Source: a virus
Lineage: Duplodnaviria > Caudoviricetes
Direction: 5' to 3' (one strand)
IMG/VR virus record: IMGVR_UViG_3300034161_000018
Coordinates: 96,001-160,000 of that record
Length of the DNA: 64,000 nt
Part shown: piece after piece, positions 1 to 64,000 of the stretch
Layout: every line of letters begins with the position of its first letter
How positions within the stretch are numbered: position 1 is the first letter of the stretch
Translations under genes and position numbers: made by a program
The notes under the pieces: model-generated
Told to the model about the DNA's origin: nothing
Databases searched by the model: none
The model's input: only the letters and a program-made list of their open reading frames with translations

Positions 1-802
1 TGCCGTCGTCCATGCTCACGTTTGCACGCAAAACATGATTCGTCAAACCGTCAACAATCGTGGTCGGGCCGATTACAGTCAGAGCCGTAGGCAGCGGGCC
101 TTCGTAACCGATTTCCGCATCTGGCTTTTTCCATTCGCCGGTAACGCTCAGGCCGTCGCTGGAAATTGCTTTGATTACGAAAATGTCACCTTTGTTTGGC
201 GCGTCGGCGCTAACGTAAGTAACAACCGGTTCAAAAACTGCATTACCGTCGCCGTCTTCACCTTCGATTGTGCCGGAAGCAATCATGGTTGTAACTTGTT
301 CACCATGATCGTGCGGCAGCGCGGTGCGGTCGTCCGACATTCGCGGATCGGTATCGGAAACAGCAGCAGGTGGAATCGGATCGGCACTGTCATTGGTCAA
401 ACGGAAAACGCCCAAATCAACTTTGGTCGCTGGCAGCATTCCGAAATCTTCTACTTCGCCGAGAATCGGGTCAGCAGCTTTTTTGTAATACTGCAATTCG
501 GTGAAGATTTCTTCGACGGTGGACAGAACCGACCACGAATAGCGGTAATGCGAATCGTCGTAGTTTTCTGCATCGACACGGCGTTGCAGAGTTTTGTAAT
601 CTTTGTGATTTGGATCATTGTTGATCCAGCACACGTTGAATGGGACGGTCACAGCGTCCGGCTCGAAACGCGAAACGAGGATCGAATACTTGTTACGGTA
701 TTCGTCCTCGATCACAATCTCGACCGGGTTGATCGAATCAAGGCCGCGATAATCCTGAGAAATCGCAATCTTTTCTTCGATGAAATCGGTCAGAGTTTGC
801 AT
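1..802 (-). CDS. Virion/tail-associated protein, 5' part only (runs off the window); paralog of 807-1451, followed by an Ig-like segment
   Basis: Absent from the ORF track. My translation from ATG 802 is open to position 2: MQTLTDFIEEKIAISQDYRGLDSINPVEI...VPFNVCWINNDPNHKDYKTLQRR...DPRMSDDRTALPHDH...PTALTVIGPTTIVDGLTNHVLRANVSMDDG. Confidence 0.8.
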   Translation of the reverse strand, partial: MQTLTDFIEEKIAISQDYRGLDSINPVEIVIEDEYRNKYSILVSRFEPDAVTVPFNVCWINNDPNHKDYKTLQRRVDAENYDDSHYRYSWSVLSTVEEIFTELQYYKKAADPILGEVEDFGMLPATKVDLGVFRLTNDSADPIPPAAVSDTDPRMSDDRTALPHDHGEQVTTMIASGTIEGEDGDGNAVFEPVVTYVSADAPNKGDIFVIKAISSDGLSVTGEWKKPDAEIGYEGPLPTALTVIGPTTIVDGLTNHVLRANVSMDDG

Positions 803-806
803 TAGA

Positions 807-1451
807 TCACCGTTGAATGTCCGAGGAAGTCAGTTTGCGCCACGTAGCCGAAGTTGGGCTATCAGCAACCAGAGTGGCGCCAACAACTGGAACAACACTT
901 TGGTTAATGGACACAACACCGGTTTTGGTTTTGATTTTCGTCGCCGGAACTTCCGGGTGAGTGTGCGGTTTCGGAGTACGCGCATCGCTCAAACGTGGAT
1001 CGCCTTCGCCCACAACAACTGGATCGCTGGCGTTTTCCGGAGTGAAAGACAAACGCGCAATACCTTGAACGGAAGTCGTCGCAGCCGGAACTGGTTCGTT
1101 TTCGTTCAACAGCGCGGTGTCTTCGGCGTCGTAAACCTGATCGACAAAAACTTGGTCGATGGTGTCGATCAATTCCCACTGGTGAACGAAACCGGAGTTT
1201 GCCACAGTGGTTTTCGATTTACGGCGCAGTGCCATTTTGTAATACGGCGACAGCGGGTCGAAAACGAACCACGTCACATTGAGCGGCAGAATCAAAGTGC
1301 TCGGTTCGCGCACGGCACAAACGATTGCGGTCACTTTGCGAATCGTAGGATTCGACAAGCGGTGAACGATTGGGTTCGTTTCGTCCATGTTGCGAATATC
1401 GGAAGCAACTTCCAGACTGCCAATGAGGTTTTGCAATTTCAGATCGGACAT
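807..1451 (-). CDS. Virion structural protein (tail-associated), 214 aa
   Basis: Directly downstream of the tail sheath gene. The DPRLSDARTPKPHTH motif is typical of tail-fibre-type proteins. Confidence 0.7.
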   Translation of the reverse strand: MSDLKLQNLIGSLEVASDIRNMDETNPIVHRLSNPTIRKVTAIVCAVREPSTLILPLNVTWFVFDPLSPYYKMALRRKSKTTVANSGFVHQWELIDTIDQVFVDQVYDAEDTALLNENEPVPAATTSVQGIARLSFTPENASDPVVVGEGDPRLSDARTPKPHTHPEVPATKIKTKTGVVSINQSVVPVVGATLVADSPTSATWRKLTSSDIQR

Positions 1452-1457
1452 TTGGAA

Positions 1458-3098
1458 TTAAGCCTCGGTGAAGGACACGGCGCCGGTCGGTTGCACGTTG
1501 GCTCCGAGGTGGGCACGCTTGGCCGGGATTTCAGGGTCGATAATCAAATCGAGTTTAATGTCGTTGTTGGCAATGCTCGCCGGTTTGTTGTTGCGTTCGT
1601 CGCAGATCGTAACCCACTCGTAAACGCCACGGCCCGATTTGATTGGGCGCATGAAATCGTCGCAAATGTTTTTCAATTTGAGACGTTCAAAACCGTCGTT
1701 CGGGTTGAACACCGATGGAACGGTTGCCGCTTCGATACTGGTTTTGATGAAGTTCACCAAACGGCGGACGTTCAAGTTGCTGAAACCGGAATCGAAAGTT
1801 TGCATCGTGCTTTGGCCCATGATTACAAAACCACGGCCCGGAATGTTTCGGATGATGTTTACTTGCGCAGCATCCAGAGCATCACGCGCACCTTGGTTGT
1901 AACGTTGGCGCAGCGAACGCACGTTTACTTGACCGCGATTCAAACCGGCTGGCGCGAACCAAACAGCGCGATTGGTATCGGTGTAGGCACAGGCCGCACC
2001 GACGAACGCACTTGGCGGAATGAAAATGTTTTTGTTGGAATCGGTATCCAGCACTTCCACGAACGGCGCGTAAATTGCGGAATAACTGGAGTTCAGGTTC
2101 AGCGTGTTGCGACGATAATTAACCGCCCGCGAAACTTGAGCCATGTCATCCGGCAAGTCCAGAAGTGCAACACAGTCCCCACGCATTTTCGCGATGGAAT
2201 CCATTTTCTTCTGGTAAGCGGTTGTGGTGTAACCGGAGTTGATAAGCAGGTTGACGAGGATTTGTTCTTTGTCCTCGTACAAGTCCCACGCGTTAATCAG
2301 ATCAACTTGTTTCGGACGATCACCGTCCGCACCGCCGTCCAATTGTTCAAACGCCGCTTTACCGACGCGCACTGGTTTGCAGAGCGAGTTGTTTTTCACG
2401 CGAATGTACGCGGAACGCAGGTTGATTACGTCTTCGACAAACAGTTGTTGATTGTTGCCGTCGATTTCATTTTTCCGCGAACACAGGAACGATTCGACCG
2501 GAGTGTTTCCGGTGCCAGTGTAGTCAATGAAAACATCGACCACGAATTGGAACGGATCGGAATGTTCGCCGACTTCGGTGCCAGCCGTATTCGATGGACG
2601 AACCTGAATCGAAAGACGGTTGTTCCATTTGCCGGGGTTGGCTGCGCAGAAATACAACATTGCGTTTTCTACGCCGATGGTGCCATTCACAAACCCGAGA
2701 GTTTTGAGCGGATCGCCCAAGACGCCCAAAGGCTGATTGGTGCCATCGTCGAAATTCACCAGTTTGATAACTGGATATTCGGCGTTCATATCGTCAACCG
2801 AAAGATACGCGCCAGCGGTGCGGGCGGTGGCCGGGTCAACAACACGAGTGTAGAAAAGTCGTTTGGATTGTGCGAGGAAGATTTCGGCGGAATACAAACC
2901 GAAACCGTATTTCTTCGCGTTTTTGATACCGAATTTTTCGCGAACATCAGCGCGGTCGGTAACGAGGGTCGGAACACCAACCGGCCCCATTGGAGCTTCA
3001 CCGACGATTACGCCGATGGATGTTGCAGCCGCCGTTGCGCGGATCGACAAATCCTGCTCGGCGCTGTAAGTACCAGCACTGGTATTTGGGAAAGCCAT
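1458..3098 (-). CDS. Tail sheath protein, 546 aa
   Basis: N-terminal SAGTYSAEQDLS...IVGEAPMGPVGVPTLVT. C-terminal sheath motifs WFAPAGLNRG, LNVRRLVNFI, WVTICDERNN. Confidence 0.95.
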   Translation of the reverse strand: MAFPNTSAGTYSAEQDLSIRATAAATSIGVIVGEAPMGPVGVPTLVTDRADVREKFGIKNAKKYGFGLYSAEIFLAQSKRLFYTRVVDPATARTAGAYLSVDDMNAEYPVIKLVNFDDGTNQPLGVLGDPLKTLGFVNGTIGVENAMLYFCAANPGKWNNRLSIQVRPSNTAGTEVGEHSDPFQFVVDVFIDYTGTGNTPVESFLCSRKNEIDGNNQQLFVEDVINLRSAYIRVKNNSLCKPVRVGKAAFEQLDGGADGDRPKQVDLINAWDLYEDKEQILVNLLINSGYTTTAYQKKMDSIAKMRGDCVALLDLPDDMAQVSRAVNYRRNTLNLNSSYSAIYAPFVEVLDTDSNKNIFIPPSAFVGAACAYTDTNRAVWFAPAGLNRGQVNVRSLRQRYNQGARDALDAAQVNIIRNIPGRGFVIMGQSTMQTFDSGFSNLNVRRLVNFIKTSIEAATVPSVFNPNDGFERLKLKNICDDFMRPIKSGRGVYEWVTICDERNNKPASIANNDIKLDLIIDPEIPAKRAHLGANVQPTGAVSFTEA

Positions 3099-3204
3099 GA
3101 AAACACCCTTTATATGGTTGGTATGGCGGGGACATATAGAAGGCTTTAACCCTCCACAGTCTTAAATTAAACCATTCCAACCAAAAAGATTGTTTTCGGA
3201 AACC

Positions 3205-3231
3205 AAAAAAGAAAAGGGCCAATTAAGGCCC
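3205..3231 (-). terminator. Rho-independent terminator
   Basis: Minus strand: GGGCC-TTAATT-GGCCC followed by TTTTCTTTTTT, just after the stop at 3248. Confidence 0.8.
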
Positions 3232-3247
3232 GATTCTTGTGTTACGT

Positions 3248-4297
3248 TTATGTATTTACAACGGTTTCGCCGGGAGTGGTAAGAGTGATTGAACCACTTC
3301 CTTCAAGTTTCATTCCAGTCGCAACGGTTTTCGATTTCGCTTTACTCTTTTTCGGTAACTCGATTTCCATATCTTGTGCAGAGATAAAAACTGGAGCCGG
3401 TGCTTGTGACCCGCATTCACCGGAACTATAAACAGAACCGACGCAAACATCCGGACGGATATTCGAGAGGAACAGTTTTTTCGCAATGTCGTCGTGAATA
3501 CAAAGAGTGCGACGACCGGCACCGGATGCCTCAAGTGCTTCAAATTTGTAAAGCATGGTGTAGATTTGTTCGGCGCTTAACGAAATGAATTCACGCCCAA
3601 AACGAATCGGGTGTCCCGCTGGACTAACGCGGTAATGTTCCCGGCCCGGAACCAAAAGTTCGGAAACGACTTTGCCCAAATCCATTTGGATTGGTGGAGC
3701 GATTCGGAATTCCGGATCAGCATCTTTGTAATCCGCTTCGTCACCATAACCGAGATACTCCGAAGCGGGCATTGCACTGCCTGCCAAAAGGCCAACCATG
3801 TATTTCGGTTCGTCACCGTCAATGTGCCATTTGTATTTGCAGTTTTGCCGGTTCTTCCAACGCTCAAACATGGCGCCAAAGAACGCAGCTTCAATTGAGC
3901 GGTTTGCAAACAGAATCTGCAAATCCTTATAATCGCCATCGGCTGTGGTGCCGAGGTTTGCGGTTTCGAGAACTTCAAACAAATCAACAAAACTTGTAAT
4001 AAACGAATTCCCGACGTATTGCAATTCCGGCAGCATCACAATGTAACCGGAAAAACCGTGACCGCGCAGTGAGCTTGGTTTTGAATCGACACCGACGCAG
4101 CGGACGGTGTTTGTATTTTTCGCTTTCAGAATGTTTGCCACGTATGCAGACGCGCTCGCTTCGGTTGTACCGACTACGACGACGTTTGTGCATGATGCGA
4201 TTTTTGCGTTTTCAGGTCGGGTGAATCCGAGCAATAACGATTTAACCGTTACGTCGAAATTGAATGCCGAATTGAAATACTGGTGATTGATACTCAT
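3248..4297 (-). CDS. Hypothetical protein, 349 aa
   Basis: Long ORF with an SD (GAAGG) and flanking terminators. No confident motif. Confidence 0.8.
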   Translation of the reverse strand: MSINHQYFNSAFNFDVTVKSLLLGFTRPENAKIASCTNVVVVGTTEASASAYVANILKAKNTNTVRCVGVDSKPSSLRGHGFSGYIVMLPELQYVGNSFITSFVDLFEVLETANLGTTADGDYKDLQILFANRSIEAAFFGAMFERWKNRQNCKYKWHIDGDEPKYMVGLLAGSAMPASEYLGYGDEADYKDADPEFRIAPPIQMDLGKVVSELLVPGREHYRVSPAGHPIRFGREFISLSAEQIYTMLYKFEALEASGAGRRTLCIHDDIAKKLFLSNIRPDVCVGSVYSSGECGSQAPAPVFISAQDMEIELPKKSKAKSKTVATGMKLEGSGSITLTTPGETVVNT

Positions 4298-4327
4298 TTA
4301 ATTTCCTTCGGGCCTATCACCCAATAG

Positions 4328-4359
4328 AGAAAGAGAGGGGAGGCGATTGCCTCTCCCTC
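4328..4359 (-). terminator. Probable terminator after the RNR gene
   Basis: GAGGGAGAGGC-AATC-GCCTCCCCTC (one bulge) followed by TCTTTCTCT. Confidence 0.55.
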
Positions 4360-4387
4360 AATGTTTGAGCGGAATGCTCAAATGGTG

Positions 4388-6400
4388 TTACGCGACTTCG
4401 CAGGCATTGCCCGCACAGGCCGCTTGATCCGCCAGTTTCGTGTTGTCTTCTGTTTCGATAACACGCGACAAATCAATTTCGTGAAGCGTTGCAGCACGAC
4501 GGTTGAATTCTTCTTCCGTAATGTCTTCAAACGGCGCCTGAATGTAAGTGCCGCCGTTGTACGGCAGAACCGAAATGCCGTTGAAATCGTTGCGGTTATC
4601 CCACATCCAATTCCCGACCATTTCCCATTCGTCATCTTTGACGCTGATTGTGCAGGAAACGTTGTGGGTGTTTTGCCCATTAACGTGACCGGCGCGAACC
4701 CAGTTCAGGTTGAAGTCAGCAACGCGATTCAGCAAATCCATTGGCGATTCGTGGCGCAGAATCGAACCTTCTGGAGCGCGTTGTGGAACTTCGATTACCG
4801 CCTGATTGACCGGGTTGAAATATTCGTCAACCACCAGTTCCGGATGATTCTCGGCAAGGTAGCGATAAATGGTTTCGTTTTTGCCAACACGAATTCGACG
4901 AATGTAGAAATCGTTGTGCCACGCGTGAATGCCCGAACCAGAACCGAGAACCAGCGAGGAAGTGCCAGCCGGTTTGATTGTGGTTGTACGCGCTGCAAAG
5001 TTGACGCCGATGATTTGAGCAACGCGGCGGTTTTCTTTCAGCACTTCGTTTGCAGCTTCGCGTTTGTTGAACGGAAGAACTGCGCCCGAACCGATACCAG
5101 TCAGGCCGGTGCCGATCAGTGCATCTTTTTCGGTATTCTCACGCCAGATTGGGCGCAGGTAATGGAAATCGGTGTAACCGGCTTGCAACGTGCCGATGAA
5201 TGCAGCCGCCCGCGAACGAGCGTTGTATTCTTCTTGCGTGAAAATGTCGTTGCCGTTGATTTCGGTCAGGTTGCAGAACTGGTTTGGACGCAACGCGATT
5301 TCGCAACATGGGTTCGTGCCCCAATCTTTGTCGTTGCTGAAATACACGCCGGGTTCGCCTGAACCGGAATTGACAATCTTTTCCCACAACGAATCCCAGT
5401 GATCGCGTTTTACAACGTGACGCAGAATCACGGCGCTGTTGTTGGCGCGACCGCGTTGTGGTTCAAACATATACCACGGCAGTTTGCCAGTTTGCTGTTG
5501 TTCGTCGATTGCCGATTGGTGCAATTGCATTTCGTGCTTGGAGTTTTTCCATTTGGTCAGCACGGTGCATTGGAACATATCGTTGCCCATCGGTGTTGCT
5601 TCTTCGATGGTGCAACTGAAATTGCCTTTTGCTTTCAGCATCGACTTGTCGTCCATCGAGAACAAACAAATCAGGGCAGCACGACGAATACCACCAGCCA
5701 GAACGGCGTCGGCGATATGGCACATCATGTCGTGAACTTCCAACGGTTCCAAACGAGTGCCGCGACCACGCGCTTCGATTGCTTTATCGAAAATGCGCGT
5801 CAGATTGAAAATACAAGTTTTCAGCGGGCCAGCGCCGGGAGCTTTACCGCCAGAAGTAACCAGCGGCGCACCTTTCGGGCGAATGTCGGAAAAGTCGAAA
5901 GTCGGCATATGCTTGCCGTAGAAATACGCTTCGACCAAAACTTTAACCGCGTCGGCCCAACCTTCGATGTTGTCACCAACGAGGTGACGTTGCGACATTG
6001 AAAGCGCGCCTTGAATTGCAGGCAGTTGCGAAACGTGGTGGCGTTGAACCGAATAACCCATGCCGGTGCCGCCGAGCAAAAGGAACATCGTTTCGGAGAA
6101 AACAGCCGGGTGATCGCACGGCGCAAACGCGCAGTTGAAAATCCGGTTTGGAGCCAGTTCGATTGGGCGACCGCCGAACTGCATGGAACGCATGGAAGGC
6201 AGAACTTTTTTGGTGAAGACGTATTGCTTGTAAACGTCTTGAATTTCTTTGCGCAGTTGTGGGTATTTGCGAATGTGCATCGCCATGTTACGTTCGCAGA
6301 TTTCTTCCCACGTTTCGCGCCGTCCGATTTCCGGAATGAACTTCGCGTATTTCATGTACGTGGTCAGTGCAGAAAGAATCTGTACGGAGTTATCAGTCAT
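4388..6400 (-). CDS. nrdJ: Class II (adenosylcobalamin-dependent) ribonucleotide reductase, monomeric type
   Basis: GRRETW, VLPSMRS, IFNCAF, GGIRRAALI, TNPCCEI (radical Cys), FCNLTE, TTIKPAGT and the C-terminal redox pair ACAGNACEV. Likely start is MTDNSV at 6400. Confidence 0.93.
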   Translation of the reverse strand: MTDNSVQILSALTTYMKYAKFIPEIGRRETWEEICERNMAMHIRKYPQLRKEIQDVYKQYVFTKKVLPSMRSMQFGGRPIELAPNRIFNCAFAPCDHPAVFSETMFLLLGGTGMGYSVQRHHVSQLPAIQGALSMSQRHLVGDNIEGWADAVKVLVEAYFYGKHMPTFDFSDIRPKGAPLVTSGGKAPGAGPLKTCIFNLTRIFDKAIEARGRGTRLEPLEVHDMMCHIADAVLAGGIRRAALICLFSMDDKSMLKAKGNFSCTIEEATPMGNDMFQCTVLTKWKNSKHEMQLHQSAIDEQQQTGKLPWYMFEPQRGRANNSAVILRHVVKRDHWDSLWEKIVNSGSGEPGVYFSNDKDWGTNPCCEIALRPNQFCNLTEINGNDIFTQEEYNARSRAAAFIGTLQAGYTDFHYLRPIWRENTEKDALIGTGLTGIGSGAVLPFNKREAANEVLKENRRVAQIIGVNFAARTTTIKPAGTSSLVLGSGSGIHAWHNDFYIRRIRVGKNETIYRYLAENHPELVVDEYFNPVNQAVIEVPQRAPEGSILRHESPMDLLNRVADFNLNWVRAGHVNGQNTHNVSCTISVKDDEWEMVGNWMWDNRNDFNGISVLPYNGGTYIQAPFEDITEEEFNRRAATLHEIDLSRVIETEDNTKLADQAACAGNACEVA

Positions 6401-6466
6401 TTGTTGGTTACTGCCTTGTGTATGCGGGCGACTTAAAAGCATCGGGACAGACCCGCATTGATTTGG

Positions 6467-7054
6467 TTAAAGGGTTGGATGTTTCGGTGTTTGTGCTTCT
6501 GCAAATCGAACGTCTTTCGCCGGAATCAAAACTGGTGCTCCGGTAAACCATTCCGAGTTTTCGCCGCAACGCCCACAATGCCACGTTCCGAAAGGCTGGC
6601 CTTCGTACTGGGGATCGAGGGACGGAATGTGCCACGTTGATTCGCTTTTATTCAGCATCGAACTGCCAACTTCGGAATTCCAAGTATGGCAATGCGGACA
6701 CATGATTTCGCATGCGTGCCGTCCGGGTGCGCCCATCATTCCGCAGGCACCTTGATAACCGGGTGGGCCACGGAACTTGTTGGCGAAGTTTTGTTTCTTG
6801 CGGCGCCACCATTCTTTCAGGCGAACGCGCCACGGTTGTTTCGGGCAAAACATATCGAGGAATGCGCGGTCAGAAAGCATTGACCATTCTTCGATTTCCC
6901 AAGAGTCCCAATCGGATTCAATCGCTTTCCGATGAATCGCCATCAGGTTCGCTGCGAGTTCCTGCCGCGATTTCTTCCGTTCCGCTTTCTTCGCTTTCCG
7001 CTCGCCGTGTTTCGAGAGCCATTCCACCAGTGTCGTCACTTTCTGTTTCTCCAC
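6467..7054 (-). CDS. Zinc-ribbon protein (start may be ATG 6943)
   Basis: CPHC...CGRC pair in the C-terminal half and a short G-X-Y run (GPPGYQGACGMMGAPG). Confidence 0.65.
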   Translation of the reverse strand: MEKQKVTTLVEWLSKHGERKAKKAERKKSRQELAANLMAIHRKAIESDWDSWEIEEWSMLSDRAFLDMFCPKQPWRVRLKEWWRRKKQNFANKFRGPPGYQGACGMMGAPGRHACEIMCPHCHTWNSEVGSSMLNKSESTWHIPSLDPQYEGQPFGTWHCGRCGENSEWFTGAPVLIPAKDVRFAEAQTPKHPTL

Positions 7055-7799
7055 GTTCTTTTAAAATCGAATTGAGGAAGTCTTCGCCGCTTTCTTCGCG
7101 TCGGGCCGCTTCTTCGGCAGCCATTTCGGCACGCATGGCATCGAGGTCACGTTTCTTTTTCCGTTCTGCACGGACGTGATTGATGTAATCCATGAACAGC
7201 ATGCGGGCCAGCGGAATCTTGCCGTCGCAATACGCGTTTGCGGCTGGAACAAACTTGAGCGACAGAATATGCCGAATCTGTTTGTTCAACCATTCGTATT
7301 CGACTTCGACAACTTCGTACAATTCTTCGGGAACGTGGCGAGACTCACCGCGCAGAATGCGAACATGAATGTACGCATAAACCAAACCGGCGTGGTTGTT
7401 GTCTTCCAGATCGTGAAGGGAATGGTGAAAAACGTCGAGCAGTTCTGCTTTTGTCTTTGCAGAAAACCGCATGATCTTATCCGGGTGGGTAAGCTGTGCG
7501 ATTTTCTTCGCGTACATTTTGCAGGTTGCAATCGTGGCAGCGTCAACGGTTTCTTGAGCGCGTTTCAGGTTGAGCAAATCTTCCGGCATGAGTTTGACCA
7601 GCGCTTTACTGCCGCTGCGCATTACCGGATCAACTTGTTTCTGATTCTCCGCGAGAATTTCTTCCTCGGTCATTCCCTCTTTCGGGTTCCAACCAGTGAG
7701 GCGGCAGAGAATTGCAAAGCAACGCTCCACCATATCGCGCATCTTTTTCAAATCGGCGCGTGCTGTTGTGACGCGGGCGATTACGTTGTCTTCTGCCAT
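6918..7799 (-). CDS. J-domain (DnaJ-like) protein, 293 aa
   Basis: KMYAKKIAQLTHPDK: basic helix II followed by the HPD motif (7479-7487). No zinc finger or substrate-binding domain is recognisable. Confidence 0.75.
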   Translation of the reverse strand: MAEDNVIARVTTARADLKKMRDMVERCFAILCRLTGWNPKEGMTEEEILAENQKQVDPVMRSGSKALVKLMPEDLLNLKRAQETVDAATIATCKMYAKKIAQLTHPDKIMRFSAKTKAELLDVFHHSLHDLEDNNHAGLVYAYIHVRILRGESRHVPEELYEVVEVEYEWLNKQIRHILSLKFVPAANAYCDGKIPLARMLFMDYINHVRAERKKKRDLDAMRAEMAAEEAARREESGEDFLNSILKERGETESDDTGGMALETRRAESEESGTEEIAAGTRSEPDGDSSESD

Positions 7800-7803
7800 T
7801 TAC

Positions 7804-8349
7804 TTAATGTCCTATGATTGCAAAACCTGTTGGGATGAAACGTTCATCCTCTGGCAAGTGAGAGTCGGTGAAATGTTCCACGCCCTTGACCGTGCAGAAC
7901 CAGCCGGAAGAATTTGGAAACACGGTTTCAAACTGCACAGTTGAAAACACTTTGGTGAATTTGAAACGGCGCACGACCTGATCGAGTTTATCGACCGGCA
8001 CCAAATGCGGCGCTTCCATGTTTACCAAAGTATCCAATGGCGAATCGAAACCATACACGTCGGTGATTTCCATCGACACCGCTTCGGAGAAGAAAGTGTC
8101 TTCCGCTCCGACTGGAACCATGTTGTTATTGAATTTGGATTGTACGTCTTCGACTTCGATTTCCAGCGCTTGCAAAACGGTGCGCAGGTTTTCAAAACGA
8201 GTTGGTGCCTCGGCCAAGCTAATCAACGGGAGTTCCCGTTCAAACACTGGGCGCGGGCCGACCGAGCCTTGCACAAGCCATTTCCGCAGCTTCAAAATAA
8301 AGATGCGAAAACACATGGTATCCAGAACCAGATTTTCACGTTTCATCAT
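7804..8349 (-). CDS. Hypothetical protein, 181 aa
   Basis: ATGA overlap with the upstream gene; fills the operon gap. Confidence 0.7.
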   Translation of the reverse strand: MMKRENLVLDTMCFRIFILKLRKWLVQGSVGPRPVFERELPLISLAEAPTRFENLRTVLQALEIEVEDVQSKFNNNMVPVGAEDTFFSEAVSMEITDVYGFDSPLDTLVNMEAPHLVPVDKLDQVVRRFKFTKVFSTVQFETVFPNSSGWFCTVKGVEHFTDSHLPEDERFIPTGFAIIGH

Positions 8350-8744
8350 TTAATTCCTTTGACGATTGCGTAAGTGCGAACAGCGGCATACATGAGTTTG
8401 CGTTTGAACGGCGGCACCGAGAGAACTTCCATAGCCTCAAGGAAAATCGCGTCACACTCGGCGCGAGTTACGGAAACTTTGTTCCCGTTTTCGTCCAAAT
8501 AGAAACGATAGGTGCAAAGAAAATCATGGATAACCGCTGCTTTGCCGTATTTGCCCCACGGTGGCAGGACGCCCCACAAAATGCGCGGGATGCTTGCGAA
8601 GTCAGTACGGAAACCAGCCGGGCACGAAACCCGTTTTCCAGAACCTTTGGCGCCGAGTTCGTAATCGAATTCTTCTAGCAATTCCCAAAGGTTGTCTTCG
8701 TCGTCCACGGGCGTGACGCGAAGCGGTGTTGTGAAACTCGACAT
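8346..8744 (-). CDS. DUF1353-family protein
   Basis: PAGFRTDFASIPR...GKYGKAAVIHDFL signature. Confidence 0.88.
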   Translation of the reverse strand: MSSFTTPLRVTPVDDEDNLWELLEEFDYELGAKGSGKRVSCPAGFRTDFASIPRILWGVLPPWGKYGKAAVIHDFLCTYRFYLDENGNKVSVTRAECDAIFLEAMEVLSVPPFKRKLMYAAVRTYAIVKGIK

Positions 8745-9409
8745 TAAATATCCAATAGGTCTACCTTCGCTGGGCCGTTCTTATCATTTAACAGAAACGC
8801 ATATCGAACTGGCATACGGAGTTTGTCCGCAAAGAACGAAACAGGGTCGCAACCATTGACCACAACAATTCGGGGTATGCTGTGATAAATCTCTAGCAGG
8901 TCGCGCACCTTTTCAATTTTGACGTTGGTTGAATCAGGGCCAACGTTTGTGATTACCAGCATTGCGTAATTCGGGCGGTCGCCTTTGTCGTCGCGCAACT
9001 GATCGTAAAACCCGCCGTGAACAACGTGCCATTTCGGCATTGTCTTTCCACGGTGCGAGCCTTCTGCCATTTGTGAGATTGCCGCGTCCATAATCGAAAG
9101 CGCCAAAAACTTTGCCCGCGTGTCAGAAGGCATCGAGCCAATCGCAATGATCGGCGAGCCGTGTAAAGGGTTGCTCAGGAGGCGAGTCAGATTCTGCGCT
9201 TGACGTTTGACACTGGTGCCGGGCAATTTAAAATCTTGCGGCAACCATTGCGGAACCATTGGGGAAATGGATTCCAGCGCGTGTTCAAGGTCAAACGGTT
9301 TTTTCAAAAGCGAGAATGGGTGCCCATCGACTCCACGCGCCTTGAGTGTCTTCACACGTTCGGACGGAATCTTGAAGTTGAGTTTTGGGATTTCCCAAGA
9401 TGCAGTCAT
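8744..9409 (-). CDS. Degenerate DnaC/IstB-like AAA+ protein, 221 aa
   Basis: IIAIGSMPSDTRAKFLA sits at the Walker A position and MLVITNVG at the Walker B position, followed by EKVRDLLE...PRIVVVNG. Coupled to the helicase gene. Confidence 0.45.
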   Translation of the reverse strand: MTASWEIPKLNFKIPSERVKTLKARGVDGHPFSLLKKPFDLEHALESISPMVPQWLPQDFKLPGTSVKRQAQNLTRLLSNPLHGSPIIAIGSMPSDTRAKFLALSIMDAAISQMAEGSHRGKTMPKWHVVHGGFYDQLRDDKGDRPNYAMLVITNVGPDSTNVKIEKVRDLLEIYHSIPRIVVVNGCDPVSFFADKLRMPVRYAFLLNDKNGPAKVDLLDI

Positions 9410-11043
9410 TTTCGTTTTTTCCTTAGTGACCCAAACAAACCGCCCGGTGCAGCCGGAACTGTTCTAACGGTTGGGCCTTCTAAAATAGGGTCTTCTTCTG
9501 GCGAACCCTTCGATTTCACATTTGCTAATGCGATTGCGGCGCGCTTGAGTGCTTCCGTTGTCGGAATGTGTTTGTACTCAATCGTTTGTTTCCACGTATT
9601 GCCGAAACACGACAGTGACGCTGGAACGCCTTCGTCAACAAAAAAGCGAATGATTGGTTCACGCTTTGAGGGATCGGGTGTCAGAATCCGCGACGATTCC
9701 TGTTTCCAGTTCGGCGGATTGTTCATTGGCATGACGTAATACAAACACGACCACGGCGCAATGTTGATACCACGTTGAAGCAAACTGCGAATACCGACAA
9801 CCACGCGGATTTTTCTGTTGGAAGCCTGTTCCTTAACCCAGTCGCGATAGTCTTTGTTTTTCTTGCTGCCGCCACCTTCAAACGGGGCCGCAACTTCATA
9901 ACCGATTGCATGGTTGATTTGCTTGACCAGCATGTGAATGTGTTCTTTGAAGTGAACCGGGATCACAATGCTGTGCCCTTTCTCCAAATCTTTTTCAACC
10001 CATTCGACAATCATCTGGTTTCGCTTTTCGTGTTCCGCCAGAAACTTTCCGAGGTACACGAAACCGGCCTTGCCACTAAACTTGCGTTTCGATTTGATTC
10101 CGGTAAGTTGCACCATCATCTTGGCCGTGAGCTGCAATGCCTGAATGTCAGACTGCACCGGCCCAACCGAATGGAAAGCCAGAACTTCTTTTTTGTCTTT
10201 GCGTTTGATCGTGCCAGTACAGCCGATCTTTACAAACATGCGCAGTGAGTTAATCAACCGCGTGAATTCTGGAGCGCACGAGGAATGCACTTCGTCCACA
10301 AACAATGCGCCGAAGGTCTTGTTGCAAGCCTTCTTCATTTTCGCGCCGAGCGAATCGTTAATCAGCGATTGGTAAGTGATGATGCCAATCTGAATGTGCT
10401 TGAGGTCTTCCGGCGTCTTAACGAAACCGTACAGCTTTTTCTTCGGATTCTTTTTCTGCAACTCAGGCAGGTTGGTAAACTTTTCAATGTCACCAATGAA
10501 CTGCTTGAGGAAGTCATACTGGTCAGCGGTAATCAGCATTTTGTAGCCGAGCATGATGCCGATTTTAATCAGCGTCAGCGACTTACCGGAACGCGGCGGC
10601 AGAACGAAAATGCCGTGTTTCTTTTTGACCATCTTGGTGAAGGTCGCGACCTGAATGTCTTTCCACTCAATGCCGTGCTTCTTCAACTTTTTTTCGTCCA
10701 CGACAATATCGTAGTCGAATTTGTTTTTGTTGCGCTTGTCGATAAAGTCGAAGTCGTCGAAATCAATCTTCAACTTCTTCTCAATGTTGGCGCGGTCGCC
10801 CAACGGAATGCCGAAGTATTCCGTGTCGTTAAAGATGCGCCGGTTCGCCAGCTTGAACGTTCCGTTGAAAGCGTCACAGCCTTGGCACGCATCATTCGGG
10901 CGATCTTCGCGGTGGTCGCAATTCCGGCACACCTGATCTACAAAAAATGATTTGATATAGTGTTTGCGAACACGATCTTCATCAATGTGAACTGCCGGAA
11001 TGTACAGCTTGTCAGTGGCGATTATCGTGGTATCGCTGTGCAT
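9406..11043 (-). CDS. SF2 DNA helicase, UvsW-like, 545 aa
   Basis: LPPRSGKS (I), LFVDEVH (II), CTGT (III), QRGIN (V), QESSRI (VI); N-terminal CxxC...CxxC. Confidence 0.88.
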   Translation of the reverse strand: MHSDTTIIATDKLYIPAVHIDEDRVRKHYIKSFFVDQVCRNCDHREDRPNDACQGCDAFNGTFKLANRRIFNDTEYFGIPLGDRANIEKKLKIDFDDFDFIDKRNKNKFDYDIVVDEKKLKKHGIEWKDIQVATFTKMVKKKHGIFVLPPRSGKSLTLIKIGIMLGYKMLITADQYDFLKQFIGDIEKFTNLPELQKKNPKKKLYGFVKTPEDLKHIQIGIITYQSLINDSLGAKMKKACNKTFGALFVDEVHSSCAPEFTRLINSLRMFVKIGCTGTIKRKDKKEVLAFHSVGPVQSDIQALQLTAKMMVQLTGIKSKRKFSGKAGFVYLGKFLAEHEKRNQMIVEWVEKDLEKGHSIVIPVHFKEHIHMLVKQINHAIGYEVAAPFEGGGSKKNKDYRDWVKEQASNRKIRVVVGIRSLLQRGINIAPWSCLYYVMPMNNPPNWKQESSRILTPDPSKREPIIRFFVDEGVPASLSCFGNTWKQTIEYKHIPTTEALKRAAIALANVKSKGSPEEDPILEGPTVRTVPAAPGGLFGSLRKKRK

Positions 11044-11046
11044 AGG

Positions 11047-11520
11047 TCACTCTGGTTTTGGGAATGGCCGAGGTTCTGGAATCGAATAGCCGCACCACGT
11101 AATTTCTGGCTCTGGCATTCTAGCCAGTTCGGAACTACGGATAAGAAGGCGAGTCCCTGATGTTTGTTTACAGTTTTCGTCCACAAACTTCATCCAGCTT
11201 TTGGCTAGTGTATGGGCGATTTCCGGCGTGGAATGCGGGCCGACGAATTCCCAAACGTCTTGGCACATAAGCGGAAAGGCTGGTTCCCATTGTTCGCGGG
11301 TTTCTTCCCGAATAGGAAACAGGCGCACGATCAGGCCATGTTGAAGCGCATGATAGATTGTCCAATAATTCTCTTTGTCCGTTTCGGCAGTAATGCCTTT
11401 TACGTTTTCGTAAAAGTAGTCCATCGACGGAATCAGCAACAGGGTGCCGTAATGTTCTTCCGCAACTTCGCACTTTGCGATCACGCCGTATTGCGGAATC
11501 GGCGGCGTGTAATCAGGCAT
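11047..11520 (-). CDS. Hypothetical protein, 157 aa
   Basis: Operon-coupled ORF. Confidence 0.75.
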   Translation of the reverse strand: MPDYTPPIPQYGVIAKCEVAEEHYGTLLLIPSMDYFYENVKGITAETDKENYWTIYHALQHGLIVRLFPIREETREQWEPAFPLMCQDVWEFVGPHSTPEIAHTLAKSWMKFVDENCKQTSGTRLLIRSSELARMPEPEITWCGYSIPEPRPFPKPE

Positions 11521-11863
11521 TGAAGTCCACCCCGATTTCTTCGGCGTAGCTCACGATTTCCGCGCTGATATTCGCGTCCATGTTGATAAGCTTCTGCACG
11601 CGAATTTCTTCGTCAAGCCAAAGAACTTGTTTACGAATTTCTTTCAACAGTTGGAACACGCGAAGCTTGCTGGCCGTTGGTTCGAGGATTTGCAAAACCG
11701 GTTCGCCGGGATCACGAATACCATCGCGATAGTCGAGAAGACGCAGGCGGCGCAGTTCGGTTTCTTTGTCGAACTGAATCTGGTAGGCGCGGCGCGCAAT
11801 TTCGTGCGCCTGTTCTTCGGTCATTGTGATTTGGCGAGTCTTTTCGTCGATTGGAAAGTTCAT
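11513..11863 (-). CDS. Hypothetical protein, 116 aa
   Basis: Operon-coupled ORF. Confidence 0.75.
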   Translation of the reverse strand: MNFPIDEKTRQITMTEEQAHEIARRAYQIQFDKETELRRLRLLDYRDGIRDPGEPVLQILEPTASKLRVFQLLKEIRKQVLWLDEEIRVQKLINMDANISAEIVSYAEEIGVDFNA

Positions 11864-12153
11864 TGAATGCCCACTCCGTTGCGATTTGCGATTTTGCGAA
11901 TGTTGGCCGAAGCGACTTCTTTAGCCACTTCAACATTTTTGAGTTGGAAGATTTTCTCCCGGTACTCCGCAATCTGAGTTTCACGTTCGCGAATGTGTTT
12001 CTCGACTCCAATCAGACTGGTATGTCTCATTTTCCCAAACATACCATGCCGGTCGCCAGATAACTCACCATACTCGCAGATAACTTCCGAAAGTAAATGG
12101 TCGAACCTGTCAGCGATTTCAATGGCTTGCGCAAGCGTAAGGACGTGACTCAC
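11860..12153 (-). CDS. Hypothetical protein, 97 aa
   Basis: ATGA overlaps on both sides. Confidence 0.75.
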   Translation of the reverse strand: MSHVLTLAQAIEIADRFDHLLSEVICEYGELSGDRHGMFGKMRHTSLIGVEKHIRERETQIAEYREKIFQLKNVEVAKEVASANIRKIANRNGVGIQ

Positions 12154-12683
12154 AGGATTCGCTCCGGACGGGAAAGCATTTGCAACGTGTTTACCAGATT
12201 GGTAAAACCATAACCGGCTTTGTCCACGTCTTCCATGATTACTTTGGCGTGCTGCCGCAGTTGCTCGACGTTGTTTAGGTATTCGTAAAACGGACGCAGA
12301 ACAGATTCCACAACCATTTTCCGTTCGCCTACGGTGCCGACTGCTTTCAGCAATTCGGCGTATTCCGTCACCAGATAATCCCGCAGGTTATCCAGCGTCT
12401 GAGTCATTGAACCGGAAATCTCAATACAGATCGAAACGATTTCAGCGCAACGCGAACGGGCCTGTTGGTCTTGCAGCAACGCGTCAACCACGTCGTTTAC
12501 AAAACCTTTCGATTTGCGTTTGAGGGAACGCACAGAACGGGTCTTATGCAGACGCGCCATTTCTTTGTGCAGTCCCTCGAAGTTGATTACGTTGTTCGGG
12601 TTGTTCTTCTGCGCCACTTTGAAGCGTTTGTACTTTTCGTCATCGCGGATACGGCGACGAATCATTTTGATTTTTTGACTCAT
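12150..12683 (-). CDS. Helical protein, possibly UvsY-like recombination mediator, 177 aa
   Basis: All-helical, SD GGGAGG. C-terminal IMEDVDKAGYGFTNL loosely resembles the T4 UvsY C-terminus. Confidence 0.4.
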   Translation of the reverse strand: MSQKIKMIRRRIRDDEKYKRFKVAQKNNPNNVINFEGLHKEMARLHKTRSVRSLKRKSKGFVNDVVDALLQDQQARSRCAEIVSICIEISGSMTQTLDNLRDYLVTEYAELLKAVGTVGERKMVVESVLRPFYEYLNNVEQLRQHAKVIMEDVDKAGYGFTNLVNTLQMLSRPERIL

Positions 12684-12725
12684 TGAACCCTCCCGGCCTG
12701 TCTTGGTAAATTCTCGTTATCAGAT

Positions 12726-13262
12726 TTACGCGGGCACGTAATCGAGTTCGATTTCTGCCAAGCCTTGCCATGTGCCGTTTGCGAGGTAGTCAGTTGGGAA
12801 GCTGGAGCGCATTGCGAGAATGCGAATATGTTGATTGAATTCCACAACACCCGGAATCACCAGCGGGCCAAGGCTCGGAAGGCTCGGCATCATTGGCGAA
12901 TAGATGCGGTCGGAAATGATCGGTGCAGCCTTGTGGAATTCGTTGAAGTTCAAACGCAGTTTCATGGTGCGTTTGTCAAACTTCTCGCCGGGCGATACTG
13001 TCATGAAACTGAATTGCACTTGCGACAGATTGCCAACGTCTTTGTATTGCGGGTAATCCAGCGGGTCAATGTCCGGCGACACGTCGATTGCCACCGAAGT
13101 GATTGCGATAACGCGCTCGAAATGAACATTGCAAGAATCGAAAGCAATGTGCGAACCGCCGCTACCTTTCGCAAGGCTGTACATGATTTCTTTGAGTTTT
13201 TCCAACTCGACCAGCGCTTCGGAGTCGGGGAGGATTTTGGAAAACGTTGCGATGCCGGTCAT
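12726..13262 (-). CDS. Hypothetical protein (likely start MTGIATFSK at 13262)
   Basis: ATGA overlap with the upstream ORF fixes the start. Confidence 0.7.
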   Translation of the reverse strand: MTGIATFSKILPDSEALVELEKLKEIMYSLAKGSGGSHIAFDSCNVHFERVIAITSVAIDVSPDIDPLDYPQYKDVGNLSQVQFSFMTVSPGEKFDKRTMKLRLNFNEFHKAAPIISDRIYSPMMPSLPSLGPLVIPGVVEFNQHIRILAMRSSFPTDYLANGTWQGLAEIELDYVPA

Positions 13263-13549
13263 TGTTGTGCCTGTGCTAATGAGATTCGTACTTTGTTTTG
13301 GTATGCAATGCGTCCGCGAAACCGCTGCCACCAACCGCACGGAAGTTCTTCGATCCACATACGGACGCTAAAGATTTGCTGTACGTGAGGTTCGTCGAGA
13401 TAGCCCGGAACGTACAATTGCACGCCGTCGGTAATCAAAAGATTGTGACGCAGTTCCTCCTGCATACGGCGGAGAATGCAATACACGTTTAAGGCTTCGT
13501 CCGCATTCACGTCGAAACAAACGTCTTTTAAAACGCCGGTGCCTTTCAT
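13259..13549 (-). CDS. Hypothetical protein (likely start MKGTG at 13549)
   Basis: SD GGAG and ATGA overlap. Confidence 0.65.
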   Translation of the reverse strand: MKGTGVLKDVCFDVNADEALNVYCILRRMQEELRHNLLITDGVQLYVPGYLDEPHVQQIFSVRMWIEELPCGWWQRFRGRIAYQNKVRISLAQAQQ

Positions 13550-13980
13550 GCTGGCTCCATGATTAGGTAATCCGAGGGCGAGTGGTTCATCATTGCCAGA
13601 AGGCACCCACTGCTGGATTTGAAAAGTTGCAGTTTCTGTTTGCCGCTGCTGATTGGCACCAGTTGAAAATCGTGGTGCTCTTTCACGTTGCAACGAACGA
13701 TCAGTTTGTGTTGGGACAGTTGCATCTTTTCCGCATCATTGATTACGAAAAGGTGGCCGTACACAGTGCCGCGAGTGTTGATGAAGTTGTAGAGTTTGCA
13801 AAACCGATTCAGGGCCAACGGATTCCGGTAGTCGATCAGAAGTTCTGAATCGACCACGGGCCGAAAGAAAACCACGACATGCTGACCGTCGTGGGATTCT
13901 CCGTATAGCTCGAATTCGTCAACGCGGGCGCGGATCGTGATTGGATCGGCCAGCGAGAAAATCGGACTAATCTTCTTCAT
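13546..13980 (-). CDS. Hypothetical protein, about 144 aa
   Basis: Operon-coupled ORF. Confidence 0.65.
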   Translation of the reverse strand: MKKISPIFSLADPITIRARVDEFELYGESHDGQHVVVFFRPVVDSELLIDYRNPLALNRFCKLYNFINTRGTVYGHLFVINDAEKMQLSQHKLIVRCNVKEHHDFQLVPISSGKQKLQLFKSSSGCLLAMMNHSPSDYLIMEPA

Positions 13981-15118
13981 TCTTGTCTTCGGATTCAAAA
14001 CTGGCGATTAGAGTCAGCGTCGCCTTGTCCGCTTCGGTTTGAAACGCGAAGCTGGAAGACGCGCCCCGTACATGGTACAGCGCGAGCGGTACAGTCTTTT
14101 TGTCTTTCACTTTCCGGAACAAGTCCATGAAAATGCGCGGGTCAACGTGCAAGTCGATTTGGTCGCCCTGCACCGCAGTTTTGAAAGAGTCAGAAACCGA
14201 ACCGCGTGGCGTACTCACTTCAATCAAAACGTTTTTCTTGCCGACACGCATTGTCATCTTCGTGTCTTTCTCGACCAGCGCAAACATATTCTCAACCGAG
14301 CCGACGGCGTTGGTGTCAAACACAAAACTGGAGGCCGGATTGGTCAACAGCTTTTTGTAGGTCGAAGTCACTTCGTACATATTGTCTTCGGCTTGCGTTT
14401 CCGGAATCGAAAGCAGGAAGTCCGGGCCGTCAACACGCAGGCGACCATTCGCACATTCAAACTTCGCCTTACCGCCAGCAACGAATTTGTCGATCAGGTC
14501 GAAAGCTTTGGTTGGCAGAGCCATCCGCATCTTGAAGTCCGATTTCGTTTTGTACTGGTATTCGGCGAGGTGGTAGTTGTCGAAACACGCGACCACGATG
14601 CGCTTTTCCCGAATGTCGATCAGCGCGACCAGTTCTTCATCCGAAAAGAAGTTTTGCAGACTGACCTGTTTCACGCCCGCTTTCATGATTGCGGTTTGTT
14701 CGGCGCTCAGCGATTTGGATTTGGTCGGAGTCAGGTATTGCTGCAACATCGCAATATCTTTGTCGTCGAAGTCCAGCGGTTCAACGTTCGCTTTGTAGCG
14801 ACCTTTCTTTTCTTCGATTTTCAGTTTGCCCTGCACGTCCAGATGCAAGTCACCTCGACCTTTCACAACACCGCAAAGCAGGTCGGCGTCGATTGCGATT
14901 GTGCCTTCGTTAATGGGTTCCGCATCTTTGATTTTGATGCAGGCCATTGCGTCGGTTGATGTTCCGATTGCGTATACACCGCCATTCATGCAAGCGATTA
15001 CAAACTTTCCGTCATCCGCTTTCACGTAGGACACTACGGCTTTTACGCGACCGAATGCGGCCACGATTTCTTTACCGATTCCGTTAAAGGCCAGACCGGT
15101 ATTGGAAACGAGTTTCAA
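13967..15118 (-). CDS. DNA polymerase III beta-like sliding clamp, 383 aa
   Basis: The length and a threefold alpha/beta pattern fit DnaN. C-terminal STPRGSVSDSF..AVQGDQIDLHVDPRIFMDLFRKV matches the DnaN end pattern. Lies in the operon with the DNA polymerase. Confidence 0.7.
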   Translation of the reverse strand: MKLVSNTGLAFNGIGKEIVAAFGRVKAVVSYVKADDGKFVIACMNGGVYAIGTSTDAMACIKIKDAEPINEGTIAIDADLLCGVVKGRGDLHLDVQGKLKIEEKKGRYKANVEPLDFDDKDIAMLQQYLTPTKSKSLSAEQTAIMKAGVKQVSLQNFFSDEELVALIDIREKRIVVACFDNYHLAEYQYKTKSDFKMRMALPTKAFDLIDKFVAGGKAKFECANGRLRVDGPDFLLSIPETQAEDNMYEVTSTYKKLLTNPASSFVFDTNAVGSVENMFALVEKDTKMTMRVGKKNVLIEVSTPRGSVSDSFKTAVQGDQIDLHVDPRIFMDLFRKVKDKKTVPLALYHVRGASSSFAFQTEADKATLTLIASFESEDKNEED

Positions 15119-15444
15119 TGTAGAACTCCTTGGCTATGGGAGAACGGCGCGTTTGGATTCTCGAAAAACACGTCGAAGTAAAAGATGGCTTTACCGTTTT
15201 CCAAGCGCCAGTACATGACAATGGGAAACTCGAATTTGTTTTGCAGGCTGGCTTCCATTACCCGGCACACGTTTTCCAGTCCGTCTTCACGCTCAAACTG
15301 GTTTTCGTTAAACAGGTGGGAGTTGCGGAGAGAAACGGCAGCGAACTTAATCGCCGCCTGAAAGTCTTCCTCTGCTAGATAGCGCCGCGTGCTTTCCCCG
15401 AGTTTGATTTGAATATTCGTCGGTAGATCATCGGCTGCAATCAT
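15115..15444 (-). CDS. Hypothetical protein, 109 aa
   Basis: Operon-coupled ORF. Confidence 0.7.
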   Translation of the reverse strand: MIAADDLPTNIQIKLGESTRRYLAEEDFQAAIKFAAVSLRNSHLFNENQFEREDGLENVCRVMEASLQNKFEFPIVMYWRLENGKAIFYFDVFFENPNAPFSHSQGVLH

Positions 15445-15446
15445 GG

Positions 15447-15905
15447 CTACGCTTCCGGTGGCGCTTTCACAAACGCAAAGGTCAGGTAATGAGATTCAGC
15501 ACACCGTTCGTTTTGCAAATTCAACACCATGACATGGTGGTTGGACTCGACAACGGTTGGGGAGTTTATACGTTCATCGCCAATCAACTGGAAACGCAAA
15601 GCGAGCCTTGCCGAATCCGGCAAGCGTTCTTCGCGCAAGCGGGTCAGGATTTGCGTCATGTAGACTTCGGCCTGCTTGCGGGTAAACGCGTCGTTTGGTT
15701 CATGTTCCGACTGTTCGTAAAACGTCTGCATTTCTTTGTCTGCATCTAACAGCAGGTCAAAGATCGCAACGCATTCCCCGGCGAAGGCCCGCCCCAGTAT
15801 GTACCGGGGCATTGCAAAGTTTTCGTGATTGCGTGTTTCGTTTGTGATCGGTCGGAAGTAATCCAGAACCGAGTTACCGCCGAAATCAGCATAGGTGCCG
15901 AACAT
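15447..15905 (-). CDS. Hypothetical protein, 152 aa
   Basis: Starts 1 nt after the polymerase stop. Confidence 0.75.
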   Translation of the reverse strand: MFGTYADFGGNSVLDYFRPITNETRNHENFAMPRYILGRAFAGECVAIFDLLLDADKEMQTFYEQSEHEPNDAFTRKQAEVYMTQILTRLREERLPDSARLALRFQLIGDERINSPTVVESNHHVMVLNLQNERCAESHYLTFAFVKAPPEA

Positions 15906-15906
15906 A

Positions 15907-18900
15907 TCAAGCTGCCTTTTTCAGAGAAGACTTTTTCTTCGCCTTCTTGTCCTTCGACTTTTTGTCTTTGGCCTTTTGGAAACTGAAAACGTTGTCGTTC
16001 CCTTTCTTTTCCAAGAAGCGTTTCTGTTTGTGTGCCCACTCTGGCGCGTGGTCTTCAAAGCCCGAATGAATCAGCTTGAGGATTTTCGCTTTGTCGATCT
16101 TGTGGCCGAGGTCGTCGATCTGCCCCTGCAACGTCGCTTCCAGAAGTGTGTCCAATGCCGCTTTATCTTTTTGCGGGAACGTGCCGGTCAAAGCGTAGTT
16201 CCAGCCTTCGCAATCTTTCAGCGTGTGACCAATATCGAAGTCGATTTCCAACGGAATGATTAGGTCGAAGTCGTGGCGCGCTTTCACCACTTTCGCAACT
16301 TCGTGCGTCAAACCATTTTCGATAATCTTGATCGCCAGCCAGAAGTCTTCGTAAGCACAACTGAATTCAAGGGAGTCATGCACCGAGTTTGCCTGATAGA
16401 AATCAGGGTAGTGTCCGGTTGCGTCGTAGTGTTCGTATTTCAATCGTTCGATGTTTCGCGCACCGATCATCATGAAGTCAGAACCCATGCCCTGTACTGG
16501 AGAGTTTACAGATTGTCGTTCGTTCCGCGCAAAGATTGGATCGTGGTTTTCGTGCGACTTCGGAACCAACAAGCCCCAAAGGTTACGGCGTCGGCCCAAT
16601 GGCGATTCAACAAAAAGATTTGCCCGCGCTTTCTGTTTGATAAGGTCGAACCAACCGGCGCCGACAGGGAACCGTTTGAAGAACTTCTTGGTCAATTCTT
16701 CAACCACTTCAACCGTGGCCTTGATCGACTTCGCCGTACCTTTAGCAGATTGCTGGTAAATCAAACCGAAGATTACTTGCTTAACGCTGTCTCGTTTCGG
16801 TTTATCAATCGTCGCAATATCCATACGGAAGAAGTATGCGGCGTTGATTTTGTGAACGTCACCTTTCAGTTCGATTTCGGCCCCGAGTTCCGGAGTCGGT
16901 TTACGTTTGAATGCTTCGCGCAAATCCAGACCAACACGGAAGGCGTCGGCAACCCCAACGTCGCCAGAAATAATCGACCAGCCGCGAACTTCGTGCGCCG
17001 CGTAGTCCACCTTCACAATCATGCGGCCCTTTTCCGCAACGAAAAGCCGTTTGATGTTTTTGCCCATTTGCCCGCGACTTGGAATCTGTTGCAGGCTTGG
17101 CTTTTTCGCAGACGTTCGACCAGTCACAACATCGAGATAACCGAAGCGCGGTCGAATGCGTGTGTCGTAACGCATGTCCGCATCGGTGCCCCATTGTCGA
17201 ATAAACGATTTCACATAAGCGTTGTACAGCTTATTGAGTTTCGTCAGTTCGTTATAGAGTTTTACTTCCTCAATGTCTTTGTACTTGTCTTGGAAGTCTT
17301 TGTCGATCTTCCCGGTGCCGTCCTTTTTCATGAAGATCGGTTTGAGGCCGAGCACTTCAAAGAACAGCTTCTGTTTGTGTTCCTCTTTGCGGATGTTGAA
17401 AATTTGCAGATTGACGCGACCAAACAACCCAACAGCCGGAGCGCCGGATTCCTTGATAAGCAGCGTATTGGTTTTCTGTACGCCTTTGGTTGCGTTGAGC
17501 GCTTTGATTACCCGCGCCCGTTCCGAAACAATCGGGCTGTCTTGCGACTTCAACTTAAACAGCCAGTCAATGTCGATATACGCGCCGTTATACTCAAGGT
17601 TTCCGAGAGCGTGAACAAGGTCGGAAAGCTGTTCGCCAACAACCGATTGATACTTGTCGTAACCGAAGTCTTTCGCTTTGCGGATTTGCAGTTTGCGAAT
17701 GTGATGCAGCACAATCACGTCGAGGGCCATGTACGTCAGCACTGGCCCTTCCAAATCCTGATCCACAATCGTGGCGCGCTTTTCCTTTCCGAAATCGGAT
17801 TCGTAATAGGCGCGGCAGCCATACTGCATGGTGATGTTGAGTAGGCTGTAATAGTTTTTGCCGGTAACGGATTGCAGGAATTTCATGTTTTCGTCGATGG
17901 CAAACTCACCGGCGAATACGTCCCAAATGTCGGACTTGAAATAACGCACACCCAAGTCACGCCGGGCGCAGTTCATGTCGAACGCGGCGTTGGCGTAAAT
18001 CTGAGTTTTGTTTTTGTTGGTGCGCTCGAAATACAGCCGAAGCTTTTTCTTGATGTACGCGATTTCATCCGGCATAAACGTTGAGTCTTTATGCAGGAAC
18101 GGCAGAATGTACGCGTGATCGGCGCGAGTGGAGAACTGCCATGTCAGCGTGGCGTTCATCCGCTTGTAAAGGTTTTTGGTTTCCGAGTCAATCGCCACGA
18201 CTTTTGCGCTGCAAATGTCTTTGTACATGGCGTTGAATTTCTTGATCGTGTCAACGACTTCGATCTTGTATTCCAGTTTCGGAATTTCGTAAACCAGTTT
18301 ACCGCGATTGAGTGCCGTGGTCATGTTGCGACCGGCATACCCAATCACTGCCAACGAACCGCCCTTGTTGTCGCCGGTCAACAGCGTGTGCAAACTTACG
18401 GTCGGAACGTGTTGGAATTTGTGCGTTGCTTCTTTGTGCGTAACAGTTGTTTCAATCGGCACACCATAGAAGTGCTGATACTGCACACCGTCTTTGCCTT
18501 TGTACTTTTCCAGAAACGCGCCGTTCAACGCTTTGTATGGGTCAGGCCCGAAGGTCATCACCACTTCTGGTTTGTATTGCGTGATAATGTAGTCGAGACG
18601 TTTTTTGAAATCGCGGTGCGCTTCCTCTTTGAAGCCGTCCGACATACCTTGCGTTTTCAAGGAGTGGTACGACACCGCCAGCCAATCGCGTTCGTCAATA
18701 TCCGGAGCGCCGTAAACATCAGTGGCAACTTCCAGAATGTTCGCCAGCAATTCGCCGGTCGGGCCTTTCAGAAGTTGGGCACTACGCAACGACTCGCGGG
18801 GCGTGTAGTCGAGCACAAACAAAATCTTTGGAGCTTTCTTCTTTCGGTGCTTCGCCAGTTCGACGTAACTAAAGTCCGTGAACTCATGGCTACGCAGCGA

Positions 18901-18945
18901 TTTGCTGTAGCGGAAATCAGAGAAAGGAATATGTTCGTAGTGCAT
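15907..18945 (-). CDS. Family A DNA polymerase with N-terminal UDG-like domain and 3'-5' exonuclease
   Basis: Exo I VAIDSET, Exo II ANAAFDM, Exo III YMALD. Polymerase motifs TGRTSA..PSLQQIP, DYAAHEVR (A), RDSVKQVIFGLIY (B), VHDS (C). Likely start is MHYEH at 18945. Confidence 0.95.
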   Translation of the reverse strand: MHYEHIPFSDFRYSKSLRSHEFTDFSYVELAKHRKKKAPKILFVLDYTPRESLRSAQLLKGPTGELLANILEVATDVYGAPDIDERDWLAVSYHSLKTQGMSDGFKEEAHRDFKKRLDYIITQYKPEVVMTFGPDPYKALNGAFLEKYKGKDGVQYQHFYGVPIETTVTHKEATHKFQHVPTVSLHTLLTGDNKGGSLAVIGYAGRNMTTALNRGKLVYEIPKLEYKIEVVDTIKKFNAMYKDICSAKVVAIDSETKNLYKRMNATLTWQFSTRADHAYILPFLHKDSTFMPDEIAYIKKKLRLYFERTNKNKTQIYANAAFDMNCARRDLGVRYFKSDIWDVFAGEFAIDENMKFLQSVTGKNYYSLLNITMQYGCRAYYESDFGKEKRATIVDQDLEGPVLTYMALDVIVLHHIRKLQIRKAKDFGYDKYQSVVGEQLSDLVHALGNLEYNGAYIDIDWLFKLKSQDSPIVSERARVIKALNATKGVQKTNTLLIKESGAPAVGLFGRVNLQIFNIRKEEHKQKLFFEVLGLKPIFMKKDGTGKIDKDFQDKYKDIEEVKLYNELTKLNKLYNAYVKSFIRQWGTDADMRYDTRIRPRFGYLDVVTGRTSAKKPSLQQIPSRGQMGKNIKRLFVAEKGRMIVKVDYAAHEVRGWSIISGDVGVADAFRVGLDLREAFKRKPTPELGAEIELKGDVHKINAAYFFRMDIATIDKPKRDSVKQVIFGLIYQQSAKGTAKSIKATVEVVEELTKKFFKRFPVGAGWFDLIKQKARANLFVESPLGRRRNLWGLLVPKSHENHDPIFARNERQSVNSPVQGMGSDFMMIGARNIERLKYEHYDATGHYPDFYQANSVHDSLEFSCAYEDFWLAIKIIENGLTHEVAKVVKARHDFDLIIPLEIDFDIGHTLKDCEGWNYALTGTFPQKDKAALDTLLEATLQGQIDDLGHKIDKAKILKLIHSGFEDHAPEWAHKQKRFLEKKGNDNVFSFQKAKDKKSKDKKAKKKSSLKKAA

Positions 18946-18977
18946 GACAATTCCATGAGGTGGAGTAACCAATGGAG

Positions 18978-18987
18978 TTTACAGTTT
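18978..18987 (-). promoter_or_regulatory. AAACTGTAAA motif upstream of the DNA polymerase (candidate phage promoter)
   Basis: One of six exact sense-oriented copies near gene starts. The 15-bp AAACTGTAAACTCCA is identical to the copy before the primase. Confidence 0.65.
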
Positions 18988-19005
18988 TCAAAAGGGCCAG
19001 AAACG

Positions 19006-19035
19006 AAAAAAGGGGAACCGCAATGGCTCCCCTTT
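19006..19035 (-). terminator. Rho-independent terminator
   Basis: AAAGGGGAGCC-ATTGC-GGTTCCCC followed by TTTTTT. Confidence 0.8.
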
Positions 19036-19043
19036 CTATTTCG

Positions 19044-19547
19044 TTACCACGGTTGCGGCGCTGTCAGCTTCACGTAGTTCATGAATTGCTCACAGCGGAT
19101 TCGGTGCTGTTCATGTTTCGGATAGGCCGCATGGATTCGCGCAAACGATCCCAACAGTTCCTGTGCATGAATCGGCTCGCCCAGCCGCCCGTAAACTTCC
19201 CAATTAATCGGCAGGTCGTGGAATGAATGTTCGTTCCCGTCCAACAGAATAACCGGCTCGCTTTGCGGGCGCGGGTCGATGAAGCCAACGTAATTCGGTT
19301 TGTCTTTCCAGTAAAGGATCGCGCTCACCAAATCAAGATCGCCCAACGGAATTGCCTTAACCAATGGCAGGTTTTGAATACGGCGGGTATCACGCTCGCC
19401 AGAACCCAAACCGAAAAAACCGAAAGCATCAGAACTCAAATGCCCCGGAATCAGATTCGGTAGGTTGGTGCTCAGCAGGCGATAGATGCGCCCCGTATTC
19501 TTGTTTTTGAATTCAGCGTAATGAAGTGCAACTTCACTCCGCCGCAT
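19044..19547 (-). CDS. Hypothetical protein, about 167 aa
   Basis: ORF with an in-frame ATG at 19547 preceded by GAGG. Confidence 0.7.
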   Translation of the reverse strand: MRRSEVALHYAEFKNKNTGRIYRLLSTNLPNLIPGHLSSDAFGFFGLGSGERDTRRIQNLPLVKAIPLGDLDLVSAILYWKDKPNYVGFIDPRPQSEPVILLDGNEHSFHDLPINWEVYGRLGEPIHAQELLGSFARIHAAYPKHEQHRIRCEQFMNYVKLTAPQPW

Positions 19548-20004
19548 TTTCGGCAGCCTCGGCAACTACGCCAGCGTCACCTTTCGGGCCGTCGTTTCCG
19601 ACAACGCCAATCGAACGGCCTTTGCGGTCGTAAGCCACGCCGTCTTCAACGTAACCGCCGTCACCGTTTTTGTTGTAAACCCGATTCGATTTCTTCGGGC
19701 CGTCAACCGAAACGTCGGTTTGCTTTTGTTGCTTTTTCAAAATCTCCGACGCCTTTTCAGGAGTCAGACCACGGTGCCACAGCAGACCTTCGACATTCCA
19801 CTGGCAACCCTTTGGAAGTTTTGCGCGGTGGGTAAAAGGCAAACCGTTGTTCGGCGCCGCTGGAATGAATGCGTCATCGCACTCGAAACGGCGTTTTGCG
19901 CTGATCGAATCGCCAGACCAGATACCGTCAATTGGCCCTTTGTAAAAGCCAAGAAACGCGAGGACTAACTGTTGCGCGCAAAGTTCTGTTTGACTGTACT
20001 GCAT
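19534..20004 (-). CDS. Peptidoglycan-binding-domain-like protein
   Basis: AQQLVLAFLGFYKGPIDGIWSGDSISAKRRFE fits the PG_binding_1 pattern Q..L..LG.Y.G..DG.....T..A...F. Strong SD AAGGAG before ATG 20004. Confidence 0.6.
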   Translation of the reverse strand: MQYSQTELCAQQLVLAFLGFYKGPIDGIWSGDSISAKRRFECDDAFIPAAPNNGLPFTHRAKLPKGCQWNVEGLLWHRGLTPEKASEILKKQQKQTDVSVDGPKKSNRVYNKNGDGGYVEDGVAYDRKGRSIGVVGNDGPKGDAGVVAEAAENAAE

Positions 20005-20161
20005 TGCGAATCTCCTTTTTGGTGGGGCCGGGTGGCCCAGCCAGTGGGTTTGGTTTACCGCCATGCAAATGCGACGGCCAGTAGTCGGGGCCGGGAATTC
20101 CCGGTTCGCCCGGTGGGCCTACTTCACCAACATAGTTTGGGCCACACACGTTTTTCACCAT
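19928..20161 (-). CDS. Small ORF with collagen-like G-X-Y repeats (uncertain)
   Basis: GEVGPPGEPGIPGPD...GPPGP. Overlaps the next gene by 77 nt and has a weak SD. Confidence 0.35.
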   Translation of the reverse strand: MVKNVCGPNYVGEVGPPGEPGIPGPDYWPSHLHGGKPNPLAGPPGPTKKEIRNAVQSNRTLRATVSPRVSWLLQRAN

Positions 20162-20192
20162 TTGGAAAGTGGGCCGTCCTTGGCCCGGTTGA

Positions 20193-23100
20193 TTACTTGG
20201 CGTCTTTCGGCGAACGCGGTTTGCGGAACTTGATTTCGGCCAACTCTTTGTTGGCTTCTTTCTCGTTGCTAATCACGTAACCGTTCCGTTTGATTTCTGC
20301 CATTTTCTCTTTCACTTGCGTTTTACCGTCAGCGAAGAAGAACCAGTGACCGTCGCTCAACTGCCATTTCGACGCCGCGCCCGGAACCAGTTTGCCAATG
20401 TGTTTCCGAATGGCAGGGCTGGTGGCGGTATCGACGGCGAGCATCAGTTCGTCGGCCATGAAAATCGGATAAATCCGAATCTCTTTCCGGTTGGTGACGA
20501 TTTTCTTCCGAGTAGCAAAGAACATCGGCATCGTGGACGGAGCAGCCAATTCCAAACTGTACAGGCCGCGCTTGCCCGGTTCAAAAGCATCTTGAACATC
20601 GTTCAAACGAGCTTCGGTTTGTTTCGACAACTCGAAATGTTCTTCGAGGTAATCGAAAATCGCAGCCAAGTTGTTGTAACGCTTCACGGTGATAAACGCA
20701 TACTCGCCGCTGAATTTGAAACCGAGCTTTTTCAGGTTTACATCTGGCCCTTCAAACTCGCCTTCCAGCGTGAGATAACCGTGGTTGAACGCAGGGTGAA
20801 CTTGAACAGTGTTGTCGCCCGCAACAACTGGCGTCACACCGCTTTTGATTTTCTTGTCCACGTTTGCGTCAAACGTTACGCCTTGGTTTACGGGTTTGCC
20901 TTCCTTGATGTTTTCTTTTCGCTTGTCACCAGCCTCCTTTGCACGAATGCGCGTGGTTGCAGTGGCAGCTTCGCGTTTCCGCTTGGCTTCGCGATCCCGT
21001 TCTTCCTGTTCTTCCTGTTCGCGCAATTGCTTGTCGAGTTTGGCTTCTTTCTTCAAATCCGCGTCACGGTAGTTCAGCGAAACTTCAAAGTGTTCATTCC
21101 AGTCCATCGACGAAACGGTAGCGCTCGGCGTGTAAACCGCGCCCAATACGTCGAACGTCATTACCTGTTCGGCGCCATCGAGTGGGTTTTTGAATTTCAC
21201 TTTCACCGAAGAAACAGGGTTGTCCGGATTGTTCCGCAGACGGCACGAAACGATACGGCCAGTACCGAAGTCGGTAATCACCGGCAAGCCGATTAGACCT
21301 TTGTTCGGATCAAGACGAATTTCGTCACTGTTGGAAATCAGTTTTTCAATGCTGATTGGTTTCCAACCGTTCGGATCGGGAATATCTTGGTTGGCAACAA
21401 ACGGAACGCGGATTGTCGCCGAACCAGCCAGCGAAGCTTGGGCTGCAATCGGAATCAAACCGGCTTGGCCGTTGACGCGCATTTCGTTAAACTCTTTCCG
21501 TTCAACACCATTCAACGCCGCATAAGCACGCTGCATGCCGAAGTACGGTTCGTCTTCCAGACGCGAGCGGTTACGCAACGCCTCGACACCCATGCCAAGT
21601 TCTGGCATTTCTTCGTGGGTCGGAACATTGAAGCGTTTGAACACCGGCTGATAAAGCGGGTTTTCACTTTCTTCAACGCGGGTAGTCGAGAACACTTTGG
21701 AAATAACCCGCGCCTGTTTGGCGACTTCCATTGTGTTGTCGGCGAGAACCCAATCGAGATAAATAATGTCGCGGTAAAGTTCGCCTTTGCCGTCTGCTTT
21801 CTCGGTTGCGCCTTTCGGGTCTGGTCGGAAAATACGCGCACTGGTCTGATCCAGTTCGCCCGGCCCCCACGGACTTTCCGCACGAATAATGCGGCTAGCC
21901 ATTTGCAGGTTGTGACCTTCGGACATACCTTGTTCGTTGGCAATCAGAATTGTACGGCGTGGATCGGTTTTGAATTCCTCAAAGCCTTTCCATTTGTTGC
22001 CGTTCTTGCCAGTGAAGACGGTTGCTTGTTTCTGGTATTCCGGAGGCAACGCATCGAAAACTGCCTGCGCCGAATCCGTGTAACGGGTGATGATGATTAC
22101 TTTGCCGAGCGGTTCTTTTTTCCAAACGGTCGGATTCTTGTCTGGCGCGATACCGATTGTTTCATCCGGCAGCGGCAGCAAAGCATCAGTGCTTGGGTCA
22201 AGTTTCCGCGCCAGCCACCAATCGCCTTTGTAAACAACGAGGTCGTATTCGTTGTAATGACGCGTGGTTGGATTTCCGTTTTTGTCATAAGTTGCCATGA
22301 CGCCTTCGGAAGTCCAAGCTGGTGGGTTGAAGTGACGTTCAACCAACTTGGCAATGTATTTTGCTTTTCGGGAAGTGTAACGCTTGCCTTCACCGAAAAT
22401 GTTTTTGTACAACGGGTCGTGTTCTGGAGCGATAATCATCCGCTCGAAACGCGCCATGTATTCCTTGAACGCTTCGGCGTCCACACCTTCCGGAAGACCG
22501 TCAGCAACGTCATCCACGCGGCTAGAGCCACCGGCGTTTTCGTCCATCTTTTCTTCTTTTTCTTCGGAATCAGTGTTGCGCTTCCGGGTATCGTTTACCG
22601 ATTTTGCTTTGGCAAACAATTCCTTGATCGCTTCCTCAGTGATTTCGAGAACGGTGCTGTACAACTGTTCGTGCAGTTCCTGATCCGCACGTTCCGGGCC
22701 AGAAGCTTTGTCGTCCACCAACGGAATACCGTGGAAACGTTCGATTGGAGAAGGCAACATCCACGCCCACTCTTTTCGTTTCTTGTAAACGACAGCGCCG
22801 TAACGTCCGAGTTTTTCCCGCGCACGCGACGGAGTACCGGCTTGCCACGTTGGGATTTTCTCACCGCCCAATTTCAGGCGACGTTCTTCGGCTTCTGCAT
22901 CTTCCACTTTCAGGTCGGACAATTCGCCCGCACGGAAAATGTGTGGAGAATACAGATTCACTTGCGCTTCCAAGTCGGCAGGCGTGTTCGGCATCAGAGT
23001 ACCGGACGCAATACGCAACCATTTAACGAAAGTCGCAGTGGTCACAGCTTTCACAATTTTGTGACGCTGGCTGGCGTTGTTTTTCAGTTTGTGCGATTCG

Positions 23101-26100
23101 TCGATGATGATGTAGTTCGGGGCCAAGCGTTTGATAAACTCTTGGTGGCCGGAAATACGCACAACCGAAGTACCGATTACCACGTTCTGGCGAGCGTTCG
23201 ACATAAACGCCATACCAGTAATGAAAATGGTATTTGGCGGCGCGTTGTCCATCACTTCTTGCAAACGTTCAGCGCCCCAGCGGGCCATGATCGCGGTGGA
23301 AATAGGAACGGCGTTCCAAGTAGCTCCGAGGAAATACTTAATGTCGTCGCACCACGTTTTAATCAGGTTGTCCGGCGCGATTACCAAAGGCTTCACGCGA
23401 ACATTCAGCGACAACAGTTCGCCCGCGAGTGCGGCCATGTCCATTGCGCCAATACCGGTTTTACCACCACCCGGAGAAATTGCAAGAATCGCAAACGGCG
23501 GCGGCTCTTTTTTCCGGAGGTACGCTTGAGTGTCCAACTGGTGCGGGAACACAGCGCGTTTGTCTTGCAAGCCGGGAACGATCAATTCGTCGGCGGTAAA
23601 GTTTGGATTCTTGCCGATGGATTCCATCTGCGCACGGGCTTGCTCGAACAGAGTTTCTTTGTTCGGAATGTATTTGCCCAACATCACGGCCAACGGTTTC
23701 ACAACTTCCATCACGTCACGGTTGGTCTGCCGTTTGATCGTGTTGGTTTGCATTTGTCCGTATTGGTTTGGTGTTTCGTAAGTCTGGCGCCCCTGTTTAC
23801 CACCGACCAATTCCAGCGGAGACAGTTTGTTGATTTCGTCGAAAATCAGTTTCAGAATCTGACCGCCGAAGTACGAATAGAGTTTCCCGAATTCGTGCAT
23901 TGGGCTGGCGTGAGCCGAGAAGTAATCGTCGTGCTCAGCGATTCGCTGATTCATTTCTGTGCGAGTGAGGCGACCACCTTCGCTCAGAATTTCGTTGTAC
24001 ATATTGGAACTGGAACCGCCAGACGCTTCGCCCAACACGTTTGCGAATGCACCGAGTACCGCTTCGATTGCGCGCAAGTGAGTCGGAACGTAAGTGGCTT
24101 TCGGCGCACCGTCATTGGTGAACCAGCCGCTGTAAAGGCGGATGTTGTCTTTTCCGTTTTCCGGAAGTTCTTGGCCGTAACCGAGATTGCGCATTGCTTG
24201 CGCAGCCAGTTCTTGCAGGCTCATGAATTTCTTTTCGACGTACACGTTCTGGAAGTAGAAAGTCAGAACTTGTTGCAGCGGCGAACTTGGGCTGGTAGCG
24301 AATGCACGCGGGTCGTATTCCGAACCGAATTTACCGCCAGCGTATTGCGCCACGTCGTCAACGGAATTGATGTTCGTGGTCATCAGGTACATGGAAGACG
24401 CAAAGTCTTTCTGCACCGGTTTCGGCGAATCCGGATCAGCCAAGTTCATGCCGAGGTAATCGGCGATTGCCAGACTGTCAGGCTTTTTCGAGCCGACTTC
24501 CAAATCAGTTTCCAGCACGCCCGGAACAGTGGTCGCACGAATGGAAATACCGTAGTCCCAGTCGTAAGAAATCACGGTGCCGACGTAGCTTTTCAATTGC
24601 GACAACAGCGCTTCGATACGCTCGAAATCAGAATCGGAAACCATGTTCCAGTTGGAACGCAGCGGAGCCTGTGCGAAGTTTTGCACGTTGATTTTGTATT
24701 GACCGCAAAGGCCAAACAATTCTTCGCAGATTGCTTCGTATTCGGTCGCCAGTTTCATTTCGTCGCGGACTTTGGAATCCGGGCGATACTTGATGTTGCC
24801 GTTCGGGTCGAGATACAAACCGTCATCGTTGGCGCGGGTCTGTTCGGTAATCAGACCTTCCGCTTTCCGCGCAGCCGTCACATTCATTACGCTGGAAGCG
24901 GGCAGAATGTAGCGCGGGATTTCGTTCATTTTCAAACTGGCATTGGAAGGCGCATTGTCACCGCTTTTCTTTTTGCCGCCACCTTTCACGCGCAGGAATT
25001 GACGCGACCAGATGGAGAACCAGTTGTTCATCACGTACAGACTCGGATTTTTGTTGTCCGGAGTTTGGGTGATGAAACGCGCAACGTCTTCCTCGAAAGT
25101 GAAACGCGGCGCCGCACGCAATTGGCCGTTCAGCAATTCAGCTTCTGGCACAATGCGGTTAATGTCATTCAGTTGCGAGTTAATCAGACCTTCACGATCT
25201 TGAGTGTCGGTTTTCTCGCCAACGTTCGCAACGTTCAGAACTTCGGTGCTTGGGAAACGGAACAGGTCGAAAGAAATGAACTGATCCAGCGACGCACGCG
25301 TGTACGACATATTGCGCACGATGGTTTTCGGCAAATCAAAGCCGACCACACGCTCGAAAATGGTTTCGATTTCTTCAAACTTGGTGTTGACCGGCAGAAC
25401 ACGATTGCGCAGTTTTGCGGAAATCGAAGCATCGCCGTAAAGGAACTCGACGATTTCTTTTGCGGCCTTGATAACTTTCAGGCAGGTCGGAGAAGACCAC
25501 GCTTGCAGGCGTTCGTCTTGCGCACCCGGCATGCTGGAGTAATACGAATTGCCTTGGTTCGACGTTGCCAGTTTGCGGTTGGTGCGATTGGTGCCGCCGA
25601 AAAGATACGACGGTGCGGTTTGCGCATTGGTGCCGCCCGAAAGCGAAACATCCAAACCGTTTTTGTACGCGTCCGACTGAATAACGCTGTGCGTGTGGCC
25701 GCTCATGAAAGCCATGATGAACATGCGCGCATCGTTGTCGGCGTTGGTGCCGTTCACGTCTTCGGAAAGGGCGCGCCCGTAGTGCATTGCGATACGAGAT
25801 TGCAAAGCATCGCGGTCGTTTTCCACGCGGAAAATGTTGCGACCATCCAGCATGATGTTACGCATGAAACTGAAAAACGCATTCAGACGGTTGGTAACAT
25901 CCGCCATGTCTTGGAATGCGCCAAGCAGGAATTCCTTACCACCGCCCGACTTTGCGGAATCGGTTGGGAAGAAAAATGCGTTGTATTCTTTTTCACGTTC
26001 CGGCGACAGAGAAACTGGACGCAGGGCCGTGAGTTGTTTGGTCGAGTCGCCAGCAGCGGAAAGCGAAATGAAAGGTTCACTTCCTTCCGGTTGGAATTCA

Positions 26101-26171
26101 TCATCCATTTCCGCTGCGGCGATGGCCTGCATTTCTGCAACTTCATCAGACCAAGGGCGTTTGTTCAGCAT
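20193..26171 (-). CDS. 1992-aa protein with central SNF2-family helicase/ATPase domain, probably virion-associated
   Basis: ILAISPGGGKT (I), IIIDESHKLKN (II), IASGTLMPN (III), EGHNLQMASRII..ESPW (V), LDQTSARIFR (VI). Confidence 0.85.
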   Translation of the reverse strand: MLNKRPWSDEVAEMQAIAAAEMDDEFQPEGSEPFISLSAAGDSTKQLTALRPVSLSPEREKEYNAFFFPTDSAKSGGGKEFLLGAFQDMADVTNRLNAFFSFMRNIMLDGRNIFRVENDRDALQSRIAMHYGRALSEDVNGTNADNDARMFIMAFMSGHTHSVIQSDAYKNGLDVSLSGGTNAQTAPSYLFGGTNRTNRKLATSNQGNSYYSSMPGAQDERLQAWSSPTCLKVIKAAKEIVEFLYGDASISAKLRNRVLPVNTKFEEIETIFERVVGFDLPKTIVRNMSYTRASLDQFISFDLFRFPSTEVLNVANVGEKTDTQDREGLINSQLNDINRIVPEAELLNGQLRAAPRFTFEEDVARFITQTPDNKNPSLYVMNNWFSIWSRQFLRVKGGGKKKSGDNAPSNASLKMNEIPRYILPASSVMNVTAARKAEGLITEQTRANDDGLYLDPNGNIKYRPDSKVRDEMKLATEYEAICEELFGLCGQYKINVQNFAQAPLRSNWNMVSDSDFERIEALLSQLKSYVGTVISYDWDYGISIRATTVPGVLETDLEVGSKKPDSLAIADYLGMNLADPDSPKPVQKDFASSMYLMTTNINSVDDVAQYAGGKFGSEYDPRAFATSPSSPLQQVLTFYFQNVYVEKKFMSLQELAAQAMRNLGYGQELPENGKDNIRLYSGWFTNDGAPKATYVPTHLRAIEAVLGAFANVLGEASGGSSSNMYNEILSEGGRLTRTEMNQRIAEHDDYFSAHASPMHEFGKLYSYFGGQILKLIFDEINKLSPLELVGGKQGRQTYETPNQYGQMQTNTIKRQTNRDVMEVVKPLAVMLGKYIPNKETLFEQARAQMESIGKNPNFTADELIVPGLQDKRAVFPHQLDTQAYLRKKEPPPFAILAISPGGGKTGIGAMDMAALAGELLSLNVRVKPLVIAPDNLIKTWCDDIKYFLGATWNAVPISTAIMARWGAERLQEVMDNAPPNTIFITGMAFMSNARQNVVIGTSVVRISGHQEFIKRLAPNYIIIDESHKLKNNASQRHKIVKAVTTATFVKWLRIASGTLMPNTPADLEAQVNLYSPHIFRAGELSDLKVEDAEAEERRLKLGGEKIPTWQAGTPSRAREKLGRYGAVVYKKRKEWAWMLPSPIERFHGIPLVDDKASGPERADQELHEQLYSTVLEITEEAIKELFAKAKSVNDTRKRNTDSEEKEEKMDENAGGSSRVDDVADGLPEGVDAEAFKEYMARFERMIIAPEHDPLYKNIFGEGKRYTSRKAKYIAKLVERHFNPPAWTSEGVMATYDKNGNPTTRHYNEYDLVVYKGDWWLARKLDPSTDALLPLPDETIGIAPDKNPTVWKKEPLGKVIIITRYTDSAQAVFDALPPEYQKQATVFTGKNGNKWKGFEEFKTDPRRTILIANEQGMSEGHNLQMASRIIRAESPWGPGELDQTSARIFRPDPKGATEKADGKGELYRDIIYLDWVLADNTMEVAKQARVISKVFSTTRVEESENPLYQPVFKRFNVPTHEEMPELGMGVEALRNRSRLEDEPYFGMQRAYAALNGVERKEFNEMRVNGQAGLIPIAAQASLAGSATIRVPFVANQDIPDPNGWKPISIEKLISNSDEIRLDPNKGLIGLPVITDFGTGRIVSCRLRNNPDNPVSSVKVKFKNPLDGAEQVMTFDVLGAVYTPSATVSSMDWNEHFEVSLNYRDADLKKEAKLDKQLREQEEQEERDREAKRKREAATATTRIRAKEAGDKRKENIKEGKPVNQGVTFDANVDKKIKSGVTPVVAGDNTVQVHPAFNHGYLTLEGEFEGPDVNLKKLGFKFSGEYAFITVKRYNNLAAIFDYLEEHFELSKQTEARLNDVQDAFEPGKRGLYSLELAAPSTMPMFFATRKKIVTNRKEIRIYPIFMADELMLAVDTATSPAIRKHIGKLVPGAASKWQLSDGHWFFFADGKTQVKEKMAEIKRNGYVISNEKEANKELAEIKFRKPRSPKDAK

Positions 26172-26173
26172 TG

Positions 26174-26578
26174 TTAATCCTCGTTCATTTCACCCGCCGA
26201 AGCGGCAATAGTGAGCCAGAGACTTGGAGCCGTAACTTCTTTTTCGTTTGCGATCCGAATCAGAATACGTGCCAAAGACAGGCGGGCCGGGGCTGTACGA
26301 ATGCGAGCGAACACCGACTTCTTGTAAAAGAAAATCAGGTCATTCACTTCCTGTTTATTCAACTGTTCGTAAGCCGCGTCTTCTTCTTCGGAACTGGCGG
26401 TATCTGGCACCGGCGCAACGAAGTTTGCAAACACGTCACTGGCCAAATCCTGAATGTCGTTCCGGACTTCTTCCACCGAAACTTTCAGTGCGGCGATTTT
26501 CTCGGCGTCACTCAGCGTCGGATGGTTGATAACGTCTCGGAGGGTATTGATACCGTCGAGCACCTGTTTTGCAGACAT
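26174..26578 (-). CDS. Hypothetical protein (start MSAKQ at 26578)
   Basis: TAATG overlap and SD AGGAG. Confidence 0.75.
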   Translation of the reverse strand: MSAKQVLDGINTLRDVINHPTLSDAEKIAALKVSVEEVRNDIQDLASDVFANFVAPVPDTASSEEEDAAYEQLNKQEVNDLIFFYKKSVFARIRTAPARLSLARILIRIANEKEVTAPSLWLTIAASAGEMNED

Positions 26579-27216
26579 TAAATAACTCCTGAAATGGCCG
26601 ATTGCCAAAGTTTCTTCAATTGCTTTTCGGCATCCGGATACGTGGGGAACGCGGCTTCCGGCGTCACCTGATATTGCAACAGCAGTGAACCGTTACGCAG
26701 CCGACAAACTTGCAGGCTCCACGTTTTGTCACGATAAAAATCGTACCAATCGCGGCGGTGAATATTGAACTCGGTTGGGCGTCCCTTTGCCATTAACTGC
26801 TCAGGGAAATTCGGAAAAGCTTTTAGCTGTTCCATTCGCTTCAACAGAAAGTCCAACTCGAACCCAGCACGCGGACGCAAAACAATGCGCCCCGTAATCG
26901 TTGGCCGGTAAATCACATTTATCTGCGGCGCGTGCGGCAGGTCGATTGTCAGTTTGGTTTTCCCGACATTCATGTGATTCAAAACGTAGGTCAGATCGAG
27001 CTTACGCTTTAGCTGCTCCACAATACTCTTTACAGTTATGAACCGCTTGACTGAGAATTGCGTTTTCGTTTTGAAACCGGCTTGTGTCAACAGGATTCGG
27101 AAAGCGTCCTCGACAATCAAAGGATTGATCTTGAGAACGTCTTGAACTGCGGTTAAATCAGTAAACGCATTCCACGTTTCCGTAAAATGTTCGTCGAGGT
27201 CTGGAGGGAATCTCAT
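26578..27216 (-). CDS. Hypothetical protein (start MRFPPD at 27216)
   Basis: ATGA overlap with the HNH gene and SD GAAGGGG. Confidence 0.75.
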   Translation of the reverse strand: MRFPPDLDEHFTETWNAFTDLTAVQDVLKINPLIVEDAFRILLTQAGFKTKTQFSVKRFITVKSIVEQLKRKLDLTYVLNHMNVGKTKLTIDLPHAPQINVIYRPTITGRIVLRPRAGFELDFLLKRMEQLKAFPNFPEQLMAKGRPTEFNIHRRDWYDFYRDKTWSLQVCRLRNGSLLLQYQVTPEAAFPTYPDAEKQLKKLWQSAISGVI

Positions 27217-27539
27217 TTTGTCCCCTTCAAGATTAAATGTTTCGCTTGTTTGTGTCCGGGCCGTAGCGAATGGTGATACGCGCACAGCGTCCAAAGATTC
27301 CGCATTACAGATAAACCGCCTTTTGCAACCGGGCGAATATGGTCAACCTGTAAGTGTTCCGTGCTTCCGCACTTTCTGCATTTACCGCCATCACGCGCAA
27401 TTACAGCGGCGCGCAATTTCATCCAGTCCCCGTATGATCCATACGCCTTTTCTTTCGAGCGGCGAATCTTGGCGACGATTGCAGGTTTAGCAGAAATCCG
27501 CTTTACCTTGTGTGGCCTATACGGTTTCTTTGTTGTCAT
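27213..27539 (-). CDS. HNH endonuclease, 108 aa
   Basis: RDGGKCRKCG...QVDHIRPVAKGG..VMRNLWTLCAYHH. Confidence 0.92.
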   Translation of the reverse strand: MTTKKPYRPHKVKRISAKPAIVAKIRRSKEKAYGSYGDWMKLRAAVIARDGGKCRKCGSTEHLQVDHIRPVAKGGLSVMRNLWTLCAYHHSLRPGHKQAKHLILKGTK

Positions 27540-28321
27540 GCCAACACCTTACGAACTTTGTCCACCATTACAGCGTGTTCGCCTTGGGCACGCAGGCCCG
27601 CATCTGCGGCAGCATCACCAAGTTTTCGCAAAAGGTCTTCGCGAATGTCTCGATCTTTTACCGCTGCACTGATGTTGGATTGCATCGTGAAATAAAGGTC
27701 GAGAATGAACTGGCCGACCTGTTTGGTAAACGGGTTTAGTGCCACTTGTTCCAGTTCAGAAATTTGCTGACCAATATCTTTCGTGGCCCGCATATCCGCA
27801 ATCAATTCACGGATTTGAGAATAAAGAGAATTCAGTGCGTACACGTCAGAGCTTTTGATGTTGTGTTCAACCATCTGGAGTTCAAGACGGCTTGCCAGTT
27901 CGACCGAGTTTTCAAACATATCCCGGTACTGACTATCGAATTCATCACCAGTGTCTGGCAGTAGTGCAAATTCTTCAATTGCTTTGATCGCTTTCGATTT
28001 CTTTTTAGCGATTTTTTCTTTGGCCTGACTCGGAGTGTAAACCGCGAGGCGTTTGCTTTCACCTTCGATAATCAAACCGGTTTTGCGTTTCTTCTTTTTG
28101 AGCTTACCGTCTTTCGCATCCATACCGGATTTGAATTTCTTGTCCGGCACTTCTTCAAACGCGGCCTCTTTGACGACGCGCTTTTTCTTTTTACCCGTTC
28201 CAGTGCGCCGCCCAGCTTCGTCGGCGTCTCTGTCTTTTTTGACGCGGCCACGTTCGTCGAGTTCAACATCGCGACCGGATACGTCGAAAACAGAATCACC
28301 GTTGCGCTTAGACTTTTTCAT
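27536..28321 (-). CDS. Protein with Lys-rich N-terminus and helical C-terminal domain (start MKKSKR at 28321)
   Basis: SD AGGAG and a terminator just upstream. The ORF track start at 28618 is over-extended. Confidence 0.75.
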   Translation of the reverse strand: MKKSKRNGDSVFDVSGRDVELDERGRVKKDRDADEAGRRTGTGKKKKRVVKEAAFEEVPDKKFKSGMDAKDGKLKKKKRKTGLIIEGESKRLAVYTPSQAKEKIAKKKSKAIKAIEEFALLPDTGDEFDSQYRDMFENSVELASRLELQMVEHNIKSSDVYALNSLYSQIRELIADMRATKDIGQQISELEQVALNPFTKQVGQFILDLYFTMQSNISAAVKDRDIREDLLRKLGDAAADAGLRAQGEHAVMVDKVRKVLA

Positions 28322-28338
28322 TGCGGCTCCTAAACACG

Positions 28339-28357
28339 AAAAGGGGGCTAAGCCCCC
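28339..28357 (-). terminator. Rho-independent terminator
   Basis: GGGGGC-TTA-GCCCCC followed by TTTT. Confidence 0.75.
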
Positions 28358-28370
28358 GATTCGGTTTTGA

Positions 28371-29216
28371 TTACATGAACGCGTGGGCGCGGAAACGCTG
28401 CATGAACATTTCGTAGTACGCAGGACGGCGAGCGAACATTTTTGCGTAATACGCAGCGGCTGCGGCCAGATCACCGGAAGCTGCGGTGGCAACGTCTTTG
28501 TCGTCTTCTTCTTCAATGTCGTGGTGGCCGGAAGCGACAACCAGTTCACGATTGATGATTTCGGAAACGCCGTTACCGCGAACGACTGCCAGACTGTGCG
28601 CGTCGGTGCCATCAGCATTCAACAGGCCAGCGCAGGCGATTGCCATTTCGGTGTTGCCGGTTTCTGGCGAAACGTAGGAAATCAAATCGCCGCCCGAAAC
28701 AGTAGCACGCATTTCTGCGAGTTGTTGCAGCGGAGTGCGCGACTCGAAATCGTTGTGGTCAACGCTCGACAGCGACAGCAGTTGGCTCATGAAAGCCACG
28801 TCGTTATCGCAAATCGACTTCACCATGATTTCGCCAGCGTCGTTTGCTTTCAGAGTCCAAAGATTCTGATCGCCATCTTCGTACATGCTGCCAGCGACGG
28901 CTTTGAAACTGCCTTTGTTTTCTTCGGTCAGAACAACGCGTTCCGGAATCAGACCGACGATGCCTTCCATCGTGTGGTTGGAACCGGATTTGGCGACGGT
29001 GACGAAAGAACCTTTGATCGGCACAATGCCTTTCATTTGTTCGCGCATGCCTTTGAAAATTGCTTCCGGGCTTGCGGCGGAACTGGCTTGGCAAACGATA
29101 CGGGCGAAACGATCACCGATTGCGGTTGCATCACGCAGAGTTACGTGTGCAGCGCGAACGGTCATATCGGCGCAAACGCGGTCGATTGCGGCACGGCTAT
29201 GTTGGATGTAAGACAT
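28371..29216 (-). CDS. Probable virion structural protein, 281 aa
   Basis: High-expression codon usage, own SD (GGAG) and terminator, located among structural genes; contains VATAAS. Confidence 0.55.
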   Translation of the reverse strand: MSYIQHSRAAIDRVCADMTVRAAHVTLRDATAIGDRFARIVCQASSAASPEAIFKGMREQMKGIVPIKGSFVTVAKSGSNHTMEGIVGLIPERVVLTEENKGSFKAVAGSMYEDGDQNLWTLKANDAGEIMVKSICDNDVAFMSQLLSLSSVDHNDFESRTPLQQLAEMRATVSGGDLISYVSPETGNTEMAIACAGLLNADGTDAHSLAVVRGNGVSEIINRELVVASGHHDIEEEDDKDVATAASGDLAAAAAYYAKMFARRPAYYEMFMQRFRAHAFM

Positions 29217-29280
29217 TCGGTGTCTCCAAAATGGAAAGAGTTACTTTGTTAAATTACCGGTACGCAATTACATTGCGCGT

Positions 29281-30486
29281 TTACATACCCCGGAACCAGC
29301 CGCCTCGGCCAGCCCACGGAATACGCGTGGTCGGTGCGTTTGTCAAACCGAGAGTGCCTAGCGCTCTGGAGCCGTCGATAAACTGCCCACCTTGCGAACC
29401 GTCACCGGAGATTACGCCAGCACGAACAAGGTTTTTCTTAAACGGTTTCACCTGACTTTCAATTTCGGAATCAATACGACCAAGTGCCGACTCAATTGCC
29501 GGAGTGCGGTCGATATTCAAACTTACTGATTGTCCGCCGAAGTCAAACGCGAGTGCGCCTTCCGCTTGAATCTGCGCGCCCAAAACATAAAGCGTTGAAC
29601 ACGTTAACCATGCGGTAAAGATTGGCCCCTGCATGTTCGTGCCAGTGAAGTTTGTCACCAGCGGTTGCAGGCCGTTGAAATAATGCAAGCCACGGAACAG
29701 CGCTTCCAAATAATCGGATTGTCTGTAACGCAGTTCCGGAATGACGTTCGCAAGTTTTGCTTTGTTTACGAAATCATCGAGGTGACTGACAGCTTGCAGA
29801 ATCGACGGTGTGACGCCCCACACTTTGAACGTGTGAAGTGTCGGCGCCATTTGCTTTGGTGTCTGGTGAGAAACAACCAAAGTTAGCGGTGCCATTGTTG
29901 GTTGCCCGACCACAGCCGGAATCAATGCCAACGTTTTCTTGCTCATGGCTTCGAGATTCACAGCGGGGTTATCCCACTGCATATTCTCGTAAACCGGATT
30001 GTTGTTTTGGTAAAGGCTAAACGAAAGCTTGTCACCTTTCTTCGCAGGCTTTGCGGAAATGTGTTTTGCTTTGTCGGCCAAAACTTCTGGAACCGGTGGA
30101 CGGAACCGGAACGGCATGTTGATTTGCATCTTCATATCGCGGCCCAACATAACGATAATGTCTTCGTCAGTTGTGGCGGTCGCCGGTTCGATTTCAATCC
30201 ATTCTTTCGCAGTGTATCGCTCGCCGTCATCGCCGTAAAACACCCAGCGCACTTTGAGTTTTACATTGTCGTCCAATCCCATATCGGGAATCGGAATATC
30301 GGCGCGCCAGTTGCCGACTTCACTGGTGTCAACGCTTGCGCGAACTTCCGCAATGATCGTTTTATCCGTATCGTAAAGTCGAACCGTTGGCGCACCGCGA
30401 GACGCGGAAGGATAAATTGGATTGTCGTCATCGTCCAGAAACTGTTCGTACAGACTCAGGGTCTGCCCTTCAATTCCTGTTGTCAT
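29281..30486 (-). CDS. Probable neck/head-tail adaptor protein, 401 aa
   Basis: C-terminal AQIQAEGALAFDFGGQSVSLNIDRT resembles myovirus neck/adaptor proteins; beta-rich N-terminus. Confidence 0.45.
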   Translation of the reverse strand: MTTGIEGQTLSLYEQFLDDDDNPIYPSASRGAPTVRLYDTDKTIIAEVRASVDTSEVGNWRADIPIPDMGLDDNVKLKVRWVFYGDDGERYTAKEWIEIEPATATTDEDIIVMLGRDMKMQINMPFRFRPPVPEVLADKAKHISAKPAKKGDKLSFSLYQNNNPVYENMQWDNPAVNLEAMSKKTLALIPAVVGQPTMAPLTLVVSHQTPKQMAPTLHTFKVWGVTPSILQAVSHLDDFVNKAKLANVIPELRYRQSDYLEALFRGLHYFNGLQPLVTNFTGTNMQGPIFTAWLTCSTLYVLGAQIQAEGALAFDFGGQSVSLNIDRTPAIESALGRIDSEIESQVKPFKKNLVRAGVISGDGSQGGQFIDGSRALGTLGLTNAPTTRIPWAGRGGWFRGM

Positions 30487-31382
30487 TCGATTTTCCCTTT
30501 AGCGATTTCAATCGCCAGCGTTTCAACGTCGGTGAATTCATCCATGATCGGCATGAAGCGCAAAAGGTTTTCTTCGTCTGGCTTCACAGTGTTTTGCAAC
30601 CAACGCAGAATGAAGTGCGTGATTTGTTCTTTCGCTTCCTCGAAATACTGGTCGTACAGCGGACTTTCCTGCAACTCAGGAAGATTCGGTGCAATGAATC
30701 GGCAGTAGTATTCCAGATAGGCCGGTGTCCATTCGACGTTTAGCAATTCCGGCATGCGGCGCCAAAAGTCGAGACAGTAAGACCAATCCTTTCGAGCCAG
30801 ATACCACATGGCTTTCGGAATATTCCAGCGGAAGTATTTCGATTTAATCATTTCGACATTGGCGAGGCCCAACGGCTTCACTTTGCGAATGACGGATTTG
30901 GTAAACCCGCCAGCAATGTCATACAGATAGGAAAGGTCGCGCTCCAACACGCCGGGCAAACGCCATTCCGAACTGCGCTCCAATGGAATGCTGATCGAAA
31001 TAAAATCGTTTGGCCTATTCGGATTGGAACCCCACAACGCGGTTTTGCCAGTTGCCCAAAAGCTGTGAGCAACTTCGTGTGCCATGTTTTGCCGCGTGCG
31101 TGCAAACGTGAAAACAACCGGGCCACGCATCACAGGCTTTGCCGGTTCTACCGACAGGCCAATTGAGATTTGGTGGTAAACCGAATAAAGATTCGTGATG
31201 GAGAAAGTGGTTTTAAACACAAACGCCAGCGGCACTTTATTCAGTTCTGATTCGAGGTAGTCCAGCACGGCCTTTATATCAAAACGAAAATTGCCGGAGC
31301 GATACGTCTTGATATAGTGATCCCCGCCATACGGCCATGCCGAAAGTCTGAAAGACAGAATCGCGGGGATGTAGGAGTACAC
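30483..31382 (-). CDS. Hypothetical protein, up to 299 aa
   Basis: Operon-coupled ORF; exact start uncertain. Confidence 0.7.
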   Translation of the reverse strand: MYSYIPAILSFRLSAWPYGGDHYIKTYRSGNFRFDIKAVLDYLESELNKVPLAFVFKTTFSITNLYSVYHQISIGLSVEPAKPVMRGPVVFTFARTRQNMAHEVAHSFWATGKTALWGSNPNRPNDFISISIPLERSSEWRLPGVLERDLSYLYDIAGGFTKSVIRKVKPLGLANVEMIKSKYFRWNIPKAMWYLARKDWSYCLDFWRRMPELLNVEWTPAYLEYYCRFIAPNLPELQESPLYDQYFEEAKEQITHFILRWLQNTVKPDEENLLRFMPIMDEFTDVETLAIEIAKGKIE

Positions 31383-31384
31383 GT

Positions 31385-32449
31385 TTACACCTTACGCGAA
31401 ACGGAATATTTCCACATGCCGTCACCGACTGGTGCGAAGCGTGCCGAGTAATCGCCGGAAAGCATTTTGCGAATCGAAGGGTACGCATTCAGTGCGCGCA
31501 CAACGTCGCCTACAGTGGTGCGGTTGTCGCCGGGGATTTCGACTTCGATACTGTCCTCGAAAACGGAAACGCCTTTCACGCCTTTAATGTCGGTCAGCAG
31601 CGTGGTTACGGTTACGTCGTCGATTGGCAGATTCACCGGAGCGATTACCGCAACAACGTGATGCGCAGCGAGTTGCTGTTCCATCACTTTTTGCAATTTG
31701 CCGCCGATTGCTTTGATGCCTGCGCCGGTAACTTCAACGCCGAGGTTGTAGCGGAAAGGCAGAACCGATTTGTCATGCACGTTCACGTAAACGCGAGTCG
31801 TGTAATTGCCCGGCGTGGTTTCGCTCATTACAGCGGTAACGACGACAGCCAGAATTGCGGTTTTGCTTTCGCGTTCCCAATTGGAAATGTCGAGCATTTG
31901 AACAAAGTGAATACCTTGTTCTGGTTCGGCGCCGACGCTCAGGTAAACACCAGCGATTTCGCTACCGACTTTGCTCAGTGCTTTTTCCGAAAGTTTGAAC
32001 AGCGAACCGATGTTGTCCGGAATGGTTTTTTCTGCAACTTCGGTCAGACCATCCAGCGAAGTGTTGAAGGTCAGCAGCATTGCATCGCGCAGACGTTTCG
32101 CTTCTGGATAACGATCTTTCATATCCGACGACGAACGTTTCATCCGCGCCAGCATTTCCTCAAGGAAGTCGAGGTCGTCGGCGTAGGTTTGTGCGTCAAT
32201 GAATTTGCGCAGCTTGGCGGCGCTCGGTGCTTTGAAACCGGAAACAGTCAGCGAGTCACCGGAATTGCCATCGTCATCGCGACCGCTCATATCCTGAACG
32301 ATTACGTCGGTGGCGAATGCGGAAAACGCTTTACCAAAGAATGCTTTCAGCAGCGAGGTCAGACGTGCGAGGTTTTTACGGAACGACGGCAGACGCGTTT
32401 GGTACTGCGCGAACATTTCTTCATCAGACAGGTGAGCGTATTTACTCAT
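31385..32449 (-). CDS. Hypothetical (probably structural) protein, 354 aa
   Basis: ATGA overlap; distant similarity to 32446-33450. Confidence 0.75.
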   Translation of the reverse strand: MSKYAHLSDEEMFAQYQTRLPSFRKNLARLTSLLKAFFGKAFSAFATDVIVQDMSGRDDDGNSGDSLTVSGFKAPSAAKLRKFIDAQTYADDLDFLEEMLARMKRSSSDMKDRYPEAKRLRDAMLLTFNTSLDGLTEVAEKTIPDNIGSLFKLSEKALSKVGSEIAGVYLSVGAEPEQGIHFVQMLDISNWERESKTAILAVVVTAVMSETTPGNYTTRVYVNVHDKSVLPFRYNLGVEVTGAGIKAIGGKLQKVMEQQLAAHHVVAVIAPVNLPIDDVTVTTLLTDIKGVKGVSVFEDSIEVEIPGDNRTTVGDVVRALNAYPSIRKMLSGDYSARFAPVGDGMWKYSVSRKV

Positions 32450-33450
32450 TTTGCAGGTTCCAGAATTGAGTTGAGATTTCTTTGTGCCGACCGACTAAGG
32501 GAAAGCAGTTTCCCGACTTTCGCCAGCGAGCGCGGATCGTGTAGAACACGTTTGGCGAGTACGAATTGAATTGTGCGATTTTCTCCGTATTGGCTAACGC
32601 GGTGAATCACGTCCGTTCCAGAAAGATTAATCGCCTTGCGCAAGTGCGGCAGAATCTGCACAAGGAGCGAATTGATTTCTTCCGGTTTCACGGTCGGATC
32701 AAGAACAACTTCCAAGCTATCGTCGAGGACATTTACTTCGCGGACAAAACGTTGTGCCAGCAAAGCATCGTCTTTGACAGTTGGGCGACCGACGTATTGA
32801 AAGTCGGTAATGGACGCCAGCAAATATTGCTGAATATCTACGGCATCAGTCACAACGGATTCATCCGTTTCAACATATGGCGAATCGGGCAAACTGATTG
32901 TGAAATTGTTTCCGCGTTTGCAGAGCTTCACCGTAATCGGGCCAGACGAATATCCCGACTTGTCGATTGCGCCTTGTGAAGTGCGCAACACAATCATTTG
33001 GAAACCCGGAATCTTTACGTGCAGTTGCGTGGTTTTGCCGATCTTCGACAGAACATTGGAAACCGTTTCTGCCAAGTCATCCAGCTTTTTATCCATGCGA
33101 ATAGAACACGCACGATCAATCAGCAAAAGCAAACGACGCTGCAACACGCGAATATTGTCGGTGCCAGCTTCCACCATTGCGAAACAACGATCCCTTTTCA
33201 GGTCGTTGAATTCCTGCGCAACAGAACGCGCAAGTCGCAATTCGATTAGGCTGTCCACACAGAAAGTCAGCGCTTGCAAACCAGCTTCTACTGTAACCGA
33301 TGCGAGTTTGGTTGTGCTGAATTTATTGGTCAACAAATTGCAAGTAGTGTTGATTCGAGAAAGAACGATAATAACTTCGTTCGCGTTTCGTGCCTTTTTC
33401 AGATCAATAACGTTGGGGTTATTGTCGATGGCTTTTGTCTGAATTTGCAA
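32446..33450 (-). CDS. Hypothetical (probably structural) protein, about 334 aa
   Basis: Probable TTG start (LQIQTK) near 33450 with AGGT upstream; the ORF track start falls inside the terminator. Confidence 0.7.
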   Translation of the reverse strand: MQIQTKAIDNNPNVIDLKKARNANEVIIVLSRINTTCNLLTNKFSTTKLASVTVEAGLQALTFCVDSLIELRLARSVAQEFNDLKRDRCFAMVEAGTDNIRVLQRRLLLLIDRACSIRMDKKLDDLAETVSNVLSKIGKTTQLHVKIPGFQMIVLRTSQGAIDKSGYSSGPITVKLCKRGNNFTISLPDSPYVETDESVVTDAVDIQQYLLASITDFQYVGRPTVKDDALLAQRFVREVNVLDDSLEVVLDPTVKPEEINSLLVQILPHLRKAINLSGTDVIHRVSQYGENRTIQFVLAKRVLHDPRSLAKVGKLLSLSRSAQRNLNSILEPAK

Positions 33451-33505
33451 TGGGATATACCTATTGTCATCGCCGCATACAGAAAAATTACGGAAAATAG
33501 GCAAC

Positions 33506-33546
33506 AAAAAACCCGCATCACCGGGTTAACAGTGAGCGGGTTTTTT
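33506..33546. terminator. Terminator with A/T tracts on both sides
   Basis: AAAAAACCCGC...GCGGGTTTTTT, downstream of the H1-like gene. Confidence 0.85.
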
Positions 33547-33572
33547 GATTTGTCAGCGATTACCCTTTCGGA

Positions 33573-34853
33573 TTAACGACGACGGATGCCACCGGAAGCG
33601 GCTTTCTTTTCAGGAGCGGCTGCGGCTGGAGCTTTTGCGGCTGGCTTCTTGGCTGCGGTTTTGGCCGGAGCTTTCGGTGCCTTGGCGGCTGGAGCTTTTG
33701 CGGCTGGCTTGGTCGAAGCTTTTGGAGCCTTCGGAGCTTTTGCGGCTTTGGCTGGTTTGGCCGGAGCCTCGGCAGCTTTCTTCGCAGCTTCGTTGTTACG
33801 ACGGGTCAGGCGATTTTTGGAAATCTGTGGCCCATCGTTCGGCCCCATTTTGGAAGCGCGCTTACCGGCCACTTTCACTTTTTCAGCCTTGGCTGGCTTT
33901 GCAGCTTTTTCAGCTTTCGCTGGAGCGGCGGCGCCTTCTTTCGGCTTGCGGGTGTACTTGCGTTTTGCTTTCACTTCCGGCGCCGGAGCGGCAGGAGCTT
34001 TTTCAGCTTTGGCTTTCTTGCCAGCTTTCGCTGGTTTGGCCGGAGCTTCGGCAGCTTTCTTCGCAGCTTCGTTGTTACGACGAGTCAGACGATTCTTGCT
34101 GATTTGCGGGCCGTAACCCGGAGCTTTTTCAGCGGCTTTGCGTTCTTTGCGCTGAGCAGCGGTTTCTTTGTGCTTCGGAGCTTTTGCGCCTTTCGGAGCT
34201 TTGGCTTCTTTGGCGGCTGGAGCAGCGGCGGCTTTTTCAGCGCTTACCAGACGAACACCTTTTTTGGTGGTCGGCTTCTTGAAGACTTTCTTGAGTTTTT
34301 GCATGTTCTCATGAATGTCTTTCAGTTTGTTTTTCTTGGCTTCGACGGCCTTGGCGCGAGCGGCGGCAATCTTACCAGCGGTTTTCTGGTAAGCGTCTTT
34401 CGCCTTGGCGTTTGCGTTGGCGCGCTTTTTCGGATCTTTGATCGACTTGTTGTGCTCACGCGCTTTTTTCAGAGCGTCGCGGGCGCCGGACAGATCACTT
34501 TTCAGTTTCTGACGCAGTTCGCGGGTGCCGTCGTGCAGCGCCTTACGGGCGGCGGTGGCGTGCTTGCCGGATTTCTTCATCTTGATACGTTTGCGGTATT
34601 TCAGAACTTCGGCTTTCGCGTCGGATTCGGAAGCACCGTGACGGATCGCGGAGGTGAAGATGTTACGTTCGGCCAGATGTTGACGCTCTTGCGGAGTCAG
34701 CGACTTGTAGTCTTGACGCGCTTTCTGACGGATTTGCGCCAGCTTCGGCTTGCGGGCCTTGGCGGCTTCTTTGCGTTCTTTCTTCGCGGCGGCGGAATTG
34801 TCAACTTTGACTTTTTTGACCGGGGCCGTCGAAGGCTTTTTGGTAACAGCCAT
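33573..34853 (-). CDS. Histone H1-like Lys/Ala/Pro-rich basic protein, 426 aa
   Basis: Many KPAAKAPAA/AKPAKA repeats, almost no aromatic residues, strong codon bias, SD GAGG. Confidence 0.8.
   Translation of the reverse strand: MAVTKKPSTAPVKKVKVDNSAAAKKERKEAAKARKPKLAQIRQKARQDYKSLTPQERQHLAERNIFTSAIRHGASESDAKAEVLKYRKRIKMKKSGKHATAARKALHDGTRELRQKLKSDLSGARDALKKAREHNKSIKDPKKRANANAKAKDAYQKTAGKIAAARAKAVEAKKNKLKDIHENMQKLKKVFKKPTTKKGVRLVSAEKAAAAPAAKEAKAPKGAKAPKHKETAAQRKERKAAEKAPGYGPQISKNRLTRRNNEAAKKAAEAPAKPAKAGKKAKAEKAPAAPAPEVKAKRKYTRKPKEGAAAPAKAEKAAKPAKAEKVKVAGKRASKMGPNDGPQISKNRLTRRNNEAAKKAAEAPAKPAKAAKAPKAPKASTKPAAKAPAAKAPKAPAKTAAKKPAAKAPAAAAPEKKAASGGIRRR
33750..34112. repeat. Direct repeat of about 83 bp inside the H1-like gene (about 33750-33832 and 34030-34112)
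   Basis: Both copies encode GPQISKNRLTRRNNEAAKKAAEAPAKPAKA and differ by synonymous changes. Confidence 0.9.
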
Positions 34854-34993
34854 TGAGATTTCCTCTGAGGATTTTGATTTTAGTCGGACTGCAATTCCAT
34901 CGTAGCGCCACGATTATATCCAACTATATAAAAATTACTATCCTCAAAGGAAAATATTCACTCCGATTTCAAAAAGAAAATTCTTTAATCGGG

Positions 34994-36037
34994 TCATAGT
35001 CCCAAATGGTTTTTCGCTTCCGTAACCAAAGCTTTTGCTTCCCGAATCTGCTTTTTGTCGAAACCCTGACTCGACAGAAAACGTTTCAAACCGGAATCAA
35101 CTGAAACGACGGAACGCTCGACAATCAGTTTATCCAGTTCTTCTTCGATGTTTGCTTTCTTGCCAGTTGCGTAGAAAACACCGCCCGTAATGTTTGGGTA
35201 TTGAATCATAATGTCGGCTGGCAAAACCACTTCCGAACCAACACGCAGTTTGTACCGAATGTTGTCATCGTGTTTCAATTGTTTCAAATCGGTGAGGTCT
35301 TCAATGTCCACGTTTATCAAAGCGAAGTTTGGATGGTTATTCACAAACTTGTGCTTGAACTGAATGCGGCCACCTTTCGACGACGCTTGAAAGTGAATAA
35401 AACCTTTCGGCAGCGATTCACCAAAGTTTTTCTGGAACGGGTTGCCACAATACACAGCGCGTTTCGACGGCATGTGTTGGTATTGGTGAATGTGTCCGCT
35501 GATTGTATAATCGTTGTCGATAACGGAAAGTTCGTGTTTCGTTTTCAGTTTGCGTCCGTTGTCGCCAATCGCCCCGCTGTATTCAACGTGCGCGAAATTC
35601 AATGCGCCTTTCGTTCCTTTGCTCAACGTTTCCAAGCACGGATACGGCAAGAAGTTTACCGGCACGCCGTCGATCTTTACACGCTCAGGTTGCAGGTACA
35701 GGTTAAACGATTTGAAGAAACCCTGATCCATCAAAACTTTCAACAGGTCGAGACTGGTTTTGGAAATGTCGGAGAAGTCGTGGTTGCCCGCGATGTAATG
35801 CGTGTGAATAATACCGTCATACTTTTTCAGAAACAGCACAAGTGCAATGTAGGAATCGGTAGGCAACGTCGGTGTATCGGAAATGTCGCCGGGAACGAAT
35901 ACGTGTTTGATTCCGTTCTTGATTGCGTATTGGTAAATCTTGTCGATTTCCGAAATGAGCACTTCGTTGTGAGTTTCCGGAAAGTGTTTTTCCAAACCCA
36001 TGAAGTGCCAGTCGGATGTAGATACGCCTTCAAGCAT
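34994..36037 (-). CDS. sbcD: SbcD/Mre11-like (gp47-like) nuclease
   Basis: Phosphoesterase motifs SDWH, PGD, AGNHD, AH, SGHIH, GNPFQ. Confidence 0.9.
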   Translation of the reverse strand: MLEGVSTSDWHFMGLEKHFPETHNEVLISEIDKIYQYAIKNGIKHVFVPGDISDTPTLPTDSYIALVLFLKKYDGIIHTHYIAGNHDFSDISKTSLDLLKVLMDQGFFKSFNLYLQPERVKIDGVPVNFLPYPCLETLSKGTKGALNFAHVEYSGAIGDNGRKLKTKHELSVIDNDYTISGHIHQYQHMPSKRAVYCGNPFQKNFGESLPKGFIHFQASSKGGRIQFKHKFVNNHPNFALINVDIEDLTDLKQLKHDDNIRYKLRVGSEVVLPADIMIQYPNITGGVFYATGKKANIEEELDKLIVERSVVSVDSGLKRFLSSQGFDKKQIREAKALVTEAKNHLGL

Positions 36038-36038
36038 T

Positions 36039-36914
36039 TTATGTACCCGGATTGATTTTGATTGTGCGTGCAGGTTCTTTCAGAATGGACGCGCCGAAAA
36101 GGATTTCGTATTTGCGCGCCTGTTCCATTTCTGGAGTGCGTTCTTCTACGAAGTCAATGACAGGAAACTTCCACTCAAGGTTTGGATTCAGTTTACAGAA
36201 TTCTTCCAGTTGGCCCAGCAGTTCTAGTTGCGAAATGCTGTTCGATGGATTCGCGCATTGATTGAGAATCGTGTCATCCATTCGCGGGCCACCAGTGTGG
36301 AAAGTCATTCCGCGCAACGTACCGAGTTGCCCAACGATTTTCTTGTCTTGCACTTTGACTTTGTGTTTCGCCCAGCGGCGTGCAACGCGACCACAACGGA
36401 ATGGGCCGTCGAAATAGTCTTGGGTGAATTCGATTCCATCTGCGCCAATAACCGAAACGCCGTAACGATGCCATTTAAGTCGGAATGGAATTTCCAAACG
36501 CGGTTCCGGCGTGCGCGGTGCGCTAACCGAATAACCGGGAGACACGACAAACATTTCGCCGGGCACCAGTGTTTGTTTTGCTGCGCCTTCTTTAATGTGA
36601 TCGCTCCACGTTTTCAGAAACTCAAACATCAGGTCGTTGCCTTTGAACTCCGACTCGACACTCATGGTCATTGAATTGGTCGGTCGCTTCACACCTTCCA
36701 GCCACGCATTAATCAATTCGTTTTCTTTCGGTGAACAGGTTTGCGTGTAGCTGCATTTGAGGTCGTTGTTCGGTTTTACTTTCAGTGTGCAATCGGCGCT
36801 GAGATTGTAAGTGCCCGGTTGATTCGGGTCAATGTCCGGCCACATTTTTGGAAACTTCATACTGCTAGCAAAGCCGACCGGTACACCGTCCAACAGGATT
36901 TCAAATTGTGGCAT
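36039..36914 (-). CDS. Hypothetical protein, 291 aa
   Basis: SD GAGGA; the motif variant AAAGTGTAAA lies upstream at 36960-36969. Confidence 0.75.
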   Translation of the reverse strand: MPQFEILLDGVPVGFASSMKFPKMWPDIDPNQPGTYNLSADCTLKVKPNNDLKCSYTQTCSPKENELINAWLEGVKRPTNSMTMSVESEFKGNDLMFEFLKTWSDHIKEGAAKQTLVPGEMFVVSPGYSVSAPRTPEPRLEIPFRLKWHRYGVSVIGADGIEFTQDYFDGPFRCGRVARRWAKHKVKVQDKKIVGQLGTLRGMTFHTGGPRMDDTILNQCANPSNSISQLELLGQLEEFCKLNPNLEWKFPVIDFVEERTPEMEQARKYEILFGASILKEPARTIKINPGT

Positions 36915-36987
36915 TCTGGATTTCCTCTATGGGAATCGAGTTAATTTCGTTATATGGTATTTACACTTTCACGCACGGAGACTCACA

Positions 36988-38859
36988 GTGAAAACGATGC
37001 TTTCGCTGGCCGCAATACCGCTCCACCAAGCGAAGCCTTACGTTAAGAACTTCAAACGTGACGGAATCGCGGCGAAGACAATCAAGAAGTTTGCGCCGAA
37101 AGGATCGAAGGGTTATCGCATTTACATTCCGATTGACACTTCGCACCTCGTTGATAAAACGGTGATGGCGCCCGAAGCAATCATTGAAGCGGTTGCGCAA
37201 GCTGGTTATGTGATTGAGGATTACATTACAGGAATCGCCGCGTCACCCGATGGCAAAAAGCGCATTCGTATTGGCAAGCTGATTAAAGCCAATCCGGAAC
37301 TGGCAGACATTTTCAAGAAAGACCCGGCGCGCAACGTTTTCAAAAGCGATGCAGTCTGTGTGATTTCTTGTCACCCGTATGACATTGCGGGAATGAGCAC
37401 CGGGCGCCATTGGACAAGCTGCATGAATTTGAATGACGGCGTTTATTCCGAACACGTTATCCAAGACGTAGTTGGTTCGACGTTGATTGCGTATGCGATT
37501 GCACCGAACGACACCAACATTCAAAATCCAAAAGCGCGTTTCCTGATTAAGCTGGCGTCCGATCCGAAAGACCCGAGCAAAACCATTTACGTGTTGGAAG
37601 CTTCGCATTACGGCGCGTCGGTTCCCGGTTTTGAAGTGACATTGAAAAAGTGGTTGAAGAAAGTAAACACCGGAATGCCACACGGTTTTTACAAATTCGA
37701 TGAAGACCTTTACGACGACGGGATTGGCTCACGCGCTTTGCATATGCCCGCCGTAAGTGAAATTCCGGAAGGCAAGCGCGTAGACGCTTTGAAGGCGATT
37801 GCCGGAATTGAACACCACGCCGAAACCGTATTGCGCCAAGACGTAGAATGGTTCCCGTACCTTTTCCGCATTCTGATTGAAAAGGATTCGTCGGGTTCGC
37901 GTTACCGTCAAATTTGTAATACCGCATTGCGCGGTGGTTATTCGCTGAAACAGCTTGGCGAGCAGATCGACAATACGTGGGTGGTTGATCCTGACACACT
38001 TGAAAAAATCTTTGGCGCCTATGCAAACTCGCACCTGAGTACGCACAACGGTTTAACTGCGAAAGAGATTTTGAATTGCAGCAAACGTCTGCGCGCACTT
38101 TGCGATGCCACCTTTGATTATGACGCGCAGCCGGAACGCTTGATTGGTTACGGCGATATTACCGTCTACTGCCAGTTTGATAATCGCTGGACGCAAAAGA
38201 TTCATTTCAGTCAATTGACGTATCGCGAACGTGGGTATTTCATCACTCGCGTATTGGAACAGGATTTAACGATTCCAATTCCATACGAACCAGTGCAAGC
38301 GGAAGGCCGCGAGGTTTTGCGCTGTTTGGAATTCGTCGTTTCATTCTTCAAAGGTTGGCATTTGCCGTTGCCGCCACGTTACGAAGGTTGCGTGAATAAA
38401 TTGGATGCACTAGGTTTTGGTCGTTCGATTTTGCGCAAAGATAACAACTACACCGAACTGGAAGACAACGGCGCGTTGAAAGCTTTGGAAATCGCAACCG
38501 TGGTGAAAACTCCGCTCAGTGTTTACGCCGCGTTGATCGACGCCGACATTGAATGGACGCGTGACCTTTGTGCGTTCCTGCCAAATATGGAAGCGAAAGT
38601 CGTTTACCAAAATGGTGATCGAATGCTGGCGCTGCAAGCCGATTACAAAAAGTTGCCAAACGATCAAGACCCGATTGCGTACAGCATGGTTCGCGCCGTG
38701 GCAAACTGGACACGCATGCAGAAACGCGCCCATAAAGATTTGGTTGAAAAGATTTTCGCCCAAGCTGAAAAGTTTGCGTCGAAATCCCAATCCACTTACC
38801 TCAAAAGTCAACGGGGCTTCTTCGCCGAAGCACTCCCAAAAGATCGTGCAGACGATTAA
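36988..38859 (+). CDS. Large hypothetical protein, paralog A (start GTG 36988, MKTMLSLAA)
   Basis: SD GGAG 7 nt before the GTG. The N-terminal ~290 aa are clearly homologous to 39185-41035. Confidence 0.85.
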   Translation: MKTMLSLAAIPLHQAKPYVKNFKRDGIAAKTIKKFAPKGSKGYRIYIPIDTSHLVDKTVMAPEAIIEAVAQAGYVIEDYITGIAASPDGKKRIRIGKLIKANPELADIFKKDPARNVFKSDAVCVISCHPYDIAGMSTGRHWTSCMNLNDGVYSEHVIQDVVGSTLIAYAIAPNDTNIQNPKARFLIKLASDPKDPSKTIYVLEASHYGASVPGFEVTLKKWLKKVNTGMPHGFYKFDEDLYDDGIGSRALHMPAVSEIPEGKRVDALKAIAGIEHHAETVLRQDVEWFPYLFRILIEKDSSGSRYRQICNTALRGGYSLKQLGEQIDNTWVVDPDTLEKIFGAYANSHLSTHNGLTAKEILNCSKRLRALCDATFDYDAQPERLIGYGDITVYCQFDNRWTQKIHFSQLTYRERGYFITRVLEQDLTIPIPYEPVQAEGREVLRCLEFVVSFFKGWHLPLPPRYEGCVNKLDALGFGRSILRKDNNYTELEDNGALKALEIATVVKTPLSVYAALIDADIEWTRDLCAFLPNMEAKVVYQNGDRMLALQADYKKLPNDQDPIAYSMVRAVANWTRMQKRAHKDLVEKIFAQAEKFASKSQSTYLKSQRGFFAEALPKDRADD

Positions 38860-38868
38860 GGAATCGAA

Positions 38869-39171
38869 ATGAAAGTAATGCTCTCGCTCGCTGCAACTGA
38901 CAAAACCAACGTCGCAACCGCTGCCGCAAATATGGTGCCGCGTGGTTTCAAAATGATCGGTTACGAAATCAAAGACGTGAAGTCTGGTCACACGCTTTTG
39001 TCTCGCGGCAAAGGCGACAAGCAAGATGCTATTCGCACTTCGATTGCCAAGTACGCGGAACAGATGCACCAAATTGATTTCGTTCTGTATCTGGAAGACA
39101 AGCAAGGCAACGAACAGGAACAGCACAAGCGTTTTGAATGGGATTCCAACGAAGCGGTTGAAATCCAATAA
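38869..39171 (+). CDS. Small protein, 100 aa (MKVMLSLAA)
   Basis: SD AAGGA; high-expression codon usage. Confidence 0.8.
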   Translation: MKVMLSLAATDKTNVATAAANMVPRGFKMIGYEIKDVKSGHTLLSRGKGDKQDAIRTSIAKYAEQMHQIDFVLYLEDKQGNEQEQHKRFEWDSNEAVEIQ

Positions 39172-39184
39172 AGGAATTCTCACA

Positions 39185-41035
39185 ATGGAAGTATTGCTTG
39201 GATTAGCGGCGGTGCCGTTGTCGAAAGCGCGTCCGTATCTGCGCAGTTGGGATCGTCACGGCGTTGGCGTAGAAGTGGTGCAACGCTTTTTGGCAAAACA
39301 GAAAGGCTCCAACAAACGCGGTTATCGTCTGTACATCCCGATTGATAGTGATGCACCGGCACGCATTCGGATTCCGACACCGATTGAAGCCGCTGTGCTG
39401 GCCGCTGGTTACGTGGTCGAGGATTACGTTCTCGGCATTGCGTCGAAAGATGGCGGCACGCGCAAAATCAAAATCGGCAAATTGATTTCAAAGAACGCGC
39501 ACCTGAAAGAACTTTTCGATAACGACAAACAACGGGCGTCGAGAAAAGACGAATACGTTTGCGTTATCAGCGCGCATCCTTACGACATTATCGGCATGAG
39601 CACCGGTCGGCGTTGGGATCAAACGTCTTGCATGCGGATCGGGTTGGATTCCGAAAAGGATAACGACGGCGCTTTCGTCAATACGTTGAAACACGATATT
39701 ACCGAAGGGACGATGGTTGCCTACGCGGTTTCTCCGGGTGATGCAAATATCGAAAAGCCGCACGCACGTTTGTTGATTCGCCCATTCAAGAATCTGAATG
39801 GTGAAGGCATCGTTTTCAAAGTGGCGATTAGCGCATACGGAAATGAAGTGCCCGGTTTCAAACAGACGGTTGAGAAGTGGTTGAAGAAAGTGAACGCCGG
39901 GGCGAAGCAAGGTTTCTACCGCATGCCGACCGAGCTTTACGACGACGGGCAAGATCGCAACCATTTACAAAATGCCAAACCATCGCAGTTCCGTCGCCAA
40001 GAAGACATGGATAAGTTTTTGGCAAATGCGGTTGCTGGCGTCGAGGACGTGGACAAAGCGCTGTTGTCCGTTTCCAAAGATTGGTTGGAGCCGTTGCTTA
40101 ACCACTACAACAAAATCGAAAGTGCTGAAAAGTATTACGCCTGTTTGGAAACTGCGAAGGCAGCCGGGTTCCAATCCAAGTTCATCGCCAAGATGTTGGA
40201 TTACACAATTGGCGGCACGATCATTCAAACGGTTGTGTCGCGGATTCTGTTTTCGCACCATTCCAGTTTTTACGTGAAGCATTCGTACAGGCTGAAAACT
40301 TGGCTGGCGGAAAACGTGGAATTCAGTGAAGGGAAACCAACACCGCCGTCGAGCATTCTCAGTATTGCAGTTCTGAGTGATGCACGTTGGGCCTCTGTTG
40401 TAGAACCGACGCCGAAGTTTGTGGAAAACGTTTTTCAGATGATTCTCAATGGTCGCGGTATGCCCGTGCCAAAAGAATTGCCGAAAATGAAAACCGGTTT
40501 GGCCGGGCCACTCAATACGCTGATCGGGATTGTGGTACAGGTTGCCAACATCATTGGCGAGCCGGGTAGTATCGCACTGCGTAACACGATCAACAGTTTG
40601 TCGTTGTTGAAATACAAAGACGACCTTTCGTTTACCGAAGAAAAGCGCAATCTGCTTTTCGATTGTCGCGGTTACGTTTGGTTGATTGCACACTACTCGA
40701 AAAGCAGTGTGCTCGGCGTACTCGGTGCGGCAGATGCGCGGTGGATCGAAAACATTCCGTTGCGCTTTGCGGAGTTTGACGACATTTCGATCTTCAAGAT
40801 TTGGGATAAGGTCATGGAAAGTGATTCAGCAGACCTGAAAAGGATTCTACGCGACTGGACGCTTTCGATGTTTAGCTGGCGTTCATACGTGACCAAACCA
40901 CTTCTGCCGAAAAACATTGGTGTCCCACGTTTCGAGAATCTGTTGGAATGGATGCAGACAGACCCCGAATCGAAGTTTGACGTTCCGGCCTACATGCGCG
41001 AGTTCGCCAACTTCAAGAAGTTTATGGAAGGCTGA
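39185..41035 (+). CDS. Large hypothetical protein, paralog B (start ATG 39185, MEVLLGLAA)
   Basis: SD AAGGA. Shares GYR.YIPID, AGYV.EDY, HPYDI.GMSTGR.W..SCM, YG..VPGF, KWLKKVN and LYDDG with paralog A. Confidence 0.85.
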   Translation: MEVLLGLAAVPLSKARPYLRSWDRHGVGVEVVQRFLAKQKGSNKRGYRLYIPIDSDAPARIRIPTPIEAAVLAAGYVVEDYVLGIASKDGGTRKIKIGKLISKNAHLKELFDNDKQRASRKDEYVCVISAHPYDIIGMSTGRRWDQTSCMRIGLDSEKDNDGAFVNTLKHDITEGTMVAYAVSPGDANIEKPHARLLIRPFKNLNGEGIVFKVAISAYGNEVPGFKQTVEKWLKKVNAGAKQGFYRMPTELYDDGQDRNHLQNAKPSQFRRQEDMDKFLANAVAGVEDVDKALLSVSKDWLEPLLNHYNKIESAEKYYACLETAKAAGFQSKFIAKMLDYTIGGTIIQTVVSRILFSHHSSFYVKHSYRLKTWLAENVEFSEGKPTPPSSILSIAVLSDARWASVVEPTPKFVENVFQMILNGRGMPVPKELPKMKTGLAGPLNTLIGIVVQVANIIGEPGSIALRNTINSLSLLKYKDDLSFTEEKRNLLFDCRGYVWLIAHYSKSSVLGVLGAADARWIENIPLRFAEFDDISIFKIWDKVMESDSADLKRILRDWTLSMFSWRSYVTKPLLPKNIGVPRFENLLEWMQTDPESKFDVPAYMREFANFKKFMEG

Positions 41036-41039
41036 AACG

Positions 41040-41086
41040 AAAAAACCCCACTCTCCGGTCAAATGGAAAGTGGGGTTTTTCTTTTT
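41040..41086. terminator. Bidirectional terminator between convergent genes
   Basis: AAAAACCCCACT...AGTGGGGTTTTT. Confidence 0.88.
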
Positions 41087-41096
41087 CTGCGCCGGA

Positions 41097-41318
41097 TTAA
41101 ACCAGTGCGCGAACCAGACAGTCTTTCGCTTCCAGCAACTTGCGCAGACCGGCAGATTTCTCAGGGCCGTCCGGCAATTCGCGATCCATCTTGTTTGCGA
41201 GTTCGCCGATTGGGGCGCTGACCGCTTGCAGTTTTTCCGGTAGATGTGCGTAAGCGAAGTAACGCATGATAGGATTGATCGGCTTGACTACAGGTTCGTC
41301 AACTTGGGATTGGTGCAT
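41097..41318 (-). CDS. Small conserved helical-hairpin phage protein (FAYAHLP...RKLLEAKDC type)
   Basis: SD GAGGA before ATG 41318; MHQSQ...RYFAYAHLPEKLQAVSAP...PDGPEKSAGLRKLLEAKDCLVRAL. Confidence 0.8.
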   Translation of the reverse strand: MHQSQVDEPVVKPINPIMRYFAYAHLPEKLQAVSAPIGELANKMDRELPDGPEKSAGLRKLLEAKDCLVRALV

Positions 41319-41607
41319 TTTGCATTCCTCGTAAAACATGGGTGAGCGGGCTGTCTTCCATTTCCATCAGGTGAGCGCGTGCCCTTTCTACACGCTCGCT
41401 GAATTTGTGCATTTTGTTTTTATGACGAATGCCTTTAGCGATCAGCTTTTCGATGCGCTCATTTTCATTCATCATTGCGTGCTTGGCCTTGAATAAATCC
41501 TGCCGCGCTGTTTGCAATGCAACGCGGTGTTCTTCAAGGCGTGCCGCTTGGTCTTCTTCACTTTCGTGCAGGAATTCGTAATCACGTTGGTTGAATCTTG
41601 GGTTCAC
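41299..41607 (-). CDS. Coiled-coil hypothetical protein (GTG start 41607)
   Basis: SD AAGGAG and GTGA overlap. Confidence 0.7.
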   Translation of the reverse strand: MNPRFNQRDYEFLHESEEDQAARLEEHRVALQTARQDLFKAKHAMMNENERIEKLIAKGIRHKNKMHKFSERVERARAHLMEMEDSPLTHVLRGMQNAPIPS

Positions 41608-41960
41608 GTAATCTCTCCTTTCAACCAACCTTCATACTCGATTTCCAAATCACGGTGGAAATTCACCGAAATGATCGAGTACACATTTTTCAAAACGCCG
41701 AGCGGCCCGAGGTCAATGTCACGCGGGTTTGCGTAAAGTCCGCCGGCACGTTCGGCCTTCACTGACTCCACAACCTTGTTGGCCGCGTGTTCCAAAAGTT
41801 TGCGTTTGAATTCCCCTTCACGCATCTGGCGATCAGGTTCCGGGTCGTACATGCGACCAGACATGAAACCGTGGGGACTCAAGCCCGGATCAAACACGTC
41901 AACGTTTGACGGCCCTTCAAACACAACCTTTTGTCGAAACCGAAAATCGTAATGTCCCAT
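41604..41960 (-). CDS. Hypothetical protein, 118 aa
   Basis: SD GAGG. Confidence 0.7.
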   Translation of the reverse strand: MGHYDFRFRQKVVFEGPSNVDVFDPGLSPHGFMSGRMYDPEPDRQMREGEFKRKLLEHAANKVVESVKAERAGGLYANPRDIDLGPLGVLKNVYSIISVNFHRDLEIEYEGWLKGEIT

Positions 41961-41963
41961 TTG

Positions 41964-42176
41964 CTACCTCGTTGTCCAACCGTAGGTCACGTACCAAATC
42001 ACGTAACACAAAATCGTAATCACGTAGTACATGACCAAAACAATTGTGATTGCCCAAGCGAAACTTGGAATCACCGTAGCGAGCCAAACATCAGGCCAGT
42101 GTCGGAACAGATACGCGAACACAATAAACGGAATCGACACAAGCGCATGGCAGTAAAACGGAGGACTGTAGAGCAT
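41964..42176 (-). CDS. Small membrane protein, 70 aa
   Basis: Two long hydrophobic segments. Confidence 0.6.
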   Translation of the reverse strand: MLYSPPFYCHALVSIPFIVFAYLFRHWPDVWLATVIPSFAWAITIVLVMYYVITILCYVIWYVTYGWTTR

Positions 42177-42182
42177 GGCGCG

Positions 42183-42914
42183 TCACCGTTTCTTCGGATT
42201 GAGAATCGCCCGGATGTAACGAATCTCGAAAGACGAAACCATCAATTCTTTCGCAACGTCGTCCGGGTCGCCATCTTGTCGCAATGCCAGTCGGTAAAGT
42301 TCGGTGACTTCCGAACCAACGATTCCGAAAAGGCGCGTGCGTTGTTTTTCCGAAAGCGGTGACGTGTTGTTGAGTGCGTCGAGTCGCTTGTGCAATTTCG
42401 CTAGCGGCTCTTTCGTCACCATCCACTGGAACACCGCTTCCTTGATTGGCTTTTGGTGCGTGCTGTTGGGCAGCAAATAAATGTAGGTCATGAACTGGTT
42501 GAGGAAAGTCTTTTGCGCTTTCACTTCGTCCAGTGCCTGTTCCAACAAATCGGCTTGGTGTTCCATTTCTTGCAGATCAACGTCTTGCGGTTTCGGAAGT
42601 TCCGCAAGTTTGAACAGAGTCAACCCATCGAGATAAAGGGTTTCTGATCGTCCGTAATCTGCTCCAATGAGTCCCACTTTAAACAGACGCAGTGGATCGT
42701 CAAAAACATAAAATGTAGCATTGTCATAGCTTGGCCCCACGACTTGACGCTTGAGGTCGTTGTACGAAAGGAAAATCAGGTGTTCGTATCGGTTTCGTTT
42801 AGCCAGAGTTCCCCGGCGCTCGCAGATATGAATCGACGAGCGTGGGAATCCAGCGTTCTTTAGCAACTGCATAACTTCATCAGGTGCATGATTTCCGAAC
42901 GCGAGAACCTGCAT
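42183..42914 (-). CDS. Hypothetical protein, 243 aa
   Basis: Operon-coupled ORF downstream of sbcC. Confidence 0.75.
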   Translation of the reverse strand: MQVLAFGNHAPDEVMQLLKNAGFPRSSIHICERRGTLAKRNRYEHLIFLSYNDLKRQVVGPSYDNATFYVFDDPLRLFKVGLIGADYGRSETLYLDGLTLFKLAELPKPQDVDLQEMEHQADLLEQALDEVKAQKTFLNQFMTYIYLLPNSTHQKPIKEAVFQWMVTKEPLAKLHKRLDALNNTSPLSEKQRTRLFGIVGSEVTELYRLALRQDGDPDDVAKELMVSSFEIRYIRAILNPKKR

Positions 42915-43274
42915 TTAGTTTTTCCCGATAAGGTCGCGCAGATTCTCGAAGCCGGTTACTTTCTTCGGCTTCTCGATAAGCTGGCCGTCTTGAATGTGCG
43001 CGTTGTTGGTATTGAGTTTGCTCAGGTGATGTTGCGAAACACGTTTCACCTTCGGTTCTTCCGTCGAGAAATATGCGGCGGTATCCATGTGAACGAAATG
43101 CGGCGTCATGCCACGCGCTTTCTTTTTCTTTGGTCGGCGCGATTCGGGACAAGCCAGAACGCCTTCGATTTGTGGGGCACGGTCGCAATCCGCTTCCGGC
43201 GCCTGATCTTGTGCTTTGCATTCTTCAACAAATGCGCTGGAGAAACGACGTTCTTTGAAAGTTACTTTGGTCAT
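42915..43274 (-). CDS. Hypothetical protein (start MTKVTF at 43274)
   Basis: ATGA overlap with the sbcC stop. Confidence 0.65.
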   Translation of the reverse strand: MTKVTFKERRFSSAFVEECKAQDQAPEADCDRAPQIEGVLACPESRRPKKKKARGMTPHFVHMDTAAYFSTEEPKVKRVSQHHLSKLNTNNAHIQDGQLIEKPKKVTGFENLRDLIGKN

Positions 43275-45589
43275 GCGGCTTGCCCCTTCACGATCCGCGA
43301 TACGCCACCTTTTTTCACAATGGTGATGTAATCGCAATTCGAGTATGCGTGTTGTGATTTTGGCGTGATTAGGAAAACGTGTGGCACAAGTGTCCGAAGG
43401 AAAGGCAGATACCTTTCAATGAACAGGCCACGCGTCACGTCGTCCATGTGTGCATCCGGTTCGTCGAGCACAACAAAATTGGTGCGGCGATCATCTTTCA
43501 CCATCACCAGCGACGAAAGCATATAGAGCAAACGGAATGCGTCGGATTCCGCGCCGCTCAATTGGCGAATGTCGCTTATCTTGTTGTGGCCGCGATCCAC
43601 TTTTACGTGGACGCCATCATTTTTCGTTTCAACCGTAAACTTGAACGGCTCCGCGAAAATGAGTGTGGCAAAGCGATTGAGATTTCGCTCCAGTTGGTAA
43701 AGCACTTCCTGCGCGGCCTGTAGTTTCAGACCTTTGTTTCCGTAGGCATTAATCAGCGCTTTAAACATATCGCGCTTTTCAATGAACGGGCGCATGCCTT
43801 CCAACTTCACGTTGAGTTTTTTCGCTTGCTTGGTCAGCAGCTTGTACTCGGAACGCTTATTGCCCAAATCGGCAGTGATGCTAAACGCGTCACTGTATTC
43901 CGTTTCGACAGCACTGAGTTTCTTCTCAATCTTTTTCAACTTCGAGTCGATACCGTCGGCAGTTGGCGGTTCGTCGAATTCTTCTAAACGCTCTTGCAGG
44001 CGTTTGCATTCAGCGTGATACTCAAATTGCTTTTCCAGCTTTTCTTCGGTCAGGAACCGTGTACCCTTCGGCTCTTTCGGTTTCTTGATCGACTTGAGTT
44101 CTTCCGTCCATTCATCCCAACGCCGAGCATTCGCTTTGCGTTCTTCCAGTTCTTCAATCTTTCCTTTCGCGTGGTCGGTCTTGTCTTTCAACGCTTTGTA
44201 AACTGTCTCGCTGAAATCCAACTTCGCCAAAGCGTCTTTGATGCGTTTGCGTTCCACGTCGGCTTTGTGTTCGCGTACCAGTTCTTTCAGTTCGGCTTTA
44301 CGCTTCTTGGCACGCTGGATATTCTTTTTCAGTTTCGCAACGTCGATACCTTGCAGGCAGGTCGGGCATTTGCCGTCATCCGCGTGGTCATGCACAAGGT
44401 CTTCAAGGCTCAATGTGGAATTGAGAATCCCCATTTCTTCTTCAAAGATTTCCGCAACATCTTTGCCGGTCTTCTGTGCCAGCTTACGGAATTCTTTCAG
44501 GCCGACATTCTTACTTGGCTTCGGCAGTTCCTCGAAAGCTTCCATGAGTTCGGCATGCTTTCGGCGGCCCGCTTTCATTTCCTGCAAACGTTCTTGGTTC
44601 TTCTCGACCGCGTGTTTCGTTTTGCGCAGTTTCTCTTTGTCGTCGGCGTCAAATGAACATTCGCCGATTTCTTCCAGCTTGGCAGTCCAGCGTTTCACTT
44701 GCTTCTGGTACGTGACCAACTGTTCTTCGTATTTCTCGAAAGCACGCAGCAATTCGCGTTGCTCTTTCAGTTCCGACTTATCCCACCGCACTTTGTTTTT
44801 GGCTTTCTGGTACGCCTGTAACGTGGTGTTGTAGAAGTCGATTTGTTCTTTCGCAGCACGCAGCTTTGAAGCGTCGGCCTGTAAGCCTTTCACTTTCGAG
44901 GAAAGGCTGTTAACGATTTCGGTTGCAGCGTCGAGCTTTTCTTGTTTCTTCGCCGACCATTTCAACTTGTCGAGTGACTTGTTGATTTGAATCAGTTCGT
45001 TGGTCAGTACGTCGAATTCCGTCTTTGCGGTTTTAATGTCGCTCAGGCGTTTGTCGAAATACTTGCGCATTACGTCGAAGTGGTCGAGACGCCAAACCTT
45101 CGTGATGTACGCGAGTCGGCTGCGCGGTGTACCGATTTGGAAATCCAGTGGCCGCTGCGATTGCAGGTACACATAGGAATAGAATTCGTCTTCGGTCAGT
45201 GGGAAAATGCCTTGAATCATTTCCCGTTGCGCGGCCAGTCCCCGAACCTGTTGGTCAACACCATCTTTTTCGATGATGTATTTCGACGGCGTTTGAATTA
45301 CTTTCCATTCGTGACCGGCTGCGCGCACAGAGAACGTGGCTTCCGAACCAGTTCCCATAATGTCTTTGCGCACACGCTTTTGGGAAGCCAGCGGCGTGCT
45401 TTCGTACAGAATGTTTGGCAGAATGCTAAACGAAAGCGATTTACCGGCGCCGTTGTTTTGCTTTTTGCTAATACGCGAATCAAGGTTTTTGCCAGACACG
45501 ACAACCAAACCACAGTTGTCGGTATAGTCGATGGCACCTTCCTTGAAATACACCACGTTTTTAAGCGTGGCGCCGAGTGCTTCAATCAT
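43271..45589 (-). CDS. sbcC: SbcC/Rad50-like (gp46-like) ABC ATPase
   Basis: Walker A NGAGKS, Q-loop YLQSQ, coiled coils with a CPTC zinc hook, signature LSGAE, Walker B VVLDEPD, H-loop ITP. Confidence 0.92.
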   Translation of the reverse strand: MIEALGATLKNVVYFKEGAIDYTDNCGLVVVSGKNLDSRISKKQNNGAGKSLSFSILPNILYESTPLASQKRVRKDIMGTGSEATFSVRAAGHEWKVIQTPSKYIIEKDGVDQQVRGLAAQREMIQGIFPLTEDEFYSYVYLQSQRPLDFQIGTPRSRLAYITKVWRLDHFDVMRKYFDKRLSDIKTAKTEFDVLTNELIQINKSLDKLKWSAKKQEKLDAATEIVNSLSSKVKGLQADASKLRAAKEQIDFYNTTLQAYQKAKNKVRWDKSELKEQRELLRAFEKYEEQLVTYQKQVKRWTAKLEEIGECSFDADDKEKLRKTKHAVEKNQERLQEMKAGRRKHAELMEAFEELPKPSKNVGLKEFRKLAQKTGKDVAEIFEEEMGILNSTLSLEDLVHDHADDGKCPTCLQGIDVAKLKKNIQRAKKRKAELKELVREHKADVERKRIKDALAKLDFSETVYKALKDKTDHAKGKIEELEERKANARRWDEWTEELKSIKKPKEPKGTRFLTEEKLEKQFEYHAECKRLQERLEEFDEPPTADGIDSKLKKIEKKLSAVETEYSDAFSITADLGNKRSEYKLLTKQAKKLNVKLEGMRPFIEKRDMFKALINAYGNKGLKLQAAQEVLYQLERNLNRFATLIFAEPFKFTVETKNDGVHVKVDRGHNKISDIRQLSGAESDAFRLLYMLSSLVMVKDDRRTNFVVLDEPDAHMDDVTRGLFIERYLPFLRTLVPHVFLITPKSQHAYSNCDYITIVKKGGVSRIVKGQAA

Positions 45590-47483
45590 CGTTCATCCGT
45601 CGCTTGAGGTAGGCTTGAATTTCCGCAAGGACTGCACCAGCGTCACCGCCGATCAGACTTTCCAAACGGTTCAGAATTGGGAACCAGTTTTCATCTGGTT
45701 GCTCTACCATAGTCTTTACAGAAAATGATTTGTCGATTTCTTCGAGGATTGCCGCAAGCGTTACGTTCGCCAAACGGTAGCGGGCCGGGGCATCGCCGCA
45801 TTTCACCAGTTTGCGATTCTTGCAAAGCGCATTCATCGTCACGCCGAGGCCGGAAGGCGTGCGACCAAATGCGTTGGCGATTTCATTGATCGAAATGACA
45901 ACATCCGGGCCGGTAAACATCGCGAGGATTTCGTCGAGTTCGATAGTGCGCGAACGGCGGGCCGCACGGTTGTTTGGATCAAGCAATTTCCAAACCTTGT
46001 ATTTCTTTTGCGTGAGCTTGTACCCTTCTGGCAATTCTTCATCCGGGCAGCGAATGATTTTGCGGCGCTGATTCAGAATGCCGCAAGTGATGTGAATGTC
46101 TTTCGCCGGAATGTCTGGCATGTCCATCGCCAGCATGATTACGTCTTTGTTGCCCGATTCCAAATGACGCAGAATCTCGGAGCGCAAATACGTTTGCTGT
46201 TCTTCCGGAGTCATAATGTCGTATTGGGTAATCGTTACGCTCGCTTTGATTTCAACTGGGGCCGGGAACGTTTCGGCTTTGACTTTCAGCGTTGGTTCAA
46301 CTGGGGCGGTTTCCACAACTTTCGCAACACCGTCACCGACATAAACTTGCGACATTGGTTTTACGCCGTCGTCCGTCAACACCAGCGCTTGGCCCGGTTT
46401 GATTTCGATTGCGGATTTGGAAACTGGCAGCACAACGCTTTGTTCGCGAGTTGCCAACATCGAACCGCGCTCAACATTCACTTGCGAATGCGAAGGCAGA
46501 ATTTGTTTTGGCATTGAACCAGAAACTTCACGCAGGTACGCGGCGTTGGTCATGTACACAACCAATTGGCCGGGAATGCGGTCGCGCTCGCTGATAAGTT
46601 TCCGACGCACCATTTTGGAAAGCTTGGTTGCCAGACCAGAACCTTTGCGCCCGAAAAACTCGGTGATTTTCGCCATAGTGGCCGGGCCGTGGTTGGTGAG
46701 ATATTCCAGAATCATATCGTCATTGACCATCGGTTTGCCGCCCGGTGTCAGCGGAACAGGAATCGTGGAGCCGTAAACAGTTGCGGGTTTCGTTTCCACG
46801 GTGGCGGTTTCCTGTTCTTCTTTCGGTTGTTCAACGCCAAGGGACACACGCGCTTTTTGCAAAGTTTCCAGCGCGATTGGATTCAGGTTTGCCATTTCTT
46901 CTTCTTCCGGTTCCGGTTCTTCGTCCGGAGTGTCCGCGTCTTCGTCGGTTTCCGGTTCATCCTCGGTGCCTTCAATATCGTCGTCCGATTCTTCGGCTTC
47001 GATTTCAGCATCGAGTTCAGCTTGTTCGCGTTCCCACTGTTCAAGCCACCGAAGTTCTTCGGCGATTTGTTCTGTTACCGATTTTTCTACAATGGGTTCA
47101 GGTTTTGCCATTTGGTAAACAGGTTCTTCGCGTGGCGTCTCAAGCGTTTCCGCGAGTTTGCGTTGCAGCTTTGCTTCGCTGGTCAGCACGCCAGTTGTTT
47201 CTGCCGCGTGTGTCTGGCCCGGTTCATTGCGGCGCACAACGCGATATGGATTTTCAGCCGGTTGCAGAACGCGCGCAGGCTTAACGGGTTCTGGATTTTT
47301 GTTCACCAGATACAAACCGCCGTTCGACGAATTCTCAATAATGTAACCGTGCTTCAACAAATAGAACTTGGCATTTGCACCGTCTGCCGGGGCCAGCCCA
47401 CAAGCCCGACAGAGTGCGAAAATTGGGCGCCCTTGTTTCTTACGGATTTCGTTCATCAAAACCGTATGATTGGCTGGCAACAT
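45582..47483 (-). CDS. Multi-winged-HTH protein with acidic linker, 633 aa
   Basis: Four wHTH-like segments, e.g. ILEYLTNHGPATMAKITEFFGRKGSGLATKLSKMVRRKLI and ISINEIANAFGRTPSGLGVTMNALCKNRKLVK; D/E-rich tract. Confidence 0.65.
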   Translation of the reverse strand: MLPANHTVLMNEIRKKQGRPIFALCRACGLAPADGANAKFYLLKHGYIIENSSNGGLYLVNKNPEPVKPARVLQPAENPYRVVRRNEPGQTHAAETTGVLTSEAKLQRKLAETLETPREEPVYQMAKPEPIVEKSVTEQIAEELRWLEQWEREQAELDAEIEAEESDDDIEGTEDEPETDEDADTPDEEPEPEEEEMANLNPIALETLQKARVSLGVEQPKEEQETATVETKPATVYGSTIPVPLTPGGKPMVNDDMILEYLTNHGPATMAKITEFFGRKGSGLATKLSKMVRRKLISERDRIPGQLVVYMTNAAYLREVSGSMPKQILPSHSQVNVERGSMLATREQSVVLPVSKSAIEIKPGQALVLTDDGVKPMSQVYVGDGVAKVVETAPVEPTLKVKAETFPAPVEIKASVTITQYDIMTPEEQQTYLRSEILRHLESGNKDVIMLAMDMPDIPAKDIHITCGILNQRRKIIRCPDEELPEGYKLTQKKYKVWKLLDPNNRAARRSRTIELDEILAMFTGPDVVISINEIANAFGRTPSGLGVTMNALCKNRKLVKCGDAPARYRLANVTLAAILEEIDKSFSVKTMVEQPDENWFPILNRLESLIGGDAGAVLAEIQAYLKRRMNDD

Positions 47484-47489
47484 TTTGCA

Positions 47490-48581
47490 TTATCCTTTTG
47501 CTTCGTTAATCAGGTTGCCCACTGCCGCGCTAAGCAAAACGTTTTCGTCGATTGATACGGAATTCATCCGCACTTCCGCTTCAACCAGTACCGACTGGAT
47601 AGCGATCAGGAACGACAAAGGAGTTTTGGTTTTCGGGAACTGGTCTTTGAAAAGGCGACCAGCATGGGGCGTGTAGTTTACGGTCTTGGTTTTAACGCCG
47701 ATCAGCCAATCAGTCAGCCACCGCGCTTTTGAAACCATACCGCGTGCATTCTTCGCTTGGCGAATTGCAGTGATTGCGCCGGTCAGGTCGGTTTCCAGAA
47801 TGGAGCCAACCATTTTACCAGCCGCTGTTTCCAAATCAACATCGCCGCTGGTGATGATTGCGGACAACGCTTTTTCGGAATCGAAATCTTTGCCGCTGGC
47901 GATTGCCAGTTGCAGGGATTCAACGTGGGAAATTGCTTCGCGCAAACTACCGGCAGAAACGTCGGTAATCAATTGCAGCGCAGCCTTGCCCTTCTTGCCA
48001 ATCAGCGGTTTGATTTCTTCCGCTTTGACGATTTCTTTCAGACGGGCCATCATTGGTTCCGGTTCGATACCGACCAGATTCAATTTCAGGCAACGACCTT
48101 TCAATGTCGTTTTCAGTTTCTCGCCGTCAGTGGTGCAGAAAATCCAAAGCGTTTTCTTCGCGCCTTGTTCAGCCGGGAGCAGCAACGCTTCCAAGCTGGC
48201 ACCAGTCAAGCGGTGCGTTTCGTCCACGATGATTACGCGTTTGCGAAACGACGGAGACACGCGTGAACTTGCAACGAGTTTTCGGATTGCGTCAATGCCG
48301 CCGTCCGTGCCCGCGTTGTGGACGATTACGTCCGGGTTCGATTCACCGAGCGAACACGAAACGCATTTTCCGCAAAGCGTTCCTTTCTCGCAGTTCAGTC
48401 GGTGGCCGATGATTTTTGCAATTGTGGTTTTGCCGCAACCGGTACTGCCAGATAGCAGAATCGACGTGGGGATTTTTTGCGTTTTAAACATCCCCTCGAC
48501 AATCGCTACCGCTGTGTCCTGTCCGTAAACTTCGTCCAGATTCTTTGGGCGGTAGCGAACTGCTAAAGTGTTTGCGTCCAT
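47490..48581 (-). CDS. dnaX: Clamp loader, DNA polymerase III gamma/tau-like
   Basis: LAVRYRPKNLDEVYGQD, GSTGCGKTT, CGKCVSC zinc module, IVDETHRL, FCTT, GSLREAI. Confidence 0.92.
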   Translation of the reverse strand: MDANTLAVRYRPKNLDEVYGQDTAVAIVEGMFKTQKIPTSILLSGSTGCGKTTIAKIIGHRLNCEKGTLCGKCVSCSLGESNPDVIVHNAGTDGGIDAIRKLVASSRVSPSFRKRVIIVDETHRLTGASLEALLLPAEQGAKKTLWIFCTTDGEKLKTTLKGRCLKLNLVGIEPEPMMARLKEIVKAEEIKPLIGKKGKAALQLITDVSAGSLREAISHVESLQLAIASGKDFDSEKALSAIITSGDVDLETAAGKMVGSILETDLTGAITAIRQAKNARGMVSKARWLTDWLIGVKTKTVNYTPHAGRLFKDQFPKTKTPLSFLIAIQSVLVEAEVRMNSVSIDENVLLSAAVGNLINEAKG

Positions 48582-49108
48582 TGTTTATCCCATTCGTAAA
48601 ATGCGGCGGCGAACTTAATGACGAAATCGCGCATGCGCTTCTTGGTCTTCCAAGTGAAAGACAAAGGCCCATACCCTATTGAACCATTTACAGTTCCCGA
48701 CCGATAATGCTCAAGCACCAATTTGAAGAATTCAAACAGGCCGCTCAAGTCATAATACTTGCCGTTGAATTTGCCAAACTTCATCGACACACAAAGATCG
48801 CCGTGGACGAAAATGTAATTGTCGGTGGGTTTGGAGATTGGACTTTCCAAACTGCGATGGTGAGCTTCCGGAACGTGAATGGCGTAGGTGTGTTGGCCGT
48901 ACTTCACCGGCACACGTTCCGGAAGGTCTAAGATTTCATCGACGTATTCGTTATTGCAACGAACAAAAATCCCAGACTTCGCATTCGTCTCCGGATGCGG
49001 CAGCCATGTCCATTTATTGAAAAATGGCGCAGCCAAGCGTGGGTCTTTCAAAGCTGCGAACAGCGGCACATCGTCTACGTGATCGGATTGCAAAAAGTCT
49101 AGGGTCAT
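48563..49108 (-). CDS. Hypothetical protein, 181 aa
   Basis: Operon-coupled ORF. Confidence 0.7.
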   Translation of the reverse strand: MTLDFLQSDHVDDVPLFAALKDPRLAAPFFNKWTWLPHPETNAKSGIFVRCNNEYVDEILDLPERVPVKYGQHTYAIHVPEAHHRSLESPISKPTDNYIFVHGDLCVSMKFGKFNGKYYDLSGLFEFFKLVLEHYRSGTVNGSIGYGPLSFTWKTKKRMRDFVIKFAAAFYEWDKQWTQTL

Positions 49109-49112
49109 TGTT

Positions 49113-50411
49113 TTAGTTGCCGCGAATATGTTTTAGAGTCTTCTGCAACAACTTGTCGATCTTGCCGGGGAGCTTGTGACCAGTCAGACTGTGCGACAAA
49201 GCTTCGGCGAAGAATTCTTCGACTTTGGTTGCAGCGTATGCAGTAATGGGTTGATCGGATTCGGAAAGGCTGGCGCTGGTCGGCCAGATTTCGCCGAGCA
49301 CTTGCGAATTGTGCGTGAGCAGCAAGTTTACATCTTGCGGACTCAGCTTGTGGTGACGTTTCAGGTACACCAGAATTTCGCGGAAGATCGCCTTGTCTTC
49401 GTCGTCCAAATCTTTGTTGAACTCACGGATGCCGACTTGCGATTCAACCAAACGTTTCAGCATGCTTTCAAGTTGCGATTTCTTCGCCTTGTTAACATGC
49501 GTGTGTTCGTTGTACGAAACCAACCAGCGCGCCCGGAATTCGTCGCTCATTTTCCGGAACCAGAGTGCGTGCGAAACTTCGTGCAGCACAATGTACAGAT
49601 TGTATTTCGGGTCTTCCATCACTTGTGGGTGGAAGGTGATTTTGTCTTGTACGTCGTCGCCTTTCCGTTTGATCGAATAGGTGCCAGCGTATTTGCCTTT
49701 CTTGTTACGGACTTCCAAACGCTTGACCGGCAACACGCCGTCGAGTTTGTTTTCCTTGAGGACTTCCAGCGCTTTCGCCAGTGCCCACTTGAACGCTTTC
49801 TTTTCCGCTTTGTTCATTTTGCGGTAATAGAAAAGCTTGCCGAACTCGCTTTCGGTTTCGGAGCGCTGCGGCTCAACGTGAACACCGAAGGCCGTGCCGA
49901 TTTCCGGATCAGTACCGAGGCACGCAATCAGCGTTTTTTCGTCGTACTCGAAAACTTCTGGTTCTTCGCTATTCAGCGTTTCTTCCAGATAGCAGGCGTT
50001 GCGTTCCGGGTTGTGCGCAAAGCCGAGTTTGTATCGGGCGCCGACGCGAACAATAATGTAATTGTCTTTGCCGACGACGATTGGCAGCGTCACCTTTTCT
50101 TTCGACTGCGGAACGTATTCGTCTTTCAGGCGACCGGAAACGTCGATAACGGTATCGCCACCGCTGGATTTCTTTTTCTTCTTTTTGCTTGGCGGCGGCT
50201 CGACTTCTTTCTTCTTCGACTTCTTGCCGACTGCTTTGGCGAGAGCTTTCTGCAAACCCGGATCGTCTTCTGGTTCCGGCTTCGGTTTCTTTTTCTTCTT
50301 CGGCTTGTCGTCAGCCTTCACCACGTCTTTCGACTTTTTGGTTTTCTTCGGCTTGTCGTCATCCCACGGCAAATCAACGTCTTCCGTCTTTTTCGACTTC
50401 TTAGTTTTCAT
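49113..50411 (-). CDS. Zincin metallopeptidase-like protein with Lys-rich N-terminus (start MKTKKS at 50411)
   Basis: VLHEVSHALW (HExxH) and downstream AYAATKVEEFFAEAL. Confidence 0.75.
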   Translation of the reverse strand: MKTKKSKKTEDVDLPWDDDKPKKTKKSKDVVKADDKPKKKKKPKPEPEDDPGLQKALAKAVGKKSKKKEVEPPPSKKKKKKSSGGDTVIDVSGRLKDEYVPQSKEKVTLPIVVGKDNYIIVRVGARYKLGFAHNPERNACYLEETLNSEEPEVFEYDEKTLIACLGTDPEIGTAFGVHVEPQRSETESEFGKLFYYRKMNKAEKKAFKWALAKALEVLKENKLDGVLPVKRLEVRNKKGKYAGTYSIKRKGDDVQDKITFHPQVMEDPKYNLYIVLHEVSHALWFRKMSDEFRARWLVSYNEHTHVNKAKKSQLESMLKRLVESQVGIREFNKDLDDEDKAIFREILVYLKRHHKLSPQDVNLLLTHNSQVLGEIWPTSASLSESDQPITAYAATKVEEFFAEALSHSLTGHKLPGKIDKLLQKTLKHIRGN

Positions 50412-50655
50412 TTCTGTTTTCCGCATCAACAGCATAACGCTGAACAAAGTATTGGATTGCCAATTCCTTTTCGCCGTGTGGTGCCAACGGCCCGTGCTCT
50501 TTGCAGTACGGGCAGCGAACCGCCGAACTTACTTGGCCGGGGTTCATGTTGGGAACCGGAAACACGTCGAAAAGATTTGGATGGAAAGTCTTGTGACAGT
50601 GAATGCACAGACACTTGATTCGGGCAGGCCCATTCGGGACTTGAGGCAACGGCAT
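50401..50655 (-). CDS. Zinc-ribbon protein, 84 aa
   Basis: CIHC...CPYC. Confidence 0.7.
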   Translation of the reverse strand: MPLPQVPNGPARIKCLCIHCHKTFHPNLFDVFPVPNMNPGQVSSAVRCPYCKEHGPLAPHGEKELAIQYFVQRYAVDAENRNEN

Positions 50656-50667
50656 TACAAAATCCTG

Positions 50668-51075
50668 TTACGCGCTGGTGCGGTGCGTTTGGTCAATGAA
50701 GCTAACGCTGGTCAAATCCAATTCGCGATGCACAACCATAATCGGTTTGCAGCCGTCATGGAAACGGAACTTGCGATCATTCGCCGGTTTCATTTTTTCG
50801 TACCACTCGGAAAGTGGCTTCGACCATTTGTTGCCGTTCTCGCCAACGTATTCAACCATCGGCGGATGTTTTGGATTTGTCGATTCCAGATTGTTGTAAC
50901 CGACGACCAGATACAGGTTGCCCTTGTAGTGTTCGTAAACAGTTGCAACCACTGGCAACGGAATCGGTGTCGCTTTGAAATCTGCCGATTCGTGAAATGC
51001 GGAACCAACGTGCGTTTCGATTGCGTCACGATTGAAGTTTTCCAAAATCGCGGCACTCAGTTTTGCGTCAATCAT
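50668..51075 (-). CDS. DUF1653-like protein
   Basis: VYEHYKGNLYLVVG...MVEY...W.KPLSEW..KM. Confidence 0.75.
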   Translation of the reverse strand: MIDAKLSAAILENFNRDAIETHVGSAFHESADFKATPIPLPVVATVYEHYKGNLYLVVGYNNLESTNPKHPPMVEYVGENGNKWSKPLSEWYEKMKPANDRKFRFHDGCKPIMVVHRELDLTSVSFIDQTHRTSA

Positions 51076-51334
51076 CTTCGACCACCACTTCCTTTATATT
51101 GTGTTGGAGTTGGACAAGACGACGCAGCTTCGCAATTTCCGCTGCCATTGTCCGGATTGTCAGAACGGCATTACCCGATCCCGCCACTGGCAGAATCTTT
51201 TTGATTTCGTCGAGTTCTTCAAACATCGGTTGCATGTGTTCGATGTAATCAATCGAACTGCGGATACGTGCGACGGAACTGGCGCTGCCACTGATTTGAA
51301 CCAGCGACGTTCCCACTTGGAATTGTACTTGCAT
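51068..51334 (-). CDS. Hypothetical protein, 88 aa
   Basis: Preceded by the AAACTGTAAA motif and AAGGA. Confidence 0.7.
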   Translation of the reverse strand: MQVQFQVGTSLVQISGSASSVARIRSSIDYIEHMQPMFEELDEIKKILPVAGSGNAVLTIRTMAAEIAKLRRLVQLQHNIKEVVVEDD

Positions 51335-51365
51335 TGGCAGATGCTCGTTAGTTGTTTCCTTTGTT

Positions 51366-52469
51366 TTACAGTTTATTCTTCAACGCGGCCAACGTATTGT
51401 TTGCGATGGCATCGTAAATCGTCACGCGTTCATGGCCGCGCTTTCCGCAAACAACATCGGTTCCGTCGATCTTGGAATGTTGCGCGTGACCGCAATGCGG
51501 ACAGAAAGCCATGTTGGTAAACAGATTCACCGGGTTGACCATTCGTTTGTGTTCGACCGCACCCAGCAACATCAGACGCTGAACTTCGTTCATCAAAATG
51601 TCGAGGTTCAAATAATTCCAACTGACTTGCATTCCGGGCGTGACCGGCAAACAGTAACCGAGAGTCGAATAGCTTTCGACAATCTCTTTCGCAAACTCCG
51701 GCGCAAACTTGTAGGCGCGTGTTTCCATTTCGTAAGAACGCGCATCGCGATCCCGCGCAGCCTGACGGAAATCGTGATCCATTGGTTCGGTTGCGTCTCG
51801 CATCCGTTTGACTGCGCTGCCCGCCGATTTCGATTTCAGTTCAACAAAATACGCATAGTCTTCTAGGCCGCGTGGCTTCAACGCTTTCTGTTCCGTCGAA
51901 CAAAACATGATTGGCGTTTCGCGAACTGGCGTCATCACCATAATCGCCGCACCACTAACGGACGGGCGAATGTCGGATTCCACAATTGCTTTCGCGTGCC
52001 AGTTTCGGTAAACGTGATTGCTCCGCACAAACTCCACAAACAATGCGTTTTTGGTTTTGCCGTCTTTCGACAACTCGCCAAGGTGCGGCAGTTCCATGCG
52101 TTGGTTGTCGCTGCGAATAATCGACAGTGCAAACGATCCGGAAGTGCGCTCGCGTTCCAAATAAACCGCCGCTGTGTAGCAGTCCAAGTGATTGCGAATC
52201 GGGGCGAAAATGCTTTTCACTTTCAGCGATGCGCCTTTCACCAGTTCCGGATATTTGGAAAGGGAATCAACGCCCATTGCTTCGTCTTCGTGGCTGAGCG
52301 CACGAATGATTGTTGGATAATCGACTTCCTTACCGGCGAGAATCAGGTAACGCACTTGTGCAAACATTCGCTGAAAGATTTGCTGATACGCTGCACAAAC
52401 TTTTTCAAAACGAGCGGACTGCTCGGTAGTCGGGAAAATGGAAATTGCATTGTACGTGTGAACTTTCAT
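51366..52469 (-). CDS. TnpB-fold protein with degenerate RuvC active site, 367 aa
   Basis: N-terminal IFPTTEQ (HTH_OrfB-like), LPHLG, WHAKAIVE, SWN, C-terminal FCPHCGH...VVCGKRGH...YDAIANN. Acidic residues are missing at the expected RuvC I/II/III positions. SD GAGGTG. Confidence 0.75.
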   Translation of the reverse strand: MKVHTYNAISIFPTTEQSARFEKVCAAYQQIFQRMFAQVRYLILAGKEVDYPTIIRALSHEDEAMGVDSLSKYPELVKGASLKVKSIFAPIRNHLDCYTAAVYLERERTSGSFALSIIRSDNQRMELPHLGELSKDGKTKNALFVEFVRSNHVYRNWHAKAIVESDIRPSVSGAAIMVMTPVRETPIMFCSTEQKALKPRGLEDYAYFVELKSKSAGSAVKRMRDATEPMDHDFRQAARDRDARSYEMETRAYKFAPEFAKEIVESYSTLGYCLPVTPGMQVSWNYLNLDILMNEVQRLMLLGAVEHKRMVNPVNLFTNMAFCPHCGHAQHSKIDGTDVVCGKRGHERVTIYDAIANNTLAALKNKL

Positions 52470-52489
52470 GTTGTTTCACCTCATAATAT

Positions 52490-52990
52490 GGCTCGGCGGC
52501 GCGGGCGTGCGCTTGCCGGTCGGCGGGTGGCTCGCGGTGTAATAGCTTGCCAGTCCTCGCTCCGCTTCGGACTGTGGTTAGACTTTGAGCGTTAGCGAAA
52601 GGTCTAAGCATTGTAAGCGATTAGAAACAGTTAAGACGTTAAAGGGCCATTGCTTCTAATGTCTGGCCTGTTTTCCAAAAAGGAAAATTCAGGCAGAGGT
52701 ATCCCTTTGTTTTCAACGGTTCATGCACAACCAGCTTCCGCTGTCTGCGTTTTGAACCAGAGCGGGGCCACGTTTCTTTGCTTTCTTGGGTTTTGCTAGC
52801 TGCGCTAGCCAATAACCGTCGAGTGGCTACGCCACGTCTCCGGTTACGTTTTCCTTCGGAAAAGCAATTGTGCTTGCACGCTTCAATCAATCACAAACAC
52901 CAAATGGAATTCAACTGGACAACGCATTGCATGCAGCCTTTCTCGCTTCGCTCAATCATCGCCCCACCAACCTCCGGTACGCACCCCCAG
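52490..52990. ncRNA. Candidate structured non-coding RNA region
   Basis: Consecutive stem-loops at 52551-52574, 52578-52607, 52788-52818, 52815-52844, 52849-52863 and 52862-52875, with no credible ORF. Confidence 0.45.
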
Positions 52991-53146
52991 TTTACACTTT
53001 TAAAAAAGGGGTCGTTTTCCGGAACGTTTACGGAATCATTCCCGAATCAATATTTACGACTTTGCGTATTAACGTGTGTGGGAGCCTGCCAGAGCTATGT
53101 AGGTGCTGACTTTTTGATTAAGCTATTTTTATTCGGGAAAGAAACG

Positions 53147-53185
53147 AAAAAAGCCCGAATCCGCGTGAACGGAAACGAGCTTTTT
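53147..53185. terminator. Terminator after 53192-53758 (T tracts on both strands)
   Basis: Minus strand AAGCTCG..TCCG-TTCACG-CGGA..CGGGCTT-TTTT; the plus strand also ends in TTTTTGTTTT. Confidence 0.75.
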
Positions 53186-53191
53186 GTTTTC

Positions 53192-53758
53192 TTACTGCAC
53201 TTGCGATGCCAACATCTGCGCGTACAACTGCGCAAGTTGCGGGTACTGGTCGATTGCAATTTCTGCATTCGGTTGTGGAACGGTGCAGCATTCGTCGGTT
53301 TCCATCGGCGGCAACGGACACGGATCAACAGCTTCCGCTTCTTGCGTTGCCAATCGCGAGAGAACCCATTTGAAAACCTGCACCAGCTTTTCCGCATCCT
53401 CGTAATTGAGGCCGAATGCAAAATCGCGTGCCGGATTATCCGACGCAATCGACTGGTGCTTCTGCGCTTCCAGCTTGCCGACGATTTCCTTTTTCACCGA
53501 ATCCCAAAGGCTGGCGAATTTGTTGGCGTCACGGCTGGTAATTGCGATTGCCAGTTTCTCACCGGTTTCGCGAGAAAGGAATGGCATAATCATTCGCAAC
53601 ATAGCGCTGCGTTTTTCAGCGGGAGTTTTGGCAGCCGCAACCTTCGGCTTTTTGTGTTTGCCTTTCTTTCCCTTCGGCGGTTTTGGTGCGTGATGCTTTG
53701 GTGGTTTGTGACCGCGTGCAATCGCCACCATGTTGTTAGCGATCAGCAATTCTCTCAT
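53192..53758 (-). CDS. Hypothetical protein with basic His/Lys/Pro N-terminal tract, 188 aa
   Basis: SD GAGGA and its own terminator. Confidence 0.75.
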   Translation of the reverse strand: MRELLIANNMVAIARGHKPPKHHAPKPPKGKKGKHKKPKVAAAKTPAEKRSAMLRMIMPFLSRETGEKLAIAITSRDANKFASLWDSVKKEIVGKLEAQKHQSIASDNPARDFAFGLNYEDAEKLVQVFKWVLSRLATQEAEAVDPCPLPPMETDECCTVPQPNAEIAIDQYPQLAQLYAQMLASQVQ

Positions 53759-53767
53759 TGGTGTTCC

Positions 53768-53941
53768 TCAGTCGTAAACTTCGATAAGTGGTGTTCCGCG
53801 ACAACCCATGTTCGGTCGGCTGCCGCGTGAATCCGTATCCCATTGATACCAATCGGAGTAAGGTTCTTCGTGCATCCATTTTTCCCAGCGCCCGCCGACT
53901 AAACGCCGATACCACTTAAACTGCCGGAGCATCGGAATCAT
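53768..53941 (-). CDS. Small Trp-rich hypothetical protein
   Basis: Fills the operon gap; probable start MIPMLR. Confidence 0.5.
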   Translation of the reverse strand: MIPMLRQFKWYRRLVGGRWEKWMHEEPYSDWYQWDTDSRGSRPNMGCRGTPLIEVYD

Positions 53942-54557
53942 CCAGCGATTCGACTTCGTGATTTTCTTCACCAGTCGCACCGGCCAGCACAACTTGCTGC
54001 GGCTCTTTGTCTTGTTCGAGGATTTCGTAAATCACGTCATCCTTAATGTGTGCGCTGACCAAACGAATTTCCGCGCCTTCCGAAATCGAAAGAATGTCAG
54101 CACTCACGCCGTCAATCGTGGTGATGATTGCGCCGTGTGGGTCTTCGATTGCAGCTTTGAACATTTCCTGCACTTGCAGAATGTCGGCATCGGTCAAACC
54201 GAGGTCACGGTCGAAAGTCAGATGCAGAATGTCGCGCTTGCCCGCTGGCTTCACGACTTTGGCCGCTTCTACTTCGTCGATTTCAACTTCAAAGTATTGC
54301 TGCAAAACGCCGGTATGGGCTTCGATTGCCACGCCTGCAACTTGAATTGCGGCCAACAGTTCCTGATCCAGTTCCGGCAAAGTCAGGCCGACCAGTTTGA
54401 AAACCGGAACGGTACGACCGCGAACCAGACGGCGCGATTCGGCGCTGTTCACAACGCGGATTTCTTTCGTGCCTTCAAAGAAACCGATTTCGCCAGTGTA
54501 GCCGAGTGGGAAAACCAGAACGGTGAAAGGTTTGAAATGAGTATTTACTTCGGACAT
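53916..54557 (-). CDS. Hypothetical protein, 213 aa
   Basis: SD GAGG; operon-coupled. Confidence 0.75.
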   Translation of the reverse strand: MSEVNTHFKPFTVLVFPLGYTGEIGFFEGTKEIRVVNSAESRRLVRGRTVPVFKLVGLTLPELDQELLAAIQVAGVAIEAHTGVLQQYFEVEIDEVEAAKVVKPAGKRDILHLTFDRDLGLTDADILQVQEMFKAAIEDPHGAIITTIDGVSADILSISEGAEIRLVSAHIKDDVIYEILEQDKEPQQVVLAGATGEENHEVESLDDSDAPAV

Positions 54558-54802
54558 TTTGGAACCTCTATCAATACAAGTTCATCACGACCTTGCGCAA
54601 CAGCTAATGCCGCGTGCAATTCTTCGTGAAGGTCTTCGCGGGTTAAATCGACCAATACGATTTGGCCGACATTCAGGTGAATTACTCGATCCGCATCATG
54701 CCGACAATTTGTGATTGCCAGTTTGTGATTGAAAGGATTGCGCGCAATATCAATCAACGGATAGTTTTTCGGGTAGACAACAATATGCGTTACTTCATCC
54801 AT
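54545..54802 (-). CDS. Hypothetical protein (start MDEVTH at 54802)
   Basis: SD AGGT; follows the 54810 stop. Confidence 0.6.
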   Translation of the reverse strand: MDEVTHIVVYPKNYPLIDIARNPFNHKLAITNCRHDADRVIHLNVGQIVLVDLTREDLHEELHAALAVAQGRDELVLIEVPKCPK

Positions 54803-54809
54803 TCTGCAC

Positions 54810-55913
54810 CTACAGAAGTTTGTAGCCTTTCGCAATTGCCTTGAGCGGTTCGGTCGGCTGCAACACGCGGGTCTGCACAACCCATTCCAACCGGCGCTGT
54901 TTGGCTGTGATTTTCCGTTCTTTGTCGCGGACTTTCAAAATCATGTTACGGCTCGGGATCACGATAATGTCGCCACCATTCACATCGCCGAGTTCTGGCC
55001 CAAGCACAACCGACATATCGGAAAGCGTGGTCAGTCGGTCATAGTCGAGCGCAATGTTTTCGCCGCTCAAGTTTGCGAATGGTCTTTCGACGCCAAGATC
55101 GAAATCTAGAACAAGGTGCGTGAATTCTTCGACACGAACATAAACTTCATATTCCTGCCCAGCGTGGTCGCGCAAATCTTCCAACGTAATGTCGGTGCCG
55201 TCGAAGCGTTGCACACGTTCCGGCAAAACCACCAGATTGTTTCGGATGGAAACCGTGACCGATTTGAAATACTTCGGCACGATAATCAAAAACGAAACGA
55301 AACCTTGCTCGGCAGTCCGAACCATGCGGTGCGGTGCTTGCGTGGAATCAACGGTGAAGGCGCGCAGGTTTTCGATATTCAGATTTGTGCAAACGGCGCG
55401 CTGCCGTCCGTAAACAGTGAAGCCCGGCTGCAACATTGTGCGATAGCAAATGCCGCAATTGACCGAACCCCGCATAACCGTATCGTGGAATTCGTCTTCG
55501 CCGTCTTCGATTTCGTGGACTGATTCGTCCCGACCGGAAACGTCGTGGATCAACGTGTCTTCATCGTTGTAAAGTTTTTCGCCCAAACCATCGCCGAGGA
55601 AATCGTCATCCTGAAACTTGATTCGGATTCCGTCGTTGCGACTTTCTTTGTGCGGAATGACTGGTGCAATTTCTGTCACGCCATCTTCGGCTTCCGGCAA
55701 AGGTTGCGTATGAGTTTGTGAACAGGAACACGGAACGCCGACCAGTTGTTGAATCTGGTAGAGTTCGATTTCTACCGAATCGACACGCAACGAGTTTTCC
55801 ACTTGCTTGTTGAAAGCGTCAACCGTTTCGTCCAAACGCTTTTGCGCTTGGGGATGCGTGTAGTTCCGGGCGTTGCCTCTTTGGTTTACGAAGCGCCCGC
55901 TTTTGACTGCCAT
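54810..55913 (-). CDS. Probable virion head-closure/neck-type protein (start MAVKSG at 55913), 367 aa
   Basis: SD GGAGG. The CSC...CGICY cysteine pattern and beta-rich C-terminus resemble jumbo-phage head-closure proteins. The ORF track start at 56558 overlaps RuvC and is spurious. Confidence 0.45.
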   Translation of the reverse strand: MAVKSGRFVNQRGNARNYTHPQAQKRLDETVDAFNKQVENSLRVDSVEIELYQIQQLVGVPCSCSQTHTQPLPEAEDGVTEIAPVIPHKESRNDGIRIKFQDDDFLGDGLGEKLYNDEDTLIHDVSGRDESVHEIEDGEDEFHDTVMRGSVNCGICYRTMLQPGFTVYGRQRAVCTNLNIENLRAFTVDSTQAPHRMVRTAEQGFVSFLIIVPKYFKSVTVSIRNNLVVLPERVQRFDGTDITLEDLRDHAGQEYEVYVRVEEFTHLVLDFDLGVERPFANLSGENIALDYDRLTTLSDMSVVLGPELGDVNGGDIIVIPSRNMILKVRDKERKITAKQRRLEWVVQTRVLQPTEPLKAIAKGYKLL

Positions 55914-56012
55914 AAAAAATCCTCCGGTGTCTCCTACTAAATTCCTCAAATATCGGCTGGAATTTTTGAGTTGGTTTGAGGAATTTGACAGCATGACCCG
56001 AGGGAACCAAAC

Positions 56013-56612
56013 ATGGCCAAGGCAAAACAGAAACCCAAAACCATTACGGTAATGGGTTGCGATATGGGCACTGCGAATTTCGGCGTGACCGTAATCAAAG
56101 CAGGCATCGTGGACGGCGTGTTCAAGTTCAAGATCGAAGGCACCGCAATGATGGGCCGGATGATTAAAGACATTACAAACATTCAGCGCGAAGCCGAAGC
56201 GTTCAAAGCGGAATTCGCTCGCTTGCCTCAAGTTGATTATTTGGCAGCGGAAAGATTTCAAACGCGACCGGGTGGCCGGGGCAAACGTGCTGGCGCCGGT
56301 TCGACTGTCGAATCCATTTCGATGATGTTGGGCATTCTGCTTTGCGAACGCGCCGACACGCCAATCGTTTTCTATACGGCAGCAACGTGGAAGAACGCAT
56401 TCAACCGCACAGCCGCTGACCTGAAAGAAATGTATGAGGACACAAAAAAGATCAAGGCGTTTGCGATCCACCAACTCGACTCGACTTTGATTGCGATTTA
56501 TCACGCTTGCAAAATCTTGGGCGTGCCGCCGTTCCCATTCATCACTTCCTATAAGCATGAACAGCTTTTGGTTGAACGCCTTTTGGCTGCCCCGAATCTT
56601 TTTGCGGAATAA
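56013..56612 (+). CDS. ruvC: RuvC-like Holliday junction resolvase
   Basis: VMGCDMGTANFG (D), LAAERFQ (E), HQLDSTLIA (D). Confidence 0.8.
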   Translation: MAKAKQKPKTITVMGCDMGTANFGVTVIKAGIVDGVFKFKIEGTAMMGRMIKDITNIQREAEAFKAEFARLPQVDYLAAERFQTRPGGRGKRAGAGSTVESISMMLGILLCERADTPIVFYTAATWKNAFNRTAADLKEMYEDTKKIKAFAIHQLDSTLIAIYHACKILGVPPFPFITSYKHEQLLVERLLAAPNLFAE

Positions 56613-56621
56613 AACTGTAAA
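56612..56621 (+). promoter_or_regulatory. AAACTGTAAA motif
   Basis: Exact copy about 35 nt upstream of the 56656 ATG. Confidence 0.6.
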
Positions 56622-56655
56622 ATAGACATGGAATCTCCCGAAAAGAGGATATAAA

Positions 56656-57084
56656 ATGTCGGAAGTACAGAGTTTGCCAACACCGCTCTACAGAAACTAT
56701 TTCAGTTTGGAAATCTTCCCATTCGGCGAGCCAACCACTGCTGAAAAGTCGCTGCTCAAGCTGATCGAAGATTTGAAATTCGCCAATTGGGAAGTCAACG
56801 GCGACGGAATCCTCGTGACAATCGGCATTGAGGAAACCGAAGAAAATCTGGAACGTCTGCACAAGTTCATCGCGGCCCTGCGCAATAAGGAAGCGATCAA
56901 GACGTTGACCATTCACCGTGAAAACCCGAAGCTGCAAAGTTTTGGTTTCATGATGTTTGACCACCTGATGTTCAAGTCGATGCGCAGCGGCATTGATTCC
57001 AAACTTCACGAAACGGTTTACACGCGGATCACGCTGACCGCTCGCCACTTTGCATTCGGCAAGAAAAAACCCGAAGGTGAGTGA
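56656..57084 (+). CDS. Hypothetical protein, 142 aa
   Basis: SD GAGGA. Confidence 0.8.
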   Translation: MSEVQSLPTPLYRNYFSLEIFPFGEPTTAEKSLLKLIEDLKFANWEVNGDGILVTIGIEETEENLERLHKFIAALRNKEAIKTLTIHRENPKLQSFGFMMFDHLMFKSMRSGIDSKLHETVYTRITLTARHFAFGKKKPEGE

Positions 57085-57614
57085 TGAAAAAGCCTGAGCC
57101 GGTTAAGACGTGTCCCGAACATCCGGGCTATCGTTTCAAAACGAAATGCACGATCACCAGTTGCAAGTTTTTCACCGAGCACACAAAGCATCGGTGCATG
57201 GCGTTGGACACAGTGTTCACCGCCTCGGAAAAAGGAATCACTGATTCTGAATTGTGCGTGCTGAAATTTCCTGAGCACGACAAGAAGACAGTGTTTTCCA
57301 TTCGCAAAAGCGCGCAAGACCGCGTTCATGCGATTATGGTTCTCCATCAATTCGCCAAGCATTGCGAAGAACATGAAAGTCAGACCGAAGGCTTTCCGTA
57401 TGTGAAGCATGCAAATCCATTGGTGGATCGGTTGGTGAAAACCAAGGTGTTCAAGCTGCGCCTGTTGGGCCTGAAACCTTGGATGTTGAAATTCCTCTGC
57501 GATGATTCTTACGTCCGTAAGGTTTGTCCGATGGAAGTTAAGTTCCACACCCTTTTCAAACTCAAACCCAAAGAGCTTGAAGAAATCAAAACCTACGTCA
57601 AGGAAAACTCGTAA
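57081..57614 (+). CDS. Cys/His-rich protein with possible HTH, 177 aa
   Basis: CPEH...CTITSC...H..C, then ITDSELCVLKF...TVFSIRKSAQDRV. Confidence 0.6.
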   Translation: MMKKPEPVKTCPEHPGYRFKTKCTITSCKFFTEHTKHRCMALDTVFTASEKGITDSELCVLKFPEHDKKTVFSIRKSAQDRVHAIMVLHQFAKHCEEHESQTEGFPYVKHANPLVDRLVKTKVFKLRLLGLKPWMLKFLCDDSYVRKVCPMEVKFHTLFKLKPKELEEIKTYVKENS

Positions 57615-58234
57615 TGAGCGAGCAAAACCAGAAAGCCAAACTCAAACTGCTTACCGTGCCTCAAGCCGAGGCCGACACGAAAGAAAGCCGTCTGTACGTG
57701 GTGAACCGCACCAACAATCCGCAAGGCAATATCAACATCACCGTAGTCGGCGATGACGGCCAGAAAACCACCGTCGTGGTTCCTGCAACTTTCATCCCGT
57801 TCGATATGTCGAACTACATTTCCAAAGGCGCTCTGTTGCGCGCTCCGGAATTCCGCAAACTGGTCGCCAACAAACTGATCGTTCTGGCCGACGCCAACGA
57901 AGCCGAAAAGTTCATCGAGTCTTCGCCGCGTGCGCAGCGTGAACAAAAACGTCTTCTGTCTTCCAACGCGAACACCGACGACGACGAATTCTTCGTTGAA
58001 ATCGACGACACCGTGCGCCAGCCGAAGCCAAACGTTCCGGAACAGAAAGCACAGCCTTTCATTCTGGCGATCATCGACCGCGAAAATACCGAAGACGCTG
58101 GCGACCTGCTGGCAGAACTGGATTCGCGTTCGGGCAACATGACCATCGACGACGCCGAATACCTCATGAGCAACACCAAGCAAGCGGCCATCAAGCAATG
58201 GGCCGCCGACCTGATCCGCGAACTGCAAGAGTAA
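57614..58234 (+). CDS. Highly expressed hypothetical protein, 206 aa
   Basis: TAATG overlap; strong C-ending codon bias. Confidence 0.8.
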   Translation: MSEQNQKAKLKLLTVPQAEADTKESRLYVVNRTNNPQGNINITVVGDDGQKTTVVVPATFIPFDMSNYISKGALLRAPEFRKLVANKLIVLADANEAEKFIESSPRAQREQKRLLSSNANTDDDEFFVEIDDTVRQPKPNVPEQKAQPFILAIIDRENTEDAGDLLAELDSRSGNMTIDDAEYLMSNTKQAAIKQWAADLIRELQE

Positions 58235-58240
58235 AAAGTT

Positions 58241-58561
58241 ATGCTCCCGAATTCCAGAAAAGAAATGGAAGCGTTTATCGCCGCAGCCACCGACGGCAAA
58301 TTGGAAGTCCACTGGCTTGAACAAGGCCAGTGTGCGTATCACCCAACCGCAGACGGAAAAATCTTTCTGGAAGAACGGGAAGAACTTTTTATCGGTGCGG
58401 ATGCCGAAGAAAAGCTGAGAGAGTTTTTCAAAGGCGCGACCTTCTGTGGTGAAAAGGGCGTGACCCTGCGCCATCAAGGTTTGCAGAAGTTTGCACCGTA
58501 TGATTTTGCGACCAACACGTCCAAGCCGGGCGGGCACGCAATGGCATTTGCATTTTACTGA
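58241..58561 (+). CDS. Hypothetical protein, 106 aa
   Basis: Operon-coupled; followed by a terminator. Confidence 0.7.
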   Translation: MLPNSRKEMEAFIAAATDGKLEVHWLEQGQCAYHPTADGKIFLEEREELFIGADAEEKLREFFKGATFCGEKGVTLRHQGLQKFAPYDFATNTSKPGGHAMAFAFY

Positions 58562-58572
58562 TCCATCGAAGC

Positions 58573-58615
58573 AAAAAAAAAGGCCGCAATCCAATTAAGG
58601 AAAGCGGCCTTTTTT
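58573..58615. terminator. Bidirectional terminator
   Basis: AAAAAAAAAGGCCGC...GCGGCCTTTTTT between convergent genes. Confidence 0.88.
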
Positions 58616-58625
58616 CGTTTCTGCA

Positions 58626-58943
58626 TCAGGGCGTCATTGTTACAGGGAAGTCGAACTCGAAACCCAATTCGGTTTCTCCAAATTTCAAAGTCGCAACTTC
58701 TTCGGCAGTGGTAATGCTCATATCCAAAACGGCATCGAACCGTTCCTCCCACTTGACCATCACAGCGCCAGCCGTGTGAATGATCTTGTCCCGCGCCTGT
58801 CTGTCTTCCGTTGGTTTACCAATCGCGAATGCCAGTGCCCGACGTAAATCGTCTTCAATCATCCGCTTAACTTTTTCGAGAACGAACGGCGGTTCCCATA
58901 CTTGATAATTGTACGGCATGGAATCTTCAAGCTGCGTGCTCAT
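58626..58943 (-). CDS. Hypothetical protein, about 100 aa
   Basis: Downstream of the primase. Confidence 0.7.
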   Translation of the reverse strand: MSTQLEDSMPYNYQVWEPPFVLEKVKRMIEDDLRRALAFAIGKPTEDRQARDKIIHTAGAVMVKWEERFDAVLDMSITTAEEVATLKFGETELGFEFDFPVTMTP

Positions 58944-59904
58944 AAACGATAGCCTTTACTTTGTCGATGAATTTTTGAGGGGCGTTGTCCGGATCAAGCT
59001 CAATGATTTTTCCCTTGTCGTCTTTCTTGCGAGGCAGTCGCAGGAATTCAAACGGGATCACACCTTCACAAACTTGTTCGATCAATTCCGCCATCTTGTA
59101 ACCGGCAGCGTCATTGTCGGGAAACGCGTAAATCTTTTCGATACCTAGACCCATAAGGATCATGAGTTTCTTTTTACTAAACATCGAGGAACCGAGAATG
59201 GAGCAGCATGGGATTTTGTTTTTCACCATGCGCAACCAGTCACGCGGCCCTTCCGTCAGTACGATTGCTTTGCAGCCGTACAATTTCTTTTTGCGCATGT
59301 AGTCGTAACCGAGCAGACCGTAATCTTTCGACCAGTCGCCGGTGGTGTTGAAATACGATGGGCCTTTTTTCGGCTTCTCGCGCAACGCACGCACACCGCC
59401 GCGATAACGCCCGTTGATATAGACCGGCAGCACCAACATCAATTCATCAAAACGCATATCGTCGTAAACGTAACCTTCGACGCGATTGATTAGTTTGCCC
59501 GAGTAGGAACGCCATGTCGCACCTTTCGGCCACGGCAAAACGGCGTTACCAACTTCGTCAAACAAACGCTGGATCGTCATGTTCTTTGTGCCGATTTGTT
59601 CGGCCTTCTTTTTATCGAACCGTACCATCGAACCGTCTGTGGTCGCTTCGATGTTTTGCCACTCTTTGATTTCTTCAAGGCCAGCGTGCTTTGCAAACTT
59701 ATTCCAGCCGCCAGATTGTTTGCAGCCGAAACAGTAGAAAGTGCCGACCCGTACTTCTTTTTCCGTACTCATGTTTACGGAACAGGAAGGCGAGCGTTCA
59801 TCATGGAACGGGCAACACACGACGATAGCGTCACCCGTTTGATTCTTCGGCCCTTCAATCTTTTGTAACTCACGACCGATTACTGTAAACGCATCTTCAA
59901 ACAT
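58927..59904 (-). CDS. dnaG: DNA primase (CHC2 zinc finger + TOPRIM)
   Basis: CPFHDERSPSC...FYCFGC, VLTEGPRD, FPDNDAAG. Confidence 0.9.
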   Translation of the reverse strand: MFEDAFTVIGRELQKIEGPKNQTGDAIVVCCPFHDERSPSCSVNMSTEKEVRVGTFYCFGCKQSGGWNKFAKHAGLEEIKEWQNIEATTDGSMVRFDKKKAEQIGTKNMTIQRLFDEVGNAVLPWPKGATWRSYSGKLINRVEGYVYDDMRFDELMLVLPVYINGRYRGGVRALREKPKKGPSYFNTTGDWSKDYGLLGYDYMRKKKLYGCKAIVLTEGPRDWLRMVKNKIPCCSILGSSMFSKKKLMILMGLGIEKIYAFPDNDAAGYKMAELIEQVCEGVIPFEFLRLPRKKDDKGKIIELDPDNAPQKFIDKVKAIVYEHAA

Positions 59905-59952
59905 GAAGGAAAACCTCAGTCATGCCTTTAATTTCATTGTATACGCTTGGAG

Positions 59953-59962
59953 TTTACAGTTT
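59953..59962 (-). promoter_or_regulatory. AAACTGTAAA motif upstream of the primase
   Basis: AAACTGTAAACTCCA, identical to the polymerase copy. Confidence 0.65.
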
Positions 59963-60034
59963 AGGCGTGTCCGGATACTTGGAGGCCATTTTCCTACAAA
60001 CAATTCGCGTGTGCAGAACCCGCTAAGGTGTCAA

Positions 60035-61072
60035 ATGTTTAAAAACCTGAAACCCAAAGTCGGTGGTTCCGGCGGACAGTACGGCAATGCTCGCAAGCTG
60101 ACTGTTATCGCCTCGCACTTCGGGCGAATCTACCAAGAAACAATGGAAAAAACGATTACTGTTGCGAACGGGCGTGGCCCTGAATTTCGCCCGTCGTCTT
60201 TTCCAATTTGTCCCGTGCTGGCCTACATGCAAATGCGCGATGCGGCGACCTACGGTTCGTTCCGTCAAACCATGAGCGCCAGCGGTGGCTTTTTCACTTC
60301 GGTTGGAACAGCCGCTCACGAAAACATTCAATACTTCCTCGCCGAGTGCGGTAAAACTTTTGGCGATTGGAAATGTTACAACAAGAAATGCGACGCGCAC
60401 AAACGGAGCCGCGATCTTTTCGATGAAGACGGTAACTGCATTCGCAAAGGCAAGTTGACGCGGAAAAATACCGTGAACAACAAATGCCCGAAATGCGGCG
60501 AAGCAATGGAGTACATCGAGAAAGAAGTAAACTACAACGGATTGAAAGGTCACATCGACTGCATCTACCTGATGCCAAGCGGAAAGTATTGGGTAGCGGA
60601 TTACAAAACCTGCACAAAGAATTTGCTGGCCGGTAAGAAGCTGCCGAAGCGCGAACACTTAATGCAGATTCCGACTTACTGCTACGTGCTCGAAAAAGAA
60701 TACGGCATGGAAATCGAAGGGTTTAGCCTTTTGTATTTCAGCCGCGACAATCCTTTCGAGTTCAAAGAGCACGCCGAGCAGTGGGACAAACGCTGGCGTC
60801 TGCGCGTCAAAGATTTGATTGCTCTACAACGCAAGCGCTACAAAAGCGCGGTGCAAGCATTTGCCCAAAAGAAACCGGAACTGGCCGCTGACCAAAAGCC
60901 GTGTTCAATGCCGGATGATTACGAAAAGCAAATGCCCGCGTATGAGCCGTGCCCTATGGAAAAGGTTTGCTTCAATCGCAAAAAGCTTTTGAAGGCTATG
61001 GAGCCGGACTACACAAACAAGCAGCGCATCAAACTTTTGGAGCGTTTGCCAAACAGCGATCTATACGTCTAA
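60035..61072 (+). CDS. Cas4/RecB-like PD-(D/E)XK exonuclease (start MFKNLK at 60035)
   Basis: RPSSFPICP, GTAAH, GHID, ADYKT, Q..TY and C-terminal Cys residues. SD AAGGTG. Confidence 0.8.
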   Translation: MFKNLKPKVGGSGGQYGNARKLTVIASHFGRIYQETMEKTITVANGRGPEFRPSSFPICPVLAYMQMRDAATYGSFRQTMSASGGFFTSVGTAAHENIQYFLAECGKTFGDWKCYNKKCDAHKRSRDLFDEDGNCIRKGKLTRKNTVNNKCPKCGEAMEYIEKEVNYNGLKGHIDCIYLMPSGKYWVADYKTCTKNLLAGKKLPKREHLMQIPTYCYVLEKEYGMEIEGFSLLYFSRDNPFEFKEHAEQWDKRWRLRVKDLIALQRKRYKSAVQAFAQKKPELAADQKPCSMPDDYEKQMPAYEPCPMEKVCFNRKKLLKAMEPDYTNKQRIKLLERLPNSDLYV

Positions 61073-61085
61073 CGGAGTTTCAACA

Positions 61086-61790
61086 ATGAAGATTCAAATC
61101 AAACTGGGCGCGACCACTGCGCTTTCTGGTTCCGTCTACAGCGAACCAGATATGGAAGCGGTCGAACAACTTCTGCCTTCCGATGAAGAACTGGCCGAAC
61201 GCGAAACCGAGAAAGCGGAAAAGGAACGCCGCGAACAGGCCGAGGAAGCCAAGAAGAAAGCGACCGAACAGAAAGACAAGAAAGAAGACAAAGGGCCGGA
61301 AGATAAAGTCGGCGACACAAGCAGCGACGACGAAGAAGATTCGGAAGACGACGAAGATTCCGAAGACGGCGACGAAGAAGATTCGGAAGAAGGTGATGAA
61401 GAAGATGGAGACGAAGAAGAATCCGATGATTCGGATGACTCTGATTCAGACGAAGATGATGAAGCCGAAGAAGACGATGAAGCAACGGCTGCATCGTTTG
61501 AAGACGCAAACATTCTCGGCACTGATGCGCTGGAATCGGAAAATCTGAAACAGGAAGCCGAAGAAAAGGCTACCAAGAAACCGGAAGACATGACGCCGGA
61601 TGAATTGGAAGAATATTTGGCCGAACAGAAAGCCAAAGAGGAAGAAGAAGCCGCGCAGAAAGTCGAAAACGAAAACCCGGATGGTGAAGGCGCCGCAATC
61701 GAAAAACCAGCAGCGCCACCGCCTAGCGCGGCTGTGGCTTCGGCACTCGCAGCACTGGACGATAACCTGCGGCCCACCAGCTTCCTGTAA
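61086..61790 (+). CDS. Highly acidic low-complexity protein, 234 aa
   Basis: Long D/E tract (SSDDEEDSEDDEDSEDGDEEDSEE...); SD GGAG. Confidence 0.8.
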   Translation: MKIQIKLGATTALSGSVYSEPDMEAVEQLLPSDEELAERETEKAEKERREQAEEAKKKATEQKDKKEDKGPEDKVGDTSSDDEEDSEDDEDSEDGDEEDSEEGDEEDGDEEESDDSDDSDSDEDDEAEEDDEATAASFEDANILGTDALESENLKQEAEEKATKKPEDMTPDELEEYLAEQKAKEEEEAAQKVENENPDGEGAAIEKPAAPPPSAAVASALAALDDNLRPTSFL

Positions 61791-61798
61791 ACTGTAAA
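61789..61798 (+). promoter_or_regulatory. AAACTGTAAA motif upstream of gyrB
   Basis: CTGTAAACTGTAAAC tandem at the stop of the acidic gene. Confidence 0.6.
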
Positions 61799-61875
61799 CT
61801 CAGGTCATACCGGCAGTGGGCTGGTTTCAATCGGCCCATTCCAAACTTTACGAAAGCCCGACTGGAGTTGTTTAC

Positions 61876-63867
61876 GTGGCTAAGGCAAAAGCAACCGAAG
61901 AAAAAGTGTCGAAGTCGAAAGCGAAGAAGTACGACGAAGACAGCATCGAGGCGCTAAAATTTCCGGAAAACGTTCGGAAAAAATCTGGCATGTACCTCGG
62001 CGAGAAAGGGCCAGAAATGGTTCGACGCTCGCTCAAAGAATTGACGGACAACGCAATCGACGAAGCGCTGGCCGGTCGCAACAACTATGTGGAAACCGTA
62101 ATCAACCACGCCAAAAACGAATACATCGTTGCGGACGCTGGCGCCGGTGTTCCGGTCGGTATGCACAAAACCGAAAAAGTTCCAACGATTGAACTGGTGT
62201 TTGCGGCCCTGCATGCTGGCGGGAAGTTTGACGACAACGCATACAAAACTTCCTCCGGTACTCACGGCCTCGGTGCAGCATGCACAAACGCAACATCCGA
62301 ATATTTCGCAGTGTGGACAAAGCGCGACGGCGTATGGTACAGCATTGTTTGGCAGGAGGGTCTGCGGACTCAGAAGCTGAAAGAAGTGAAGGCGCCGCCG
62401 AAAGAAATCATGGAGCGTCTGCAACGGAAAGCGAAAGATTACGGGACGATCATTCTGTTCCGACCGGATCAGAAAGTTGTGAGTGCCGATGCGAAGTTTC
62501 CGAAACCTTTGTCGAAAGGCGCAGCGGTTGCCCTGCTTGACGTAAAAACCTACGTCAACTGGACGCGGATGATTGCGCTGTTGAACGTCAACCTCGAAAT
62601 GGTCACGACGTTTGAAGACAAAAACAAAACCGTTCGCTTCCACAACAAAAAAGGTTTGGAGGCGGTGGTCGAACACGTCCTCAAACAAAACGAACTGGAT
62701 GCGAAAGGCAAACCGTTCATTCTGCAAACTGGCAGTCTCGACATTGCAGTGCAGTGGTCGAACTATGAAGAACTCGATCATCTGAAATCGTATGTGAACT
62801 GCGGCCTGACTCGCGACGGCGGCAAACACCTCGACGGTTTCCGGAACGCATTGGGCCGGGCGATCAACAAACACAAAGGCAAATCCGACAAGTTCTCCAC
62901 CGTCGATTGCATGTACGGTTTGATCGGTGTCATCAACTACAAAATGTCCGGCGCAGAATTCAGCAGCCAGACCAAAGACCGCCTTACTTCCAACGTGTCG
63001 AAAGATGTTGAAGAAGTTGTGGTCAAAGCTTTTGAAGAATTCTTCGACAAAAACAAAACGCTGGTCAAGACGATCATCAAACAGGCCAACGCAATCGGCA
63101 AAGGCCGTGAGAGTTTGGCGAAAGCAATGAAGGCAATCGCTGGCGCCAAGAAAGGTGGCCGGTCGAACGCCACGCCTGACTGCCTGATTTCGTCGGAAAC
63201 CAAAAACCCCGAAGAACGCGAAATGTTCGTGGTGGAAGGGGACTCGGCGGCGGGCCAGTCGAAGATTGCGCGCTTCCCAATGTACCAAGAGATTTTCAAA
63301 CTGACCGGTAAGCCAGCCAACGCAACTTGTTTGCCGCTGCCGAAAGTTTTGGAAATGAAGGCGTTGCAAAACCTGATTATCGCGCTCGGCATCAACCCGA
63401 ACTCGATGGACTTGTCCAAAGAGGATATGTCGAAAATGACATTCAGTGCGAAAGACCTTCGCATTGGTTCTCTCTTTGTTCTGGCGGACGCCGACGTTGA
63501 CGGAAAGCACATCACTTGTTTGACGCTCGCTCTGATCTGGCGCATGTGTCCAGACCTGATCCGAAACGGCAAAGTGTTTATCGTTGACGCCCCGCTGTTC
63601 AACATTTTCTGGAACAACAAACGTTACTTCGGCCCGACGCACGAAGCAGTTGCCGCACAGCTTCCGAAAGGCGCACCGACCAATATGATTTCCCGCGCCA
63701 AAGGTTGGGGTGAAATCAGCGCGGATATGTTGCGCTACGTTGCGTTCGATCCGAAAACTCGCCGCGTGCTGCGCGTCATGCCGCCAAAGACTGCGGACTC
63801 GGAAGAATATTTCCGTTCCCTGATGGGCGAGCAAGCGTCTGTCCGTCGCGAACTGTTGGGCCTCTGA
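61876..63867 (+). CDS. gyrB: Type IIA topoisomerase / DNA gyrase subunit B (GTG start 61876)
   Basis: GMYLG, ELTDNAIDE, DAGAGVP, LHAGGKF, GTHGLG, EGDSA, DADVDGKHI, KGWGE. SD GGAG 8 nt upstream. Confidence 0.95.
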   Translation: MAKAKATEEKVSKSKAKKYDEDSIEALKFPENVRKKSGMYLGEKGPEMVRRSLKELTDNAIDEALAGRNNYVETVINHAKNEYIVADAGAGVPVGMHKTEKVPTIELVFAALHAGGKFDDNAYKTSSGTHGLGAACTNATSEYFAVWTKRDGVWYSIVWQEGLRTQKLKEVKAPPKEIMERLQRKAKDYGTIILFRPDQKVVSADAKFPKPLSKGAAVALLDVKTYVNWTRMIALLNVNLEMVTTFEDKNKTVRFHNKKGLEAVVEHVLKQNELDAKGKPFILQTGSLDIAVQWSNYEELDHLKSYVNCGLTRDGGKHLDGFRNALGRAINKHKGKSDKFSTVDCMYGLIGVINYKMSGAEFSSQTKDRLTSNVSKDVEEVVVKAFEEFFDKNKTLVKTIIKQANAIGKGRESLAKAMKAIAGAKKGGRSNATPDCLISSETKNPEEREMFVVEGDSAAGQSKIARFPMYQEIFKLTGKPANATCLPLPKVLEMKALQNLIIALGINPNSMDLSKEDMSKMTFSAKDLRIGSLFVLADADVDGKHITCLTLALIWRMCPDLIRNGKVFIVDAPLFNIFWNNKRYFGPTHEAVAAQLPKGAPTNMISRAKGWGEISADMLRYVAFDPKTRRVLRVMPPKTADSEEYFRSLMGEQASVRRELLGL

Positions 63868-63873
63868 AAATAA

Positions 63874-64000
63874 ATGGCCTACGTGTCCGGAACGTGTAGC
63901 GTCATTAAGCAAAAGGGAATCGTGGGTCTGGCTGAACACGGTTCCTCTTTTCTTTCTGGCAAGCAAACAATTCAAACGCCAAACGGTTTCGTGAAAGCCG
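63874..64000 (+). CDS. ORF start with Hint-like N-terminus, truncated by the window edge
   Basis: My translation, open to the end: MAYVSGTCSVIKQKGIVGLAEHGSSFLSGKQTIQTPNGFVKA. Confidence 0.5.
   Translation, partial: MAYVSGTCSVIKQKGIVGLAEHGSSFLSGKQTIQTPNGFVKA

Follow-up and report, generated by a model that had tools for sequence, protein, structure and literature searches.

No natural RNA-guided transcription factors are known in bacteria apart from dead derivatives of TnpB and Cas12f, namely TldR and the dCas12f that works with sigma-E, and the cases described to date come from bacterial chromosomes and temperate prophages and are recognizable by sequence. The fold that TnpB, TldR, and Cas12f have in common is one that binds RNA scaffolds. 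TldRs (Wiegand et al., 10.1101/2023.11.30.569447; Xiao et al., PMC13622181) are operationally recognized by two or more mutations of the conserved DED residues, with the warning that a loss of DED residues seen in alignments is frequently not real, and their guide RNAs were read at the 3' boundary of a scaffold located within the gene or the flanking 500 bp (Wiegand et al., 10.1101/2023.11.30.569447). dCas12f with sigma-E (PMC13472631; PDB accession numbers 9n9c and 9n9m) joins a dead miniature Cas12/TnpB fold to a guide RNA and to the control of transcription. The phage protein described in this study, dTnpB, resembles the TldRs in its TnpB fold, in the mutation of at least two DED residues, in being carried by a phage without a linked transposase, and in having a conserved structured RNA beside its gene; in both cases, binding without cutting is presumed.

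The dTnpB gene occupies positions 51366..52469 on the minus strand of the window (the whole analyzed stretch of phage DNA, 64,000 nucleotides) and encodes 367 amino acids in the order WED, REC, RuvC, and zinc ribbon. It is a real open reading frame, as the earlier note had read it, with an ATG start, no frameshifts, and a GAGG Shine-Dalgarno sequence nine bases ahead of the ATG (52479..52482, minus strand). The Shine-Dalgarno sequence lies within a semiconserved CATAT-TGAGG box, which is also found away from the Shine-Dalgarno position in the distant locus L010.

The AlphaFold (AF2) model of dTnpB has a pLDDT of 92.2 and a pTM of 0.86. Foldseek against the PDB returned 39 matches at E ≤ 0.001, every one of them a TnpB, Cas12, or Fanzor chain, and the best match was ISDra2 TnpB (PDB accession number 8h1j; E = 7e-10). 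Alignment to the same structure by VIA-align (Z = 13.8, number of aligned residues = 320) spans residues 1 to 367 of the model, so that the structure prediction against ISDra2 TnpB suggested in the earlier note yielded a whole-length match. The model was also compared with the dCas12f structure (Z = 8.5), and ESM Atlas features together with an Atlas structure search point to the TnpB and Cas12f1-like TNB families, with TM scores of 0.52 to 0.57 against the IS605 OrfB/TnpB clusters. In the model, the TnpB/Cas12 architecture (WED, REC, RuvC, and TNB zinc ribbon) covers the whole protein. ISDra2 TnpB (8h1j, 8exa, and 8bf8) is close to dTnpB as the best structural match, in the domain order, in the RuvC-III acid that comes after the zinc ribbon, and in size class (408 residues versus 367 in dTnpB), whereas dTnpB differs from it in having a broken nuclease site, no TnpA, no 3'-overlapping RNA, and a sequence identity of only about 12%. 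ISDra2 TnpB also has IS ends, which dTnpB appears to lack, as the earlier note had read from the sequence.

The relationship is scarcely visible in sequence comparisons. The dTnpB sequence had no match in Pfam, PHROGs, or the PDB sequences, and the Pfam families OrfB_IS605, Cas12f1-like_TNB, and HTH_OrfB_IS605 gave no hit to it at E ≤ 10; a PF07282 search of the complete phage genome was empty, while the same search was positive in 8 of 14 control genomes. Profile-profile alignment (hhalign) of the dTnpB family was made against seven diverse phage TnpBs, which were taken as the reference because a homolog search with E. coli InsQ gave near-identical E. coli proteins only; the alignment with InsQ by itself was below significance. 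The alignment with the seven real TnpBs is colinear, residues 8 to 347 falling on 7 to 342, and its E-value is only 0.021. It pairs Asp290, Glu295, and Arg298 of dTnpB with the "D.GW.E.R" motif and Cys323, Cys326, and Cys341 with the zinc-finger cysteines. TldRs are TnpB-recognizable sequences nested among active relatives, whereas the dTnpB family matches no TnpB family profile; its lineage has diverged so far that structure alone detects the relationship to TnpB. The TnpB domain order proposed in the earlier note thus stands by structure, although sequence profiles do not recognize it, and the profile alignment suggested there places RuvC-I and RuvC-II where they had been proposed, albeit with a weak E-value.

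The catalytic positions were assigned from hhalign and the family alignments, the family consisting of 14 members (12 close orthologs and two distant ones). The position of the RuvC-I aspartate (GIDLG in TnpB) is taken by Thr180 (codon 51930..51932, minus strand), at the end of the strand formed by residues 174 to 179 in the AF2 model ("AIMVMT"); the 12 close orthologs have Thr, Ala, Ser, or Arg at this position, at which the distant pair shows no conserved acid. The position of the RuvC-II glutamate (IEDL in TnpB) is taken by Leu274 (codon 51648..51650, minus strand), directly after the strand of residues 269 to 273 ("CLPV"), and is Leu, Ala, Tyr, or Phe in the family; only two of the 14 members have Glu there. 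Both losses had been proposed from the sequence of this one gene and were borne out. On the other hand, the RuvC-III acid, which had also been counted as lost, is retained as Asp353 (codon 51411..51413, minus strand; "TIYDAIAN"), with Asp in 12 of 12 close orthologs and Glu in both distant members. It opens the last helix of the model (residues 351 to 366) at its N terminus, seven residues past the zinc-ribbon histidine, and the real TnpBs in the alignment carry the RuvC-III motif D-x-N-A-A-x-N-I. Because Asp353 is retained, two of the three catalytic acids are lost and not three, which falls within the TldR definition of Wiegand et al. The alignments indicate that dTnpB does not have an intact RuvC D-E-D triad, and with the RuvC-I aspartate and the RuvC-II glutamate replaced across the family, the protein would be incapable of canonical RuvC cleavage of DNA. 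The zinc ribbon of the TNB domain (C323-x2-C326 ... C341-x4-H346; 51432..51503, minus strand) is unchanged at its four predicted zinc ligands in 14 of 14 sequences, with a CCCH instead of a CCCC arrangement, and Arg344 occupies the canonical position of the fourth cysteine. Many TldRs are without the zinc finger and the RuvC C terminus, whereas dTnpB retains both.

The retained acid and the intact zinc ribbon, the latter in contrast to many TldRs, would also be expected of a nuclease whose active site has been rearranged, with Asp353 acting together with Glu184, Asp233, Glu249, Asp290, or Glu295 in an active RNA-guided cutter directed at hosts, rival phages, or plasmids. An acid is found at the RuvC-III position in 14 of 14 members, the close orthologs, 12 of 12, have Glu or Asp at position 184 and the distant members an acid nearby, the residue mapping depends on the weak profile alignment (E = 0.021), and the caution of Wiegand et al. 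on frequently spurious DED loss applies. However, Thr180 and Leu274 lie exactly at the ends of RuvC strands 1 and 4 in a model with a pLDDT of 92, and neither catalytic position has a conserved acid across the 14 sequences. Moreover, Glu184 falls at a noncatalytic aspartate of many real TnpBs ("GIDLGIKD"), and Asp290 and Glu295 align with the noncatalytic "D.GW.E" motif. We therefore regard such a rebuilt nuclease as improbable.

The genome that carries dTnpB is complete, with a length of 274,896 bp and direct terminal repeats, which agrees with the earlier description as a jumbo phage. dTnpB is present in a single copy, it holds a fixed syntenic position with the same neighbors in 11 close loci, synteny being partial in the two distant ones, and a search of the whole 274,896-bp genome for a Y1 TnpA found none, as expected from the earlier statement that tnpA is absent. 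The hallmarks of a transposon-borne TnpB (linked Y1 TnpA, variable position, and multiple copies) are thus missing. All 14 family members, which reach down to 25% identity, are intact, and dN/dS among relatives, a check that had been suggested beforehand, is 0.07 to 0.36, in line with purifying selection. An IS200/IS605 or IS607 insertion that had lost its function and was decaying would likewise have no tnpA and might have lost two catalytic residues, but an open reading frame that stays intact in 14 lineages with dN/dS well below 1, at a fixed position, with a strong Shine-Dalgarno sequence, a promoter, and invariant motifs that include the zinc ligands, makes decay very hard to credit. The intact members, the dN/dS values, the fixed synteny, and the missing TnpA support a domesticated rather than a decaying gene, as had been supposed.

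The clade that carries dTnpB consists of PaBG/Lu11-related jumbo phages. Whereas the fliC-associated TldRs belong to temperate prophages, dTnpB belongs to the core genes of a 275-kb phage from a jumbo myovirus group. In the related group, phage PaBG encodes a sigma70-like factor of its own and possibly also one resembling sigma-E (PMC7412058). dCas12f has a CRISPR-derived guide and a sigma partner, whereas no CRISPR-derived guide is apparent at the dTnpB locus and no sigma gene adjoins it. The TnpB-like protein is known so far from uncultured phages only. Searches by tblastn of P0001, P0013, and P0014 against 50,697 GenBank phages, megablast of the dTnpB locus, and a scan of IMG/VR with the dTnpB protein profile found nothing. 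L008, the sole IMG/VR match to the RNA motifs, was judged a chance match, as were all seven loci from a motif scan of JGI metagenomes, none of which (0/7) has a dTnpB gene.

The 720 nt upstream of dTnpB are free of open reading frames and contain a conserved structured noncoding RNA of about 500 nt (52483..52989, minus strand), which was delineated from alignments, RNAalifold, and folds and extends from a middle/late promoter motif to the dTnpB Shine-Dalgarno sequence. The promoter-like motif AAAAGTGTAAAC (52990..53001, minus strand) borders the RNA on its 5' side and differs by one base from AAACTGTAAAC, a motif that recurs throughout the phage. The genome contains 22 copies of AANTGTAAAC, 21 of them as AACTGTAAAC, where about 2 would be expected; the majority are oriented with the local genes, an ATG lies within 50 nt in many of the contexts listed, and an annotated "putative middle/late promoter" of phage Lu11 has the same core. 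Farther upstream, a terminator-like hairpin with a T-run (53145..53185, minus strand), read from the sequence as a candidate intrinsic terminator of the upstream 188-aa gene, is conserved at the start of the upstream alignment, although a pattern scan for terminators missed it. This candidate terminator looks like a boundary between the 188-aa gene and the unit formed by the RNA and dTnpB. The 3' boundary of the RNA is uncertain, and there is no terminator before dTnpB.

The G-rich 5' end of the RNA pairs with its C-rich 3' end around many internal hairpins, and this closing helix appears in single-sequence folds. The core, described by covariance model R1 (52795..52959, minus strand), contains six helices, among them GCAU/AUGC, ACCGG..GUGGC/GCCAC..CCGGU, and GCUAGC/GCUAGC. 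In the core, 95.7% of cells are paired and 18 of 32 pairs have changed on both sides in a compensatory manner, a level reached in 0 of 500 shuffles, while slid controls gave at most 5. RNAalifold finds further compensatory pairs among the long-range helices and within the 3' half of the RNA. Variable segments are the loop around 52625-52665, the region around 52760-52800, and the C-rich tail. G-U pairs outnumber A-C pairs by 110 to 27, which indicates that the RNA is read on the minus strand, that of dTnpB. An 83-aa open reading frame inside the RNA (52639-52890) was rejected as a gene, as codon periodicity is absent and relatives do not keep the frame open. Rfam contains no family that matches the RNA at the gathering score and gave only noise at E ≤ 10, and no tRNA or tmRNA was found. 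Four possibly-RNA runs yielded nothing but short contigs of relatives, confined to the most conserved stretches, which reflects conservation and not expression. In nucleotide identity, the RNA exceeds the coding sequence in phage pairs (0.94 versus 0.84, 0.88 versus 0.76, and 0.71 versus 0.59); it is at least as high in 18 of the 19 pairs listed and is above the identity at third codon positions in 19 of 19. The RNA and the protein show no sign of having co-evolved.

The R1 model finds a single copy in the phage genome (E = 1.8e-56), and the RNA adjoins dTnpB in 12 of 12 loci with enough upstream sequence and partly in a 13th. In L009, whose protein is 29% identical, the RNA can still be recognized ahead of the gene (R1 E = 5.5e-6), and the locus of the 27%-identical relative, L010, has the C-rich tail and the CATAT-TGAGG box upstream of its gene. 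The RNA is probably the partner of dTnpB. It differs from the RNA of TldRs in lying 5' of the gene, in its length of about 500 nt, in being self-closed, and in that no guide was found; it is two to four times larger than the known TnpB and TldR guide RNAs. IscB is the ancestor of Cas9, and IscB and IsrB with their HEARO RNAs resemble dTnpB and its RNA in gene order, a small protein being preceded by a large structured RNA, and in the RNA-dominated particle that dTnpB would form, although the IscB fold is unrelated to that of dTnpB and the RNA has no HEARO match in Rfam.

A canonical omega-RNA at the 3' side was sought and rejected. Synonymous sites at the 3' end of the dTnpB open reading frame show no excess conservation, and the place downstream is filled, 31 nt away, by a conserved 88-aa gene (51068..51334, minus strand) present in 11 close loci, which is taken as coding because of its identity by codon position (0.68/0.78/0.47). 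In the upstream RNA, the ends pair with each other in the folds, and there is therefore no obvious free 3' guide. Between the RNA and the remainder of the phage genome there is no match of at least 14 nt, the 12-mers of the RNA recur 26 times in the whole genome against 18 expected, which is chance level, and inspection by eye for complementarity to the promoter motif showed nothing beyond 5 to 6 nt.

The related cultured Pseudomonas phage HRDY3 contains a diverged copy of the RNA (R1 E = 7e-4 to 0.01), complete with the promoter motif, the GGUGGCGUAGCCACC hairpin, and the C-rich tail. The RNA is followed by a 321-aa protein for which a likeness to TnpB could not be demonstrated; its AF2 model failed (pLDDT = 35). 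On the other hand, the protein shows a weak colinear profile match (E = 0.032) to residues 80 to 177 of dTnpB, and because of this match, it may be a diverged homolog.

These observations bear on whether the RNA and dTnpB are independent neighbors, the RNA either having a job of its own or serving only as a long structured 5' leader that governs translation of the following gene, and the protein being a guide-free binder, for instance of DNA or RNA by itself. HRDY3, with the RNA beside a protein of no demonstrable TnpB similarity, would fit this explanation, as would the paired RNA ends, which leave no obvious free 3' guide, and a position on the wrong side of the gene at a size far above that of known omega-RNAs. 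Protein alleles also appear to have been swapped between phages while the RNA stayed nearly identical: in two phage pairs, the RNA is 95 to 99% identical, while the coding sequence, in 200-nt windows, is 46 to 81% identical over most of the gene. However, the two are adjacent in 12 of 12 loci and partly in a 13th, down to 27 to 29% protein identity, PaBG and Lu11 are without both the gene and the RNA, the family keeps intact a fold that is generally known to bind RNA scaffolds, and the HRDY3 protein may itself be a dTnpB homolog. Independence of the RNA and the protein is therefore, in our judgment, rather unlikely.

The best reading of dTnpB is that of a TldR-like, RNA-bound DNA binder; we infer this function, and likewise that the protein binds the RNA, that some segment of the RNA serves as a guide, what is targeted, and how regulation is affected. 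The strongest new argument that dTnpB would be RNA guided is the conserved structured RNA directly ahead of its gene, whereas the silencing of host defense or the timing of phage transcription, as raised in the earlier note, would be conjectural outcomes. In full, we consider it slightly more probable than its negation that the locus encodes a domesticated dead TnpB with a cognate 5' RNA scaffold, together forming a non-cleaving ribonucleoprotein binder in a PaBG/Lu11-related jumbo myovirus. dTnpB would be transcribed from a phage promoter of the middle/late type, along with or just after the RNA of about 500 nt, and the RNA would be an omega-RNA-like cognate scaffold that has shifted to the 5' side and grown considerably. 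Binding of a nucleic-acid target by this ribonucleoprotein would leave the target uncut, as with TldR and dCas12f, and would take place in the middle or late phase of infection. Counting against this reading are the failure to find a guide or target, the 5' placement, the coding gene at the canonical 3' position, the size of the RNA, the lack of co-evolution, the HRDY3 protein, and the acids retained at RuvC-III and at position 184. A bolder proposal, which we put forward tentatively as a possible but doubtful one, is a new class of phage ribonucleoprotein, in which a sequence-orphan dead TnpB and a self-closed 5' RNA of about 500 nt would constitute a core component of a jumbo-phage clade, expressed in the middle/late phase, and act on phage or host genes as an RNA-programmed DNA binder or transcription factor; under that proposal, the protein partner would be exchanged among phages as divergent alleles in a manner resembling an arms race.

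The dTnpB family indicates that the exaptation of TnpB seen in bacterial chromosomes and temperate prophages has also taken place in a clade of jumbo phages, and the size and position of its putative partner RNA are without known precedent. Because the cultured phage HRDY3 carries a diverged copy, laboratory entry is realistic for the RNA. If the two components form a working ribonucleoprotein, the minimal protein of 367 amino acids and the RNA-rich architecture would be comparable with IscB/IsrB and would provide a test case for the relocation and growth of a guide RNA after domestication, and the particle may represent a means by which large phages control genes or take over their hosts through RNA programming.

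The gene for the TnpB-fold protein dTnpB occupies positions 51366-52469 on the minus strand of the window and encodes 367 amino acids from an ATG start codon, with GAGG nine bases 5' of it, as the earlier note had described. Searches of Pfam and PHROGs with dTnpB yielded only noise, its family profile found no match among PDB sequences, and PF07282 had no match in the whole genome. The AlphaFold2 model, calculated from an input alignment of 12 orthologs, has a pLDDT of 92.2 and a pTM of 0.86, and all 39 Foldseek matches with E ≤ 0.001 are TnpB, Cas12, or Fanzor chains, the top one being ISDra2 TnpB (8h1j; E = 7e-10). The VIA-align comparison of the model (residues 1-367) with 8h1j (chain residues 1-376) gave a Z-score of 13.8 with 320 residues aligned, and the ESM Atlas features and the Atlas's own model of dTnpB point to the same families (TnpB/Cas12). 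As predicted by these models, dTnpB takes the TnpB fold, an assignment that is settled by structure and that no sequence method recognized; the TnpB domain call made by eye in the earlier note was right. By sequence, the protein belongs to no described clade of TnpB or of TldR (TnpB-like nuclease-dead repressor).

The window is part of a complete phage genome (274,896 bp; 50.6% GC) that carries direct terminal repeats, and the genes of the window include those for the tail sheath, portal, DNA polymerase, a 1992-aa helicase, RNR, SbcC, and clamp loader. Among cultured phages, the Pseudomonas jumbo phages HRDY3, PaBG, and Lu11 are the closest (portal protein identity of approximately 52-54%). 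dTnpB is a single-copy gene, and no Y1 transposase was found in the whole genome, which bears out the earlier claim that no transposase accompanies it. It is absent from the syntenic place in PaBG, and tblastn against GenBank phages gave no match; the orthologs, eleven at 47-90% identity and two distant ones at 27-29%, are all metagenomic. The gene order in 11 close loci is a 182-200-aa gene, an ORF-free gap of approximately 730 nt, dTnpB, an 85-94-aa gene, and a peptidase, followed by the clamp loader wherever the contig extends far enough; one further locus ends just upstream of the RNA described below, and synteny is partial in the two distant loci. The dN/dS across related phages, a check proposed in the earlier note, is 0.07-0.36, and it is very improbable that dTnpB is a decaying remnant.

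Located 31 nt 3' of dTnpB, the gene of an 88-aa protein with an acidic tail (51068-51334, minus strand) is conserved in the 11 close loci and is replaced by a 323-334-aa gene in the two distant loci; the protein has no family match and could be an operon partner of dTnpB. Between a DUF1653-like gene and the peptidase, the stretch 50401-50655 (minus strand) is called in some loci as an 83-89-aa ORF with CxxC...CxxC, and other loci have an ORF-free gap of approximately 490 nt there (L001:6816-7303, L006:4759-5249, and L019:2382-2876). The stretch is unusually conserved, as metagenomic contigs of relatives match it at 80% or more; gene callers may have overlooked a small zinc-ribbon gene here, or the stretch may be a second such conserved element.

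The catalytic positions were read against E. coli InsQ and six diverse phage TnpBs, the columns being anchored by alignment of InsQ with ISDra2 TnpB. The invariant columns are the textbook ones of TnpB, i.e., the RuvC-I Asp (G-x-D-x-G), the RuvC-II Glu, the CxxC...CxxC zinc finger, and the RuvC-III D-x-N-x-x-x-N. The profile-profile alignment of the dTnpB family with these references, also proposed in the earlier note, is colinear over 306 columns but statistically weak (E = 0.021). It places T180, at the end of model strand 174-179, at the RuvC-I Asp and L274, directly past model strand 269-273, at the RuvC-II Glu. Position 180 is Thr, Ala, Ser, or Arg among 12 close orthologs and carries no conserved acid in the two distant ones, and position 274 is Leu, Ala, Tyr, or Phe, with Glu in just 2 of 14 members. 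C323, C326, and C341 align with zinc cysteines 1-3 and R344 with the fourth, H346 being the likely fourth zinc ligand; D290, E295, and R298 correspond to the TnpB 'D.GW.E.R' motif. The alignment ends short of RuvC-III, and D353 was placed by its motif (D-A-I-A-N-N-T versus D-x-N-A-A-x-N in TnpBs) and its model position at the N-terminus of the last helix (351-366), 7 residues past H346. All 12 close orthologs have Asp at this position, and the two distant ones have Glu. dTnpB lacks two of the three DED acids (RuvC-I Asp, RuvC-II Glu, and RuvC-III Asp) and keeps the third, D353; the claim that all three were lost holds for RuvC-I and RuvC-II and fails for RuvC-III. TldRs are defined operationally by two or more DED mutations (10.1101/2023.11.30.569447), and dTnpB falls within this definition. 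A rebuilt active site, with D353 kept and E184 conserved, is improbable; E184 sits where many TnpBs have a non-catalytic Asp ('GIDLGIKD') and, judged from this placement, would not be a relocated catalytic residue.

Directly 5' of dTnpB, the gap 52470-53191 is equal in size in every locus and is more conserved in nucleotides than the dTnpB CDS. It contains a candidate structured noncoding RNA of approximately 500 nt (52483-52989, minus strand), for which the identities of the RNA, CDS, and third codon positions are 0.94, 0.84, and 0.73 against locus L022; 0.88, 0.76, and 0.60 against L004; and 0.71, 0.59, and 0.41 against L006. An 83-aa ORF in the gap was rejected as a gene: it shows no codon periodicity (0.687, 0.679, and 0.675) and, read from the same column, has stops in every relative. 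RNAalifold predicts many helices with compensatory changes, long-range ones among them, and the G-rich 5' end pairs with the C-rich 3' end. In the core (52795-52959, 164 positions), on which the covariance model R1 is based, 95.7% of cells are paired and 18 of 32 pairs show both-side changes; the compensatory count was reached by 0 of 500 shuffles and slid controls gave at most 5, for an alignment that is fitted to the model and in which 1 of 13 rows (L005, minus strand) matched spuriously. The excess of G-U pairs over A-C mismatches (110 versus 27) indicates that the RNA is read on the dTnpB strand. Rfam gave no match. Metagenomic runs with at least a fifth of the words sampled from the RNA region carry wetland, freshwater sediment, wastewater, soil, and rhizosphere labels. 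In the distant locus L009, the variable loop of the RNA is broken by more than 40 consecutive T (3768-3810), a homopolymer that may be genuine or may stem from the assembly. The box CCATAT(A/T)TGAGG (52479-52492) is the Shine-Dalgarno region in close loci; in L010 (38-58), the most distant locus, it is found 48 nt before the start codon, that role falls to a distinct GGAG, and the box may thus be an independent RNA element.

The conserved part of the RNA starts directly past AAAAGTGTAAAC (52990-53001). Searching the whole 275-kb genome for AANTGTAAAC gave 22 matches, of which 21 read AACTGTAAAC, with approximately 2 expected; those in the window are at 11175, 18986, 52999, and 59961 (minus strand) and 61790 (plus strand). 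Most copies run along the local gene direction, and ATG lies within 50 nt in many printed contexts. The Lu11 record (L033:4-19) annotates the same core as 'putative middle/late promoter', and the motif is probably the middle/late promoter of the clade, which a phage sigma factor may recognize. PaBG, a phage of the related group, itself encodes sigma factors, one of which may be sigma-E-like (PMC7412058). A terminator-like hairpin and T-run lie 5' of the motif, and inspection of the sequence between the RNA and dTnpB revealed no terminator.

The upstream RNA is likely the partner of dTnpB. The two are adjacent in 12 of 12 loci with enough upstream sequence and both are absent from PaBG and Lu11; in L009, where the protein is 29% identical, R1 still detects the RNA (E = 5.5e-6), and the truncated locus L010 (27% identity) keeps the C-rich tail and the CATAT-TGAGG box. 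The TnpB fold is also suited to holding an RNA scaffold. That the RNA and dTnpB are independent neighbours is a less likely but appreciable alternative, to which several features point: the RNA is very large and lies 5' of the gene, its 5' and 3' ends are base-paired, no guide-like match of it was found elsewhere in the genome, and the canonical 3' position is occupied by a genuine coding gene. Furthermore, the dTnpB CDS is a diverged island in two near-identical phage pairs (gene at 3001-4104 or 3001-4110), in both of which the RNA stays 95-99% identical. In 200-nt windows, the flanks of L006/L020 are 93-100% identical and most of the CDS 52-81%; in L005/L007, the CDS falls to 46-77% and most flank windows are 87-99%, with some local dips. 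A dS near 1 indicates that dTnpB alleles were replaced by recombination and did not change fast in place. Such islands are typical of arms-race genes. The CDS at 51366-52469 is likewise an island of divergence against L022 and L004, and the last approximately 100 nt of the ORF belong with the conserved flank.

A diverged copy of the RNA occupies a 630-nt gap at the syntenic place in the cultured Pseudomonas phage HRDY3 (314 kb; L039:3059-3688 = PQ015379.1 166558-167187); this copy retains the GGUGGCGUAGCCACC hairpin together with the promoter motif and C-rich tail. Directly after it, an orphan protein of 321 aa (XDJ15162.1; CDS L039:3689-4654) lacks the zinc ribbon, has no predicted fold (pLDDT 35), and in profile comparison matches dTnpB residues 80-177 weakly but colinearly (E = 0.032); it is possibly a dTnpB homolog that has been truncated or has diverged very far.

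With the RNA as partner, we infer that the pair most likely forms a TldR-like particle, in which nuclease-dead TnpB would be scaffolded by the upstream RNA, expressed from the middle/late promoter, and bound to its target without cutting. The proposed mode resembles that of TldR and dCas12f, and the RNA arrangement of IscB/IsrB is nearer to that of dTnpB than is that of TnpB. The earlier observation is largely correct, with one residue call wrong, and its interpretation as an RNA-guided phage regulator is plausible and better grounded now that the upstream RNA, the main addition to that observation, has been found.
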